From: a virus
Lineage: Duplodnaviria; Caudoviricetes
DNA length: 64,000 bases
Reading direction: 5' to 3' (one strand)
IMG/VR virus record: IMGVR_UViG_3300045596_000094
Span: 64,001 to 128,000 of that record
A program made the translations under genes and the position numbers. The notes under the pieces were generated by a model. It was not told where the DNA came from. It ran no database searches and was given only the letters and a program-made list of their open reading frames with translations. This document shows positions 1 through 64,000 of the stretch, in pieces. Position 1 is the stretch's first letter, and each line of letters begins with the position of its first letter.

Positions 1-353
1 TGCGTGAGATTCATAAGCTCTAATTCAATTTTGTCGAGACAATCGGAACGTGGGATGAATGGTCGGTAAACTAAACGATCCGTTTCTTCTTCGAACCCGA
101 TAATGGTGAGTGGTGTGAGTTTACCCGCCACAAGTACTAATCCGTATTTGGTGTCTTTGTTTGGAGCTTCTTGTGGGTTAGCGAACTTATCAAAGAAATG
201 GAAAACATTGGATTGAGCGTCAACAAGCTGTTGGGCAGATGTGCGATAAATATCTACCTCTTCTTTAAAGCTTACCGCACTTGCCCCTAACCCCACTAAA
301 TTTGAAAGCACGCGATGGCGATTGTTTGTTATTTGATGAACGATACGGATCAT
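1..353 (-). CDS. Hypothetical protein, truncated at window start (MIRIVHQITNNRHRVLSNLVG...)
   Basis: Not in the ORF track. Read manually: ATG at 353, AAGGA SD upstream, frame open to base 1. Confidence 0.75.
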   Translation of the reverse strand, partial: MIRIVHQITNNRHRVLSNLVGLGASAVSFKEEVDIYRTSAQQLVDAQSNVFHFFDKFANPQEAPNKDTKYGLVLVAGKLTPLTIIGFEEETDRLVYRPFIPRSDCLDKIELELMNLT

Positions 354-374
354 AATGTCTTTCCTTGAAAGAGT

Positions 375-390
375 GGCGCCCGAAGACGCC
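375..390 (-). terminator. Short cUUCGg hairpin (GGCGUC-UUCG-GGCGCC)
   Basis: Stem with one G-U pair on the minus strand, directly after the stop of 399..1136. Confidence 0.5.
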
Positions 391-398
391 GAATAGTG

Positions 399-1136
399 TT
401 AGATAAATTTAAATAGATGGTTATTTGCTGAAGTGTATATGGTTTCATTCAACTCACTCTGATGGGTTTTCATACCCTCAAAGATACCAGCATACTCTTG
501 GTGATCCAAGATTACAGCGGGGAGTGCGATAACAAAATCATTACCTACCACTATTTGCTTTTTCAGTGATTTAATCACGAACTTCATTAAACCAGGAATG
601 GTTTCTTCCATAGCTGGATAAAAGAAACCTTTCTTTACATGCAATGGAAAATCTGTCAAGCGAAAATAGTCAACATCATTTTGAATGAATGCTAATTTGA
701 TCTGCTTGAGTTTGGTTAATGTTTGGAAAACATATTTAGGCTGGGGTCGATGTTCGACCGGTGTAACATTACCAAAAGGTTTCCCTGCAGATTGTGCGCG
801 TAGACGTGCTTCGCATTGGAATACAATTTTTTGGTATTCTTTATTGCGTTGAGCGAATCGTCTAAATGCTTCTGCCATCCATCCTTGCATCATCTGCACC
901 ATTATAGGTTGCTTATCAAAAGTACCATCTAGAATGGAATCGAACGCTGCCTGATAGGGGACAAAGAGATCAACATCCAGAACCCCTTGGGTCATTTTAG
1001 ACGGTGTGTCTTGATCGGACGGAGCCCCGTTACCTTGGCTCATAATCTCACGATAAGCCTTCTCACGTTCCTCAAACATTGCATTGAGGGCAGAAACATC
1101 AAAGTTTGTTTCTAAAGGTGTTTTATCTAAAATCAT
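399..1136 (-). CDS. Hypothetical protein (245 aa)
   Basis: Long ORF with ATGA overlap with the upstream gene and a GAGG SD. Confidence 0.8.
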   Translation of the reverse strand: MILDKTPLETNFDVSALNAMFEEREKAYREIMSQGNGAPSDQDTPSKMTQGVLDVDLFVPYQAAFDSILDGTFDKQPIMVQMMQGWMAEAFRRFAQRNKEYQKIVFQCEARLRAQSAGKPFGNVTPVEHRPQPKYVFQTLTKLKQIKLAFIQNDVDYFRLTDFPLHVKKGFFYPAMEETIPGLMKFVIKSLKKQIVVGNDFVIALPAVILDHQEYAGIFEGMKTHQSELNETIYTSANNHLFKFI

Positions 1137-2086
1137 TTATTCACCTCAATAGATCCGCAAACTCGGATATACGAACGACCATCATTAGCTGTCATGTAGA
1201 TCGTTACAAACACAACGCTGTAAGCTTCTTCCACATTGTCATGTTGGAATTCAACCGCGTGTAATTTATACCCTTCGATCGGTACAATTACCAAAGCATT
1301 TTTCAAAGCTCGCAACATCACGGTGTCGTAGAAGCTTGCGTACTCCGCATGTTTATCATCACGGAGACTCTTCAATTGGGCAGAGATCTTAGCGGTAGAC
1401 CCCAAGTGTTCTTCTACTGGCGGTTTCCCTTTCACTTCAGTAAAGTTTATGCGAATCGTTGAGTTTTCTAGATCTGATTGTAGAGTGATCCCTTCAGGAG
1501 TGACTTTTGATTCAAAACGAGCCACACTCATTGAAGCGCGAACATAATTTGCAATATCCGATGAGCGGGTCATTGCATCCATGGTCTGAATTACAAATTT
1601 ACCGAGAGCACCTTGTTGCATTAATGGACTAAAACGTGTGATGATGTCAAACATACGCGGTAGGGTGTCTATTTTTGGAGGCTTCAACTTAGTGATATTT
1701 GTAGCCAGCACCGCATTGATCCAAGCTTCTTGTTTAGGAAGAGCTTTTGCACCAGAGATCAGGTATTGTTTTTCAAAATCTGCACGGTGTCGTGTAATGT
1801 GCGCAAACTTATCCCAATGTGTGCCGCGATTAATCATAATAGTCACTTGGAGTTTATGATAAAAAGGACGGATTAAAAAGAAGGTATATTTCTTCAAGGC
1901 TTCTTCGTTTACGTGCTGAACGCGTTCTAGCTTCACACCATCAAATCCCATAACGTGATGCATTGCTGTAATTAGATTAACTTTACCAAATGCAAAAGTA
2001 AGTGTATGTGATTTAGGGGTTATCTTCAAACCATCCAAAACTGGTTTACAAAGACTTTGGCTAAGAGTTTTGAGCGTGTTATTCAT
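1133..2086 (-). CDS. Hypothetical protein (317 aa)
   Basis: Long ORF with GGAG SD. Confidence 0.8.
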   Translation of the reverse strand: MNNTLKTLSQSLCKPVLDGLKITPKSHTLTFAFGKVNLITAMHHVMGFDGVKLERVQHVNEEALKKYTFFLIRPFYHKLQVTIMINRGTHWDKFAHITRHRADFEKQYLISGAKALPKQEAWINAVLATNITKLKPPKIDTLPRMFDIITRFSPLMQQGALGKFVIQTMDAMTRSSDIANYVRASMSVARFESKVTPEGITLQSDLENSTIRINFTEVKGKPPVEEHLGSTAKISAQLKSLRDDKHAEYASFYDTVMLRALKNALVIVPIEGYKLHAVEFQHDNVEEAYSVVFVTIYMTANDGRSYIRVCGSIEVNK

Positions 2087-2183
2087 GTCTAAAAAGACTC
2101 CGTTTTACGTTAGAATGCTAAGTAGCAGTTTTGTTTCATACTACCTAGTTTTGCATTAAAAATTAAATAGATGGCATAAAACG

Positions 2184-2203
2184 AGAGTGGGTTTTCCCAC
2201 TCT
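2184..2203 (-). terminator. Intrinsic terminator-like hairpin
   Basis: AGAGTGGG-AAAA-CCCACTCT followed by CGTTTTATG on the minus strand. Confidence 0.65.
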
Positions 2204-2210
2204 ATTTGTT

Positions 2211-2687
2211 TTATTCGCCGGAAGTAGAAAAGAACACCTTTTCAATTGTGGAGAAAAGATCCCCTACAAACGAGATCATATTCGACTTATAGGACTCGCC
2301 CATCATTTCCATTGCCTGTAAATGATAGTTATAAACCAGCCAGTAAGAATAGATCAGTACAATTGCTAGAGCCATAAGAACGTATAGCGTTTTAGATGAC
2401 TGCATATGTGCTTGTAGCGATACACGTTGAGTCTCAAGATGGTTGATGGCATTTAAAATACCCACCATTGTTTTAGGGTCATCCTCTAAGCGGATAGCTC
2501 TATCGAGTTGGTTCTTTTGATCAGTAGTGAGACTGGTGTAAAGGGTTTTCAATTCATTACCGGTGGTTAAGCTGGTAATTTGTTGTTCTCCTTCTAGGTG
2601 ACTATTGATAAGGGTAACGATGACACCACTTTCGATATCGCCTAAACGGATATCCCCTAATTTGTCCCCCAATTGAGTAATGTCCAT
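2211..2687 (-). CDS. Membrane protein with a single C-terminal TM helix
   Basis: Track ORF 2211..2750; start moved to ATG 2687 (MDITQLG) with GAGG SD. Hydrophobic segment LYVLMALAIVLIYSYWLVY. Confidence 0.7.
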   Translation of the reverse strand: MDITQLGDKLGDIRLGDIESGVIVTLINSHLEGEQQITSLTTGNELKTLYTSLTTDQKNQLDRAIRLEDDPKTMVGILNAINHLETQRVSLQAHMQSSKTLYVLMALAIVLIYSYWLVYNYHLQAMEMMGESYKSNMISFVGDLFSTIEKVFFSTSGE

Positions 2688-2701
2688 GAAGACCTCACGA
2701 A

Positions 2702-3250
2702 TTAGATACGGGTTAAGATACTTGCCATATAAAAAGCGTGCCCCACACACATCGAGTCAATTGCATGTTCGTCGTAATCATCGATATTAAAATCGGCTGG
2801 AAGGATTTTAGCGACAGCGGTACGCATGGCATTCTTATCACCATTGTTCCCCTTTACCCCCATTGCTTTCTTTACAGTAGCGGGATCAACCATGTTAAAT
2901 GGTAATAATGGGTTATAAGCGGTAATAGCTTGTTGCATCGCTTGGATACATTCAACTAATGCACTAAAGGCTTGAGGGAAACGCCCCATATACGGGGATT
3001 CAGACACTACTGCCTGAACCTCCCAAGATGCAGCCATTTTAAAAACAGCATCTTTACAAACTTGCATCTTAGCATATCTTAACCCATGAGTCAAGACTAA
3101 ACTATCCCCATAATAGAGATTGGCAAGTTTGTCGATATGGACGGTGGTACTGTGAATAATCCGTTTTTCTCTCGTCGCAAAATCCACGGCATTAATCGTA
3201 AGACCTAATGAGTTAGATCCCGGATCAATGGAAAGATAATAAAACAACAT
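2702..3250 (-). CDS. ruvC: RuvC-like Holliday junction resolvase
   Basis: RNase H-fold catalytic motifs SIDPGS, VVSESPY, PATVKKAMG, DKNAM, DEHAIDS; conserved position in phiKZ-like phages. Confidence 0.85.
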   Translation of the reverse strand: MLFYYLSIDPGSNSLGLTINAVDFATREKRIIHSTTVHIDKLANLYYGDSLVLTHGLRYAKMQVCKDAVFKMAASWEVQAVVSESPYMGRFPQAFSALVECIQAMQQAITAYNPLLPFNMVDPATVKKAMGVKGNNGDKNAMRTAVAKILPADFNIDDYDEHAIDSMCVGHAFYMASILTRI

Positions 3251-3267
3251 CAGCAGTACCTTAAATA

Positions 3268-4200
3268 TTAACGTTGACTTTCAACACCGAATAACGGTTC
3301 TGTTGCCCCAAGGTTGAGACTTAAAGTATATTCTTGGTCAGCGTAAGACAAAGGGATATAAGTTGTAATGTGCACATTGACTTGGCAAGCTACAGCTTCA
3401 AAGAAAGTATTAGCCGGAACATTGATTGGCGTCTGTGCTGAACCAGCTTCAGAAGGGTAACGTTGTTTGATTGGTTTTTCTACCGCAGAACAGATAGCTA
3501 ATTCCGAAATGATCGCCATGCGTTCATTACCAAACATGATACGGCAAGCATCCTTAGCGTCCTGAATATCGTTTTCATCCCACACCAATTGAACAAAAGA
3601 AGATACGGTTGCATACGCACCCTTATATTCAGTTTCCTGCGCATACTTCACAGGACGAAGGTTGTTAATTGTAGGAACAAAAGTTTCTACCACTGACTCG
3701 CCATCAACAATTTTAGTAATTGTGATTTCAGGTGTGGTGCGCGGGAATTCAATTTTGCGTGCGTAGTAAGCTGCGTAAAGAACACCATCTACTTCTACTG
3801 TACGACGCAACGCGTATTTTCGGCGTTCAGCTACGGTTAGGTCATCGTCCGCTTTACGTAGAATAAACGGCATTAAATTGAACAAGCCAGAATCCGTTGC
3901 TTTGTGCGGTACAGGGATCGAATAGGGAACAGCATCGTTTGGATTGTTGATGTTCTCATGACCGCCATTACCGACCACCAAGTATTGAGTAAAAATATTG
4001 TTACTATCTTTATCAAAGTCGTAAGGATCGTAAATCTCCATACCGCGTGTTAAAGGGGTAGGGAGTTTGTTGATGATAGTTGGCTCATTTATCGCTTGGT
4101 TGATGGTTGTATATTCAACTACTACGTGCTTCATACCTAAAGCACGAACAGTCTGAATTGTAGCGCCATAAACCGTACGTGTAATAATACGGGCAGCCAT
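3268..4200 (-). CDS. Conserved phiKZ-like virion structural protein (gp139-like by synteny)
   Basis: Track ORF to 4212; start ATG 4200 with GGAG SD. Motifs RTVYG, VGNGGH, PFILR..DDLT..ER.KY.LR, ISELAICS, LGATEPL, adjacent to RuvC. Confidence 0.7.
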   Translation of the reverse strand: MAARIITRTVYGATIQTVRALGMKHVVVEYTTINQAINEPTIINKLPTPLTRGMEIYDPYDFDKDSNNIFTQYLVVGNGGHENINNPNDAVPYSIPVPHKATDSGLFNLMPFILRKADDDLTVAERRKYALRRTVEVDGVLYAAYYARKIEFPRTTPEITITKIVDGESVVETFVPTINNLRPVKYAQETEYKGAYATVSSFVQLVWDENDIQDAKDACRIMFGNERMAIISELAICSAVEKPIKQRYPSEAGSAQTPINVPANTFFEAVACQVNVHITTYIPLSYADQEYTLSLNLGATEPLFGVESQR

Positions 4201-4260
4201 TTGTTTCTCCAAGATAATTGCTATATAATCCGAATCGAAAGTATTTATTTACAAAACGGT

Positions 4261-4788
4261 TTAAGGAAATGCTTTTGTTAGAAGATCGACTAACATCTCT
4301 CCACGGAAATGTGGGGACTTGCGACTGAAGCGAATTAATACGGTTGGTCGATGTGTCTGGATATCTTCTTCAACAATATCGGTTACATCCACCTGAATAT
4401 TAAAAAGTTCAGTAAAGATAGGAGCAAGCTCTGTGGTTTTTGCAGGTGGTTGGTCTAACTGTAAATACAGTCGATCAACTACTCCAAAAAGTCTGACTAA
4501 CTCATCCCCTCGAATTTTACGAACATAGAACCCGCGATTGATAAACTGATTGCGCGGAGCAATCCAGTTAAATGGCGCATTGTTAGCTAGACGGTCAACT
4601 GAAAATACAGCTCGACCAAAGTAAAGTGGGTTCCCACTCACTTCCCTTAACCCTACAGCCACGGCATTCTTGGTTAGACCAAACTGATCTTCTTCAAGAA
4701 TCATAATCCATGAGTTCTTATAATTCGCTTGTTCAAGGAGACGATCGAAGCTGGGCTTGAGCAAATCCAAGCCATCTGAGTATGCCAT
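4261..4788 (-). CDS. Tail/baseplate-associated small protein, paralog of 17012..17548
   Basis: Start moved to 4788 (MAYSDGLDL), matching the paralog N-terminus MAFANGLDL; AAGG SD. Confidence 0.7.
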   Translation of the reverse strand: MAYSDGLDLLKPSFDRLLEQANYKNSWIMILEEDQFGLTKNAVAVGLREVSGNPLYFGRAVFSVDRLANNAPFNWIAPRNQFINRGFYVRKIRGDELVRLFGVVDRLYLQLDQPPAKTTELAPIFTELFNIQVDVTDIVEEDIQTHRPTVLIRFSRKSPHFRGEMLVDLLTKAFP

Positions 4789-4877
4789 TTCGTTTACCTT
4801 TAATTTTAAAGACTCAGCGCAAACTGCACTAATAGAGGTGTTGCTATTCACATAAATAGTGCAGTCCGCTTTGTTTC

Positions 4878-7800
4878 TTACGGTTCTACTGGTTCTGGAT
4901 CTGGCTCTACTGGTTTAGGAATACAATTCACGTAAACCAGAGGAGACCATAAACCTTTATAAAGCATACGTATCCGTACTTGACGATTCACGGTCGTTGG
5001 GGCGAATGTTAACGTGTTGCCGTTAAACGTCGCTCCGCCACCACTATAGATATCCCATGTAGGTGTGCCGTTATCTAGGGATTCTGGCGGTGTGAGCGTA
5101 TACGATAGATTAATTGGTTCTTCCGGATAGAACGGGTCACCCGGTGGGATAACAATCGCAACAGCTGTAGTTTTAGGGAATGTTGTAAACCATTTCTCCA
5201 CCCATAAACCTCGCATGTACAATCTAATCTTGAACGGCGTTTTTACATCCGCAGTAACAATCAATTGATTTTTATTACGAATCGTTACGCCATTAGGATT
5301 ACCAACAACTGACCAAACAGGATCTTCAGGAAGTTCAGACTTATCAAACGTCAAGGCTCGATACTGTAAAGTTTCGGTTTCCCCTTGGGTTACTTTCTCA
5401 TTCACAATCTCGATGTCATTGGTTGTAAGATTACGCCACACATCGCTGAAATTCACCTGTTTAGCACCGCCTCGCTTATACCCATTTGCAACATCAGTAT
5501 AACTCACCATCACTGCTGTGTGGGTTAATGGATCAGTCACATCAACAACTAATGAACTACTACCATCGTCATTCGGTAAAGAAACTACTTCAGATTGTTT
5601 CTTACCGATAACCACATCGAGGTTATGGTCCGTGTATGTTCTTGATGTTGGATAGATTGTGTACTTAGGTGTAATACGGTATTTATTTCCACCCAGGCTG
5701 GTACGCTTCATCTCATCAATGACCAATATTGAAGCAGCATCAGGAATATCGATATCTGGATGAATTAAGATACGATAATTACGATGTCTTTGTTGACGAC
5801 CATCTTTAGAAACAATTACCATTGAAAAAGAGAAGTCTTCTACACCAGTAATACGATTTCCAATTGTTGGCGTGAACGTAACCAATCCAGCTTTACTCAG
5901 CACCAAACGACCACCACGTAAATTCCAAATCCTACCTGCTGTCCAAGAGAAAGCTAGTAGGGCGTTGTAGTTACGATGGTAAACATCCCAGTCCTGTTGA
6001 TTTTCATCATCTTTGAAAATAGTGAAAACCGGTTTAGAGATATCGCCAGTGATGGAAAGTAAGTTATACTGACGCTGGATATTAGTGGCGTAGATGTATG
6101 GGCGTTTGTCGGTTTCTAGTTCCATACCGATCGATGTATACACAACAGTATACTTCTTCGGTTGTAGTTCTTCGAAAGTATGTGTACTTGTAGGTAGTAC
6201 AGACGCCCCTAAAATTACGGAATCCACTAACTCATCGTTAGCAGTATCATACAACTCCACACGACAAGCATAAGCCAACATATTCTTTACGCGAAAATCG
6301 TGAACAAAGTTAGCAGGTACGGTAAACGACCATGTACCTTCTTTCTGATCAGTTCGATCGGGACGAAGATAACGGGCGCTGGTTGTAGTGTAATACGCAG
6401 TACTTACATTCGCATGATAGACAAACTCTTCTTCCACAATTGTCGGCTTGATTGCCTCTAAAGGGATTTCGATCTTAGAGACCTCATTTCCATTAGCTAC
6501 GTAAATTGAATCAGTTTTACCACTATATGCGCCTGTCGATAGATCTGGATGATACATTATCCCTGAATCGGTGAGCTCGACCTGACTTCCAAACAAAGTG
6601 GTAAACTTTGTATTTTTATCGAATGGTACGTAAACCCCGTTCTTATTGATACGTAAGGTATCAAGATTCAAACCAGAAAGATCGGCGTTCAAAAGAGTGG
6701 GTTCATTTGGTGTGATTGCGTCACGCTCTAACAATGTCGGAGAAATACCCGATAAACCAGCTTGACCATTCTCGTAGTATTGTTTCTTCAACGCCATTTC
6801 ATACTTACCACCCACAATGTTCGCCATCTTCCCTTGAGAGGCATAACTTGGATAGTCCGTATCATGAACATAAACACCAGTTTCTGTATGTTTAATGCGT
6901 TGACGCCATGTTAGGTTATTTTCGCCACCGTACCACGTAATCTCAGGTGAGATTAGTGTTTTACTAATATCCCATTTAAGATTATACTCATAACCCGTTC
7001 CTGGATATCCTTGGAACGCATTGTCCGCAGCATTACGAACAAACGTAAGTAACGAAGGCTTGCGGAACATGGTGATATATTTAGCAGCTCTACCGGAACG
7101 TAACGGGTTTGGTAGATAAACGAAATCTTCGTCTGGGTTTCCTAAAGTAAATACAAACTCTAGATTCTCACGAGATTTGGTTTCCAACTGCCAACGCTCA
7201 GCAAACCCGGCTTGGTCTGGGTAGTCACCAGCAGTGGTTGTCCAATACGTCGCAGGTAACATGACATCGATTCGGAGAGAACCGACTGTGATATAGAAAC
7301 GCCCAACCCCTGCATTTGCAGTTGCTGAATTGACATCTAGAGGCATCTTCACTGTAAAGGTTACTGTACCGTTAGAGTTCATTCGATACTGACCAACATC
7401 CTGATTTGATGCCCAGTAGTCAGCGCTACCGAAACCATTTAATTGGGTAGCTGTCCCCTGATGCCAATAAACGATACTTAATGCGTACGACTTATCTCCT
7501 AAATATTTAGGGAAAGAAGCTGCAGTATTTGCTACAGTCGCATTAACGGCATGGACACAAACCTTCGCATCCACGTAGTTTGTTGTACCCATTCCAGTAG
7601 TTGATGAGATACCTAATCGAACGATACGTTCATGCTCTTCTGGTGACTGGAAACGTACGAAGTTATTAATCGCATACGTCACAGAAGTCGCGAAGTCTTT
7701 TAATGTTGGTGCTGGAACACCTTCCTCAAATGCTTCGTAATAAAGCAAAATAGACTGCTCACCCATCGAGTCATCGCCGGTTTGAACATAACCATGATAG

Positions 7801-8084
7801 AACACCGCCATCTCTTTTGCGACAATATCTCCAGGAGATATTGTTGTAGTTCGCATAGCAGGAACAGTGAACGCAAATGTTCCAGAGCTATTATCGTTAT
7901 ATTGATAAGACCCCTGTAAAGCACCGCCGGTGGCGTAAGGTGTATTCCCTGTGGCAATGATATCATCAATTGCTTGAGTTTCGTGGTTGACATTAGGCGT
8001 TACAGAACGCCCAAAGTCTACACGGATATGCCCAGGGTACGCTGCCAGTAATAACATCTTCAGATAGTTACTGTTGTACCACAT
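4878..8084 (-). CDS. Putative tail fibre/adhesin (1068 aa), beta-rich, two C-terminal Ig-like domains and a Pro/Glu tail
   Basis: T/Y/G-rich beta composition. C-terminal units (EDPVWSVVG, GTPTWDIYSG) resemble the Ig repeats of 9787..16878. Ends KPVEPDPEPVEP. Lies in the tail locus. Confidence 0.6.
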   Translation of the reverse strand: MWYNSNYLKMLLLAAYPGHIRVDFGRSVTPNVNHETQAIDDIIATGNTPYATGGALQGSYQYNDNSSGTFAFTVPAMRTTTISPGDIVAKEMAVFYHGYVQTGDDSMGEQSILLYYEAFEEGVPAPTLKDFATSVTYAINNFVRFQSPEEHERIVRLGISSTTGMGTTNYVDAKVCVHAVNATVANTAASFPKYLGDKSYALSIVYWHQGTATQLNGFGSADYWASNQDVGQYRMNSNGTVTFTVKMPLDVNSATANAGVGRFYITVGSLRIDVMLPATYWTTTAGDYPDQAGFAERWQLETKSRENLEFVFTLGNPDEDFVYLPNPLRSGRAAKYITMFRKPSLLTFVRNAADNAFQGYPGTGYEYNLKWDISKTLISPEITWYGGENNLTWRQRIKHTETGVYVHDTDYPSYASQGKMANIVGGKYEMALKKQYYENGQAGLSGISPTLLERDAITPNEPTLLNADLSGLNLDTLRINKNGVYVPFDKNTKFTTLFGSQVELTDSGIMYHPDLSTGAYSGKTDSIYVANGNEVSKIEIPLEAIKPTIVEEEFVYHANVSTAYYTTTSARYLRPDRTDQKEGTWSFTVPANFVHDFRVKNMLAYACRVELYDTANDELVDSVILGASVLPTSTHTFEELQPKKYTVVYTSIGMELETDKRPYIYATNIQRQYNLLSITGDISKPVFTIFKDDENQQDWDVYHRNYNALLAFSWTAGRIWNLRGGRLVLSKAGLVTFTPTIGNRITGVEDFSFSMVIVSKDGRQQRHRNYRILIHPDIDIPDAASILVIDEMKRTSLGGNKYRITPKYTIYPTSRTYTDHNLDVVIGKKQSEVVSLPNDDGSSSLVVDVTDPLTHTAVMVSYTDVANGYKRGGAKQVNFSDVWRNLTTNDIEIVNEKVTQGETETLQYRALTFDKSELPEDPVWSVVGNPNGVTIRNKNQLIVTADVKTPFKIRLYMRGLWVEKWFTTFPKTTAVAIVIPPGDPFYPEEPINLSYTLTPPESLDNGTPTWDIYSGGGATFNGNTLTFAPTTVNRQVRIRMLYKGLWSPLVYVNCIPKPVEPDPEPVEP

Positions 8085-8089
8085 GTGTA

Positions 8090-9769
8090 TTAACCTCGTT
8101 TATAAGTTTTCATGGTATTCACACGAATAGGGATACGCATTTGTTTCTCAATTTCAGTGATGGTGGCTTGGATTTTATCCGCAGGCTTATTCGCAACAGG
8201 GAACGTAGTTTCAGTCGGATAGATCATGTTAATCATTCGAATGGTAGTACTCTTATAAAGCACTTCTACGATATACTGTTTACCTTCAATAATTGGAGAT
8301 CCTTCAGCAGCCCAGCTTGCGATAGGCGCAGCCGTGTTATATCGAGGGTTCTCCGATGCAGTAATCAGAGGTTTAGGTAAAGGACCTGTGCCTGCCATGA
8401 ATGCTAGGGTTTCATCCAGATCGTAAACCGAGATGATAAAAGGATAATAGTCGTATGTTCGGAGTGTGTAGTTCTTCGATACGATTGTCATCCCGAAACA
8501 AATACCTTTATAACCTTGTGCTTTCAAAGCAGGATCTAAAGGAGCAAATGTTTGTGAATGTCCGGCAGTGCCTGTCCAATCCATCCATGAGGCTTGCTTG
8601 CGCGTAAGTAGTGGTTGGTCGGTATACTTATCCACATCCACGAAAGTATATTTCGATAATGTGGTTGCAGCATTCACATTGTATTCATCACTCCAACCCC
8701 CTCGGGTGATTGTAAGTTCGTACGTATGATCTTTGAATAACTGATAATAAACACGACCAGCCAAGGTACGAAACTCAATTGGATCACCAGTGGTAAGATC
8801 TAGAAATCGGTTAATTGTTGATGAAAGCCAACCCGATCCAGTAACCGTTGATAACTCATTCTTAGTACAGGTAAAACGGAAGGTGTACGTATTTGTACTG
8901 ACAAAGTTCCCTACGGCCGATCTAGAGAACATCAGATCAGACATGTCGTAAACATACGGTAGTCCCGCGGTAGAACCTCTTTGCGACCAATCTTCAATTT
9001 CCCAATACATTCGATGCGTTGCTGTGACCGACATCATGAACGGCCAGAAGTAAGCTGTGTCGTGCGTTACACGGTCATCTGCGGCAGGAGATGCACTTCG
9101 AATTACAAAGTAGTAATCCTTATCAAACTCTAAGAACCAACGATCACGATAACCTGCTGCTCCAGGAACAATTTGTTTATTTTCGTCCATGATGTCGCAG
9201 CTTGTTGTCAGCGCATACGGTGATCTAAAATGCCACCCTTTCTCAAATACAATCTCTTCGCCTTCAGCGGGGAGTTTGTATAGTTTGACTTTCGGGGTAC
9301 GGAATTTAAATACACCCACACGTACCATTGGATCATCGTCGAGATAAACAATGTCTTCTGGAATCTTTGGTGCTAGTAGATAATTCTTCTGACTGTTTTT
9401 CCAGATCTTAGCGTTGAAACTTTCATCCCAAGGGGATTTTGTTTTAACAGTAGGATCTAGTCCGAATGACCCTTCCTTAACTACACCGTTTACAATACTC
9501 TGTGCCGCGATCATCTTAGCAGGCATCCAACGTGGGGTCGTTGAAACAGTATAGATACGGGAAACGTAATTCACCAATCCAAAGTTCTGCACAATGGCTG
9601 GATTAAAACTCTTAATCCCTAAAACCATGCTACCATCTGGCGCTCGCCCAATACGAAGAGTGATCCCGTTGGGGATCACCTCCGCGATAGCAAGGTTTAG
9701 TTCTTTCGCTGTCTCGTATCTGAAAGGATAAGTCCGATCATTGATACGAAGCACTAAACCATATCTCAT
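8090..9769 (-). CDS. Putative tail-associated protein (559 aa)
   Basis: Long ORF, AGGA SD, tightly packed between two adhesin-like genes. Confidence 0.55.
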   Translation of the reverse strand: MRYGLVLRINDRTYPFRYETAKELNLAIAEVIPNGITLRIGRAPDGSMVLGIKSFNPAIVQNFGLVNYVSRIYTVSTTPRWMPAKMIAAQSIVNGVVKEGSFGLDPTVKTKSPWDESFNAKIWKNSQKNYLLAPKIPEDIVYLDDDPMVRVGVFKFRTPKVKLYKLPAEGEEIVFEKGWHFRSPYALTTSCDIMDENKQIVPGAAGYRDRWFLEFDKDYYFVIRSASPAADDRVTHDTAYFWPFMMSVTATHRMYWEIEDWSQRGSTAGLPYVYDMSDLMFSRSAVGNFVSTNTYTFRFTCTKNELSTVTGSGWLSSTINRFLDLTTGDPIEFRTLAGRVYYQLFKDHTYELTITRGGWSDEYNVNAATTLSKYTFVDVDKYTDQPLLTRKQASWMDWTGTAGHSQTFAPLDPALKAQGYKGICFGMTIVSKNYTLRTYDYYPFIISVYDLDETLAFMAGTGPLPKPLITASENPRYNTAAPIASWAAEGSPIIEGKQYIVEVLYKSTTIRMINMIYPTETTFPVANKPADKIQATITEIEKQMRIPIRVNTMKTYKRG

Positions 9770-9786
9770 TTTCTTTTCCTGATGAG

Positions 9787-12700
9787 TTAAGTGTTGTAGT
9801 TAATCAACATGTCGTAATTAACCATGCGACGATTATCAACTTCAATACGATGTGTACTTGTTTCGTAACTGAAACCAGCGATATCAAAGTCAAAGGTTAG
9901 CAACCAATAGTAGTTACTGTCCTCGCCACCGAGGTTTACAACATGATTCAAATGGAAGCGTCGATAGTAGGTATCATTGACAGTAAATGTCTCAACAAAT
10001 TGTTGTAACGTGAACTGACGGGTGATTGTAGTACGACTATCGAAATAAGAACCAATAACCATTTGCTTATTGGCAGCAACATTATAAAGTGCCATGATGA
10101 CATTATACGTCGCAGTGTCAAGCTGTAACGGGATAGGGGCATACCAACGATTAGCTGGAGCAATCGCATTCGCTACGAACGTAGTTAAACGACTGGTTCT
10201 ATTCAAATCGATAGTTTCCATTTCCACAGCTTCAGTAAACTCGAAATATGGCACCATGTTTGCCGCACCATACGGTGTTTGAACTAAGGAGACAATTCGA
10301 GCATACTGGGTTGCATCGTTATGCACGTCCTGCCAGTAAGATGCTGTAGGTGGCACGGTGATTGTAGAGTTATGGGTCAGAACTAAGGTATTTGGTCTGA
10401 AGTCATTTTTGACACCATCCCAATCCAAGTCAAATTCCACATTCTCTAGCTTCTCGCCATGGGTAAACTCTAGGAAGCGATATGCAACATCCCCATCCAC
10501 TACCGTATTCTTATCCGCTAAGAACATCGGAGCATTAAACTCAATGAGTACCGGTCGTTCACCGGTTTCCGTCATGATGGTGCGTCGTTCTCGGTAGACA
10601 ATACCATCCTGTTCCGTTAGGGTCTTTATGGCATTCATCGATTGCTTGTTCACGAAGAGCGAAATCGCGTAACGAATACCTGTAGGATCTTCACGGTATG
10701 GGACGGTTGTTTTTACTGTCACAGCCGAATCATTTGTCCAAGTCGTTTCCACCTTAGCCAATATGGTTGTATCGTCCTTAAGTGCGCCCTGGGCTTTACC
10801 CACCGCCATGATATTCGCTGTCAATTGTGTTGGTGTCACTTTCGACATGATACGTGGATCTTCCGGTTTAGCAGCCATGGTGTACTGTAGATAAACCGCT
10901 GTGGTGCCGGTCTCAGTATCCATTAAGTTACCGTCCCAGTCGTAACGATAATTGTATTGGGCATTGTTTGTCAAAGCGTATGCCTCGTCAACAAAGTAAT
11001 ACTCATCACCACTGACTAGGATGTTCGCTAATAACTCATCGCGCATCATTGTTTTTGCAACACCACCAGACAATGCACGCATCACTGGAGTAGTTGCATC
11101 TAATGCGAGAATTTTGTTATAGGTCTTCTCCGTAATAGAGAAGGCTAGCAAAGTACCTTGTGCTTTGGTGCTGTACGGGAACGCTGCTTTATACGTTAAT
11201 CCTGTTAAATACGGAATAACCTCTGAGTTGAAGTATTCTGATTTGTGAGTGCTCTTATCCCATTCCTGCATCACCCACTCAGGGGTGGTTACCGGTGTCA
11301 TTCGAGCAATTTCTGCCATTTCAAATCGCACCATCGCTTTCGCCGTGTACGATTCGTAATAGTATTCAGAATCACCATCAAAGTCCAGAACTAAGTTAAA
11401 CGATTCTGGGATGGTTTGGTAATTTGTCTGCGTAACAAAGAACGGGTTGTTCTCGTAGATTGTTAATGCATCCAAAAACTCTTTTGCTGTATATGACTTC
11501 GACAGGGCATCGTTCTTCCAGATTTGGATTCCCTTGAAGTTATCTTCTTCTGCAACCAATCTCTCTAATTCTTCAATCGTGTCATCTGGGATAACATAGC
11601 TGATAGCTACTGTACGGCTGGCTTCGTTAGTCGGATAGAAAGCATCAATAATCCAAAGGTCATCTTCATCTTGGGATTCAGTCACACGTGCGGTGCGGAC
11701 AACGTTGTTTGCAATTTGTTTCTGAGCAATTGCAGCTTTGACCAGCACATCTGTAGACGGTACAACGTATACTTTAAATGTACGTCCATCGCCAGGTTTC
11801 CAACCCTCACGACGACGAACTACGGTGATAATGGTATTACCGATACCGAACTCTAAAGTTCGAATGTCGTAAGTACCATATACGTTCACTACTTCTAAGT
11901 CAGGGGTATAGCGGTAAACACGTACAGGGTAAATCCAACCACCACGGTCTAAGTCTTGAATTGATCCATTGATCAACTTTTCAGCTGTCACTTTCACATT
12001 CTGTAACTTTATAACCACTTGATTTGATTTGCGTTCATAAGTACGTTTAATCGCTTCCCAAGAAACATCGTCGATGAACAAACCGTAAACAGCATAGTCA
12101 TCTGTCCCTTTACGTGGAACTTGTAACTCGACCTGATAGCTCCCACCAGTACCTACGATGTCATCAATAGGCATGCCCGTCATCTTACCATCAATGAACC
12201 CTTTCTCTGTGAGTGTGTTTAATTGAGTAGCGGTGAAATGAACAGGGGTAACGATCGAAGGTTTTAATTCCTTTACGTTAACTGTGATAGAATAGTTATC
12301 GGTATGCGTTGGAGAAACCAAAGCCGATGCAGTGACATTAATCACACCCGTTTGAGTTGGGTAGTGTTTATTGTCTACGTAGAAATAGAAATCCTGACCA
12401 AGTTGAATAAAGCTATTCATGATGTCGTTACAACCGTAGTTATAAGTCTGTCCATTTACAGCAATAGTCAATGCAAGGGCATTGGATGCTACGTTCGCGG
12501 GATCGGAGATGATGTCCCAAACGTCTACAGGAATGCGGAAAGTATAGCCGTAAGTATTTGTTCTTGGCATCTCGTAAATGATGTCCGCAACATACTCCAC
12601 TTTACCATCCACCGTACGGAAACCGTAAACGATTGGGTTTTCAATTTGATAGTTTTCAATAATCTCTTTGTCCAATAAAGACCGGAAGATTGTTTTCTCT

Positions 12701-15700
12701 ACCAAACTTACAGGCGTGAACGCATGATGGTAATCGTTAACTGGAACGATCTTCGCATATTCGTAAGTCGACGAAGGACCAACAAATACGGTAAACAGGG
12801 CACGCCCATCAGTAGCATCATCAATGACTTCAACAAACCCAGTAGGGCTAATTGAAACAGAAGCCAGCGGGTCTGCTTTCCAATAGATCACTGGATCAGA
12901 TACACGATCCGGCTCGTAGGTCACGGTTAACTGGAACTTATCACCGCGAGTGATTGTTTCAGGTACGCCATGAATTTCGATCTTCGTTGGAAGTTGCGGT
13001 ACGATATTGGCAACTTTACTGAACACTTCACCGTTCACATATACAGTTACTCGGACCTCACCAACATCCACCCCATCAAGGGTAAATGTTCCATCCCCAT
13101 TATCCACCATTTGATCAGGACCTTTAACTTCCATCACTGGACCTTCTGTGATGTACGCATTTTCAGGTACAATCTTGAAGCTTGGTGTGAAAGTTGAAAA
13201 GTCAGGTAACTCATCAGGAAGATTAATTTCCACATCGGTTACTGGGATATCAATTGGGATTTTACCTGAAACCGTCATACCTGTACGCGTATGTGTGAAC
13301 TTAACAGTGACTTCACGCTGAGTTGTGTTCGGAGTGAACAGATTCCCATCAGTAATCTCACCTGCTGTTGCAGGGATGATTTCCCAAGTACCCGTTGGAT
13401 CAGTTGCATCTGCAGGGGTAAATTGCACATCTAAACGACGTACCTTGTTTGCAGGCGCTAATTGTAATACCCAAGGCGGAATAGTGATTGCAGTAGGTTC
13501 AACTGCCTGAATTGCAACATCGCGAGTAGCAGTTACCCCATTGGCAACAACGGTTACAGCAACGGTCTTTCCACCTTCATTAAAGAGCCGTACCATGTTG
13601 CCGTCATAGAGTTCCGTTTCCGGATTGTTTGGAACAATTGACCAAGTAACTGGATCAATATCCGCACCCGCTGGGTCAGGCACAACAGATAGACTCATGG
13701 TTTTATTATCGATCGGTACGACGGGATTAGTGACGATCGTTAAACTACGTGCAGGTTGGTCTACCGGGAAAGCGAATTCAGCAGTTATTCCGTCAACAGT
13801 ATAGCTTCCAGACAAAATCTTGATGTCATCAGCCAGTACTGTGATTGTTGGACCTTCACCGATAATAACTTTCGACTTATCTACGTTATAAACCCATTCA
13901 CCCTCACCAAGGATTGTTGCATTGGTTGGAGTGTGTGTGAGAATCAATGGTTCTGTACGATCACGAACTAATTTAGATCCGGCAATTGTAACAGTCATCG
14001 CTTCCAATGGAACAGGGAGGATCTCATATTCACGTTCGTCAACTTTACCACCAACAGTGTAACGTACTTTAACCAGTTTTCCAATCTGATTACTGGCAGT
14101 TATAGTTGTCCCAGAGATAGTAGCGAATTCCCCACCTTCTACAATTTCCCAAACACCGTCTTTTGGATCAACAGCTGCTGGTGGGTACAGGGCATATCTT
14201 AAAGCTGATGATTCTTCTGAGCGGAGGTAGTCTGGTGCTAAAGCGATACTGACGGAGATAAGCGGTTGGTTCACCTTAACCTCTACAGACCCTACAATCG
14301 CATTAGGTGAGGTGTACTGCACCGTAACCGAGGTAACTAACGGGGAAGTAACTGTTACCTTACCATCCGCGGTGACTGTACCGGCTACTTCTGGAATTAA
14401 AGCCCATGTACCACCAAGATAATCAGCATTAACTGGGCGCTCTGTAATTACGAAAGGTGCCGATTCAACATCGCGGGTCAATTCCTGACTAGCTATTGTC
14501 ATACTGACCAAGACACGTTCACGTATATGAACTGTTTTAGTTACAGTAAACACCTTGTTGCCCAGGTTAGGGTCAGCAGCAAAGGTTGCCTTAACTAAGA
14601 TATCTGTACCGAAGAACTCTTTGGTTGTATGGATAACCTTATTATCGACATCCAGTGTAACACCTTCAGGAATAGGTTCAACTAATTCCCAAGTGAGTTC
14701 GGTTGTAGGGAGGAGTGCATCTTTAGGTACCGCAACAACAGCAAGAGGATAGTCATCTTGAGCAATAACGAAATCTTCACCTGCGATAGCAATACCTGTT
14801 AAATCAGGATATTTAACATAGGTGCTGTCTGATGCGGTCATGGTGTCGATCGTACCTACTACGGTAATGATTGACTCATAAGGAGCCCCATTCAATAGTA
14901 GGCGACCATCCACAACAGAGGCGTTTGCCACAGGAGGGACAATCTTAAAGTCCATTTCTGCAACTGTGATGTATTCAGGAACGATGGTGATCTTAACCGG
15001 GTTATCTGAGTTAGCCTCAACTTGGTCAGGGAGTTCAATGGTAAACTCTTTCGGTTTAGAGGATGCAAACATCTGATACTGTAATAAATGTTCGGTCGGA
15101 TCATTTGGCAGCATGTAACGAAGCTCAACAACGAAGTCTTTCTGTTTCAACGTATATACGTCTATTGAAAGCTTTCCATCTGCGGTGATATTCACACCCT
15201 CAATTGAAGACCAGCGAACATTCTCTAATTCATCTAAAGCCTCATCAGGTTTAATGATGTAAGTCAATTGACGAATTTCACCGTCCTCTACAGCGATTCC
15301 TTCTTTTGCATCGTAAATCGCAACCGTTTTGATGTACGGTCGAGCCAAGGTAATCTTCTTACTTACAGTAACCTGATCCACACGGAGGAATAATTCTACT
15401 TCCCCTTCAAATTTCCGCGCCTCTAATCGACCCCATCCAGAATGATAAACTAAACTACCTTCCTGAACAACCCACCAACTAGAATATCGCGGAGTGTATT
15501 CTGGAGGCATGTGTGTCCACTTATACTGATGCGATTCGTACATCGGTAATACGTCAGGACCTACGATTTGTAAATCATCGATTTTGACTTTCGGCTCAGT
15601 AACCGCGATTACATGATAGACAGTTAAACCATCAACAACACATGTAATCAAATGAGTTCCAGGATCGATCGCTGTAAGTAGACCACCCTCAGTGATGATT

Positions 15701-16878
15701 GATTTATTTGTAGACCATACCGGTGTTTCTACCGGTACATAGTTGGAATCTACGAAACGTAAGCCTAGCTGTTCAGTATCACCGTATTCCAGCTCTGTAC
15801 GCCCCGTAATGACAGCGCGAACTAATACTGGGGGTTCACCAGGGATTCGCACTACCTGAACCTCTAAACGCGCTACAAGCGCATCTACGATAGCAATCAC
15901 CGTAAAGGTGGTCTCAACTGCATCTTCTGCAACTGTAATGCGTCCAGTTTCGGAATCAATACTGATGCCGTCTAGGGTAATATTGGAGCTGATAGACCAG
16001 ATCGGGTAACGAGGTTTGACATACGCCCCGTCGGGTTTAACAATTAATGTAGGGGTTTGTTCTTCCCCTGGGTGCATTAGTGTAGAACCTTGGATTGTGA
16101 TGCTTGTTGGATCAATAACATCGCCTTGGTTTGGATCGAGTGTCACAACGTATGTTGCTTCTTTCCCGTCAATCGTTACCACCACTGTAAATTCTTCAAC
16201 AGTAGCTAAACGGTCAGTATAAACTAATCCAGTATCAGAATTGATATAAATACCCGTAGGGTCATCCGCACGAATAGACCAAACCATAGAGATCGGTACG
16301 TAGTCGGGTTCAACCCAAGTGGCTGAGAACTGCACAGGTTTACCATAACGAATTACGCGATCCCCGGCAATGAAAATAGTTTTTAATACTGGGAACGGAT
16401 GGTCGATATCAAACACACCTAAAGTAACATGCCCTGTATATCCTACAGATGTTGACTTGGCAGTTAGTACGCCTACCTCTTTCTCAGTAGCTCGCCACGT
16501 TACTTCATCTGGATCGATATGTAGTAGTGGTGCTAGCGCTTTGATCGCATCTTCTTTATTGTTTGCAGCATCAACAATATGTCTACGAATACTGTTGAAT
16601 TTACCACCTGCCATACGGACAGCTTGCTCTAAGTCTAAACGTTTAACAAAAACGTGACGTAATTCATAGCGATCATTATCAGGAATTTCAAACAACAACC
16701 CAGGGTATTTATCTACCTTTACATGAAGGATTGTATTGAACTGCCCTGTCTGATCTAAAAAGAAACGAACGTTAACGACTTCAAAATTATCTTCCGTTAA
16801 GAAGTTACGATATTCTTTCTGATTACGCAAAGAGACAAGTGATTGCACTAAAGGCTTGAGTGTTCCGAAATCGAACAT
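9787..16878 (-). CDS. Giant multi-domain virion adhesin/fibre: N-terminal anchor + 14 Ig-like (Big_2-type) domains + six ~160-aa repeats
   Basis: Track ORF to 16893; likely start ATG 16878 (MFDF) with GGAG SD. About 85-aa repeats with 'sitI.g...P.a....v.WS....I...G.l' pattern. Confidence 0.75.
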   Translation of the reverse strand: MFDFGTLKPLVQSLVSLRNQKEYRNFLTEDNFEVVNVRFFLDQTGQFNTILHVKVDKYPGLLFEIPDNDRYELRHVFVKRLDLEQAVRMAGGKFNSIRRHIVDAANNKEDAIKALAPLLHIDPDEVTWRATEKEVGVLTAKSTSVGYTGHVTLGVFDIDHPFPVLKTIFIAGDRVIRYGKPVQFSATWVEPDYVPISMVWSIRADDPTGIYINSDTGLVYTDRLATVEEFTVVVTIDGKEATYVVTLDPNQGDVIDPTSITIQGSTLMHPGEEQTPTLIVKPDGAYVKPRYPIWSISSNITLDGISIDSETGRITVAEDAVETTFTVIAIVDALVARLEVQVVRIPGEPPVLVRAVITGRTELEYGDTEQLGLRFVDSNYVPVETPVWSTNKSIITEGGLLTAIDPGTHLITCVVDGLTVYHVIAVTEPKVKIDDLQIVGPDVLPMYESHQYKWTHMPPEYTPRYSSWWVVQEGSLVYHSGWGRLEARKFEGEVELFLRVDQVTVSKKITLARPYIKTVAIYDAKEGIAVEDGEIRQLTYIIKPDEALDELENVRWSSIEGVNITADGKLSIDVYTLKQKDFVVELRYMLPNDPTEHLLQYQMFASSKPKEFTIELPDQVEANSDNPVKITIVPEYITVAEMDFKIVPPVANASVVDGRLLLNGAPYESIITVVGTIDTMTASDSTYVKYPDLTGIAIAGEDFVIAQDDYPLAVVAVPKDALLPTTELTWELVEPIPEGVTLDVDNKVIHTTKEFFGTDILVKATFAADPNLGNKVFTVTKTVHIRERVLVSMTIASQELTRDVESAPFVITERPVNADYLGGTWALIPEVAGTVTADGKVTVTSPLVTSVTVQYTSPNAIVGSVEVKVNQPLISVSIALAPDYLRSEESSALRYALYPPAAVDPKDGVWEIVEGGEFATISGTTITASNQIGKLVKVRYTVGGKVDEREYEILPVPLEAMTVTIAGSKLVRDRTEPLILTHTPTNATILGEGEWVYNVDKSKVIIGEGPTITVLADDIKILSGSYTVDGITAEFAFPVDQPARSLTIVTNPVVPIDNKTMSLSVVPDPAGADIDPVTWSIVPNNPETELYDGNMVRLFNEGGKTVAVTVVANGVTATRDVAIQAVEPTAITIPPWVLQLAPANKVRRLDVQFTPADATDPTGTWEIIPATAGEITDGNLFTPNTTQREVTVKFTHTRTGMTVSGKIPIDIPVTDVEINLPDELPDFSTFTPSFKIVPENAYITEGPVMEVKGPDQMVDNGDGTFTLDGVDVGEVRVTVYVNGEVFSKVANIVPQLPTKIEIHGVPETITRGDKFQLTVTYEPDRVSDPVIYWKADPLASVSISPTGFVEVIDDATDGRALFTVFVGPSSTYEYAKIVPVNDYHHAFTPVSLVEKTIFRSLLDKEIIENYQIENPIVYGFRTVDGKVEYVADIIYEMPRTNTYGYTFRIPVDVWDIISDPANVASNALALTIAVNGQTYNYGCNDIMNSFIQLGQDFYFYVDNKHYPTQTGVINVTASALVSPTHTDNYSITVNVKELKPSIVTPVHFTATQLNTLTEKGFIDGKMTGMPIDDIVGTGGSYQVELQVPRKGTDDYAVYGLFIDDVSWEAIKRTYERKSNQVVIKLQNVKVTAEKLINGSIQDLDRGGWIYPVRVYRYTPDLEVVNVYGTYDIRTLEFGIGNTIITVVRRREGWKPGDGRTFKVYVVPSTDVLVKAAIAQKQIANNVVRTARVTESQDEDDLWIIDAFYPTNEASRTVAISYVIPDDTIEELERLVAEEDNFKGIQIWKNDALSKSYTAKEFLDALTIYENNPFFVTQTNYQTIPESFNLVLDFDGDSEYYYESYTAKAMVRFEMAEIARMTPVTTPEWVMQEWDKSTHKSEYFNSEVIPYLTGLTYKAAFPYSTKAQGTLLAFSITEKTYNKILALDATTPVMRALSGGVAKTMMRDELLANILVSGDEYYFVDEAYALTNNAQYNYRYDWDGNLMDTETGTTAVYLQYTMAAKPEDPRIMSKVTPTQLTANIMAVGKAQGALKDDTTILAKVETTWTNDSAVTVKTTVPYREDPTGIRYAISLFVNKQSMNAIKTLTEQDGIVYRERRTIMTETGERPVLIEFNAPMFLADKNTVVDGDVAYRFLEFTHGEKLENVEFDLDWDGVKNDFRPNTLVLTHNSTITVPPTASYWQDVHNDATQYARIVSLVQTPYGAANMVPYFEFTEAVEMETIDLNRTSRLTTFVANAIAPANRWYAPIPLQLDTATYNVIMALYNVAANKQMVIGSYFDSRTTITRQFTLQQFVETFTVNDTYYRRFHLNHVVNLGGEDSNYYWLLTFDFDIAGFSYETSTHRIEVDNRRMVNYDMLINYNT

Positions 16879-16919
16879 TTTTAGCTCCATCAATTCACTT
16901 TTATTATTTCGACGAATAA

Positions 16920-16951
16920 TTTAACCCCCTCCCGAAAGGGAAGGGGTTAAA
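16920..16951 (-). terminator. GC-rich hairpin
   Basis: TTTAACCCCCTCCC-GAAA-GGGAAGGGGTTAAA; the plus-strand C/A mismatch is a G-U pair on the minus strand. Confidence 0.55.
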
Positions 16952-17011
16952 CGCTTTATGGGGGGTTAATTTGGTTTGCGTTTACATAACCGAATTAACA
17001 AATTACTTTGG

Positions 17012-17548
17012 TTAAGACGCATATACTGGTGTGGTGATATCAACACGCAATGAGCCTGTATAGCCTACAGACATCTTAGAGAATGTAACCATCACACAAA
17101 CCACACCTTGACCGATTGGTTGCGCTACGATGTCTTCAGGAGTGATCTTCAAGCCAAAACGTGTAGCAAAACCTTCAGCTAAACCCTGAGTGTTATCTGG
17201 CGCTGCTTCCATCGCGAGATAAACCACACCGCCAATACCGTAGGTCTTGATAATCTCATCAGCTGTGATTTGCTGAATAGCGACACCACGTTCAATATAA
17301 CGGTTACGCGGTTCAACGAAGTTAAACGGTACGTTGTTAGCTTCGCGGTCGATACGAAAGATTGCTCGCGCAGTACGTCGTGCGTTACCAGTGATTGGTC
17401 GAACGTCAATAAGTTCTGCGTTCTTTTTCAAACCCGTTTTCTCATCATCTTCAGCTAGGACTAAAAACCAAGAATGTTTATAGTTCGCTTGATCGATGAA
17501 GCGTTGTTTACTTGATAGGGTCAAGTCTAGCCCATTAGCAAATGCCAT
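17012..17548 (-). CDS. Tail/baseplate-associated small protein, paralog of 4261..4788
   Basis: Shares QANYK.SW, R.ANN.PFN..PRN..I.RG with 4261..4788; C-terminal SVGYTG motif shared with the anchor domains. Confidence 0.75.
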   Translation of the reverse strand: MAFANGLDLTLSSKQRFIDQANYKHSWFLVLAEDDEKTGLKKNAELIDVRPITGNARRTARAIFRIDREANNVPFNFVEPRNRYIERGVAIQQITADEIIKTYGIGGVVYLAMEAAPDNTQGLAEGFATRFGLKITPEDIVAQPIGQGVVCVMVTFSKMSVGYTGSLRVDITTPVYAS

Positions 17549-17726
17549 TGGTTCTTTCCTTTTATTCGAATAGGAAGCAACGTGAAAGTTAAACGCCCCG
17601 ACAGTTCTTCATATCAAACTACCGCAATGTGAAAAATAAAAAAATAGCTACGTATTTGTTGGTAGGGTCAAAGAAATACAGACAAGTAACCTTCATGTGC
17701 TCAGTTTGAACGTTCATATAATCCCA

Positions 17727-17752
17727 TCGCTAGAGCCCTAGGGCTCTAGCGA
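17727..17752. repeat. Perfect 26-bp palindrome, CCCTAGGG family
   Basis: TCGCTAGAGCCCTAGGGCTCTAGCGA. Confidence 0.9.
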
Positions 17753-17764
17753 CAGTGGGTAGGG

Positions 17765-18874
17765 TTATTCGGTTTTTGCGAGTAGCGTAATTGGGCGTTC
17801 TGCTGTGACACCGTCCGCAACTGTCTTCAGATTGATGATTGTATTTTCAGTCACTTCTTTGAAGGTGATACGCATTTGCGGTGCATCTGGGTTGAATGGT
17901 TCGATAGATTCCACTAATTCTGGATGGTCGGTACTATCTACACGGCTACGTAATTTGAATGGTTGCAATTCTTCATTACGTACAGTTATACCCCAAGCGT
18001 ATGTGCCTGGGGATTGCACTGAAGGTGCTCCTGCAATGACAACGTCTTTAGCAGGGCCGGCGTATGTATTGAACTGACCAATCGTAACAAATGCTTTACG
18101 ATCTTTACTCCATGCCTGAGCCATTAAACTATCAAACTTAGTTGACTCACCTGGATCAAATGGAATAACAGTTAATTCATTTGGTTTAGCGATGAAGGTC
18201 AGCTCATCGTAAATATTAGAACCGTAATACATAGCAGCTAAGAAACGAACTTCTTCAGTAAGCTTTTCACCGGTAACCACCAAATAGTTCATTTGCCCTA
18301 ACGTAATATCTGGGAGTCGCGTAGCCCCTGTTGGGTCTGTTGTAACATACGCACCAGAGAAATCATCACCTTCTTTAACCCAGCGCGGACCGCTGGCTTC
18401 ATCCTCTTCCGTGGTAATTGTGATTTTACCAGTGAAACCCAATGAAGTTACCTTGGCGCGAATTGCTGCTGATGTTTCAGTAGATGGAAGTAGCTCCAAT
18501 TCGTCCGCATCGAAATTAATTAGTTTCCCGATAGACGTAATAAAAGCGTCCACTGAACTAATATCGGAAACTTTCACACGGTTCATGCTATCGAGACCAA
18601 CACCGGCCTGTTTCATTGCATCCAGCAATGAGATACGTGTGAATGGTACACGTCGTTTAGTGTAGCGTTCACTATGGGGGATTTCTAAAGTTGTTCCAGG
18701 GAACAGATCAATTTCGACTTCCGCAATAGCGTTATATACTTGGCGGGCTTCTGAATAAGGACGGATGCTCAGAACCTTATAATTTTCCTCGCTTAATAAT
18801 TTCGCCAGCATCGGAGCATTGACAGTTTTGACAATGTCCTCGATTTGAGTTGGGCGTTCTAACAGGTTTGACAT
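17765..18874 (-). CDS. Tail-associated protein: anchor domain paralogous to the N-terminus of the giant adhesin + C-terminal Ig-like domain
   Basis: LSEENYKV/LTEDNFEV, FPG..LEIP..RY, R..L..A...AG, TSLGFTG/TSVGYTG. Confidence 0.7.
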   Translation of the reverse strand: MSNLLERPTQIEDIVKTVNAPMLAKLLSEENYKVLSIRPYSEARQVYNAIAEVEIDLFPGTTLEIPHSERYTKRRVPFTRISLLDAMKQAGVGLDSMNRVKVSDISSVDAFITSIGKLINFDADELELLPSTETSAAIRAKVTSLGFTGKITITTEEDEASGPRWVKEGDDFSGAYVTTDPTGATRLPDITLGQMNYLVVTGEKLTEEVRFLAAMYYGSNIYDELTFIAKPNELTVIPFDPGESTKFDSLMAQAWSKDRKAFVTIGQFNTYAGPAKDVVIAGAPSVQSPGTYAWGITVRNEELQPFKLRSRVDSTDHPELVESIEPFNPDAPQMRITFKEVTENTIINLKTVADGVTAERPITLLAKTE

Positions 18875-18889
18875 TTTGTTGCTCCGTGT

Positions 18890-20944
18890 TTAAGATGTGC
18901 TTTCAGTATAAAGAACATCTGCTTTCAATACTTTGTTGTCCAATTTACGAGTGAACGTAAATGTTTGTCTATGTGTTTTATTTGTGTTAACCGCAGGTTC
19001 CTGAACCCGCATGCGGCAAACAATATACGCGCCTTCGACCCGATGTGGGAAAGAAATCGGGAAACCATCTGGGGTTGTTACTAACTCATTCTTTATGGTC
19101 TGAGTGCCCAATATTTCAACATTTGTTACTTTAAACATATCGGGGGTATTCGGGTTTGCTGTCAACGCTTGACTAAAGAAGAAAGACTTCGGTAAATAAA
19201 TATCCACAGACATTTCACGCTGAGTGCCCGAATTAGCAGTTGACTTAAACTGATAACTATATTCAACATCAGACAGCCTTTCCACCACATTTGCCTCTGG
19301 CCGTAATACATTAGCACTAGGGTTAATTTTAGATGGACGCACGAACGTGAGTTTGGTTTCACTTAAAGAAAGATCTACTTCGTGACTCACATTAAAATAA
19401 ACAGCATCGCTATCTGGGAGTGCAGGGGTGCTAATGATGTAACCCTTACTCACACTCTTTTCAGGCTTCGACCAACCACTACTGATCATTAGCCAATAAT
19501 ACCCTTTATCTAAATAAACCCCACCCGGCTGACCGATAGATGGTTTTAGCTGGGCTTTCGTCATACCTACGCTTTCCTGAGGTCTGTTTCGATCAGGGGT
19601 GTATGATAATACTACAGTGGTATCGCTAACACTATCGAACCAACGTTTTGAGATACCCATACCTTCAGGGATGTATGCGGGTTGGAGATTACCAACAAAG
19701 ACAGGCTCATCACCCACCCAACTACGCGGATCAACTTCCGTGACTTTGTAATTTAGATCACCCATAGCTCGTGCTGCTAAACTATAACCCGTCAGTGGGT
19801 AAATGCCGTTTTGTTTAAAATCATTTACCATCTTATCCGGAAATTTACCCCAGATAGCCCGTTCATTCAAACTCGTACCTGCGATACTTTCGTTGATCAC
19901 TAAGTATGTTGTTTCACCAACAACAAGATCCCTATATTTGATAACAACGATTCTCTCATTTGGACCTTCGGTGAAATAGTCCATCGGGAAAGTATACAGT
20001 TGTAAATCTGGATCGTAGAAACTTCCAACTATAGCATCCAATTCCTGTAAACTATATTGTTTCGAACCGCCATGACCTTTTGTTGTGGTCTTGGTCATTT
20101 CAATAATAGGCTTACTGTAGTCAGCGGATGAGCGTAACGGCTCCACCCATTCGGGACGTAAAGCTAAACGTAACCCTACCCCTCGGACATCCGGTGAATC
20201 TAAATCATTATCCTCGATCTTGAGTTGGTATTTTAAACCAACGGAAGAAAAAGTAACTAGATTAGAATCGATTGGGGGTACTGAACCGCTAAAAGTTCGT
20301 CGATAAAGAAAACAGCTATATTTACTCTGTGGTATTGCTTCAGCATCCGGGAGGCTGTCAGGATTATGAAGTTGGTACATGATAAATCGCAAACGACTAT
20401 TCGCCGCAAAAGATATCTGATCAAGATATAAATCTTGAAGATAACTAGCGGCGAGGCGCGGATTTTTAAAATCTTTACTACTCTGTAACACGTAGAGATC
20501 CTTACCCAACATGTAACCGACAACGACCTCACCCACACCCGATAATGCACCCGCTTTCAAATCGAACACACAACGCGGACTATATGCCCCATCCGGTAAT
20601 GGAATGGTTGTGAAGTTACCGTTTGGGATTGGGTAACGGAGATACGACTTCCCATCGGTTTCAGTGTACGCGATTACAGGATAATTTTCTCTATCAAAAC
20701 ATATTCCGAATTCATTTATTTTTGCATTCGTATAAATGACTATCGAGGTAATTGAACCTTTCGGTGTGCCAACAATTTGCCCATTGCGCATAAGGAATGT
20801 CCAAAGCGTTGATCTCGGCTCGGTTATTGCTGTACCGATAGCCTTACCTGCTAATGCATAATCTTGACGAAGTGCACCTTTACGAAGTGGTACTTCTATC
20901 GTATCTGACACTGGCGGCCAGTCAAAACCGTATTTGGGTAACAT
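18890..20944 (-). CDS. Tail-tip/fibre-associated protein (684 aa)
   Basis: N-terminal ~190 aa (DY.L.G.A, I.E....FD....PV.AY, SPR...D.K, V..GY.....LY..Q) recalls a tail protein family of siphophages and prophages of gammaproteobacteria (recognition from memory). Confidence 0.55.
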   Translation of the reverse strand: MLPKYGFDWPPVSDTIEVPLRKGALRQDYALAGKAIGTAITEPRSTLWTFLMRNGQIVGTPKGSITSIVIYTNAKINEFGICFDRENYPVIAYTETDGKSYLRYPIPNGNFTTIPLPDGAYSPRCVFDLKAGALSGVGEVVVGYMLGKDLYVLQSSKDFKNPRLAASYLQDLYLDQISFAANSRLRFIMYQLHNPDSLPDAEAIPQSKYSCFLYRRTFSGSVPPIDSNLVTFSSVGLKYQLKIEDNDLDSPDVRGVGLRLALRPEWVEPLRSSADYSKPIIEMTKTTTKGHGGSKQYSLQELDAIVGSFYDPDLQLYTFPMDYFTEGPNERIVVIKYRDLVVGETTYLVINESIAGTSLNERAIWGKFPDKMVNDFKQNGIYPLTGYSLAARAMGDLNYKVTEVDPRSWVGDEPVFVGNLQPAYIPEGMGISKRWFDSVSDTTVVLSYTPDRNRPQESVGMTKAQLKPSIGQPGGVYLDKGYYWLMISSGWSKPEKSVSKGYIISTPALPDSDAVYFNVSHEVDLSLSETKLTFVRPSKINPSANVLRPEANVVERLSDVEYSYQFKSTANSGTQREMSVDIYLPKSFFFSQALTANPNTPDMFKVTNVEILGTQTIKNELVTTPDGFPISFPHRVEGAYIVCRMRVQEPAVNTNKTHRQTFTFTRKLDNKVLKADVLYTESTS

Positions 20945-20973
20945 GGGTTATCCTCTAGTTCTATTTCATAGTT

Positions 20974-21003
20974 TATTGGTAGGGGTCGAAACCCCTACCA
21001 ATA
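20974..21003 (-). terminator. 13-bp stem hairpin with UUCG loop
   Basis: TATTGGTAGGGGT-CGAA-ACCCCTACCAATA on plus, right after the stop of the DUF285 gene. Confidence 0.7.
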
Positions 21004-21015
21004 GATTGTGATTAA

Positions 21016-24000
21016 TTAACCCATTCCACTTGGGCATGTGCCCCAAACAGGGTACTGCGCTGTAGTCATACCACTCCCCGTAGAGAAGTTTGTGGTGATG
21101 CCGGCAACAGGCACACACCACTGACTAAGGTCCTGATTGAATGCTTCGGCGTTCAGTAACGTAGAGTTAAAGTCAGTGCATGTTTGTGGCTTCCACTTAG
21201 CGATCGGTTGATTGAAAAGTTTAGCGCCATTGAACATATTTGACATCGTTATTACTTTACGAACATCCCAATTGCTAATGTCTCTATTGAAGGCAATAGC
21301 CTGATAGAACATCGCAGTTGTCCTCGTTACCTTAGAGGTATCCCAACCGGTAATATCGCCATTAAAGGCATATGCCGCATTGAACACACTCTGCATGCGT
21401 GTACACTTCGATGTATTCCAAGGAAGATCCTGATTGAAAACACTAGCGTTACTGAACATCTGAGAAATGTCAGTGATGTTAGACATATCCCAATCGCCAA
21501 GCGGCTGATTGAATGCTTTCGCACCGTAGAACATCATCGCTGTCGTAGTGACTAATGGGAAACGCCAATGATTGAGAGGCTGGTTAAATACCGTAGCGCC
21601 ATTGAACATTCCACTCAAGTACAATGCTTTACTCACATCCCAATTTGTCAGTGGGTGATTGTAAAGAACCGCACCACTGAATGTGTCGCGGAAATCATTC
21701 ACATTGCTGGTATCCCACATACCTACGGGGTAGGTAAAAGCTGTTGCGTTCTTGAATGTGGCATTCAGTGATTTGTTCAGCGGAAACTTCCATTTATCCA
21801 ATGGTTGGTTAAATGCTGATGCTCCACTAAAAATACTACCTAAGGTAATGGCTTGACTAACGTCCCAGTTGTTCAATGGTTGATTAAACGAAATGGCGTT
21901 TTCAAACACACCACCGAAGTCTTTGACCCCACTCACGTTCCAGTGTTCAACAGGATGGTTAAAGTTTTTCGCAAGAGAGAACATTCTCGAAATGTTCGTC
22001 GCCTTACTAAGATTCCAACTTGGCAGTGGGTGTGAGAAAGCAGTTGAACTAAACACGGAAGCGAAGTTAACCACATTGGACACATCCCACATATCCAGAT
22101 CTTGGTCGAAGTTCGTACAGCCGCTGAAGATCGCTGAAATATTTGTACATTTTGACATATTCCATTTATCAAGTGGTTGATTGAATTTCGATGCACCGTC
22201 AAACATACTCACCATACGTGTGGCGTTAGCTACGTTCCAGTCATTTAATGGTTGGTTGAACTCACGAGCATTTTGGAACATGGTTGAGAACTCATATCCC
22301 GATGAAACGTCCCAATTACCAATTGGTTGGTTGAATGCACCCGCCGTGGAGAACATGCTGAAGAATGAGGTAACCTTAGATACATCCCATTCCAAAATAC
22401 CTGGATCATTAAAGGCTGAGTTAATGAAGAACATGTAATTCATGGACGTGATGTGTGATGTATCCCAACCAGCCACTGACCCAGAGAAGTTTGATCTGGA
22501 GAAACAGTACTCCATATCAGTTACTTTTGAGGTATTCCACTTAGAAAGATTTGGCATCTTAGATATGTCTGTGAAATAGGCGTAAGTGAACGCGTTGCGA
22601 AGACTGGTAATGTTTTTCGTTTCCCAGTTTTCGATCACCTTGATATCATTGAAATAAATGCCTTGGAACATACCATTCATACTGGTAGCTTTCTTAGCGT
22701 ACCGATCCGAAGTAATTGAAAACCCTTTGATTTTCACGCCAGTAGAGATACCTAGTCGTAAAAACTCTAGATTGTCCGGGATAGATATTAGGTTACCCTC
22801 AGCAATTGTGCAGTCACCAAAACTGGTGGTGTACGGTGCACTACCTAGGATTGCTTTAATATTATCCCCGCATCGAATAATCAGCTTTTTAGTAGCGGTT
22901 TGCGGTGGAACCCTAAGTCGATAATACGTTCCTTGCAATGTTAGGTTGGTGTCGTTTAAAATATTAACACCATCTAACGTAGCTGAAAGAATATCTGGGG
23001 TGCTCGACGCCCTTAAATCGAAATAGAACATTGCGTCTGTAAATATACCGTCAATCTCTAATTTGTCCGTCCACACCCAAGGGTTATTATACGGTGTCAT
23101 CTTAGAGTAATCAAACATATTACGTGGTTCTATCGGTAGTATTGGAATGACCGTATCACGCCATGCGTTTAGATCCTGACTAAATGCAGCAGCTGATTGG
23201 AACATTGCCTCCATTGGGTTATAATACGCTGGATCAGATTCCGCTGAAGGTGGGAGTAGGTTTCCGAATTTCCACATACCCAGTGGTTGATTGAATTTCT
23301 GAGTATATGCGAACATGGACTGACAGCTACGGACAGTTCGCATATCCCACAGATCCATTGGTTGGTTATACTCGTACGCCCCATTAAACATGTTGTGGCA
23401 ATTCTGCAATTGCGTGGTTATAAAGTGGTTCACAGATTGATTAAATACCGCTGCATGCATGAACATCCAGTTAAAGTATTGTGCCGATGTTGTCACCCAC
23501 CCGGTCAACGGTTGGTTGAATGAAGTGGCGGATTGGAACGTACTAGAGAATTGCGTAACCTTGGAAACATCCCAGTCTTTGATTACGGAGTTAAATGCCC
23601 ACGCATTTTCAAACATTGAACTCATGTCTTTAGCTGACCCTGTCAACCACCCATTCATGCCAGTGTCGAATACTGTCGATGGATAACCACAATTGAACAC
23701 CTCCGCATGTGAGAACATGCTACCGTAAGTGGTGCAGAGAGGGCTTCGCCATAAACTAATATTGCGGTTGAATGCTTTCGCATTCTGGAACATCCCATAC
23801 ATCGTTTTAGCAGATTCTGGTCGCCAATCAGACACATTACCGTTAAAGATAGTCGCTGAAAGGAAAGTCTGTTCGAAGGTGGTAACCTTCGATACATCCC
23901 AAGTAGTTAAGTCCTGGTTGAACGATACAGCACTTGCAAAAGTTAACTGCATGTTTAATAACTTATTACTAATCGGCCAAACACCAATTGGTTGGTTAAA

Positions 24001-26052
24001 GTTAGAGGCCTGATAGAATGTAGACGCCAAGCTGGTAATCGTAGCAGCATTCCATGTTAGAATATTGCCATTAAACGCGGTTGCTGATTGGAACATAGAA
24101 CGTAGTGAGCGCATGTCCCCTGTTTGCCACGTATCGAGATCCTGGTTGAACGCTCTTGCTGCATAGAACATCTCTTCAAAACCGGTACAGTTTCTAAGAT
24201 CCCACCCAGTTAAGCGCCCGTTAAATACGGTAGCGCTCTTGAACATCTGCGTTGCGTCCTGAAGAGCTACAGGTTTCCAGTTATCTAGGTTCTTGTTGAA
24301 TGAAATAGCACTACAGAACATTTTCGCCATCGATGTGACTTTACTCACATTCCATGTTGTTACATCACCATTAAACTTATCAGTGATATAGAACATTGAA
24401 GCCATTACCGTAGCTGATGATGTATTCCATGTACTGAGGTTCTGGTTAAAGGCTTTGCAGCTAGAAAACATCCCGTAGAAATTCGTTACCTTCGATACAT
24501 CCCATTTGTCAAGCGGTTGATCAAAAACAGTTGCGCCTAAGAAAGTCGCCGGCATCAATGTGACTTTCGAGGTATTCCATGTATTCAACGGCTGGTTAAA
24601 TGCTTTCGCATTCTGGAACATATACGAAATGTCTTCCGCATTCGTCATATTCCAATTACCAATTGGTTGGTTGAATACCGTAGCGTTCCGGAAAGTGGAG
24701 GTAAAGTTTGTACCCTTAGATACATCCCACCCGATCACATTCGGATCGTTAAAAATAGGACAACCGTAGAACATACTACTATAGTCCGTTACGTTCGGTG
24801 GGGCATTGGCAGGTACTTTCTCAAATACTGGTGAATAACATACGAATGAGGTGAGTTTTATCGTTCCCCAATCGGCAACCTCATACAGACCTTGATTGAG
24901 ATATTTATTAGTGATCGAATCCATGAAGATGCGTATATTTCCGGTTCCAAACACCGTGAATTTCGTTAATTTATCTATACCTTCAGTACCCTGAGCTTGC
25001 ACTGGCAAACTATATACCGACCCATCCACGGTCAACGGTAGATCGCCTTCAGCTTTTACCATAACAGGGTCTTCTGATTTCACCGTAAATGAAACACCAC
25101 CCTTAGCGTAAAATATTAAAGGTTTAGGGTCATCAACGAAAACAAAAGGATCTCGATCAAACGGAACATTAATTCCAACTTCAACAGTTTGCCCCGCTTT
25201 TATCGACATAGGTTCGTTTAGAACCAAACGACTATACACGTTATGGTTTTTCACAAGCACCATGTAACCGTATAGGGTTTGATTAGTAGTTGGGATGAAA
25301 GTTGTAGCTAATTTAACTAACCTTGTGGATTTAGTCTGGGTAAAACTAAATCCAGGGATAGTATTGATTACCAACGGAAACTTACCATCAACCATTCCCG
25401 CGTTTGAAACGATTGGACATACCTGAACGCTATCCCCAATCCCTTTGAAAGGCATGGTCGGCAACTGAGCCGAATTGACGGCATGTTCAATTGTGAATGT
25501 TGTAGGTGTGAGTGTATTTTCAGTTACATTGATCGCATTACGGTAGATCGGTGTGAGTTGATTACGATAACTTTGATAGAACCTAACCGTTATTCGTGCG
25601 CGAGTACCGTATGGAATCGCGTATGTGATAGGTACCCCTAACTCGTTTGTAAGAAATGCGCGTGAAACACCTTCGAGTCCAATCTCACGGATTTGGTCAC
25701 GGTTGCTAGTTATTTCACTACCATTTACGGTCACTGAGAACTCATGTTCAACCACGAAGAAATCGCCATTAAGGTAATGTCGACTAATATACCCTAATTC
25801 ATTTAAGGTCATGGTACTGAGTTGCTTTTCGTAAGTTTTGTTAATTACCCCGGTTGCCCCAGGGCTTAGCGCAGTACCGCTAGCACCCAACTGAAGGTAA
25901 TCAATAAATGACTCAGTGTTATATTTGATTAAACCGACATTTAAAAGTAAATTCTCATGCCATAACCCATCATTAGTTTCATTCCCATTCTCATCAATGA
26001 ATGTAAAATTATACTTCGTGTGGATTGAGTGCAAAGATCTGTTAGGTAACAT
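21016..26052 (-). CDS. Tail-anchored BspA-like/DUF285 repeat protein (1678 aa), putative receptor-binding fibre
   Basis: 25-aa repeats FNQPLxxWDVSKVTxMxxMFxxAxx in two blocks, ending in the typical FNQDLSQWCV...PVWGTCP cap. N-terminal domain paralogous to the two upstream genes. Confidence 0.85.
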   Translation of the reverse strand: MLPNRSLHSIHTKYNFTFIDENGNETNDGLWHENLLLNVGLIKYNTESFIDYLQLGASGTALSPGATGVINKTYEKQLSTMTLNELGYISRHYLNGDFFVVEHEFSVTVNGSEITSNRDQIREIGLEGVSRAFLTNELGVPITYAIPYGTRARITVRFYQSYRNQLTPIYRNAINVTENTLTPTTFTIEHAVNSAQLPTMPFKGIGDSVQVCPIVSNAGMVDGKFPLVINTIPGFSFTQTKSTRLVKLATTFIPTTNQTLYGYMVLVKNHNVYSRLVLNEPMSIKAGQTVEVGINVPFDRDPFVFVDDPKPLIFYAKGGVSFTVKSEDPVMVKAEGDLPLTVDGSVYSLPVQAQGTEGIDKLTKFTVFGTGNIRIFMDSITNKYLNQGLYEVADWGTIKLTSFVCYSPVFEKVPANAPPNVTDYSSMFYGCPIFNDPNVIGWDVSKGTNFTSTFRNATVFNQPIGNWNMTNAEDISYMFQNAKAFNQPLNTWNTSKVTLMPATFLGATVFDQPLDKWDVSKVTNFYGMFSSCKAFNQNLSTWNTSSATVMASMFYITDKFNGDVTTWNVSKVTSMAKMFCSAISFNKNLDNWKPVALQDATQMFKSATVFNGRLTGWDLRNCTGFEEMFYAARAFNQDLDTWQTGDMRSLRSMFQSATAFNGNILTWNAATITSLASTFYQASNFNQPIGVWPISNKLLNMQLTFASAVSFNQDLTTWDVSKVTTFEQTFLSATIFNGNVSDWRPESAKTMYGMFQNAKAFNRNISLWRSPLCTTYGSMFSHAEVFNCGYPSTVFDTGMNGWLTGSAKDMSSMFENAWAFNSVIKDWDVSKVTQFSSTFQSATSFNQPLTGWVTTSAQYFNWMFMHAAVFNQSVNHFITTQLQNCHNMFNGAYEYNQPMDLWDMRTVRSCQSMFAYTQKFNQPLGMWKFGNLLPPSAESDPAYYNPMEAMFQSAAAFSQDLNAWRDTVIPILPIEPRNMFDYSKMTPYNNPWVWTDKLEIDGIFTDAMFYFDLRASSTPDILSATLDGVNILNDTNLTLQGTYYRLRVPPQTATKKLIIRCGDNIKAILGSAPYTTSFGDCTIAEGNLISIPDNLEFLRLGISTGVKIKGFSITSDRYAKKATSMNGMFQGIYFNDIKVIENWETKNITSLRNAFTYAYFTDISKMPNLSKWNTSKVTDMEYCFSRSNFSGSVAGWDTSHITSMNYMFFINSAFNDPGILEWDVSKVTSFFSMFSTAGAFNQPIGNWDVSSGYEFSTMFQNAREFNQPLNDWNVANATRMVSMFDGASKFNQPLDKWNMSKCTNISAIFSGCTNFDQDLDMWDVSNVVNFASVFSSTAFSHPLPSWNLSKATNISRMFSLAKNFNHPVEHWNVSGVKDFGGVFENAISFNQPLNNWDVSQAITLGSIFSGASAFNQPLDKWKFPLNKSLNATFKNATAFTYPVGMWDTSNVNDFRDTFSGAVLYNHPLTNWDVSKALYLSGMFNGATVFNQPLNHWRFPLVTTTAMMFYGAKAFNQPLGDWDMSNITDISQMFSNASVFNQDLPWNTSKCTRMQSVFNAAYAFNGDITGWDTSKVTRTTAMFYQAIAFNRDISNWDVRKVITMSNMFNGAKLFNQPIAKWKPQTCTDFNSTLLNAEAFNQDLSQWCVPVAGITTNFSTGSGMTTAQYPVWGTCPSGMG
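21112..24795 (-). repeat. Coding repeats: two arrays of 21 DUF285-type 25-aa units (approx. 23160-24795 and 21112-22695)
   Basis: Counted conserved W positions in the translation: 21 in each block. Confidence 0.85.
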
Positions 26053-26060
26053 CTAATACC

Positions 26061-26909
26061 TCACCATTGTGCATTAATAAAAAGTTCGATTTTCTGGATA
26101 GCAGGTACGGACATAACTTTATTGAATTTACCCTCAATAATCGGAATTCCGCATTTGTACGTATAGCGTATTGAATTTAAACCAACCTCGTCTTCGTTTG
26201 TGATCTTGTAATGATACTCGATCTTACGATTTGATGAGTTAACAGCTACAGATAACTCATTCAAAGTAACAACCCCAGTAGCGGTGACCAACTCAATTGA
26301 CGGCACCCCTAATAGTTTCCACCAATTAGCTAACGCAATATCCGTAGGTGCTTTGTGGTTGTACGTTACGGTAAACGTATCCTGCACAACACCTTGCTCA
26401 TCTACAATCGAAAGGGTATGTGATGGTGTTTTTGTCAGTAAAACGAAGCGTGCCGAAACCAGCACAGTATCTGAAGGTGTTACTGTAATGGTGGTGATAT
26501 CACCATATGCCGAGTATAGTAGTGCGCGATTGAATCCTGGTATGCCGATTTCCTTAAGGATAACGGTTAACGAGGATGTGTTCAAAAACTCATACGTGTA
26601 AAACCAAACTACGAGACTGCCGTCAGAAATAGTCGTAAATTGAGTGTCGGCAGGGTTATGAATGGTATCAATCAAGACCATGTCTGGAGATGGGCTGATC
26701 GGCCCGTCCTGATTGGCTACCACCGCCCGACCATCAGTCCCAAGAAGTGGGGTAGGTGCCTCGCTAAACCCAGACATAAATATTTGGGCTGTATCGTCCA
26801 TGATGAGGTTATGACCCCAACCTGTTTGTTCTTTTATCTCCTTGGTCTCGCTATCGATAACTTTAACGCTGTATTCCATACCGAGATTAAAACTACTATT
26901 TGCTAACAT
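26061..26909 (-). CDS. Tail protein, paralog family GW.xNL...LG...EIG
   Basis: Y.vk.iD.eT.E....GWxxNlI, LGT, KEIG, RA.L....G motifs shared with neighbours. Confidence 0.65.
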   Translation of the reverse strand: MLANSSFNLGMEYSVKVIDSETKEIKEQTGWGHNLIMDDTAQIFMSGFSEAPTPLLGTDGRAVVANQDGPISPSPDMVLIDTIHNPADTQFTTISDGSLVVWFYTYEFLNTSSLTVILKEIGIPGFNRALLYSAYGDITTITVTPSDTVLVSARFVLLTKTPSHTLSIVDEQGVVQDTFTVTYNHKAPTDIALANWWKLLGVPSIELVTATGVVTLNELSVAVNSSNRKIEYHYKITNEDEVGLNSIRYTYKCGIPIIEGKFNKVMSVPAIQKIELFINAQW

Positions 26910-26910
26910 G

Positions 26911-27855
26911 TTAGGCCCCTGACGTAGTATACATTGACGTCACATCAACGTCGGTTAATGACCGTTTTAGGAAAGTGACTGGTGTTGAAAAAAGAACAGA
27001 TGTGTATACACCTGGGACACCTGTGGGAATGCCGAAACGAATATACTGCCTATCAATGTTGGGATCGTAAATATAACCTCTACGATTATGGTTACCCAAC
27101 GGCAAACCGGTCGTGGTTGTTATAACCTCTTTCCAGCGACTGGCGGTTGGTGTGATGCTACCTAGAACATTGTTATCATTAGGATCACCTTGGACAGTAG
27201 GGTTGGCTGTCAACCCATTACCCTGACCTATCCCTAATAGAAAATGCCACTGATATCCGCTAGCTAATAATACTGCGGTATTGACCGCGATATTTACTTT
27301 ACAGGGTATGTTGCGTAAGAGCGTACCCTTATTATCGTAAACCGGTAATTGCGTTATTGGGGATGGTAACAATAACATGGTTAGTTTGAAATCAATTTCG
27401 ATCAAAACGTTGGGGGATATCGGGTAAATAAAAGCAGCACCAACTTCATTCTTGATCTGAGCAATGGAAAAATTAGCAATACCTACTTGGTTTGCTTTCA
27501 GCCCCTTTACTGTTGTGTTCGGGGTAAATTTATACTTACCCCCACCCACTACCCGCCAACCTTTCTTGACATCGTTATCATCCACCCACGAATATTCCAT
27601 TGGGTTTATTTCTTTACTTACATGAGTTAACCCAACTACGTTTTCAAAACTACTATAGTTGTTAGTGTCTGTTCGCCCCAATTGGAATGGGGGGTTTGCG
27701 ACTAAACCTGTTTCAAAAATCAATTTCGCAGTTGCCTCACTGCGGATGATCTGGTTTTTAGACCATCCGCTTTCAGAAATAAGTTCTCCGGTTTCTCTAT
27801 CAAAAGACTTGAGCTTATACTGCCCCTGTATAGACACCTGTTGTTCAAAATTCAT
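26911..27855 (-). CDS. Tail protein, paralog family GW.xNL...LG...EIG
   Basis: GQYKLKSFDRETGELISESGWSKNQI, QLG, QVG, SIAQIKNEVG. Confidence 0.65.
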   Translation of the reverse strand: MNFEQQVSIQGQYKLKSFDRETGELISESGWSKNQIIRSEATAKLIFETGLVANPPFQLGRTDTNNYSSFENVVGLTHVSKEINPMEYSWVDDNDVKKGWRVVGGGKYKFTPNTTVKGLKANQVGIANFSIAQIKNEVGAAFIYPISPNVLIEIDFKLTMLLLPSPITQLPVYDNKGTLLRNIPCKVNIAVNTAVLLASGYQWHFLLGIGQGNGLTANPTVQGDPNDNNVLGSITPTASRWKEVITTTTGLPLGNHNRRGYIYDPNIDRQYIRFGIPTGVPGVYTSVLFSTPVTFLKRSLTDVDVTSMYTTSGA

Positions 27856-27865
27856 TGTAAATGCC

Positions 27866-30412
27866 CTATTTGATTGTAAAGGTAGTGATACCTACGTTAG
27901 AGAAAATAGTTTCATCGGTTATATTCGCACCAGCCTCAATAAGCTTGATTGCGGTTACCCCTATGGTAGAAGACTCGTCTTCAACAATTTTCGGTGGCGG
28001 TAAGAATATAAGTTTACTACCTAGTTGGGTATTAAGGTTAATTGATTCATCTGTGGAGACTGGGTAGATTTGTGTGGTCGCATCACCTTCCACGTGTTCA
28101 GGATAAACAACTGTTGAATCACCGAATACCTTCACTCGCTCGTCAATAACAATGTCGGGGATAATTGCATCAATGATTGTCCACAGTGGTAATTTAACAT
28201 GATGAGTCATTGACTCTTTCCCTGTTTGCACAGAAATCGATGTATCAATGGTATCTTTCATCTTCACGTATTCTTTTACCATCACATCCCCTAAAGGATG
28301 CATGGTGTTCAACCAGATAACACCATCTCGAACTTTCCAACTCGCATCTACCGCTGTCACTATCGGGAGCATAACGTTCATTGACGATTTCAGTTTTGCT
28401 TTAAGATTTGTCAAACGTAATGTTGACAGACCTAACATAAATGAATCGACAGCAGCAACATCTTGAATAATCTGAACGGTATAGCTGCAGAAATGTTTCA
28501 GTATGGAAAGTACTGCGTTCTGCTTATCTCTAAGTTTCTGGGAAGCTAAGAGATCCATACCGGTTGCTGCCTCAACCAACGCTAAACCTAACGTAACGTA
28601 GTCTTGGCGGGAGAACCCATCGAGATCCAAACCATGTAGAATGAGCCAGTCTTTGTAATAAGTTTTCTTTTCAGATAACTTACAAGGTACCCAATTCCAG
28701 TACTGATGGTACGAAACCCATTCCCCCATTGCTCGACCATCCATATCCTCAATAGCCGCGTAGGTCATGTACCTTCGCATAGCCTCAGCATGCTGGCGCT
28801 GAATCTCATTACCTAATGAGAGCGCTGAGGTATGTGTGAATGTAGGAATATAGTTACCCATAATGTCCAGAATCTCAGCTTCTGTGATCTTCTTCGCATT
28901 AGTACCATATTTCATATCCGCCAGAGTAGCCTTATCGAGTAAACTTGGATCTGGTTTCCAGCCATCCACTCGAGGAATCCACATAGCGTGAATATCTGGA
29001 ATAGTTTCTAGATCGTATTGTGCCCATCCCATATTTAAACAGTATAAAGAAAGAATATACGCATTTAAAGGAGTGAGTTGTAAACGATCTGATGTGATGG
29101 GGTGTGTGACAATCACAGAGCCTTTGAAAAACCCATGACTCGCTGTAAATGCCCAAAGAGAAAGACCGATATCTTCCATTGTCACTGCGATATTGTTGGC
29201 ATCATCAATAACAGAAGACTCTAGTACTTTGGTATTAACATTATCATACATCGAGTACCTAGAACTATTTGCGATCCGGGTTACTTGTCCCTCTTGATCA
29301 TAGTAGTTTTCAGTAGCGAGCGGTATTTCTTTCTTTACGATTTCAGCGATAGTGCGATAATCAACCCCAGCCCCACGCTGTGTTGGGTTAAGAGCTTCCC
29401 TAAGCATAAATGGGTTTGCTGATACTAACTCACCATCATCCATCTCGGAAATATCGTGCCTTAATCGATGTCCTGAAATAGGGATGTTCGATGGTGTGAG
29501 TATGTTCTCAATAATCGCTTGAAAAGTCATGTCTTTTCCGCGGTTAGCGTCTAACCAGCGCAAATTACGATAAAGCCACAGTTGTTCTTTCTTTTTCAGA
29601 TGCTCGACAACCCAGCCAAGTTGCCCCAATGAATCTAAGAACTCACGAATATGGAATGAATGCGTAAACCCACGGAAGTCATGAGCATTCTCTAAACGGA
29701 TCGCAGATAGCGTTCCGGGAATTGACATATATAGTAGGCTTAATAGTGTTGCGTAGAAAAGATTATGCGTTGTTTGGTAGTTTACGTTAGTGTAGCGACC
29801 GATAAATGCATTTATATGTTCCTGCAGTACATGAATCAAGTTTTCTTCATTTGTTTCGATTAAGAAATTTTCAGAAATCGGACCATAATCCTGTCGGATC
29901 ATATGGTGGATTCCTTGCGGTAATAAGGTCTTTAAATAACCACCGCAATATAAAATCTCACCATCGTAAGCAGGGCATGCAACTGCTGGTGGAATGGGGT
30001 TAAGAACCCCTTTAATAAGATCTTCAAATTCAGGATATCTGGAAACTAGACCGTTGTAATATTGGGTATTAAAACGATACTCGTTTGCAATGGCTAAATC
30101 TGAATTGATCCCCTGCATGATGGTTTTGTTGAAATCGACTTCAACCGGCTGATTATCACCAGCAACTTTAATACGGATATGGTCAAATTCACCATTAGAT
30201 AATTCTAATAACTTATCGTGGTCAGCTTGATGATATTCGCCATTTAAATTTAAATAGTATTTCCAAGTCTCTGGACGGTTTTCATCTACCATGTAACCGC
30301 GAGATATTAGGTCGGCATTGATAGCCTGTGCAACCAACTGAAGTTTAATCACCATCGTTTTTGTAAGTACGAGGGATTTACTTTGGTAAATGCGATGTAA
30401 TGTTGCGGACAT
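27866..30412 (-). CDS. Conserved phiKZ-like virion structural (baseplate-type) protein, gp128-like
   Basis: Motifs TWKYYLNLNGEYH..D, YPE.E.LI.G.L.P, HSFHIREFL.S, LWLYRNL.W...N.GK..TF, TKVLES; divergent from the portal gene as in phiKZ relatives. Confidence 0.75.
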   Translation of the reverse strand: MSATLHRIYQSKSLVLTKTMVIKLQLVAQAINADLISRGYMVDENRPETWKYYLNLNGEYHQADHDKLLELSNGEFDHIRIKVAGDNQPVEVDFNKTIMQGINSDLAIANEYRFNTQYYNGLVSRYPEFEDLIKGVLNPIPPAVACPAYDGEILYCGGYLKTLLPQGIHHMIRQDYGPISENFLIETNEENLIHVLQEHINAFIGRYTNVNYQTTHNLFYATLLSLLYMSIPGTLSAIRLENAHDFRGFTHSFHIREFLDSLGQLGWVVEHLKKKEQLWLYRNLRWLDANRGKDMTFQAIIENILTPSNIPISGHRLRHDISEMDDGELVSANPFMLREALNPTQRGAGVDYRTIAEIVKKEIPLATENYYDQEGQVTRIANSSRYSMYDNVNTKVLESSVIDDANNIAVTMEDIGLSLWAFTASHGFFKGSVIVTHPITSDRLQLTPLNAYILSLYCLNMGWAQYDLETIPDIHAMWIPRVDGWKPDPSLLDKATLADMKYGTNAKKITEAEILDIMGNYIPTFTHTSALSLGNEIQRQHAEAMRRYMTYAAIEDMDGRAMGEWVSYHQYWNWVPCKLSEKKTYYKDWLILHGLDLDGFSRQDYVTLGLALVEAATGMDLLASQKLRDKQNAVLSILKHFCSYTVQIIQDVAAVDSFMLGLSTLRLTNLKAKLKSSMNVMLPIVTAVDASWKVRDGVIWLNTMHPLGDVMVKEYVKMKDTIDTSISVQTGKESMTHHVKLPLWTIIDAIIPDIVIDERVKVFGDSTVVYPEHVEGDATTQIYPVSTDESINLNTQLGSKLIFLPPPKIVEDESSTIGVTAIKLIEAGANITDETIFSNVGITTFTIK

Positions 30413-30455
30413 ACCAGTACCTCAAAATAGTTTTAAAATATACGGAGTAGTTTCA

Positions 30456-33296
30456 ATGAGTAGTTCTCGGAACAGTATTAATCCACAGCTGCGTAAGGCT
30501 TTTACTACTAGCACAGCAGCTAGTGTTTACCGTAAACAAAACTACGCCGCTTATGATAACGTCGCTTCTAAAATGGTTCGTGGAGAAGTTACTCCCCTAG
30601 CCATTGAAGATAACGATATTCAATTAAATAGTGCGCAAGATCCTTTCTTGAAAGGTGCATTGTCTCGTTCATTAGAACGCATACGCGATAACAATAATAT
30701 TCTTCAATTATTACCCGATATCAGTCTTGCGATCGAAATCATTATTGGGGGTGTTTTATCCCCTAAAGATCTCATGACCACGACCCTCACCTTTAAATGT
30801 AACGATGGGGCTTTTAATGATAAATTAGCTGTTCGACTATTAAGTGTTGTGGACAACTACTTTGTCTCGTCATATAAATTGATCGATGAGCTCCCTAAAA
30901 TGCTGCGTGACATCATTGCAAAAACGGGTTCTTATCCGATTGCGGTGTTGCCTGAAACATCGGTTGACTATATCATTAATAGTAACTCTCGCGTCACCTT
31001 AGAATCCATTAAAATGGGGGTGGGTGACAATGGTAAACTTAAACCATTGGGTTTTATTGCAAATGCTAGAAAAGCCAACACCGCTATGGAAGAAGTTTCT
31101 TTATTTGATTTGTTAGAAAATCGTCCAGGCAATGGGGCAAACATTCCATTTGATTCCGACTTGACGCAGTTAAAGATGGAAGATGGCACAAAGATATCTG
31201 CTGGCGTAAGTATTACAGATAATTTCGATGCCCTCAAATTACCTACCTTGCAGCGTCGTGTCTCTTCACAATACCAACAGGCTGAAATCGAAAGACGTCG
31301 AGAAACGATTAAGAAGTATGCCCCTGGTCAAACGCTTCGGTATTCGAACGAATCCATGACCGCGGTTGATGCTTCGGAATCAAATGAAGCTGTTTCGCTT
31401 AATTCCTCAGATGTTCAACGTAGTCAAAAAGAAAAAGATGTTCTGAATAAGCTGTACCCTGATCGCCAGTTTAGTAGTCTACCGATCATGCGTGTAAAAC
31501 CAAAGTCGGCGTTATCTAAGCCTACCTTTGGTCATCCGCTTGCAATGAAGATTCCTACGGAAGCAGTAGTGCCTGTTTATTCACCGACAGACCCGTCTGA
31601 TCATCTAGGGTATCTTGTAGCGCTAGATGCGACCGGAAACCCATTGCGTTTATCTGACTACGAAAGTATTTATCGCTCTTTGTCTGCTTCATCTAATACT
31701 TCCTCATCAAGTGTAACTTCATGGATGATTCAACAATCGGCGAACAACACTTCACCATCATTCCAGCAAGGGAATTTAGGTTATACTTCTTCGGCTCTAG
31801 CTCAAGCAGTACCAATCTACCAACAGTTCCTAGAAAGTGATATTCTTGATCGTTTAACCCGTGGTGTGTTGGGTTCTGGCATTTCTATTGGGAAGAATGA
31901 TGAGTTGTATCGTTTGATGTTAGCACGTGCGTGTGCTGGACGTAACACTCAAATGCTTTACTTACCAGCATCATTGATGGCGTATATGGCAATTGATTGG
32001 GATGAGTTTGGTTTGGGTAAAACCATGCTAGACGATTCTAAAACATTAGCGGCATTGCGCTCTTTCAATCTGTTTGTTAACTCAATGGCTGCGACTAAGA
32101 ACGCTATCACTAAACGTGTTTTAAACGTACAGCTCGACCCTGCTGAGAAGAACCCTCAAAAGGCATTAGAGGTTATCATGCACGAGTTTGCTCGTGGCAC
32201 ACAACATGAATATCCTTTAACCAATAACCCAGTTGATCAGATTAACTATCTCCAAATGGCAGGGGTTCAACTACAGGTTCAAGATCATCCGCGTTTACCG
32301 AATACGACAGTTGGTGTGGATTACATCGATAACATGTATAAACCTATCGATACTGCTTTTGACGATTACTTGAAGAAGATGCATACCATGTCTTTAGGGT
32401 TATCGCCAGAGGTTGTGGATGGTGCTGGATCTGCGGATTTTGCAACACAAACGATCTACGCTAACGTCATGACTCAACGTCGTATCAAAATGATCTCTGA
32501 GGCTTTCTCCAGAGCAATTACTGGTTTTGTTAAGTTATATACCTATAACTCTCAAATCCTCATGGACGAGCTTACAAACGTCGTTAAAGACACTGGTATG
32601 AAGTTCAAAGATCAACTTGGTGAAATGATGAGTGATGAAGATGTTGCTGTGAAGTTCTTGGATAACTTGGAAGTAACATTACCGTTACCAGACACCACTT
32701 CAGTGAAAGAGCAGAAAGAACAATACGACGAAATTGTAGATTTCTACGACAAGGCGATCGATCAGTTCTTCACTGAGGACTTCCTAACTCAAGAAGATCT
32801 CGGAATCATTGGTGCGGACAATATCGATAAGACCAAAGCCTTTATTAAAGCGCACTTTGTTCGTAAGTGGATGCGTGAAAATGGTATCCGTACAGAGTTG
32901 TTCGATCTCCTGATTCGTGATGAAGAAGGTAAACCGATGATCGATATTCTTCAAGAGAAAGAGAACTACATGGATATCATTGGTGATTCTATCTTGACTA
33001 TGTTCGCTCAACGTAAACGCCGAGTAAACAAATTGGATAAGAAAGCCGATAAGATCAATGAAAAGTTTCCAACTGAAGACGCCGGTATGGGTGATGATAA
33101 TTACGGTGGCGGGAACGACACCTATAATGACTACAGTTTCGATGGAGGCGATGGCGGGGATGAGATTCCTGAACCTGAACCAATAGAAGAAACTGTGGAA
33201 AACAACTCTGAAGAAACTAACGCCGAAAGCGAAACGACTGAAGAGACTTCGCCGGAAAAGACGGATGGTGAAGAATCTACCGATGGTGAAAAATAA
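30456..33296 (+). CDS. Portal protein (phiKZ gp129-like)
   Basis: Track ORF from 30390; start moved to ATG 30456 with GGAG SD. Motifs ILQLLPD...A.EI....VLSPKD, GSYPIAVLPE, GHPL..KIP.EAV.PV, RLML.RA, acidic C-tail. Confidence 0.8.
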   Translation: MSSSRNSINPQLRKAFTTSTAASVYRKQNYAAYDNVASKMVRGEVTPLAIEDNDIQLNSAQDPFLKGALSRSLERIRDNNNILQLLPDISLAIEIIIGGVLSPKDLMTTTLTFKCNDGAFNDKLAVRLLSVVDNYFVSSYKLIDELPKMLRDIIAKTGSYPIAVLPETSVDYIINSNSRVTLESIKMGVGDNGKLKPLGFIANARKANTAMEEVSLFDLLENRPGNGANIPFDSDLTQLKMEDGTKISAGVSITDNFDALKLPTLQRRVSSQYQQAEIERRRETIKKYAPGQTLRYSNESMTAVDASESNEAVSLNSSDVQRSQKEKDVLNKLYPDRQFSSLPIMRVKPKSALSKPTFGHPLAMKIPTEAVVPVYSPTDPSDHLGYLVALDATGNPLRLSDYESIYRSLSASSNTSSSSVTSWMIQQSANNTSPSFQQGNLGYTSSALAQAVPIYQQFLESDILDRLTRGVLGSGISIGKNDELYRLMLARACAGRNTQMLYLPASLMAYMAIDWDEFGLGKTMLDDSKTLAALRSFNLFVNSMAATKNAITKRVLNVQLDPAEKNPQKALEVIMHEFARGTQHEYPLTNNPVDQINYLQMAGVQLQVQDHPRLPNTTVGVDYIDNMYKPIDTAFDDYLKKMHTMSLGLSPEVVDGAGSADFATQTIYANVMTQRRIKMISEAFSRAITGFVKLYTYNSQILMDELTNVVKDTGMKFKDQLGEMMSDEDVAVKFLDNLEVTLPLPDTTSVKEQKEQYDEIVDFYDKAIDQFFTEDFLTQEDLGIIGADNIDKTKAFIKAHFVRKWMRENGIRTELFDLLIRDEEGKPMIDILQEKENYMDIIGDSILTMFAQRKRRVNKLDKKADKINEKFPTEDAGMGDDNYGGGNDTYNDYSFDGGDGGDEIPEPEPIEETVENNSEETNAESETTEETSPEKTDGEESTDGEK

Positions 33297-33310
33297 AACA
33301 TAAGTCACAG

Positions 33311-33340
33311 ATTAGAGAGTCCCCTAGGGGACTCTCTAAT
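33311..33340. terminator. Perfect 30-bp palindrome (CCCTAGGG family), probable bidirectional terminator
   Basis: ATTAGAGAGTCCCCTAGGGGACTCTCTAAT between convergent genes. Confidence 0.8.
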
Positions 33341-33347
33341 TATGCTG

Positions 33348-33911
33348 TCATTTTGAATTAAAAGCAATTCTTCGCATGGTGGTTAAAAGCACGAAACCCT
33401 TATCGGTACTCATATTCGCATTATGATCTATTGCTAAATTTAATAGTTCTGCAATATGTACAATGTTTCCATACACATTCATTTTGATGTTATCTTCAAA
33501 GATGATCTGGTAGCAGTCCTCATAGACCACTTCACATTGGTAAGGTGCTTTTGAAATACTCAGGATTGGCAATTTGCGAATGCGCCGGATATCGTAGCAA
33601 TCAAAATTGGAAGCACGTAGGGGCTGTCCTTTTAAATAATCCGGTAAGTTCTTTACGTGGTTCTTCGGTTGCTGATCGAATGGCAGTTCGATAGAGGTTA
33701 GATCAATCATTTCAGGATTGTCTAATTCCAAGGCTTCAATTAAGAGGGCTAGCTTAGCCTGGTGATGGTTAATGATGTCTTGTTCACGCTTAATATTGTA
33801 AATTAGTAAATCTTTGGTCACGACGGGTGTTCTCCAGTTATTCACATATTGATGGGGAAAATAAAAAATAAAACATAAAGCAATAGCGACTAGAGCCAAC
33901 GCTCTAGCCAC
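33348..33911 (-). CDS. Hypothetical protein with N-terminal signal/TM segment
   Basis: ALALVAIALCFIFYF; GTG start. Confidence 0.65.
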   Translation of the reverse strand: MARALALVAIALCFIFYFPHQYVNNWRTPVVTKDLLIYNIKREQDIINHHQAKLALLIEALELDNPEMIDLTSIELPFDQQPKNHVKNLPDYLKGQPLRASNFDCYDIRRIRKLPILSISKAPYQCEVVYEDCYQIIFEDNIKMNVYGNIVHIAELLNLAIDHNANMSTDKGFVLLTTMRRIAFNSK

Positions 33912-33933
33912 TATTTAAATAAACTGTCATTGA

Positions 33934-34470
33934 TCACCCAATCGTATTGGATAAATCAGGAATCTTTCCAGTAAGCGTAAAGTCATGTATCATTGACACG
34001 AAACTTATATCGTTCAGATCTTCAAATCTTTCATCATCAATTGAGATTCTTACCGCTTCTCTATAACGCCGGTATATTTCGCCCAATCTACCCTGGGTCT
34101 CTTGGGTGTGCGCCTCACTAAATCGTATTGATCTGATCAAGTCGATTTTCATTGGATATCGATTATAGTTCGCCAGTTCCGAATCGAATACCTTCTGATC
34201 AACGATTAAAACAACATTGCCAGTGTGTCTTGTTCCAACCATTATCAAAGCGTTAAAACCCAACAACCTGAGTTCTTTGATTTGAAATACCATACCCACC
34301 TTTAGAGTCTTCGCCAGTTGAGCTCTGGGTAGGATACGTTTGATGAAGTTAAGTAATTCTTCCTTATTGTTTCCGAAAGACTTGGGACTGTGATGCAAGT
34401 CCAAATCGCTGAGGCTATAACTCTTAACTGCTAAAAGCAGATTCCCGATTTGTTGATTTTCGTGACGCAT
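33934..34470 (-). CDS. Hypothetical protein (178 aa)
   Basis: ORF with GGGAG SD. Confidence 0.75.
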   Translation of the reverse strand: MRHENQQIGNLLLAVKSYSLSDLDLHHSPKSFGNNKEELLNFIKRILPRAQLAKTLKVGMVFQIKELRLLGFNALIMVGTRHTGNVVLIVDQKVFDSELANYNRYPMKIDLIRSIRFSEAHTQETQGRLGEIYRRYREAVRISIDDERFEDLNDISFVSMIHDFTLTGKIPDLSNTIG

Positions 34471-34509
34471 GATCGACTCCCACCAATTAGCAGAAGTCGA
34501 TCCTTTCTA

Positions 34510-37200
34510 TTAGCCGCGAGCTAAGTAGATCGATTCGTCTTCAGTCAACACTGGTTTGAAGAATTCAATTAATTGATGATCTTCAGTAAGGATTGCGAAT
34601 TTGTAAACACCTTCCGCAATTCGTTTGCTGAGGATTCCTGAAAGAACTTCATACAATTTAGGAAGGGTGTCTTTTGTGATACGACCGTAATCACCTTTGA
34701 ATGATAAAGGATAGTCAGCGTAAGCCAATGGTAGTAGAGTTACGTTCGTTACGTCAGCAAAGATCGCACTGTTGTTACCTTCAGATAAACCAGTTTCGTC
34801 TTCAACATTAGCTAAACGACGCTTCAATGCTGCTGCCGTATAAGTGGCAAATACTACCTTAGCTGATTGTGCGTAGATCAGATATAACTTCTTAGTTACA
34901 TCTTCAAACCCTTCTTCATTCATTACAGTAGCGAGTTCTTCCAAGTCAAGCGTTGCTGAATCAACGGTGTATTCTGGACTGAAAGTAACAGCGATACCGC
35001 GGTTTACTTCTTTTGTCATTGCTTTTGCAATGCGGTGGATTTCTCGAGCTGGGAGGTTACATGCATCAAAGAAGTCTTCGATACGCTCAGCAATAGTTGT
35101 GGCGGTTTTAGCACGGATAATTGCTTGAGCTGACTCTAAAGTTTCATCCAGTAAGATATACTTGCCAGGATTGAATGCATTGAAGTTAATCGATGCATCG
35201 AGGTTGATGTGTTCGATATGTTCCCCGAGTGCCATTGTTAGTTCTGCTTGCGCACAAGCAGCCCATTCATCAACACCACTAGAGATAACAAGATTATCCA
35301 TGACATACATCGGACCATCTACTAACACTTCACTAATTTCTTCTTCCTTCTCAAGTTTATCTTTGATCACTTTAAGGAAGTGTTTTTCATTTTCCTGCAC
35401 TAAAGCTTTAGTCAAAACTTCAGCAGCATGTTTTGGATTGCCTGGACGACCATCCAACGCTACAGATGTAGCCCCTGCTAAAATTTCAGTTTCATGAATT
35501 GCGTAATCCACGTCAGATGTCTCCATGACGATGCGACCACCGCCTAATGATTTAAGTAGTACAGGGCGTTGACGTCCTGCGATGTAAACTGGGGCAATGC
35601 CGCCAACAAGTTCTTTAACACGATCTTCAAGAACCATGTTAGAAATATCAGTTCTTTCTTCTGGAGCCATTTCAGGCATCTTAGGAGTTGTCTTCATTGT
35701 AACACCACCATTGTCTGAGAATTTACGACCAGTGGCTAATTCCATTAAACTTAAACCAGCACAACCAGGGAACATATCTTCAAGATCCGCTTGTTCTTGC
35801 GCTGCTAAATTAGGATTAGCTTTCAATACTGCATCCGTATAATGAACAGCTGTGAAGCTATCTTCTACGTGATCGAATGGGTCGTTATGTAAGTTACTGC
35901 TCGCTGGTCCGTGAGATATTACACCTGCACGTGCTAAATCTTCACGATCTAAACCAGTTGTTGGATCTAAGTGTAACGAGTTAAGTTGGCTTTCTAAACG
36001 CATATCGCCAAATGTTTCACGGAACATTTCATCGGCAGCATTGTCTTCAGGATCACCACTATCGGGGATATAACGTGATGGAGCTGGTTCAGGCATGGGT
36101 GTATTCACGTATTGTGGTTTCTTAAACGTGATATCAACCTCACCCACTCCTTCAACTTCTTGCTTCATTGTACCGTAAAGTGGTACAGCACCCGCATATG
36201 GGTTAACATATTGTTGAGCTGTTGGATTAGCTGCTACTGGAGCCTCCATACGAGTCACAGTAGTTTTAGGCATTGGAGATCCACCACCGGCATTTACTTG
36301 CGGGTTTGCGGGCTGTTTATAGAACGGCGGTTGTTCTTGCTGTGTTGTTGTGGTGGTAGCTGTGCGATCTATTCCGTTTAGTTTATCAAGACGTAACTGC
36401 TCTTGATATTCTTCCCAGTTTAGTGCGCGCGGTGGTTCTTTACCTTCCTGAACACATTCCATCGCAATACGGCGAGCTTCTGCTTCTAACTCGTAAATAT
36501 CCGGTTCTGCTTTATTCCCATATTGAGAACTAGCTACCTGATTACCGTAAATGGGTTGGTCTTGCGCCTGAGGAGCATTGGTTGCTGGTTGTTTGTAAAA
36601 CCCACTCGCTGCAGTTGGCATACTTGGCTGACCGCCACCCAAAGAAGCACCAACTTGAGACTGACTAAATTGATTCGCCTGCCCATATACGTTTTGTTGC
36701 TGTGGTTGTCCTTGAACTTCTGACATCAGGCGCATCCAGTCGTTATAGCCCTGATCCATTTGTTGTAGGAACTGAGGATTGTGGTATGTGCGGAAAGAAG
36801 GGTTTCTTTGAGCAGCTTCACCAATCAAGAACCAATGTGCCAAAGCAACGACTTGCTGAAGACCATAATCGAGTGACCAACGACCCGCAGTAACCGCCTT
36901 CAATAGGAACACCGCACCAATCGAAGCTAGTGCAATTACATTCTGATTATTACCATTGTTTGTTAAAATGGTATTATTCGCAGTACGGACATAATCGCTT
37001 GAGGAGTTAAGCGAATTGGAAGCGTAAGTAACCAAGTTTTGAATAATTGTATTACGCAACATATCTACGGTTGGTAATTGTTGCTGATAGTGAGGTTGTT
37101 GGAAATGATTACCAGACTGGTTAATTGGCATGTTTGAATAACCACCAAACTGTTGTTGGTTTTGGTAATATCCATTATTTTGGAAGTTTTGTTGATACAT
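34510..37200 (-). CDS. Large conserved hypothetical protein with Q/N-rich disordered N-terminal half
   Basis: Track start 37221 overlaps a promoter motif; ATG 37200 (MYQQNF) has a GGAG SD. Position after the RNAP subunit matches phiKZ-like synteny. Confidence 0.8.
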   Translation of the reverse strand: MYQQNFQNNGYYQNQQQFGGYSNMPINQSGNHFQQPHYQQQLPTVDMLRNTIIQNLVTYASNSLNSSSDYVRTANNTILTNNGNNQNVIALASIGAVFLLKAVTAGRWSLDYGLQQVVALAHWFLIGEAAQRNPSFRTYHNPQFLQQMDQGYNDWMRLMSEVQGQPQQQNVYGQANQFSQSQVGASLGGGQPSMPTAASGFYKQPATNAPQAQDQPIYGNQVASSQYGNKAEPDIYELEAEARRIAMECVQEGKEPPRALNWEEYQEQLRLDKLNGIDRTATTTTTQQEQPPFYKQPANPQVNAGGGSPMPKTTVTRMEAPVAANPTAQQYVNPYAGAVPLYGTMKQEVEGVGEVDITFKKPQYVNTPMPEPAPSRYIPDSGDPEDNAADEMFRETFGDMRLESQLNSLHLDPTTGLDREDLARAGVISHGPASSNLHNDPFDHVEDSFTAVHYTDAVLKANPNLAAQEQADLEDMFPGCAGLSLMELATGRKFSDNGGVTMKTTPKMPEMAPEERTDISNMVLEDRVKELVGGIAPVYIAGRQRPVLLKSLGGGRIVMETSDVDYAIHETEILAGATSVALDGRPGNPKHAAEVLTKALVQENEKHFLKVIKDKLEKEEEISEVLVDGPMYVMDNLVISSGVDEWAACAQAELTMALGEHIEHINLDASINFNAFNPGKYILLDETLESAQAIIRAKTATTIAERIEDFFDACNLPAREIHRIAKAMTKEVNRGIAVTFSPEYTVDSATLDLEELATVMNEEGFEDVTKKLYLIYAQSAKVVFATYTAAALKRRLANVEDETGLSEGNNSAIFADVTNVTLLPLAYADYPLSFKGDYGRITKDTLPKLYEVLSGILSKRIAEGVYKFAILTEDHQLIEFFKPVLTEDESIYLARG

Positions 37201-37215
37201 GATTATCTCCGATGG

Positions 37216-37245
37216 ATTCACTACGATAGTGTAGATGTGAAATTA
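37216..37245 (-). promoter_or_regulatory. Early-type phage RNAP promoter motif, degenerate copy
   Basis: Plus ATTCActacgATAGTGTAgATGTGAAAtTA aligns ungapped to the 35-bp repeat. Confidence 0.6.
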
Positions 37246-37992
37246 AATGACATACTGGTTAGTAATGTACGCCGAAACAGATTCGATTGTACCGTCAGTA
37301 CCGCGTTGACGAAAAACGTTAAGTGCATTAGTTAACCCTTGTATGTTTTTCAGAAGAATGCTGTGTTTTTCAATACGGTAACGTTTGTTAGTGCCCTGGC
37401 TCTGAGTTTCGCCACCCATGAGATCATTAAGAAGCATGATTCCAGATTTTGGATGTTTTAAGATGATATCTGAAAGAATGGCGCTACCTTCTAAGTTAGA
37501 ACGACAAATGTCCAATAACGGTTCAACTGCATCGTGACGTAAACCGTTAATAACTAAGGTGTCAACATAGTTACCTAATACTAACGGTAACGTGAGTTCA
37601 TTCAATACCGAGACATTACTCAGGAGAATATTAGGGGTATGACAACTCCCTAAATCGGCGGCATCAATTACGACATCGTTTAATGTTAAACAACGTGCTG
37701 TGTTTGCACCAATCCCGAATAAAGCTTTCTCTTCAGCACGCAGTACAATATTGTTGAAAACAATACGGCGCGCTGATTGTGAAGCTGAAATACAACCTTT
37801 ACCTTTAAATGTAATACTTGAACCAGGAGCCCCATTAACCACCGTGGAACATACGGTTTTGAGTTGTTCTGTTAAAACAATATTACCGTCCAATGTGAAG
37901 TTGGCGTTTTCATTCAGCAGCCAACCGCCATGGACACCATGCTTGGCGACTTTCTTTAAATCGTCGATGTCTCGAACTACTATACTACTCAT
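37243..37992 (-). CDS. Hypothetical protein, possibly a right-handed beta-helix
   Basis: Periodic I/V/L-x-I/V/L-N/S/D strands (IVFNNIVL, LTLNDVVI, ILLSNVSV, LVINGL, ILSDII). Confidence 0.5.
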   Translation of the reverse strand: MSSIVVRDIDDLKKVAKHGVHGGWLLNENANFTLDGNIVLTEQLKTVCSTVVNGAPGSSITFKGKGCISASQSARRIVFNNIVLRAEEKALFGIGANTARCLTLNDVVIDAADLGSCHTPNILLSNVSVLNELTLPLVLGNYVDTLVINGLRHDAVEPLLDICRSNLEGSAILSDIILKHPKSGIMLLNDLMGGETQSQGTNKRYRIEKHSILLKNIQGLTNALNVFRQRGTDGTIESVSAYITNQYVI

Positions 37993-38004
37993 GAGGGGTA
38001 TACC

Positions 38005-39591
38005 TTATCGTTTAATTTTACGTTGAACTTCCTCGATGATCTCTTTGTGAGCTGGATCGAGAATAAATGTACCACTTGCATCTATACGTGCACAACCAGG
38101 TAGGCGAGAACGACCAGTAGGATCTTTACTTGGTAAGTTCATTGCTGCACCGTGAGTTAGAATAGACGCATCTGCCACCTTACTATCATCAAAGGACGCA
38201 CTGCCGTTTGTGTTGGATGTGGTTTCTGTTTGAAGTAGGGTGATCGAAGTGATTTTGTGTAATAAGCAATCCGATGCAGAACTCACGGATTTAACTTCGG
38301 AATGTCCAGAGTTAACACGGAGGATCTGATTGTATTTCAGATTACGCGTTAAGAATGTTTGTAGGTCTTTTGGTTTGACCTCACCCTTAGCGTTCATTTG
38401 CTTTTGGATAGCAAATAGAACATTTGATATACCGTTAATAATATCTTCATTAACATAGCGATTCACAACCAGTCGTTTTCCAATCAATGAGGAAATCGTA
38501 TCACTGGTATTCGCTACAGCTGTTGGGAAGATATCGATCAATAAGAAGAATAGATCGTATATCGTTTCGATTCCTGGGTAACCACCGTCGGCTAACCATT
38601 CTTGAACCAATCCATCAACATAACCATCCACGGATGAGATGTGTGTATTGATCTGATTTAAAATCTTACCATCAGAATCTCCTGGTTGGAAGATTAACTT
38701 ACCAAGTAGGATTCTCCAAAGGTTGGTTGAATTCAAATCGGCAATCGTAACACGATCAGGGAATATATCTGCCACGTAGAAGAATGTTGCTGCTAGTGTT
38801 TTAGCAACATGATTATATTGATGTCGAGGGATAAGTAAGGCTACATCCGAACGGGATACAAAAGCACTACGCGCACCAAATTTACGACCGGCGGAAGTGA
38901 CAGTTACCCATTTAGATACAGGATACTTTTCTGAACTGAGTTCAGAAATCGGTATAGCCTGTATATCTACACCAATGCGTTTGAATGTTTCCATCACACC
39001 GAATTTGGCGAATAAATAATGTCCCATTGTTGAGAACATGTTATTGCGTGATTTGACATTATAGACTTGAGACCAAACAACGTAAGTTGTCTCTCGATCA
39101 CCATCTACGTTGATACTGCCTGTGAACTTCTTGAACGTGAGCTTTGCTCGGTTCATGATAATAAAGATAGAATCCCCACGTACAGATAAAGCTACATCGG
39201 CAATCACTGGCGAGATTCCGAACTTAGCATTTTTAATTGTAGTGATGCCACCTTGTTCCACATAGAGCATGTACATGTTGTGGATTACATCGATACCATC
39301 TACTGAGAATCGATATGCCATCATGTAAACATTTGACTTGGCGACGTCATAAATGTTACGTGTACCGCCTCGGCGTGAGGCTTTTACAATGTTAAACTCT
39401 TCCAAAGGACTCAATCTTCTTGGCGGGGAATGGTATTGAATATTTGGTGGAAAGTTATGTGCGATTTGTCTAAATAGACGATCGATGTATTCTTCGTTAT
39501 TTGCCATCTGGCTAACCGCATAACCTTCTGCGATTTCTGGCGTAAACTTAGGCATCTGCTCATCTATTAGATCAAACAACGAATTATCCAT
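38005..39591 (-). CDS. Non-virion RNA polymerase beta-like subunit (phiKZ gp123-like)
   Basis: Motifs P.F...IA.G, LSP.EEF, YD.A.S..Y, ISPV.AD, HYLF.K.G, FFYV.D.FP.R, LWRILLG, DPTGRSR; synteny downstream of the major capsid gene. Confidence 0.8.
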   Translation of the reverse strand: MDNSLFDLIDEQMPKFTPEIAEGYAVSQMANNEEYIDRLFRQIAHNFPPNIQYHSPPRRLSPLEEFNIVKASRRGGTRNIYDVAKSNVYMMAYRFSVDGIDVIHNMYMLYVEQGGITTIKNAKFGISPVIADVALSVRGDSIFIIMNRAKLTFKKFTGSINVDGDRETTYVVWSQVYNVKSRNNMFSTMGHYLFAKFGVMETFKRIGVDIQAIPISELSSEKYPVSKWVTVTSAGRKFGARSAFVSRSDVALLIPRHQYNHVAKTLAATFFYVADIFPDRVTIADLNSTNLWRILLGKLIFQPGDSDGKILNQINTHISSVDGYVDGLVQEWLADGGYPGIETIYDLFFLLIDIFPTAVANTSDTISSLIGKRLVVNRYVNEDIINGISNVLFAIQKQMNAKGEVKPKDLQTFLTRNLKYNQILRVNSGHSEVKSVSSASDCLLHKITSITLLQTETTSNTNGSASFDDSKVADASILTHGAAMNLPSKDPTGRSRLPGCARIDASGTFILDPAHKEIIEEVQRKIKR

Positions 39592-39600
39592 TTGCTGTTC

Positions 39601-40950
39601 CTAGGCAGTTTTGAGTTTATACAACGTGATTGCTGTTGTGGCAATCCCGATAACAGCCACTAGAAGTTTACCACCTAGCTCCATCATTCGTGCTCGGTGA
39701 CCTCTAATCTGTTCCTCCATCTTCGCTTTATGGGTGAACTCAGCTTCTTCTCTTGCTTTTCGGATCTTCTCCTCCTCAGCAATCGCTTTCTGTCTGTTCA
39801 TTTCCGTAATGCGAATCTGTTCTTGATGTTTGGCTTCAGTCATCTCCTTATCTTTCAAGAACTGGTCTTCATTTTTTCGCTTCTCATTTTCTATACGCGC
39901 TTGCTCTAAGATCTGATCATTTCTGGTCTTTTCTAGATTTAATGCCTGAGTCGCTTCAGCCAGTTTTGTTTTGGTATGTTCTGTTTCCAATTTACTTTTC
40001 TGGATTTCCAATTCAACAGCCTTATCCGGATTACCGTATGTCTTAGCTGCTGCTGCGGAATCAAATAAATGTAACGGACAACTCGGATCACCAAACGCAT
40101 AATGGTCACAACTAATGTCTTTCACTTTACCACCACGAGCTAGAGCGCGCTTACGAATAAAGATACCAGTTGGCTCATTTGGATTATGGCAGTTAGGAAT
40201 TCGAGTCACATCACCACCGATATTGATGAAGATATTATTACTATCCATTCCATTCACATAGATCTGATGTGTGATGGCTTGTTGTATTGTGATATCTAAA
40301 CCTAAAGCTATTAAAGTTTCCACAGAAGTATTTGGATGAATTACTAACGGTAGGTCGTAATCTTCAGCAACCTGGATAGTCATGAGTACCATGTCAGAAT
40401 GTGGATCATAAATAGCACCCCCCAATTCATTAATTACTTCGTTGAAATCACCGATTAAGAATTGGTGGATTTGATTGCTTTGTTGTTTCTGTGTATCACT
40501 CGACCTTGGGTTTTCGTAATAATATTTAGAAATGTCGCTGTCCTGTAACGAAGGTACTTGTTGGTAACGTTTATAAGCACGTGTAGCCGTATTGCCGTGC
40601 TGCACTGCTTTGCTACTCACCACTTCTATTAGAACACCGCGATGAGGTAAGTGCCCATCGTATTCTGGTGGGCATGGTGGTATTACATGAACACGGTTGT
40701 ACTTATCGAGACATACTAATGGTTCTTCCGTGTAATTAATCACATTCACCTGATTTCCAGCACTGCCAGGTACTTGCGAGGTTGCCAGTATATGCCCAAC
40801 TGTTCTGAGACTATAGGTCTCTAAAAGAAGACCATCTGTTCCACCATACGCCTTTACCCCAGAAAGATGATTTCCTGGAATAAAAGAAGCTTTGGTTTTT
40901 GTGACAAAGTCCTGTTCCGAGATACGCTCAGGAACTCGATATTTAGCCAT
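39601..40950 (-). CDS. Conserved protein with C-terminal coiled coil and hydrophobic tail (phiKZ gp122-like by position)
   Basis: LF.S...A.T.G.P motif, E/K-rich helix, terminal LLVAVIGIATTAITLY. Confidence 0.65.
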   Translation of the reverse strand: MAKYRVPERISEQDFVTKTKASFIPGNHLSGVKAYGGTDGLLLETYSLRTVGHILATSQVPGSAGNQVNVINYTEEPLVCLDKYNRVHVIPPCPPEYDGHLPHRGVLIEVVSSKAVQHGNTATRAYKRYQQVPSLQDSDISKYYYENPRSSDTQKQQSNQIHQFLIGDFNEVINELGGAIYDPHSDMVLMTIQVAEDYDLPLVIHPNTSVETLIALGLDITIQQAITHQIYVNGMDSNNIFINIGGDVTRIPNCHNPNEPTGIFIRKRALARGGKVKDISCDHYAFGDPSCPLHLFDSAAAAKTYGNPDKAVELEIQKSKLETEHTKTKLAEATQALNLEKTRNDQILEQARIENEKRKNEDQFLKDKEMTEAKHQEQIRITEMNRQKAIAEEEKIRKAREEAEFTHKAKMEEQIRGHRARMMELGGKLLVAVIGIATTAITLYKLKTA

Positions 40951-40999
40951 AGAGTTTCTCCATAATTCTTATTACGATAAAGATTATTTCTTTATCAGT

Positions 41000-41034
41000 A
41001 TTCAAGATAATAATGTATATTTGAAAATGCTTTA
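41000..41034 (-). promoter_or_regulatory. Early-type phage RNAP promoter motif
   Basis: 29/35 identical to the repeat at 47438 and 60652; upstream of the operon containing the non-virion RNAP subunit. Confidence 0.7.
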
Positions 41035-41076
41035 ATTGGAATAATTCTACGGCAAAATAAAATGACGGCATAAATA

Positions 41077-41106
41077 AAGAAGACGAGCCAAACGGCCCGC
41101 CTTCTT
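41077..41106 (-). terminator. Intrinsic terminator after the major capsid gene
   Basis: Minus AAGAAGGCGGGCC-GTTT-GGCTCGTCTTCTT then TATTTATG; two G-U pairs fix the strand. Confidence 0.75.
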
Positions 41107-41127
41107 AGAGTTATGTTAAGTAATAAC

Positions 41128-43347
41128 TTAGTTGATTTCCACGCCGAATTCAACACGGTTACCAGCAGCTTGCTCAAGACCTTCGATGTTTAACCATACC
41201 AAGATTGGTAGTAAGCAAACATGTAGGTTACGAGCTTGTACTTGTGTAACTTCAGTGTTAGAACCGTTGTAGTTCAATACCGCATTTGTAACAAGTTCAG
41301 GGATGTTAGCCATGATACCGAAGCTCATTACGTCAACATCAGAAACATTCGGACGAGCGAATGTACAAACGATTTGGTTACGCATACGAACGTCGTAAGA
41401 AACTACCACTTTGTTAGGGAAGTTCAATACAACACGTGGGTCGCCTTCAGTCATTAAGTACGCCGCAGTTGTTGGGTCAGTACCAATGATTACTGTAGGT
41501 TTTTGACCAGCAGTACCGTTGATTGCATCAAGAGCAGGTTGATAACGAGATTCAGTATAAACAGCATTCACTGCGTAGCGAACTTTGTTTGTGATTACTG
41601 AAACAACGTCATTGTAACGGTGCTGTGAGCTTGGGCTAGAGATTACGTCTGCAATGTTCAATGTTTCTTCATGAAGAGCAGGACGAACCATCAAGCGACC
41701 GAAACCTTCGATTTGCGGAGCTGGATCAGTTGGAGAACGGTAACCTACTTGTGGTACAACTACACGTAAAGTGTCACGTACTTCATGAAGTTTAGTTACA
41801 GCGTTCAAGCTGTTACGTAAACGGATTGCGTTCAATGGACCAGCCAAGTCGTTTGCAGTTGCTGTATCTGTAATCGGCTTACGTAAGCTGATAGGAGCAG
41901 ATAAAGGAATCATGTAACGAACTGTTTCTTCAACAGAGTCGATAAGAAGACCAAGTTGACGACGGTTTAAGTTTGCACGGAATGCTTTAACTTCGTAACC
42001 AACCAATTCAATTGAAGTGATTTTGCCGTTCAATTCATCAAGAGTAGTTTCATCTTTGATGATGTCGTAAGTGCCGTCAGTAGCGTCTACTGTACGAGCT
42101 TCACCAATACGTGCAGCAGCAGGGTTTACATTGATGCTACCGAATTGAAGATCACCGTGACCAGAGATAGTCGTGCGGAATTTCAATTTAACGTTATCGA
42201 ATGGTGCAGCATGTAAGAATGCCAATGCAGCAGCAGGGTTACCAGCGATATCTTTAGTGTCGCCATCAACTAACAAGTCAGTGATAGGGAAATCAAGATT
42301 CACGCGGCGATCACGGTGTTGCTGTGATTTAAGGAAGTTGTTTCCGTTGAATGCAGTTGTGTCGAACGGAATAACTGAAGTACCGTTAGCAGTTACAACT
42401 TTGAAGTAAAGTTTAACAACATTGATAGCATGGTTCAATGCATCAGTTTCGTCTAATTTACCAGGGATCTTCTCGTTCATTGACAAGCCGATCAAATTGA
42501 TATCTTGACCAGGACGCAAAGGAGCAGTCGTGATCTTAGCACCACCGTTACCAACGATTTCTTTCGGTGCGATCAAAGTTTTGTCAGCAAACAGCATTTC
42601 GCTTTTCGCATCACCAACAATTACTTGTGGGTAAATACGAGTAGTGTCGTCAAGAAGGATCGAGCTATCGCTTACCGCATCAAGAAGGTTGTGGTATTCC
42701 CAACCAGTGTATTGGCCAGTTTGTGCGTGAGTTACTTCACGATAAACAACAGTACGGCGAAGTTTAACTTCTAAGCCGTTTGTATCTGGGTTCAATGTAA
42801 CAGTTTTAAAGAACGCTTCAGAGAATTCGTCCTGATGCGCAGATGCGAATGCAAAAAGAACGTTATAACCTTTAAGTTGTTCAATGTTTGTTGCGTCAAA
42901 TGCTTCTGTAGAGACATTAGCAAGTAAATGCGGATATGCTGCAGAGTTAGGATGAATTACATCAATCCCTTCTTGAGATGCAACAGCAGTGCTCATTGCA
43001 CGGTTGTGATACGCTTTAGCGTCACCAGATACAGCAGCAGCAATAATAGTTGCAGCTTCGATCTGAGCGTCAGTACCAGCGCCGCCAAAACCAAGGCTAG
43101 CACCTTCTTGAGAAACAGCGCTGTCACCGAATGCTACTTTGAACATATTTTCAAGGCTAGTTGCGAGGTCTTGCATACCTTGTTGAGCGCCATCAGTAAG
43201 TTGACCACCAACGCTTACAAAGTTCATTGCTTCTGTAGAGATAGATGGTGCAACAGAACCATGCTTACCTAAACTTGCATTAAGGCTTTTATGAAGAGAA
43301 ACAAGGCCGGTCTCGTTTCCGCGGTTACGGATGTTTAAAATTGACAT
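41128..43347 (-). CDS. Major capsid protein (phiKZ gp120-like)
   Basis: 739 aa; propeptide with S-x-E sites ending VSTE|AFD; QDEFSEAFFKTV, TAPL..G, R.NLNRRQLG, VIIGTDP, H...LP; strongly biased codon usage. Confidence 0.9.
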   Translation of the reverse strand: MSILNIRNRGNETGLVSLHKSLNASLGKHGSVAPSISTEAMNFVSVGGQLTDGAQQGMQDLATSLENMFKVAFGDSAVSQEGASLGFGGAGTDAQIEAATIIAAAVSGDAKAYHNRAMSTAVASQEGIDVIHPNSAAYPHLLANVSTEAFDATNIEQLKGYNVLFAFASAHQDEFSEAFFKTVTLNPDTNGLEVKLRRTVVYREVTHAQTGQYTGWEYHNLLDAVSDSSILLDDTTRIYPQVIVGDAKSEMLFADKTLIAPKEIVGNGGAKITTAPLRPGQDINLIGLSMNEKIPGKLDETDALNHAINVVKLYFKVVTANGTSVIPFDTTAFNGNNFLKSQQHRDRRVNLDFPITDLLVDGDTKDIAGNPAAALAFLHAAPFDNVKLKFRTTISGHGDLQFGSINVNPAAARIGEARTVDATDGTYDIIKDETTLDELNGKITSIELVGYEVKAFRANLNRRQLGLLIDSVEETVRYMIPLSAPISLRKPITDTATANDLAGPLNAIRLRNSLNAVTKLHEVRDTLRVVVPQVGYRSPTDPAPQIEGFGRLMVRPALHEETLNIADVISSPSSQHRYNDVVSVITNKVRYAVNAVYTESRYQPALDAINGTAGQKPTVIIGTDPTTAAYLMTEGDPRVVLNFPNKVVVSYDVRMRNQIVCTFARPNVSDVDVMSFGIMANIPELVTNAVLNYNGSNTEVTQVQARNLHVCLLPILVWLNIEGLEQAAGNRVEFGVEIN

Positions 43348-43408
43348 TTTTGTGTCCTTTAGTCCAATTGATCAAATGGAGTTTGTTGGTAGTTGACAAT
43401 ACCTAACA

Positions 43409-44023
43409 TCATAACATCGCTGTTTTCACATGTGCTTGAAACACAGCCGTGCTCGCGATTTGTTTGATGTTAAAGAATTTACTGAGCTGATTCAGGACTG
43501 CTATAAATGTATCTGCTAAAGTAGTGTTAACTTCTGCTTCAGCTTCAACAGCAACCGCGTTTAATCGCACTCCGTATGTATGGCCTTTAATAAGGAATAT
43601 TTCTGGTACATACAATTGCATAGGTACTGCGACATCTTTATCCATATCATTACTGTTTAACGTAGGGCTGCCAGTAACGAATTGGTCGGATACAGGTTTC
43701 GCTTGTAAAACTAATCCATCGATTGTTCGTTGTAAACGAATGGCAACCTCTGGTTGTTTGTCACGTAATACACTCATAGGTTCTGCAGACCAATCGAAAG
43801 ATTGAAAAGAATCAATAAGTGGCGACAATAAATTTTTAGGGCTTTCTGGATTGTATAGGTGACCCAGAGAAACATAACTCGCTACAGTTTCGAGTCCGAA
43901 TGTTTCTATCAGTTTTTCCAGATCTAGAAGATCCGAGACAAATAAATCGTTATGCTCTAGATGTTCATACATCAACCCAGGTACGAACACTAATTGAGCG
44001 TCTAGACATTTCATATTAATCAT
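43409..44023 (-). CDS. Conserved protein upstream of the capsid gene (phiKZ gp119-like by position)
   Basis: ORF between DnaB and MCP, as in phiKZ relatives. Confidence 0.6.
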   Translation of the reverse strand: MINMKCLDAQLVFVPGLMYEHLEHNDLFVSDLLDLEKLIETFGLETVASYVSLGHLYNPESPKNLLSPLIDSFQSFDWSAEPMSVLRDKQPEVAIRLQRTIDGLVLQAKPVSDQFVTGSPTLNSNDMDKDVAVPMQLYVPEIFLIKGHTYGVRLNAVAVEAEAEVNTTLADTFIAVLNQLSKFFNIKQIASTAVFQAHVKTAML

Positions 44024-44041
44024 ACCCGTAAGGAGTCGAAA

Positions 44042-45583
44042 TTGGATACTAAACTGCTACTTGTGCGAATCATTACTCTATTATTCATAGAGTCGCACTT
44101 AAACAAAAAAGGAAATTCCAATTCCCGCGTAATTGTGCGCGACGCACTCTCATATATTAAAGCACCCGAAGCAGCGGTGATTGCTGATTTATCTAAAGAC
44201 TCTACTGCAAAATTACGTGACGTTATTGTTTGGCTTTTAGAACTTCCTTCAAACGAAGAAGTGGATCGCGATGATTTATTAAATCGTGTACGTATCGCAA
44301 CCGCTGAAGAAGAATATATTTTTGAATCTATCTTTGCGAATATTGGTAACCCGCAAACAGACGAACCAGAAATGAAACGTATCGCTAAACGCGAACGTGA
44401 TGAAATCAATATCTTTATTAACCGTTCTTTGGTTATGGGCATTGTTAAAGAAGCATATCAACTCTCACACTACAAACCTGATGCGGTGGATTGGTCAAGT
44501 TTCTCTAAGGAGTTAATCAATAAGTTAGAACCGTATAAAAGTTTGGCTGAACGTGATTCTGCAACATTAGTAGAATCTATCGATTTGACAGATCCGAAAA
44601 GTTTGGCTGAATCGTTTAGAAATAGTTTATCTGAAATTAATCCGGAAGGTATTATTAAATTTGGTTGGCAGGGTTTCAACCGTATGTTCGGTGAACAGGG
44701 CGGTGGTCGTCGAGGTGAATTTATTGTTCTTGGTGCTTTGCAGCATAACTTTAAATCAGGTACGTCTTTAGAGATGGTAAAAGCTGCGGCGCTATATAAC
44801 CGTCCATGGATGATTGACCCCAGTAAGAAACCTTTGATTCTTCGTTATAGTTTTGAGAACTCTGCAATTGTAGATATCATGCATATCTACAAATCGTTAG
44901 TAGAGGCTGAAACGAAGATGATTGTAGATCAAAATACTATTGATCCGATTGCTGCAGCTATTTACGTCGCTGAGAAATTGGGTGTAAATGGTTACTCGGT
45001 TCAAATACAACACCATAACCCTTCTGACTTTACTTACTCTAAACTCTTTGATGATATTGAAGCTTGGGAAAATAAAGGATATGAGATTCATATGTTGAAT
45101 CTGGATTATCTCGCTATGATCTCAACTAAAGGCTGTAAGCAGGGTGCAACGGGTCAAGACATTCGCGACCTATTTAGACGCGTTCGTAACTTTACTTCAG
45201 CGCGTAAGATCTTAACGATCACTCCACACCAGTTATCTGTAGACGCTAAGAAGAAAACTCGTGAAGGGGTGGAAGACTTTGTACGTGAAATTGCGAACAA
45301 AGGTTACTGGGATAGTTGTTCTACAATTGACCAAGAAGTCGATATGGAAATCTATCAACATCTTGTAGTGATCAACGGTGAAACGTACGTGACCTGGATG
45401 CGTGGTAAGCATCGTAAATCTGGTACACCGACACCGCATGAACATTACTACACCGTTTACAAGTTTGCGCCAGTTGGATTTATTCCAGATGATGTATTAG
45501 GTGCAGATATGTCACGTAAACGAGTAGCCGCAGCTACGGCTTCTGATGGAGGTCAAACCGCATGGTTCGATATGGCAGCGTAA
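44042..45583 (+). CDS. dnaB: DnaB-like replicative helicase (phiKZ gp118-like)
   Basis: GWQGFNRM.G..GG.RRGE, variant Walker A GALQHNFKSG, SFEN, LDYL, TPHQLS, QEVD, RGKHR; TTG start with TAAGGAG SD. Confidence 0.9.
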   Translation: MDTKLLLVRIITLLFIESHLNKKGNSNSRVIVRDALSYIKAPEAAVIADLSKDSTAKLRDVIVWLLELPSNEEVDRDDLLNRVRIATAEEEYIFESIFANIGNPQTDEPEMKRIAKRERDEINIFINRSLVMGIVKEAYQLSHYKPDAVDWSSFSKELINKLEPYKSLAERDSATLVESIDLTDPKSLAESFRNSLSEINPEGIIKFGWQGFNRMFGEQGGGRRGEFIVLGALQHNFKSGTSLEMVKAAALYNRPWMIDPSKKPLILRYSFENSAIVDIMHIYKSLVEAETKMIVDQNTIDPIAAAIYVAEKLGVNGYSVQIQHHNPSDFTYSKLFDDIEAWENKGYEIHMLNLDYLAMISTKGCKQGATGQDIRDLFRRVRNFTSARKILTITPHQLSVDAKKKTREGVEDFVREIANKGYWDSCSTIDQEVDMEIYQHLVVINGETYVTWMRGKHRKSGTPTPHEHYYTVYKFAPVGFIPDDVLGADMSRKRVAAATASDGGQTAWFDMAA

Positions 45584-45608
45584 AGAAAAAATAAAAGGTA
45601 TAAATCTA

Positions 45609-45640
45609 ATAGAGACTAGACCCTAGGGTCTAGTCTCTAT
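45609..45640. terminator. Perfect 32-bp palindrome (CCCTAGGG family), probable bidirectional terminator
   Basis: ATAGAGACTAGACCCTAGGGTCTAGTCTCTAT between convergent genes. Confidence 0.8.
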
Positions 45641-45671
45641 GTTGAGCTTATGTGTGAATTGCTTGTTCTTA

Positions 45672-45878
45672 CTACCCTAGTTGTACTTTACCGCGGGTAG
45701 TCGATAGGAACCCACTCTGATAGGTCGGAATCTCACCGTTAGAAATATCCATTTCCATTTTAGAAATGGATTCTAATTTACGATACAATAAACGTTTCTT
45801 ACGCTCATTGGTTTCTTTATCAATGTTCATTTGTGTTTGTTGCTTTGCTTTCGCAAGTTGAGAGATGTATTCTGTCAT
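45672..45878 (-). CDS. Small basic hypothetical protein (68 aa)
   Basis: AAAGGA SD, co-oriented with the island genes. Confidence 0.65.
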   Translation of the reverse strand: MTEYISQLAKAKQQTQMNIDKETNERKKRLLYRKLESISKMEMDISNGEIPTYQSGFLSTTRGKVQLG

Positions 45879-45889
45879 GGTGGTTCCTT

Positions 45890-46375
45890 TTAGCAGATAA
45901 TGTAAACCGGGGTTAGGGGGTCGAAAGCTATTTCTAAGTTTCGAATAATGCAGTTGATCACAGTGGATCTTGAATATAGACCATTACCACCACAATCGAA
46001 CCATACACGTTTTAAGTCCTGCCCACGCATATTGTCGATTTGGTTTTTCAAGTTCTTAGAGTTCATGTTGAGATATCGAACTTTAAGTTTCTTATCGCCA
46101 TTGATATTGCGGATATTCTCAATCGTACCTTCGACCTCAGTTCCATTGACACCAACATAGATGTCAGTTGCGGGATTGAAAAGTCTTACGATTCGTTCGG
46201 TAGAACCAGTTTGTCTACCTGTGAGATGTGCGAGGATGCGAAACTCTTTAAGCCCTGTCTCTCGATCGCATCCGATCTGTGGGATCATTGACTTTACATT
46301 TTCTTCAGCTTGAAGAATAATGCTTTCTATTTGCTTGAGTTGGAAGTAACGGTTTACACCCGATAACGTTGTCAT
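45890..46375 (-). CDS. Small protein with degenerate P-loop (GRQTGST)
   Basis: LAHLTGRQTGST resembles GRQxGKT; RVWFD is a Walker-B-like strand. Confidence 0.55.
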   Translation of the reverse strand: MTTLSGVNRYFQLKQIESIILQAEENVKSMIPQIGCDRETGLKEFRILAHLTGRQTGSTERIVRLFNPATDIYVGVNGTEVEGTIENIRNINGDKKLKVRYLNMNSKNLKNQIDNMRGQDLKRVWFDCGGNGLYSRSTVINCIIRNLEIAFDPLTPVYIIC

Positions 46376-46417
46376 GTATTTACCTATATGAGTAAAAAGT
46401 TGATAACTAAGATGCGC

Positions 46418-46445
46418 AATGCATAAACCCTAAGATCTATGCATT
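46418..46445 (-). terminator. Hairpin, degenerate member of the CCCTAGGG family
   Basis: Minus AATGCATAGATC-TTAG-GGTTTATGCATT pairs fully using G-U. Confidence 0.5.
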
Positions 46446-46453
46446 ACAATGGG

Positions 46454-47377
46454 CTATTGAAATTTATAGGTGATGCTATCACAATCGAAATCTGGGACAT
46501 GTTCTATATCATCGAGATTAGCTTCGATAAGTAGTAGCCACCATAGATCGGGACCAGGTTGACCACACTGCTGTTTTCTTTCTACCTGCGTGTAATAGGT
46601 CTTACCTTCGTATTCTACCACATAACGAATAACCCCATTGATACTCACAGCATCAGGGGATGCGTAAGGTAAAGCAATTACATTTGCGGTATACGCCTTA
46701 CGGTAAGTACCATTAGCGTGAGGTGCGCTCATTACCGTTAATAGCTCGAATAGATATGGGCGTTGATGGTAGTGAAGTTCTAAAGGATTTTTGATAAAGT
46801 CCAAACGAATGTCGTGATTCAAAACACTGAATTTACCACTATGGATGCGTGATTGAATCAGATCAATTGCAGGAAGGATAATTTCGTTTTTCACTGTATC
46901 GTCCTTTATCGGTTCTCTTTCCATTGGTTGATCTTCTTTAGTTTCAGTTTTGTATACATTTGGTAGTGTTGCATTTAGTCTACCTATAATTTCAGCATAA
47001 TCTTCACAGAAATAAAGTGAGCCGTGCTCCAGTTCTATATTACGCGGATGATAGCCTGTAATAATTACACATGTGCGTGTGAGTGACTGCAATTGCGGAA
47101 CCCCTTTTAACACTTCGGAAAGTGCAAGAACTACATCCTTTTTAGATTGGTGCGTATTTTCAGTCAGATTTATTTCAATTACATTCGCGTAACCGGGTTT
47201 TATATTAGAAATAATGATGTTGATCAGACTTATAGATCTAGCCGCGCTGACAGTGGGCGCTGTGTACTGTGCTCTTTTAGTAATTAGCGGATGCAGTTCT
47301 ACTGGGTTGAACGCCATATCCGGAACAAGACTCATTTCGTCGTGGTTTGATTTTGAAATATAAAATTCGATAGTCAT
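46454..47377 (-). CDS. Hypothetical protein (307 aa)
   Basis: GAGGA SD; first gene after the promoter repeat. Confidence 0.8.
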   Translation of the reverse strand: MTIEFYISKSNHDEMSLVPDMAFNPVELHPLITKRAQYTAPTVSAARSISLINIIISNIKPGYANVIEINLTENTHQSKKDVVLALSEVLKGVPQLQSLTRTCVIITGYHPRNIELEHGSLYFCEDYAEIIGRLNATLPNVYKTETKEDQPMEREPIKDDTVKNEIILPAIDLIQSRIHSGKFSVLNHDIRLDFIKNPLELHYHQRPYLFELLTVMSAPHANGTYRKAYTANVIALPYASPDAVSINGVIRYVVEYEGKTYYTQVERKQQCGQPGPDLWWLLLIEANLDDIEHVPDFDCDSITYKFQ

Positions 47378-47437
47378 GGTGTATTCCTCTAAGGATTAAT
47401 TTAAAGACAGTAAATGAAAGGGGTTGTTAATGCCCTG

Positions 47438-47472
47438 ATTCAAGTTTATAGTGTATATGTGAAAATATTTTA
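47438..47472 (-). promoter_or_regulatory. Early-type phage RNAP promoter motif (35-bp exact repeat, copy 1)
   Basis: Minus TAAAATATTTTCACATATACACTATAAACTTGAAT, identical to 60652..60686. Confidence 0.8.
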
Positions 47473-47485
47473 ATTGAGAACATAA

Positions 47486-47515
47486 ATAGAGTAGTGCCCT
47501 AGGGCACTACTCTAT
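47486..47515. terminator. Perfect 30-bp palindrome (CCCTAGGG family)
   Basis: ATAGAGTAGTGCCCTAGGGCACTACTCTAT, followed by TTATG on the minus strand. Confidence 0.75.
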
Positions 47516-47525
47516 GCGTTTATGT

Positions 47526-47942
47526 TTAAGTTGGTTCTACTGGATTATTCAAAATATTCATATTGACAACCCCTTTCTCAATACGGATAATATCGCCAGT
47601 GTATTTAGGCTTATTCCCGAAAAGTGTTTTAGGGTCGATAATTTCGAAGAAGCGGCATTTTCGCATAATCCCAGTAGATGAATGGCTGTCATAAGGAACA
47701 CCGATATAATGATGCCCATTGATCACTACCATACATGGAAGAGATATTAGGTCTAGGTCAGTATCCTTAACACCTAACACTTTAATTAATTTATCCCCTA
47801 AGATACGTCCGTTTTCGCCTATAGCAACAAACAGTCGGTCAGTGACTCTCGACAGGGTAAATTTCAGATCACCAATAATAGAGAACTGCCCGTTCTGTAA
47901 TGCTTCATTAACAGAACTGATAAACATTTCAGTATCTGACAT
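47526..47942 (-). CDS. Hypothetical protein
   Basis: Track ORF to 48068 overlaps tmk; likely start ATG 47942 (MSDTEMF) with GAGG/AGG SD. Confidence 0.7.
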   Translation of the reverse strand: MSDTEMFISSVNEALQNGQFSIIGDLKFTLSRVTDRLFVAIGENGRILGDKLIKVLGVKDTDLDLISLPCMVVINGHHYIGVPYDSHSSTGIMRKCRFFEIIDPKTLFGNKPKYTGDIIRIEKGVVNMNILNNPVEPT

Positions 47943-47946
47943 ATAC

Positions 47947-48570
47947 CTATTCCTCAACGCCAAAACGTTTTTCAAGAGTGTGGATGATTTGTTCGAGGAT
48001 TGCTTCGGGGGTTTGTAAAGGTTCAATAACCACCGTATGCTCAGGATACATTTCTGCATATCGTTCATACCCTGCTTTCAGGAAATTGTGATGATCTTCT
48101 TTTACATTATCACGCCAGTTGTTTAAATCGTCAGAGCGCCCCTTTAAGCGATCTTTCAACACGGAGTATGAAGTAGTCATTACAAACACAATATCGGGCT
48201 TACGGAGCGAATCATTGAGTTTTAGAAGGGTTTCAATATGTTCAGACTCAGCCTGATAACAGAAAGACGAAATATTGATGCGATCAGAGATAACGCATTG
48301 TCCTGATTCTAAAGCAGGGATGATTTTCTCGTGCAGACTATTTCGATACGAAGCAGCGAACAATAAAGCATTTACTGTAGGTGAAAGTCCTGGACCCAGT
48401 TTCGGGTGAAGAAGAATATTGCGGATAGCTTCTCCAGCAGCAGTACCGCCCGGTTCACGACTGCGAACATAGTCGTTATTAATGCATTTCAACAATCCTT
48501 CAAGGGCGGTAGTTTTACCCGCCCCCTCAGTACCTTCAAAAACAATAAAGCAAGGTTTTAATTTTTTCAT
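47947..48570 (-). CDS. tmk: Thymidylate kinase
   Basis: FIVFEGTEGAGKTT, REPGGT..GEAIR.ILL, ALLFAA, VISDR...SS..YQ, PD. Confidence 0.95.
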   Translation of the reverse strand: MKKLKPCFIVFEGTEGAGKTTALEGLLKCINNDYVRSREPGGTAAGEAIRNILLHPKLGPGLSPTVNALLFAASYRNSLHEKIIPALESGQCVISDRINISSFCYQAESEHIETLLKLNDSLRKPDIVFVMTTSYSVLKDRLKGRSDDLNNWRDNVKEDHHNFLKAGYERYAEMYPEHTVVIEPLQTPEAILEQIIHTLEKRFGVEE

Positions 48571-48576
48571 TGGAAT

Positions 48577-49980
48577 CTATCTATTGACAAGATGTGATGA
48601 TGATACACCTGTGCGGTTAGGTTCTTTCAATGGAGTTACTCGTTGAACGAATAGGGTGAGTAAAGCGTTAGTCTGGAATCGTCTTTCTGCAGCATTGATC
48701 GTTGTAGCGTACTCGATCGTTTCTACTGCATGGAGAACCCCATACATCTCTTTAGCCACTTTTCCATCCATGAAGATATACCGCACAGGCATTCCGGGAA
48801 ATAACAATTCTGCGTTTGCGTTTTCCCAAATGGTTTGAATCACAGAACCTGCCTTACGTGCCAGCTCGGAATACTCGATATTGTACTTATCGGTAATTGT
48901 CGCTCTACCTTGGGTGACCATATTGGATTTATCACCGCGAGGATCAGCAATCACCTCAGACACCGAATCCCTAGCTTTTGCAATAGCTCGGTTTCCACCC
49001 ACTTCGTAAAGATTCATCACCTGTTCAGCGTCTAAGAATCGAGTTCCGTTACCGTCATTCAATTGTTCAGATTCTGAAACATCATAATGTTTCGTTTCTT
49101 TCGTAGTTAAAGAAACGACTTGAGTGTTTGTCCAACGATATGTGCGTTCTACAGTCGGCATGCGGTTTGCTGGAATTTTAATGACCGTTAAACTGCGTGC
49201 GGTTTTACCGAACATCTCATAATCGTAAAGTGGATAAATATACCAGATGCGATTCTGCAAATAGTAATGGAAACCAGTCGGATAGATACCCCCAACGTTA
49301 CTGTGAATGGCCATAGGAACTTCAATTACAGGTGTATCATCTTTGACAACGATATGTTCTCGTTTGTCTCCGAGGATGTCCTTGAGTACCTGAACCCCTT
49401 TCACATTCACCGCATTATCCGCATTAGCTGGTCGAGCTACTTTTGTTAATACCCATTTAATAGCATCTGCAGCAGAAGTCTTTCTGAACACCGTACCGAA
49501 AGTAACTTTTCGAATACTGTCAATTACAGGATTAAATAACTGTAATTTTACTTCAGATATTGAGAACTTGTTTGCAGCACCCTTATTCACCGCTAACGGA
49601 CTGTCACCTTGGACAGTGGCTGATTTACCGCCATCCAAGATTTGAGCCTTATACGTGTTGGAAGATATATTCTTCGTATTGTCGATACCACCTAAGGTAT
49701 TGGGTGAGTATGGTGTTTTGATAAGGGTCACTTCTAACTGGTCACGATATGGGACAACGTCCTGCTCGTAGTCCCCAGTAATAAAGCTTGCCTCAACAAT
49801 CAGCTCATCGGCGAAGTTCTGTGTGTAAAGACGGCTAAGAGTTAACGAATTCACGTATAACGCTTTTACCTCTTTACCATTGGCTTTGATTAAAACTGTC
49901 AAGCCATGGGCAATCACTGGCTGTGAAGAAGCACGGATCTCATTGAGCTCTCGTTCAATCAAGGTATCTAAAATTTCCAT
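48577..49980 (-). CDS. Conserved phiKZ-like virion structural protein (gp101-like by synteny)
   Basis: L.R.Y..NFAD, GGIY.TG...YLQ...WY.YPLYD, ERTY, W.N.N..LL.PGMPV. Confidence 0.7.
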   Translation of the reverse strand: MEILDTLIERELNEIRASSQPVIAHGLTVLIKANGKEVKALYVNSLTLSRLYTQNFADELIVEASFITGDYEQDVVPYRDQLEVTLIKTPYSPNTLGGIDNTKNISSNTYKAQILDGGKSATVQGDSPLAVNKGAANKFSISEVKLQLFNPVIDSIRKVTFGTVFRKTSAADAIKWVLTKVARPANADNAVNVKGVQVLKDILGDKREHIVVKDDTPVIEVPMAIHSNVGGIYPTGFHYYLQNRIWYIYPLYDYEMFGKTARSLTVIKIPANRMPTVERTYRWTNTQVVSLTTKETKHYDVSESEQLNDGNGTRFLDAEQVMNLYEVGGNRAIAKARDSVSEVIADPRGDKSNMVTQGRATITDKYNIEYSELARKAGSVIQTIWENANAELLFPGMPVRYIFMDGKVAKEMYGVLHAVETIEYATTINAAERRFQTNALLTLFVQRVTPLKEPNRTGVSSSHLVNR

Positions 49981-49983
49981 GAA

Positions 49984-50628
49984 TTAATACTCCAAGGAAC
50001 GTTTATGTGCTTCCGCAGCCATTTTACCCCAAGTAGAATTCTCCCATGCTTTCTGCATGCGGACGGGACTCTCGCTATACCGCACATTTGGGTCATATGC
50101 GGGTACCTGAATACGTTCACCAAAGCCAAAGTTATTACCTAAGCTGCTGATGTAGTCCCAGAATTGCACTTCACCTGGTTGCTGTTTCATATCCTCGGTG
50201 AAGTGTCTACGTCGCGCTACCGCCTCCGCCACTTCAGTGATTGATCTGAGGAAATTCTCGATCATGATGAAGTCTTGGACTGGTGGTGGTTTACGACAAC
50301 CGAAAGGTGACTCTAACCTTTCTTTCCATCGATTTAAATGAGTATTCCATTTCTCGTAAATGACCAAAAGGTCTTTGGGTCTAACGATTAAGAATGGGAT
50401 ACCCTCATTATGCAAATGAACCATATTCACCGCTGTGCGGCGAATTTCAATAGTATCCTCTAACCACGCATTCATCTTTTCCTCAGTGTCGCTGACACCG
50501 TTCATTCCCGGAAGGGATCGTCGGTGTTCAGCAGTATAGAAGAACTTATGTTGGATTTCTATTGGAAATGTTCTAGACCACAGGAACTGACACACTGTCT
50601 GTTCCCGTTTAGTATTTTGCCCAGTCAT
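49984..50628 (-). CDS. Conserved hypothetical protein (phiKZ gp100-like by position)
   Basis: D...IYE....HL..W and PP..D..E motifs; coupled stop/start. Confidence 0.65.
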   Translation of the reverse strand: MTGQNTKREQTVCQFLWSRTFPIEIQHKFFYTAEHRRSLPGMNGVSDTEEKMNAWLEDTIEIRRTAVNMVHLHNEGIPFLIVRPKDLLVIYEKWNTHLNRWKERLESPFGCRKPPPVQDFIMIENFLRSITEVAEAVARRRHFTEDMKQQPGEVQFWDYISSLGNNFGFGERIQVPAYDPNVRYSESPVRMQKAWENSTWGKMAAEAHKRSLEY

Positions 50629-52076
50629 CAGATACTCCGTGTAGCGTTACGAATTAACATGAGTAGGAAAGGACCTAAGTAGAACTGCTCAAGTCGACCC
50701 CATTTAGTAAAGTCTTGACAAAATGGATAAACGTCTTGGTAGTTAGTTTGATTTCCTTTGAGTATATCCCAAATCAAACGCTCAAATTTAGAACAGGCTT
50801 TTAAATCCTGATCATAGAAGGCCTTGGAAAGGACGTAGTACGGGGCACCAATTGTTGGGATGTCCATACCGGGTTGCCCAATCTCATTGTAATCGGGATC
50901 GTTATCTACCCCATCTGGTTTGGTTGGATCAATAGAACCTTTACCTTCAATATCGCAAGGAATGGAAGGATCAGCATAACAGATACGTGTCGAGAAACCA
51001 GAAAGTTTACCGTTGGTAAATGTCAGCCCAGGACCATCTAATCCTTGGAGATCTTTAAACGCTGCATCGTAATTATCAGCATCTAAATTCGCAGTAGATG
51101 GAATGATTCCATATTCGATACTAGACCAACGGATCGAGTGTTGTAAAGGTGCGGGTTTTAGAGCAATGTAATTGCATGTCTGATATTTCTTAAAACAGCG
51201 ATAAACTAAATGCGATGCTCTTTTCATTACAGCAGAATAGATATCGTCATATTTAGAGAAACGCCAGTCATCAACATTATATTCAATAACTTCTTTCACC
51301 GTAGGGTGGATTGAAGAGTTCAATAACTTCAACATAATACGAACAACATACGGGTCGTATATCGGATTGGGTTGATTTGGAATCAACCAGGTGTTGTGCG
51401 TATAACTCATATTGGATGCCGACCATAGTCCGGCGATTTGAGTATAGTATTCTTCCAAAGAAATCGTTGCTTTATAATCGGCATCGATCAACAGTGGGTT
51501 CTGCCCTAGAATCAGCGAGTCGCGACGATACCAATAGTTTTCAACAACCTTGGCATCTAACTGATTAGCGATTTTCTCAGTTGCGGGTCTAGCTAGTCGA
51601 AAACTAATCTCATATGCCGTTGCTGCATTCAAGGATAACTTTCGAACGGTCTCCACGGTAAACTGACCAGCAGTACCTTCACCGATATCTGCGATAAAGA
51701 CATCGTGCTCTTCTGGGATAATTCCAGGGTTTGGTGGAATGAGCGCTGTGCCTGTTGCAGCCATTCTACCACGGTCTATGAGATCCTCTACAGACAATGC
51801 TCCTTGGAGCTTGAGAATCATTCTGTTGATTTTGTTGTAAGACTGATAGCTAATATGTTTATCAGGATCAAATGCATTAGATTCATCTTCTGCACCATGA
51901 TTCTGCATATAGTAATCCACGTACCAGTTGGAACCCCCCATCCAAGCCGCAGGTGCCTCGATTGGGGTTTTCTTGGAATCAACAATTGCATGCTTATAGC
52001 TTGGGGATGTAATTTCTGTTTTCTTAACTGCCGGTGCAGGTTCTGGAATTGAGAAATCAAATAATGAATCAGACAT
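50628..52076 (-). CDS. Conserved phiKZ-like virion structural protein
   Basis: GS.W.VDYY.Q, QSY.KI....LKLQG, P...DVFIADIGEG..G.F, YDPY, YYVLS.AFY, W.RLEQFY..P.L. Confidence 0.75.
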   Translation of the reverse strand: MSDSLFDFSIPEPAPAVKKTEITSPSYKHAIVDSKKTPIEAPAAWMGGSNWYVDYYMQNHGAEDESNAFDPDKHISYQSYNKINRMILKLQGALSVEDLIDRGRMAATGTALIPPNPGIIPEEHDVFIADIGEGTAGQFTVETVRKLSLNAATAYEISFRLARPATEKIANQLDAKVVENYWYRRDSLILGQNPLLIDADYKATISLEEYYTQIAGLWSASNMSYTHNTWLIPNQPNPIYDPYVVRIMLKLLNSSIHPTVKEVIEYNVDDWRFSKYDDIYSAVMKRASHLVYRCFKKYQTCNYIALKPAPLQHSIRWSSIEYGIIPSTANLDADNYDAAFKDLQGLDGPGLTFTNGKLSGFSTRICYADPSIPCDIEGKGSIDPTKPDGVDNDPDYNEIGQPGMDIPTIGAPYYVLSKAFYDQDLKACSKFERLIWDILKGNQTNYQDVYPFCQDFTKWGRLEQFYLGPFLLMLIRNATRSI

Positions 52077-52119
52077 AGGGGATTCTCCTCTTTACATAGG
52101 ATCGTCCCCATGTTTCTGT

Positions 52120-53076
52120 TTAAAACTTATCTTTGACTAAAGCTGTAAGGTAGAATTTCATAAAGTCCATTCTTAAATCTGGATCACATTGATTTAAAGC
52201 AAATTGAGTAGAGAATTCATAAAGACCAAACTTACCGGTTTCCTGATTGACCCAAATATCGTAACTACCGCACTTCTGCATTGGTTCCAGACTCTCAATT
52301 AACACATTCACTTGTTCGCAGGAAATATTCAGGTCTTTTAAAGTTTCACTCAAAATAACACTATACTGTTCCTTGACCCGTGCAAGTGGCATGCCATTAG
52401 ATGTTTCAGTGACTTCTAAATTACGTTTAGCTGAAATCATATTCCCGTCAGCAGCACGTACCACACGCACTTCTGCAGTGGCATCGATGTATTCACAGAA
52501 ATGAAACCCTGCTGAGGAATACTTATCCAATTCCGCTTGATTAGAGGCTACTGAACTAATCCATTCAACACTGTTTAATTCTTCGGCTGATTTTGGAATC
52601 AAATCACCAGAAATAATTTTAACTCCTAATCCGTTGGCGCCCTGATTTGGGCGTAAAACAAATTTATCACCAAGTTGTTGCATCTGAGCAAATTGACGTT
52701 TAGATTGTTGTCGTCCAGAATTAGGAATCACGCAAACGTATTGTGGTACGTAAAAATCTGCAAGCGCTGGATTTGTTGTTGTTGCTTTTAATTTTGTTAG
52801 AAAACTTAATTGAGTGGGTTTTTCCCAAAGTTGCATGGGTATATGGTTTGGCAAAGGTACGATTGCATTATAGGCAGAAGGTGCCGGATGTAAATAAATG
52901 TCTTTTGAATCATTCAATAATTCAAATGAAGAATTATACAATCGGGGAGAGATTTGTTCTGCCGATACATGGTGTATGCTATATTCGCAGTCTTTAAATT
53001 CACCGACGAAACGTTTAGGAAGATATAGAAATTGATCGAATTGATTTGTGTCTACACCGATGTGAATGGATTTCAT
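52120..53076 (-). CDS. ATP-grasp fold protein (RimK-like, divergent)
   Basis: FVLRPNQGANGLGVKII, FCEYID..AEVRVV, GSYDIW.......LYEFS. Confidence 0.7.
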   Translation of the reverse strand: MKSIHIGVDTNQFDQFLYLPKRFVGEFKDCEYSIHHVSAEQISPRLYNSSFELLNDSKDIYLHPAPSAYNAIVPLPNHIPMQLWEKPTQLSFLTKLKATTTNPALADFYVPQYVCVIPNSGRQQSKRQFAQMQQLGDKFVLRPNQGANGLGVKIISGDLIPKSAEELNSVEWISSVASNQAELDKYSSAGFHFCEYIDATAEVRVVRAADGNMISAKRNLEVTETSNGMPLARVKEQYSVILSETLKDLNISCEQVNVLIESLEPMQKCGSYDIWVNQETGKFGLYEFSTQFALNQCDPDLRMDFMKFYLTALVKDKF

Positions 53077-53132
53077 TTTTGGGGTTATCTCCTTAATTAC
53101 ACATTAAACACAGAACGATAAAAAATAAATCA

Positions 53133-53152
53133 AGAGAGCCCGAAGGCTCTCT
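53133..53152 (-). terminator. cUUCGg intrinsic terminator
   Basis: AGAGAGCC-UUCG-GGCTCTCT then TGATTTATTTTTT on the minus strand. Confidence 0.8.
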
Positions 53153-53162
53153 CGACTAAGGA

Positions 53163-54404
53163 TTATTTTTTACCGGTATTGGTTTCTTTAGTTAAATCGC
53201 GGATAAACCCGTTGCTAATTGCAATGAGTATTCGTTGATAGTTGCGACTGAATAGATCAACACTTCGTGCATTTGTTTGAAGTTGGGAAACAATGTCCTG
53301 AACGCTTTGTAGACGACGCAATGCTACCGTTTGATGGGCTGGATCTAAATCAGAATCTTTTAGGGTATTCTTAATAAATACCTCAAGGACTGAAAGGCGT
53401 CGCTCCATATCTCTAAAAGTTGATTTATCGTGAAGCTTACCTAGTTTCGCAGACACACCATCGATACGACTGATGTTTTCTTCGCCGAACTGTCGCATTT
53501 GAGCTAGGGTGTATTCAAAAGTGAAGTTTACAGAGTTATTCCAACCAAGCTCTTTACCAAGATTTTCAACAACTATTTTTTCTTTACGAATTGCATTTTC
53601 ATTATTGGAATGTCTTGCCGCGATATCAAAACCGATCATTGAAAAATTATTATGGGCCAACCCAAATAGTTTTCTGCGCTGATTCATCTTGTTGAGTTCA
53701 AATGTTGGAACTGGCTGATTTTTCTGCATATACGTAGTTACAGTATCGATGACACCAGTAACGGCTTTGATTTCATCCATAAACGCATCGACCAAAGTAT
53801 CGTAATATTTAGAAATATTTTGAGCGCTTGTTTGAAGATTACCGTAATTGTATCGATAACCTGGTCTTGGTAAATGTTTAGGTGTGTGGAAGACGATAAT
53901 AGTACTGCCTGGCCAAGTCACTGTATGAACTTCGTTTACATCAACGGTTTCAGCTTTCTTTTCGAATATCTCTTCTATAACCGCCTTGTTATGAGCGGCC
54001 GCTCGAGCCATATGCGTGTCCATAAGTTTAGACTGTAAGAGTGTTTCTTTAATCCACTTTACGACCGAGCTGATCCAGCGTAAAATAGCCTCCCCTATAG
54101 ATTTAAAGAACGAACCCACACCTTCTTGAGATATCACCTTTAAGTTTTCTGTACTCTCGGTCAAACCCATATTGGTTGATGGTAAATTCAACAGGCCGCT
54201 TAATTCATTCATCTTCGTCTGAATCTGACCAGCAATAATGGGGTCGTTGAATTGTGCCGGACTAAGCATTTCAAGACCCTCATGAAAACGAATAGCCTTA
54301 TCTAAGATATTAGCCACCTCCATTCCGTCTTGCGGAAGGTGTTCAACCGGACCGACATGATTCGGTATTTTCAACTCATGCTTAATGTTAATAGCGCTCA
54401 ACAT
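53163..54404 (-). CDS. Putative internal head protein, proteolytically processed
   Basis: VISQE|GVGSFFKSIGEAILRWISSVVKWIK: S-x-E site followed by the amphipathic helix typical of phiKZ-like head proteins. Confidence 0.7.
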   Translation of the reverse strand: MLSAINIKHELKIPNHVGPVEHLPQDGMEVANILDKAIRFHEGLEMLSPAQFNDPIIAGQIQTKMNELSGLLNLPSTNMGLTESTENLKVISQEGVGSFFKSIGEAILRWISSVVKWIKETLLQSKLMDTHMARAAAHNKAVIEEIFEKKAETVDVNEVHTVTWPGSTIIVFHTPKHLPRPGYRYNYGNLQTSAQNISKYYDTLVDAFMDEIKAVTGVIDTVTTYMQKNQPVPTFELNKMNQRRKLFGLAHNNFSMIGFDIAARHSNNENAIRKEKIVVENLGKELGWNNSVNFTFEYTLAQMRQFGEENISRIDGVSAKLGKLHDKSTFRDMERRLSVLEVFIKNTLKDSDLDPAHQTVALRRLQSVQDIVSQLQTNARSVDLFSRNYQRILIAISNGFIRDLTKETNTGKK

Positions 54405-56001
54405 TTTTCAATGACTCCTCAAAGTGATGTGCAAATACTGAAAATCCACCCACGAGATACCACATCACTTTCCCGGGGTTGTGTTTAATTTCGTGATCTT
54501 TATCTAGATCGTCAATAATCTTGTCGATAGGAATATCTGGTTTGTCATCGCCATCTTCTGCGCCACCGTCCGTAAGTTCACATTGTTCAAGGAACTTCTC
54601 TAACGCGTACTTTGTCACTAGCTCCGGTGCAATTAAACTCAACCAATAAACAAAGATACAGGGGTGCTTCAATAAATCATCACGCCCTTCGTCGTTTAAT
54701 CGACTGATGTCCATCAACAATGATAACGTCATGTGATAATATTCACGAGGTTCTAAAGGAACTGAGCATTCCATCGTAAGATCTGGCAGTAACTTCAGAG
54801 TAGAAAGATCACGGTATTGGTCTTTCTCGTATAAACCTATTAAGAAGAGATTACTATATGGCTTGTTGGTTTTGCTACATGTATCACGAAGATACTTCTG
54901 TGCAATCGGATTAATCTGCCAATATCCTAAACCCTGTAGATCAACAACGCGGTTAGGCATTTCAGGTCTCTGTTTAATCAGAGGACGCGTAAGCGTTTCA
55001 TACCCTGGCGGTGCTTTACAATCCCCTAACCAATCATCGAAATACGGGATAGGAACCCCAGGTCTTCGACTCACGGCACTGGTCTTAATATTCGTAAACC
55101 TAAAGTGATCAAAAGCCAACTGAGAATAAGAACCAGTTTTAACAATATAATCTAATTCAAAAGGAATACGATTCGTTTTAATAAACTTAGGCGGTATTGC
55201 TTGGTTGTGGATGGTCAACGGCATTTTCATTGACATTGTCTCTGGACGATCATACCAGTAATGGTAATCGAACGTCAAAGAGAACAAAGTCGAATCATTC
55301 TCTTTTTCTTCTTTTGGTGGATTATCACCAAAATCGAAATAACCTTGAATCGGTAATTGGTTTTCTTTAATTACAAATAAAGAACCTTTCCCGCCTGGGT
55401 TAGTAATGACCGTATACGAATCAATGAAATGCTTTTTTAGGTAATCGCCTAATTCATCCCCGTAGCCTGCATTGGATTCCCGTAATTTGTGTGCTTCAAT
55501 TAAAGCGATCATGTAATACATCGGAATTGGGTAATGATAAGTCACTACGTGATTTAAATCGATTACCCCCTGAGCAGTCTTCCGCTTTAATACCGCTCTC
55601 CAACGCTCCACCTGTTTCTCTGTCCCAGTTAAAGTGATAGATAGGGTGGCGTGTTTACTCACCAGTGACGGCCAAATTAAGATTCCTAATTTAGGATCAT
55701 TAAAAACGGCTCTTTGTTCAGGACGCCATACACTGGTCGACAATAAAGTTTTATCATTGTCTTCTTCTTCAAATTCTACATAGGTCAAGGAATCGCCTTC
55801 ATAACGGTTATGGTCGTTAATATAGCGTTTATTAAAATAATCAGATCCTTCGTAGAAGAACTGATTCCCTCGACCCTTAAACATTAACTTAGAATCTTCA
55901 GGTAAACTCATCTGTGTCAATAAATCTCGCAAGACGTTTATCGCAATGGGTCTTTGAATTGATTCTACGATTTCCTCTAAAGGTAAACTGTATAAGGGCA
56001 T
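54388..56001 (-). CDS. Conserved phiKZ-like virion structural protein (537 aa)
   Basis: SI.RP....V, VF.D..L.....P, H...YHY.IP, E.Q..IQG.FDF, Y...YD.P, IPYFDDW. Confidence 0.75.
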   Translation of the reverse strand: MPLYSLPLEEIVESIQRPIAINVLRDLLTQMSLPEDSKLMFKGRGNQFFYEGSDYFNKRYINDHNRYEGDSLTYVEFEEEDNDKTLLSTSVWRPEQRAVFNDPKLGILIWPSLVSKHATLSITLTGTEKQVERWRAVLKRKTAQGVIDLNHVVTYHYPIPMYYMIALIEAHKLRESNAGYGDELGDYLKKHFIDSYTVITNPGGKGSLFVIKENQLPIQGYFDFGDNPPKEEKENDSTLFSLTFDYHYWYDRPETMSMKMPLTIHNQAIPPKFIKTNRIPFELDYIVKTGSYSQLAFDHFRFTNIKTSAVSRRPGVPIPYFDDWLGDCKAPPGYETLTRPLIKQRPEMPNRVVDLQGLGYWQINPIAQKYLRDTCSKTNKPYSNLFLIGLYEKDQYRDLSTLKLLPDLTMECSVPLEPREYYHMTLSLLMDISRLNDEGRDDLLKHPCIFVYWLSLIAPELVTKYALEKFLEQCELTDGGAEDGDDKPDIPIDKIIDDLDKDHEIKHNPGKVMWYLVGGFSVFAHHFEESLKNVERY

Positions 56002-56045
56002 GACACCGATCCTTCTGTTTGAGTATCAATCACAAAATAGTCGAA

Positions 56046-56065
56046 GGAGAGGGGCAACCCTCTCC
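56046..56065. terminator. Hairpin closing the accessory island
   Basis: GGAGAGGG-GCAA-CCCTCTCC. Confidence 0.6.
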
Positions 56066-56073
56066 CAGACGAT

Positions 56074-56526
56074 TTATGTTTTATTGGTTTGTTGGATTTT
56101 TAGTAGGTCTAGATCAAAATGCATTTGGTCTAGAATGTGTTGAATGCTCTTATCGCGATCAAGATAATGTCGAATATATACCTCGGTTCGAGCATAGAAC
56201 TGATTTCTGAACTCTACATCAATTTCTTTGTTTTCATTCAAGGAAAGCAACCGACGAACCAGCATACAGTCAATGAGGTAATGATAATCAATCGAATCTT
56301 TCTTCCATCGATAGACCATTTCGAGCATGTAGGTTAAATACTGAGTTCTCTTTTCTGAAGGAACTGAATCTAGTAAAGAAGAGAACCCTAAAGGTTTCTT
56401 CTTGGCTTCAGCATTCTTTAACCAACCCAATTCCTGAGAAACAACGACGAGAAACCAGATAACCGCAGAACAAGAAACGATCATAGCCAATGTTTCCATT
56501 GCAATATAAAACGCATGGTATTCCAT
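56074..56526 (-). CDS. Membrane-anchored hypothetical protein
   Basis: N-terminal TM segment LAMIVSCSAVIWFLVVV. Confidence 0.7.
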   Translation of the reverse strand: MEYHAFYIAMETLAMIVSCSAVIWFLVVVSQELGWLKNAEAKKKPLGFSSLLDSVPSEKRTQYLTYMLEMVYRWKKDSIDYHYLIDCMLVRRLLSLNENKEIDVEFRNQFYARTEVYIRHYLDRDKSIQHILDQMHFDLDLLKIQQTNKT

Positions 56527-56529
56527 AAA

Positions 56530-57045
56530 CTACCCTTTAACAAACTCTTTCTCGACCAACTGGTCGATATGGAGATTCACCCAACTCAAGAAACCGAAAG
56601 CTGTCCATTCACTGGTCTCTGGATCGTCATGTGCTTTACAACAGCAACAAAGGTAATAATCTACAATCTTTGCAAACATCTCATCGTCTAGATGAGTTTC
56701 ATTCTTACATTCAATCAATGCAGTTTTCACAAAAGAGGAGATGTCATCCCCTACGGCATTGTAAACCCAATCTTGCCCTTTTACTTCAACTAAGCGTTTC
56801 ATTACCCAATCGAAACAATCATCAGAATAGATCTCTATCTTCCTTCTAAAAGCCAACAGCATAACCCCAGAAACACCATACATCAAAGGGATTAACTTCT
56901 CCACCCCCACCTGATACATCTTGTTAGCCAAATCGCTTCCTAAACCTACCCCTCTCAAAGGTTTCAATACCTTCTCTATATAGTGTTTCCAGATACAGTA
57001 CAAAACCAACACAAATCCAGCAACCAACATAATCTTCAACAACAT
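56530..57045 (-). CDS. Membrane-anchored hypothetical protein
   Basis: N-terminal TM segment IMLVAGFVLVLYCIW; G-rich SD. Confidence 0.65.
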   Translation of the reverse strand: MLLKIMLVAGFVLVLYCIWKHYIEKVLKPLRGVGLGSDLANKMYQVGVEKLIPLMYGVSGVMLLAFRRKIEIYSDDCFDWVMKRLVEVKGQDWVYNAVGDDISSFVKTALIECKNETHLDDEMFAKIVDYYLCCCCKAHDDPETSEWTAFGFLSWVNLHIDQLVEKEFVKG

Positions 57046-57685
57046 AATCCCATCCCCCTCTAGATTACCAGGACAATCTATACCCAGTCATTAAACATAG
57101 CATTCTTCTACTTAGATTATATTTTAATCAATCTAGAGCTTTACCCTAAAGGAAGCTCTAGTATCTAAGTACTCATCTCTCTAGAATCGCAACACCCTAC
57201 ATCAATCTAATTTCTCCACCCATCCCATACCGAGTGAGAATCTCTACCCTAGTAGAGAGATTCGATACTCTCTATCTCCTCACCGTAAGTTCACATACGT
57301 TCCTTACTCTAAGGAGTAGAGTATCTCATCAGTAGAATCTGAGTTAGAAATCTCCCCCAGACCCCCTCTAGTATATCTGTAGTATTAGTCTAGTATACTC
57401 TATCATTACTACTCTAATCTCTACTCTATTACTAATCTCTTTATATTAATAAAGAGGAGATTTCCTTCGGATCTCCTCTCCTTCTTCTTATCCCACATAT
57501 TTGCCCCCATGATCCCCCATCGCTGGAGGTGGATTAATTACATAGTAATAGTGTACTAATAAAAAATTACTTTATTGAAAAAATAAAAATAAATAAAAGT
57601 TAGAGAGTAGAACCCCGAAGGATTCTACTCTAAGTGGATTAAGATTCTTTTAGTTCAGGTACGAAGTTAGTGGTATTTACTACCC
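57046..57685. other. Long structured non-coding region (candidate replication origin or ncRNA/leader)
   Basis: No ORF of 60 aa or more; several hairpins, TACTCTA repeats, strong C>G skew, AT-rich tract. Confidence 0.5.
57604..57631 (-). terminator. cUUCGg intrinsic terminator with long U tract
   Basis: Minus AGAGTAGAATCC-TTCG-GGGTTCTACTCT then CTAACTTTTATTTATTTTT. Confidence 0.85.
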
Positions 57686-58405
57686 TCAGCTTTCTACACC
57701 TAAAACATCTTTCTTCTGTTTGAAATGCATCCAGGAAATTTGCTCGTCATTAAAACCATGTTCAAGCAAAAAGTTTTTTGCTGCCTCTTCGTCCGTAAAG
57801 AATCGAATATCCCCATTTTCATCCAGAATGTACTCGTGCGGGTTTATAGTGATGCCATTTATATTGCGTGCGATACATACGTTCATTTGAGTTCCTTGTT
57901 GGTTTGTTGCGCGTTTGAAGATGGTCTTGACTTCAGTTGACACCGAGTTTGTATCTGTGACTGGATACGCGATTTCCATATCTAAATGGAGATGCAGATC
58001 CAGGATAACTTGACATTCATCTTGGGCTAACCCAGTAATAATGAGTGATCCCCAATTACTGCGGTCTAGATGTCCACGTAAGCTTTCAATAACTTTCTTA
58101 CGATAACGTACAGCGTTCTCGTAGAAATAAGAGTTATGTTCCTGTAGGTGATTAATAGGTTGAAATTCCAGATGTAAGAGAGAACACTGGATACCTTCTA
58201 GTTGCGTAAGTAAATTATCCTGCCAGTCACCGACTGTAGCTGTTGGAAGAACAACATGTAGAGGTGTTAGATTTGGATCGAAATCCAAATCTACTTCCTC
58301 AGCATATTGGCGGAATTCTTCCCAGAACCAAAAACGGAAACCGACGTTACCGCTTAGTTTATTTTGATCAGCCATACCAGTTGTAAGGGCGATAATTTTA
58401 GCCAT
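57686..58405 (-). CDS. Hypothetical protein: paralog of 58448..58933 fused to a 66-aa module with its own SD/ATG (57886)
   Basis: Shared ATVG, L.HL.FQP, YE..V.YR, SNW....TGL..DEC, F.RAT; internal AAGGA-N6-ATG. Confidence 0.75.
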   Translation of the reverse strand: MAKIIALTTGMADQNKLSGNVGFRFWFWEEFRQYAEEVDLDFDPNLTPLHVVLPTATVGDWQDNLLTQLEGIQCSLLHLEFQPINHLQEHNSYFYENAVRYRKKVIESLRGHLDRSNWGSLIITGLAQDECQVILDLHLHLDMEIAYPVTDTNSVSTEVKTIFKRATNQQGTQMNVCIARNINGITINPHEYILDENGDIRFFTDEEAAKNFLLEHGFNDEQISWMHFKQKKDVLGVES

Positions 58406-58447
58406 TTTGTTACTCCAGTTAAAAACGTTTTTAAGTTACGGTTGTGT

Positions 58448-58933
58448 TTAGCGAATAGTCGCGCGCTGAAAAGTCTTTCTGACTTTCCGATCGCCGTTAT
58501 TGTCTACAGTTAAATTGAATGCCACATCTACAATGTCACCACACTCATCCAAGTCTAATCCAGTGAGGACAATATTCTCCCAGTTGGATTTCGCAAGCAA
58601 CACGGGAAGCCATTTTAATATCGCGTTACGGTATATCACTTGAGCTTCGTAATGTGGGTTTGGGAGACCCAGGTAAGTTTTCGGACCAATCAATGGTTGG
58701 AATTGTAAATGCTGCAAACCTACTGGCATTTCTTTGAGGATCTTAATCTGTTTAATGGTTGACCACCCCACAGTCGCTGGTGGGACTATGGTGTGCCATT
58801 GACCACGAACATTTAGATCACTATTTTGAATAAGGTAATGCTTGACTTTATTACCAAAGGTTTTAAGAAAGAGATAGCCTGAATACTCTTCTACTGGGAT
58901 ATTTCCTGTCGCCAGAATAATGGATTTAGTCAT
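58448..58933 (-). CDS. Hypothetical protein, paralog of 57686..58405
   Basis: End-to-end motif conservation with the neighbour; AGGA SD. Confidence 0.75.
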   Translation of the reverse strand: MTKSIILATGNIPVEEYSGYLFLKTFGNKVKHYLIQNSDLNVRGQWHTIVPPATVGWSTIKQIKILKEMPVGLQHLQFQPLIGPKTYLGLPNPHYEAQVIYRNAILKWLPVLLAKSNWENIVLTGLDLDECGDIVDVAFNLTVDNNGDRKVRKTFQRATIR

Positions 58934-58952
58934 GATTTAGATTCCTGAAATG

Positions 58953-59405
58953 TTATTTGATTTCGCCGATTTTAAACCAGCGATTACGGGTGGTGATGAG
59001 TTTATTACTAAGTTCGTTTATTTCCACATCCGTAAGAAAACGCAGCCTGTCGGTAATCGCCTCACCAACAAAGATTACATGTTTAGGTTTAAATGTTTTC
59101 TTACGCACAATTGTTCCCAGTTCAGAAAGGGTTTCACTGATACCGTCAACTGCAGATAACGGTAGTTTATCTACCTTATCAAACTCTACAATAATAAACC
59201 CTTCGTAGTCGGCAACAGCTTTTAGAGTCTCGGAGAATTGACCCTTGTGTTTAGGGTTTATTCTCAAGTAGATGTAGTCGTCGGGTAATACATCTCGTTT
59301 AGCTTTCTCAATCAGCCGACTTAAAGGTCCGCGATAAATGCTTTCAAATTTCTCTGGGTTAAATCCGCGCAAATTTGGTAGGTAAACGACTGCTGGTTTT
59401 GACAT
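58953..59405 (-). CDS. Hypothetical protein (150 aa)
   Basis: ORF with AGGGA SD. Confidence 0.75.
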   Translation of the reverse strand: MSKPAVVYLPNLRGFNPEKFESIYRGPLSRLIEKAKRDVLPDDYIYLRINPKHKGQFSETLKAVADYEGFIIVEFDKVDKLPLSAVDGISETLSELGTIVRKKTFKPKHVIFVGEAITDRLRFLTDVEINELSNKLITTRNRWFKIGEIK

Positions 59406-59426
59406 GTGAAAGATCCCTGAATTTAA

Positions 59427-59969
59427 TTAATGGCTATAAGTAAAATAAACAACTTCTTCCGGAGAGATACCTTTTACTCCAGGAATAATAAAACCCACCC
59501 GAGCAGATTTCCAAAATAAACCTTTACGATATTTAACATCGCTGATAAACATTAAACCCTCAGGTAATCCGTTAGGTGTGCCGATAAAGGTTCGCTCTAC
59601 TTTAAAACTGCTCCCATCAATACCCTGAGTATATTGGAGAACGTAACGGGTATGATCAGACACGTACGCTGTCAGTCGTTCCCTGACGCTTCTCTGGGGA
59701 TAATCGGATAAGGTAGTCTGCATGTTGGCTTGAGGTTCGATCACAGCTTCAGCGTGTCTTCTATCCACGGTGAGAATAATACTGTTATCCGCTGTGGTTT
59801 GATACGTGATATTTGATTCACCTTCAACCTCAGGTGTGGCGTAACGGAAAGTAGTTCGATCAATTAATTCCGCTTTAGCAAAAGGAATAATCGACATATA
59901 GACAACGAAAAGAAATAGACAAGCTTTAATTAGTTTGTTCACAAGGAAATACCTGAAAGAATATAACAT
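59427..59969 (-). CDS. Exported protein with signal peptide, paralog of 60078..60614
   Basis: K-rich n-region, hydrophobic core, AKA| cleavage motif. Confidence 0.7.
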   Translation of the reverse strand: MLYSFRYFLVNKLIKACLFLFVVYMSIIPFAKAELIDRTTFRYATPEVEGESNITYQTTADNSIILTVDRRHAEAVIEPQANMQTTLSDYPQRSVRERLTAYVSDHTRYVLQYTQGIDGSSFKVERTFIGTPNGLPEGLMFISDVKYRKGLFWKSARVGFIIPGVKGISPEEVVYFTYSH

Positions 59970-60077
59970 ACCCTACTCTAGATCGCACTGTGTGGCGATT
60001 ATAGGGTTATTTATGCGATTAATGATAAATGATAAGTAAACTATTTTAAATTGGCTTAGAAAGGAAATGAGAAGTGA

Positions 60078-60614
60078 TTAGAATAACGGTGCGGGATAAA
60101 CGAAGAAGAGTTTATCACCCAGACTATTACTTAACTCACCCATGGAGATCATGCCGGCACGAACGGAATGGTTCACTCCATTTTTCTTGAATTGTACCTC
60201 GACGATCATCAATGCGTCATCACTAGCATTTCCATACGGATGGTTGCCAATATAGACAGCACCTGTAGACATCTGATTCTCAGGGATGTCAAAAGCGTAA
60301 CCCACCGCATAATACGCAACGGATTTGATATAATCTAGTAACTCAGCTTTGTCTTTCTGATTGCCGCTTTGGAAACGTACATCATACTGAGGTCCAACAT
60401 AGGCATATTTTTCGAATCGCTCTTTACCGTCGGTGTAGTTGTTGTAAATAATAACCGCACCGCCATCTGTCGTTGTGCCAAGAACATGGTCTTCACCCAT
60501 CTCAATTACGTTTAAGGGAATAGCCCCAATGTGTTTGACTTCTTTAGGGGTGGTGGCATTTGATAAACCGCAAGAAAGTATCAAGAGAGCTGTAGTGAAA
60601 ATTGATTTTAACAT
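60078..60614 (-). CDS. Exported protein with signal peptide
   Basis: MLKSIFTTALLILSCGLSNA|; first gene after the promoter repeat. Confidence 0.75.
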   Translation of the reverse strand: MLKSIFTTALLILSCGLSNATTPKEVKHIGAIPLNVIEMGEDHVLGTTTDGGAVIIYNNYTDGKERFEKYAYVGPQYDVRFQSGNQKDKAELLDYIKSVAYYAVGYAFDIPENQMSTGAVYIGNHPYGNASDDALMIVEVQFKKNGVNHSVRAGMISMGELSNSLGDKLFFVYPAPLF

Positions 60615-60651
60615 GAGATATATTCCAGAGAGTTAAAGGTTAGTTAGTACC

Positions 60652-60686
60652 ATTCAAGTTTATAGTGTATATGTGAAAATATTTTA
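60652..60686 (-). promoter_or_regulatory. Early-type phage RNAP promoter motif (35-bp exact repeat, copy 2)
   Basis: Identical to 47438..47472. Confidence 0.8.
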
Positions 60687-60703
60687 GATGACATAAATAA
60701 GCC

Positions 60704-60725
60704 CTGAGTGCCCGAAGGCACCCAG
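60704..60725 (-). terminator. cUUCGg intrinsic terminator
   Basis: Minus CTGGGTGCC-TTCG-GGCACTCAG then GGCTTATTTATG. Confidence 0.75.
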
Positions 60726-60751
60726 AGTTTATCTTTTACTTTAATGAAGTA

Positions 60752-61993
60752 TTACGCTTCAGCTTTCTTGTCTGCTTTACGTAATGTGCTTGCAGCAGCG
60801 GCACCTACAGCATTTGCGTAGCCCACGATCGTACCAACAATACGCTGTTCAACGTTTACTTGTTGAGTCCAGATCTTAACTAACTTACGACGCGCGCTTA
60901 AACGAGCCAAACCCTTTTCGTCAGCAGTGGCTTCTTTGATAGAACCCTTGATAGATTCAGAAACTTGCTTACGAACACCTTTAGCAGAATCGTAATCTTT
61001 CGCAACTTTGACCATGTTTTTAGCAACACCGATACTAGCTAAGATTTCGCTTTGAGATAGTTGTACTTCTTTAGCAGTACCTTCGCGACGTTCTAAGCTT
61101 ACTGCACCTTCACTCGTACGGCCGATTGTATAGCCAGGAAGAGCATCAGTGCCTTTAACTTTGTCAAATGCGCGAGTCGATTTAACAACTGCTTCGCTTA
61201 CTTGATCAGCAGTGAGGTCAGCTTGTTTAGCGAGAACTGCGAGGTCAGCGTACTTAGTGGTTACTAAAGCTTTACCTACTTCAAGGATCGAACCTAAATC
61301 GCCAGCTTTGATGTTACCGTCCAATACAGCTGGAACTTTAGCAACACCAAATGCGCCTTTATGTTCACGTACAGCTTTATCAACGGCATTCAAACGAGAT
61401 TCGGTACGGCCAGCACCAGTAAGAATTGATTTCAAGAATTCTACTAGGTTAGCGATTAATTTATCAAGCAAAGCACCCAATTGAGATGCGCCAGCTTTCA
61501 ATGTTTCCGCAATACCTTCCATTGAAGTTTCAATTTCTGCGTTTGGAGCTAATTCGATAGATTCAACTGAAGCAACACCGCAATCTGCAGTTGTTAAGCC
61601 AAAGCGACCAACAGCATTATCTACAGCCACATGTGTCATGCGTGCGAATGCCGGAGTGATTTCCATACCTTCTGCCGCTACGTTTGCCAGTGTGAAGTAA
61701 ATTGATTCAAGAGAATCTAATGAGTTATCGAGTTCTTCGACATCATTCGCTACCGCATCACCTTCAGCTTGAACTTCTTGTACTTCTAATTCAGAAGCTT
61801 CAGGAGTTTCTGAAGTATCTAAAGGAACTGCATCAACGTCCACTTCAGAAGCTGTTTCTACAACTTCAGGAGTTTCTTGTTCGCCGCCTTCAGTTTCAGC
61901 ATTGATGTTGATGTTTACATCATTCTCTTCTAATGATGTATTTAGTGTTTTTGCAAAGCCTGCGCCTAGGCGTGCTGTGTTAACTTGAGACAT
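60752..61993 (-). CDS. Internal head/inner-body protein (phiKZ gp93-97 paralog family-like)
   Basis: Acidic propeptide with multiple S/A-x-E sites (TSLE, DSLE, ASVE, TSME|GI); Ala/Lys-rich mature part. Confidence 0.75.
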   Translation of the reverse strand: MSQVNTARLGAGFAKTLNTSLEENDVNININAETEGGEQETPEVVETASEVDVDAVPLDTSETPEASELEVQEVQAEGDAVANDVEELDNSLDSLESIYFTLANVAAEGMEITPAFARMTHVAVDNAVGRFGLTTADCGVASVESIELAPNAEIETSMEGIAETLKAGASQLGALLDKLIANLVEFLKSILTGAGRTESRLNAVDKAVREHKGAFGVAKVPAVLDGNIKAGDLGSILEVGKALVTTKYADLAVLAKQADLTADQVSEAVVKSTRAFDKVKGTDALPGYTIGRTSEGAVSLERREGTAKEVQLSQSEILASIGVAKNMVKVAKDYDSAKGVRKQVSESIKGSIKEATADEKGLARLSARRKLVKIWTQQVNVEQRIVGTIVGYANAVGAAAASTLRKADKKAEA

Positions 61994-62152
61994 TACGTTA
62001 CTCCGTAGTATTATAACTATTGCAATAGTCGTGAATCTGGTTCACATATAATGCTTAGCGTTTTCTGGGATTTCCTAAACGAAATCACGAGAGATTCATT
62101 CACAATATCTGTAAAACGGAACCCCAGTATAAATTCATATCATTGCGACGGT

Positions 62153-62186
62153 AGAGAATGGACTGCCCTAGGGCAGTCCATTCTCT
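62153..62186. repeat. Perfect 34-bp palindrome, CCCTAGGG family
   Basis: AGAGAATGGACTGCCCTAGGGCAGTCCATTCTCT. Confidence 0.9.
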
Positions 62187-62773
62187 TATTCTAGACAGTT
62201 TTCGATAAAGGCGATAACTTCTTTTTCAGCAACGTTACGATACCCGTCAGCAATGCCTTTCAGGAAAGATAGTTCTGTCTCGGATTGGCTCTTTACGTTA
62301 TTAGCTAACCCTTTAGCTGACTCTAACTTAGATACAACTTTCAGAAGCTGTTCTTTGGTTTTAGACGGTCTCATCGAGTAAGTCTTTCCGCCAACCGCTC
62401 GTTTTGCTGAGGCTTTACCATTGTTGATAGAAACAAATGCACCAAGCATCGTTCGGTCTTTCCAGTTCGAAATATCCTTCCCTTTCATAACGGTGTGGTA
62501 AAGAGTAATTGTGGTAAACACACCTGTTTCCAATGCGTCACTAATATCCTGACAACTTAGCTTTTCACCACTGAAATCACTGAAACTAAATTTTTGCTCG
62601 AATGGTTCAGTTACTAAATCCTTTTCAGCGATCTTGCGTCGAAGCTGATCGAGATCCGCCGGTTTCGCATTGTGGTTTTTAAACCAATTCTTAATTGTTT
62701 CTAACATCCCTTCTTGTGCTACAGAGAAGTTTTCCATTGTAATGAAGTTACCATAGTAGGTACGGCTAGCCAT
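62186..62773 (-). CDS. Small internal head protein
   Basis: SVAQE|GMLETIKNWF: A-x-E site plus amphipathic helix. Confidence 0.65.
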   Translation of the reverse strand: MASRTYYGNFITMENFSVAQEGMLETIKNWFKNHNAKPADLDQLRRKIAEKDLVTEPFEQKFSFSDFSGEKLSCQDISDALETGVFTTITLYHTVMKGKDISNWKDRTMLGAFVSINNGKASAKRAVGGKTYSMRPSKTKEQLLKVVSKLESAKGLANNVKSQSETELSFLKGIADGYRNVAEKEVIAFIENCLE

Positions 62774-62809
62774 GACTTAGTCCAAAAATTTAGTGATAGG
62801 GTCATAGAA

Positions 62810-62833
62810 TCATAGGGTCCGAAGACCCTATGA
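62810..62833 (-). terminator. cUUCGg hairpin
   Basis: TCATAGGGTC-CGAA-GACCCTATGA on plus. Confidence 0.7.
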
Positions 62834-62846
62834 CTACGTATTTTAT

Positions 62847-64000
62847 TTAGTCTTCGACAGCGGCACGATTCTCAGCAGCTTTCGCAGGATCTTTATCATC
62901 CGCTTGAGTTGCTTTACGTGATTTCTCAGCGTAGTTAATTAATGAATCACAATTGTAAGCAAACGCCTTTGCAATTTTACCTTGATCGCCATAGAGACCA
63001 ATGGCCAAACGATGTGCAAGATTACGAATAACATAAACAGCAACGCGAGGGACTGCGTCTTTACGTTCTTCTTTAACATTAAACGCTGATTCTAAAGCCT
63101 TGTCGTAGGCTTTTCGCATCACTTCGTTTCTACGTCCGAAAGTTCGGTAATGTGTGATCAATTTACCCAAAATTGCAATAACGATCTTCATTAAATCAGC
63201 CTGCTGGTTAGACGTCAATGTTTGAATTTCATTCCCAGACCAGTTATCATTAGTTGTTTTGATAGTAATCGATGGGAAAGCTTTTTCCTTTATTGTTACA
63301 TCAACCGTAGGTTTGAAGTCTGTAACGATGATGTGTTGATTTCCAAACAGAGGTAGCGATCGATGCGCAATCAAATTTGCTGTGTTCTTCCCATCCAGCG
63401 GGTGGTTCGCTTTAGAAATCGATGGAAACACTGAAGATAATTTAGGTAGTCCGTTAGACGGTACTTTGGTAAGTCGGACGGCAGATTTATCGACCGTACC
63501 CTGAGCGACAGCTCCGATAACCGGAGCGAATAGTAGAAGTAAAGGTATATCTTTAAAAGGATAATCGGTTTCTTTCTGGGCAGCCACGGCAGCTTTATTT
63601 GCAAGAGAAAGATATTCTTCAGCGAGTTTCTGGTCACTGCCACTAAATAACTCATCAGTAATTGTTTGAAGGTACTGAGCTGTCTTTAACACAGTAGCCG
63701 CCTCTGGCACTTTACCGTCCAAGATAAGATCGCTACAAAGATCATCATCAACGATGGTTTTCAATCCAGATTCACGATTTGAGTTATTGATCTGACCCAG
63801 CACAGCTTGTGCGCGTTTGAGGTTACGGTCTAATAATGGAGTTAAACTTTTCGCTAAACCGGCAATATTGTTGAAACCTTCCAAAATGCGGTGAGCCATT
63901 TTCTCAGTAACGCTAGCGATTGCGTCACCAACGCCTTCTAGTGAAACATCAGTAGCGTACGATGCCGTACCAGTTGCATCAAATGCCTCCATAGACGCCA
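62847..64000 (-). CDS. Internal head protein, N-terminus beyond window end
   Basis: Frame stays open past the track ATG at 63992 (..ASME|AFD..VSLE|GVG); typical processed head-protein motifs. Confidence 0.75.
   Translation of the reverse strand, partial: ASMEAFDATGTASYATDVSLEGVGDAIASVTEKMAHRILEGFNNIAGLAKSLTPLLDRNLKRAQAVLGQINNSNRESGLKTIVDDDLCSDLILDGKVPEAATVLKTAQYLQTITDELFSGSDQKLAEEYLSLANKAAVAAQKETDYPFKDIPLLLLFAPVIGAVAQGTVDKSAVRLTKVPSNGLPKLSSVFPSISKANHPLDGKNTANLIAHRSLPLFGNQHIIVTDFKPTVDVTIKEKAFPSITIKTTNDNWSGNEIQTLTSNQQADLMKIVIAILGKLITHYRTFGRRNEVMRKAYDKALESAFNVKEERKDAVPRVAVYVIRNLAHRLAIGLYGDQGKIAKAFAYNCDSLINYAEKSRKATQADDKDPAKAAENRAAVED

Follow-up and report, generated by a model that had tools for sequence, protein, structure and literature searches.

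A conserved, structured non-coding element at the head of a virion-gene block in a distant phiKZ-like jumbo phage

Very little is known about the non-coding elements of nucleus-forming jumbo phages, and the literature searched contained no description of a replication origin or priming mechanism for this group. Phage-associated structured non-coding RNAs of large size include GOLLD, ROOL and HEARO, whose function is not known, and the processive antitermination RNAs lambda nut and HK022 put are 20-70 nt long with defined motifs. We know of no antitermination factor for this phage group. Small RNAs derived from 5'UTRs by premature termination are known in phages 201phi2-1 and phiKZ (PMC11512511). 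For DNA synthesis, a 2026 preprint (PMC13648698) describes chimalliviruses as lacking any recognisable primase, with RNase H forming part of the polymerase complex, and suggests RNA-DNA hybrids as a possible start of their replication. The locus described here adds a tangible candidate that is conserved, occurs in single copy and has an anatomy that can be defined.

The locus was found in a 64,000-nucleotide stretch of DNA (the window) that corresponds to bases 64,001-128,000 of a virus record that is 269,038 bp long and bears direct terminal repeats. Genes in the window include those for phiKZ-type internal head proteins (PF12699) and a 537-aa gp98-like protein, a homologue of phiKZ gp98 and 201phi2-1 gp161 with at most 28% identity to any cultured phage. 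With head proteins of this type and a gp98 homologue this divergent, the source is, by its gene content, an uncultivated, distant phiKZ-like (chimallivirus-type) jumbo phage. A greedy ORF map of the whole genome placed 252 of 286 ORFs on the minus strand, which also carries all genes near the locus. The locus itself is a 640-bp gap (57046-57685) between the minus-strand genes 57686-58405 and 56530-57045. It had been called the longest gene-free stretch in the window, and the statement holds genome-wide, as 640 bp tops all ORF-free stretches in the 269-kb genome and the next longest measures 457 bp. That runner-up (genome positions 198331-198787, outside the window) also has an elevated CTCTA count, and nhmmer detected no similarity between it and the 640-bp element. 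The locus is single copy and lies at 45% of genome length; an nhmmer profile of the element identified no second copy in the genome. No replication gene adjoins the gap, and the flanking genes are without family match or orphans.

Immediately downstream on the minus strand is the gene for a 171-aa, N-terminally anchored membrane protein, which together with its Shine-Dalgarno sequence AGAGGGGGA occupies 56530-57062 and through which a G>C skew runs. This protein is fast-evolving (32% identity to its L054 homologue versus 73% for the neighbouring gp98), and a CCCC motif is present in its gene (56530-57045, minus strand). A spanin pair was considered and rejected, as the downstream proteins bear no resemblance to one. 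Elsewhere in the window, a 513-aa ORF (44042-45583, plus strand) lies between a thymidylate-kinase-like gene and the major-capsid region, and the syntenic position in a relative, L059, is occupied by a gene for a DnaB-like helicase (PF20307).

All six reading frames are closed in the gap, where the longest open stretch is about 38 codons, and neither tblastx nor blastn detected a paralogue of the locus within the genome. G-tract lengths and indels differ between lineages by non-multiples of three. Because the frames are closed, protein similarity is lacking and the differences between lineages break the frame, the locus is, on these grounds, neither a protein-coding gene nor a pseudogene. Two candidate leader peptides (an ATG after the G tracts and a UUG-UAG after block A, described below) were rejected because their frame is not conserved. 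Searches for known RNA families were also negative: Rfam 15 returned 0 matches in the window at the gathering threshold, the best match at E<=10 scored 24 bits against a threshold of 50, and no tRNA or tmRNA was found at the locus. No match turned up when the locus was compared by megablast and blastn with 50,697 phage records. A hammerhead ribozyme, considered for the word CUGAUGAG, was rejected, as C3 and U4 are not conserved and Rfam gave no match. The locus is a real, conserved, previously undescribed non-coding element of no known family. The first-pass annotation had described it as a structured non-coding locus, and this description was borne out: we observed a defined anatomy, conservation, hairpins with compensatory changes and an absence of coding potential.

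Relatives were reached via gp98-like homologues (70-74% identity) on metagenomic contigs from several samples; ERR11489690, SRR32369627 and SRR23730276 are among the samples in which these phages occur. One more, L031, was added by a metagenome scan with block A, which returned 39 stretches, one of them genuine, whereas scans of IMG/VR with the gp98-like protein and with an invariant 21-mer of the element yielded no relatives. The resulting six lineages (the window with L002 and L055-57; L003/4; L005-8; L010; L031; and L054/L009) carry the locus at an identical position, between a variable island of small orphan genes on one side and the N-anchored membrane-protein gene followed by the gp98 block on the other. 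Their gene-free gap measures 447-646 bp and is alignable over roughly 320-480 nt. Over shared columns the element is 65-78% identical between lineages. By contrast, when the window is compared with the other lineages at four-fold sites of the neighbouring gp98 gene, identity is only 31-38%, which amounts to saturation. Blocks of 21-22 nt and a 28-nt terminator hairpin (T1) are invariant, with variable inserts between them, and this mosaic points to selection rather than recent transfer or exchange, which argues for an element conserved under selection.

These comparisons bear on the plainest alternative, that the gap is an ordinary boundary made up of a terminator, one or two promoters and a functionless spacer. 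Intergenic DNA of this phage is generally organised as terminator-plus-TATG cassettes, and conservation is poor over the 3' 180 nt of the gap, both of which would be expected of such a boundary. However, about 320 nt are retained at the identity given above in spite of saturated neutral sites, the 21-22-nt blocks do not vary, hairpins carry compensatory changes, and no other intergenic region of the genome exceeds 457 bp. We therefore consider an ordinary boundary very unlikely.

T1 (57604-57631, minus strand), identified by a terminator scan, is the terminator hairpin of the upstream accessory island, with a 12-bp stem, a UUCG loop and a T-rich tail. Its 28 nt are 100% identical in 7 lineages despite differing upstream genes, and it is one of about nine GAGTAG...CTACTC palindromes in the genome. 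A TACTCTA word previously assigned to the locus does occur here (57626), but the region 57604-57631 belongs to the upstream gene's terminator, with UUCG on the minus strand. Members of this palindromic terminator family are intergenic (47489-47512, 57605-57630 and seven more genome sites), have the stem base (A)TAGAGTAG...CTACTCTA(T), and are usually followed by TTTATG; the sole reversed palindrome in the genome (TACTCTA-loop-TAGAGTA) lies within the element at 57305-57323. Around ten copies of an AT-rich promoter-like cassette (...aattaaaatattttcaNataTACACTATnaanttGAAT) directly follow terminator palindromes and head accessory-gene islands, including minus-strand copies in the window at 37226, 47448 and 60662 and a copy in L005 at 1969.

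The island upstream of T1 differs even between the closest relatives. L002 is 99.4% identical to the window leftward from 57631, and similarity breaks abruptly exactly at T1, upstream of which L002 has two genes (177 and 179 aa; region 2278-3362) where the window has a 239-aa gene (region 57632-58405). By this comparison, the accessory island is exchanged at the T1 boundary. In relatives, the variable island adjoining the element on its upstream side contains genes resembling HNH/NUMOD4 homing endonucleases (L003:2250-2879, L004:2835-3464, L005:5290-5904, and L054:106-708 and 4809-5441); the island of the window has none.

Between T1 and a promoter-like site lies a T/A-rich tract (57556-57603, minus strand) whose length varies among relatives, with insertions in L003/L005 and a large deletion in L010. 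An AT-rich tract at 57556-57600 had been proposed as an unwinding element; the tract is present (A+T 44/50 in 57550-57599), but the role is not supported, as the tract is variable and lies upstream of the promoter. The putative promoter, P1 (57538-57555, minus strand), consists of TACACTAT at 57548-57555 and TATGTAA at 57538-57544, with a putative start near 57541. The leftward promoter-core match at 57548-57555 was confirmed (ATAGTGTA at 57548, which reads TACACTAT on the minus strand). Across the genome, TACACTAT has 16 minus-strand copies and a single plus-strand copy, with a shared AT-rich context, and the copy in P1 is one of a class of about ten AT-rich sites found at the heads of accessory islands. 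The site was thus correctly placed, but the word conserved in relatives is (A)GTATGTAA (57538-57544) rather than TACACTAT, a point that counts against the RNA reading favoured below; AGTATGTAA at P1 is invariant among relatives.

TATGTAA is 11-fold enriched in upstream intergenic DNA, and TATG is characteristic of late promoters in phiKZ. Elsewhere on the minus strand, TATGTAA occurs at ten intergenic sites that lie 22-95 nt ahead of a start codon, compared to 499 nt here. Since normal phiKZ 5'UTRs measure 31-40 nt (PMC8244752), a 499-nt leader would be exceptional, at about ten times the normal length. A second candidate promoter, P2 (TATGTTTAAT, 57090-57099, minus strand), is located 10 nt past the last hairpin of the element and 51 nt before the start codon, a spacing typical of the TATG sites of this phage, and TTTTATGTTTA at this site is common to L003/4 and L005-8. 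Gene orientation and promoter words together point to leftward transcription through the gap.

Each of the hairpins reported by the first-pass annotation, at 57109-57171 (nested), 57238-57263 and 57264-57325, was recovered, and the overlapping stems at 57437-57456 and 57453-57479 were confirmed by direct reading. Proceeding leftward from P1, a CU-rich tract (CCACCTCC) and then G-tract pair 1 (G5-N5-G5) occupy 57500-57532 (minus strand), where a hairpin, Ha, is possible through CUCC:GGGG pairing with G-U pairs; covariation is absent. H2 (57453-57479, minus strand) is a terminator-like hairpin of 10-12 bp with the invariant loop CCGAAGG, followed by UUUAU. Three of its pairs are altered on both sides, a result equalled by 1 of 500 shuffles, and paired cells make up 98.6% of the H2 helix and 95.6% of the two-helix structure. 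H3, a weak alternative stem (CTCTTTAT/ATAAAGAG, 57437-57456, minus strand), overlaps the 3' arm of H2; its AAGAGA is nearly invariant, and L003 has an altered H2 arm without a matching change in H3.

Further leftward is a long irregular hairpin, P1-P2-P3 (57264-57328, minus strand; GATACTCT/CTCCTT/GTAAG...CTTAC/AGGAG/AGAGTATC), whose fold was predicted independently in 8 sequences and whose previously noted closing stem at 57264-57325, GATACTCT/AGAGTATC, was verified. It is followed by P4 (GAATCTC..TAC / GTA..GAGATTC, 57238-57263, minus strand), where an A-U pair is replaced by G-C in L005-8 as a compensatory change; this hairpin is missing in L010, L031 and L054. The nested hairpin H5 (57109-57171, minus strand) lies in the poorly conserved 3' part and has the inner stem CTAGAGCTT/AAGCTCTAG, in place of which other lineages have TAGATGCT/AGCATCTA. 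When the H5 region of the lineages was compared sequence by sequence, the hairpin was present, with both arms changed, in the window, L003/4, L010, L031, L054 and L009, and absent in L005-8.

Repeated words and invariant blocks lie among these hairpins. TACTCTA at 57305, 57396, 57410, 57422 and 57626 and TAGAGTA at 57317 were found as previously listed. Five of the 24 genomic copies of TACTCTA fall within these 640 of 269,038 bp (about 0.06 expected; approximately 50-fold enriched), as do 12 of the 278 copies of CTCTA (about 0.7 expected). A zone of UAGAGUAG-type repeats (57372-57436, minus strand) is purine/U-rich and the most variable part of the element, and contains a small hairpin whose stem differs among lineages. 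Block A (CTAGAGGGGGT-S-TGGGGGAGAT, 57350-57371, minus strand) constitutes G-tract pair 2 and is invariant in all lineages, including L009 and L010. The invariant 21-mer TACTCTACTCCTTAGAGTAAG (57303-57323) sits inside the P1-P3 hairpin and could alternatively fold as TACTCTA-CUCCU-TAGAGTA or pair with block A.

The TACTCTA words had been interpreted as iterons, an interpretation that we do not uphold, as the zone 57372-57436 is the least conserved and its spacings are irregular (12 and 14 nt). An origin of the iteron type was accordingly rejected; the AT tract is variable and no initiator gene is linked, and a classical iteron and unwinding-element origin fails because its supposed parts are the least conserved ones. 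The proposed kinship of the repeat with the palindrome family was upheld, as about nine ordinary terminator palindromes elsewhere in the genome have TACTCTA/TAGAGTA words at the base of their stems. In a broader DNA-level reading, the locus would be a protein-binding site (an iteron origin, a centromere or nucleus anchor, or a recombination boundary) in which these words and palindromes act as duplex or cruciform. This would fit the enrichment of TACTCTA, the strand symmetry of many of the inverted repeats, fold z-scores on the plus strand that are equal or better, the sequence invariance of T1 and two blocks beyond what pure structure needs, and the fact that the window and L002 cease to be similar exactly at T1. 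However, the repeat zone is the most variable and its spacing irregular, the same words serve ordinary terminators, and the changes in H2, P4 and H5 keep pairing rather than sequence. Since there is also no binding-protein gene candidate linked to the gap, where the flanking proteins are orphans, we regard a DNA-level site as quite doubtful.

Which strand the structure belongs to was considered separately. Compared to dinucleotide shuffles, both strands fold better (z -3.1 and -4.4), and across six lineages the z-scores range from -1.2 to -4.8 (plus strand, -3.5 to -4.8; minus strand, -1.2 to -4.3). Thermodynamic z-scores fail to assign the strand, with stronger values for the plus strand. The terminator scan scored H2 on the plus strand only, where the loop reads C(UUCG)G and a pyrimidine tail follows; its minus-strand tail is UUUAUUAAU, and neither H2 nor H5 has a real U tract on the minus strand. 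The functional RNA could instead be a C-rich plus-strand transcript, an antisense or SD-targeting sRNA ending at H2, as suggested by this terminator call with its invariant loop, by the plus-strand z-scores, and by C-runs complementary to G-rich SD-like sites. Against this, the surrounding transcription is all leftward, G-U positions would turn into A-C mismatches, and within the gap no rightward-facing site of the TACACTAT, TATGTAA or sigma-70-like kind is present. Nor was any plus-strand promoter-like word found for the antisense partner of the first-pass annotation. A plus-strand RNA of this kind seems highly improbable.

In the minus-strand reading, the Ha and H2 helices contain 18 G-U cells, and A-C combinations among the six unpaired cells number 0. 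Two pairings are available on the minus strand only, that of the CU tract with the G tract and that of block A with the 21-mer via four G-U pairs; because the sequences are invariant, these pairings and the P1-P3 hairpin lie beyond a covariation test. The compensated hairpins are Watson-Crick palindromes and could therefore equally form on the plus strand or in DNA. Taken with the plus-strand z-scores, this leaves structure alone compatible with a DNA-level or plus-strand role.

Considering these points together, we tentatively favour a phage-promoter-driven, minus-strand, structured, G-rich RNA some 0.4-0.5 kb in length, which would be a long leader or else a non-coding RNA standing alone, while holding this reading with a little less than even confidence. 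The candidate RNA would precede two membrane-protein genes and the gp98-like virion block. We infer its transcription, strand, end and role from the anatomy of the locus and its setting. A structured RNA of about 500 nt had been offered as the alternative to an origin with iterons and an unwinding element, and it is this alternative that we retain; the small RNAs derived from 5'UTRs in 201phi2-1 and phiKZ offer a precedent for it.

In the proposed mechanism, T1 (57631-57604) would close the variable accessory island, and P1 (TACACTAT...TATGTAA, start near 57541) would launch the G-rich, C-poor RNA of about 0.4-0.5 kb. The RNA may then fold into local hairpins (Ha, H2, the long P1-P3, P4 and H5) and expose invariant G tracts, single-stranded or alternatively paired, along with UAGAGUA/UACUCUA words. 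It could continue into the membrane-protein genes and the gp98-like virion block, serving them as a leader of unusual length, or it could stop at H2 or H5 as a stand-alone non-coding RNA, with the genes using the proximal TATG site at 57099-57096. Its most likely role would be to control expression at the junction between accessory island and conserved block, acting in cis or as a factor-binding RNA. Possible routes are attenuation or antitermination, that is, control of termination and read-through, or titration of a stem-recognising factor. We prefer attenuation or antitermination because the conserved words are the stem bases of the phage's terminator palindromes, a sharing that hints at a tie to termination control, and because the locus marks the transition from a terminated accessory island to a long block of virion genes.

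The distribution of G tracts and strand skew adds a further dimension. Only two G5-N(1-7)-G5 pairs occur in the 269-kb genome, both in the gap, and 5 of the 50 minus-strand G5 runs of the genome lie within 200 nt downstream of P1. The window has G5-N3/5-G5 pairs about 140 nt apart rather than four contiguous G tracts, and the tracts are kept across lineages while loops and tract lengths (5-6 G) vary. All of the twelve most G>C-skewed 400-nt windows in the genome are found here. On the RNA-like strand the skew begins to climb at the promoter, reaches a maximum of 0.5-0.6 and then declines across the 171-aa gene over about 1.2 kb; L003, L005, L010 and L054 have the same profile, starting at the promoter. 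The coding sequence of the 171-aa gene has a skew of 0.43, the most extreme G>C value seen in any gene of the genome, compared to at most 0.19 in the other genes listed, and +0.33 at four-fold sites (genome mean -0.03, sd 0.23), with the skew lying mostly at codon positions 1 and 2. G content is 24%, and the skew is mainly C depletion. Cumulative GC skew has no origin-like inflection at the locus, as the curve follows gene orientation. The continuation of the skew through the downstream coding sequence is unexplained by a purely RNA-level role, and the preferred RNA reading leaves both this skew and the persistence of the G tracts unaccounted for.

A transcription-primed origin, unlikely in our estimate, is the most interesting remaining possibility for the locus. 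The P1 transcript would nucleate at the G tracts a stable RNA:DNA hybrid that extends through the G-rich, C-poor zone of about 1.2 kb, a course of events to which we give perhaps one chance among several. The replisome's own RNase H would trim the hybrid to a primer, as in ColE1 RNA II, T4 oriF/oriG and mitochondrial CSBII. The locus could then be the replication initiation zone of the clade, a role we consider possible but not probable, with an R-loop, perhaps quadruplex-stabilised, on the C-depleted non-template strand and RNase H making the leading-strand primer. The priming transcript of the first-pass annotation would survive here in another form, resting on conserved G tracts past a promoter-like site and the most extreme skew, but without its iteron and unwinding setting.

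Loci in two more distant relatives are pertinent to an R-loop origin. The nhmmer profile of the element detected no homologue in L011-L014, but L011 (1400-1700) and L013 (2380-2700), with gp98 proteins 54-58% identical, have a similarly laid-out element elsewhere in the same region, comprising a T-rich tract, a promoter-like word, a C-rich tract, four G tracts, a purine-rich spacer, a hairpin and repeats. Their G tracts are contiguous (G4-AU-G5-N3/4-G5-N2/3-G4/6), which is a canonical quadruplex motif, and they have a long hairpin whose loop is conserved and whose stem is compensated at many positions, a UUAGUA-type (TTAGTA) repeat array and a local skew peak. Homology to the window element is suggested solely by layout, and an IMG/VR scan with the four-G-tract motif of L011/L013 returned 41 stretches, none related. 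L059, a relative at 40% identity, has no comparable gap within 10 kb of its gp98 gene. Paired G5 tracts are essentially absent from five cultured chimallivirus-type genomes, which indicates that the element is specific to this clade.

An R-loop origin would draw together several of these observations: the genome's only paired G5 tracts and a tenth of its minus-strand G5 runs just past P1, a non-template strand that is G-clustered and G>C-skewed past the start, a skew that begins at the promoter in the window and in four further sequences, and G tracts that persist despite changing loops and lengths. A conserved promoter-like word in the orientation that such an origin would call for is a candidate start of the transcript. 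An R-loop origin would also be consistent with the single copy of the locus, the four contiguous G tracts and skew peak of L011 and L013, and the combination of no primase with a replisome RNase H in chimalliviruses (PMC13648698). However, cumulative skew tracks gene orientation without inflection, the AT tract is not conserved, and 24% G is far below classical R-loop zones, the skew being mostly C depletion at codon positions 1 and 2. The absence of comparable paired G tracts from the cultured genomes, and of such a gap near gp98 in L059, means that this would be at best a clade-specific origin. By analogy with ColE1 RNA II, which is both, an R-loop origin may be compatible with a structured transcript. 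If true, it would explain how primase-less chimalliviruses begin DNA synthesis; if the element is merely a regulatory leader or non-coding RNA, it would still represent a new RNA family.

Among known systems, GOLLD, ROOL and HEARO resemble the locus as conserved, several-hundred-nucleotide, multi-hairpin RNAs (here a candidate) on phages, but the Rfam scan gave no match to them, and covariation in the window element is confined to local hairpins in six lineages. Lambda nut and HK022 put likewise place a structured RNA just past a promoter, at the head of a long operon with terminator-like hairpins, but their defined motifs are absent from the window element. ColE1 RNA II, the T4 oriF/oriG R-loops (PMC3016281) and mitochondrial LSP-CSBII combine a promoter, a structured transcript of several hundred nucleotides and non-template G runs, as proposed for the window locus, and RNase H is available in the chimallivirus replisome. 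The window locus differs from them in its modest G density and lack of homology. Nearest in setting are 201phi2-1 sRNA005 and the phiKZ sRNA upstream of gp182 (PMC11512511). The locus sets them apart, as these sRNAs lie upstream of gp182 whereas the window element heads the gp98-like block, is about five times longer, and has G tracts and extreme skew; paired G tracts of the window type were not found in 201phi2-1 or a phiKZ-type genome. In common with the window element as read here, they have a jumbo-phage promoter with a hairpin close behind it, a short structured RNA before virion genes, and a position conserved between related phages.
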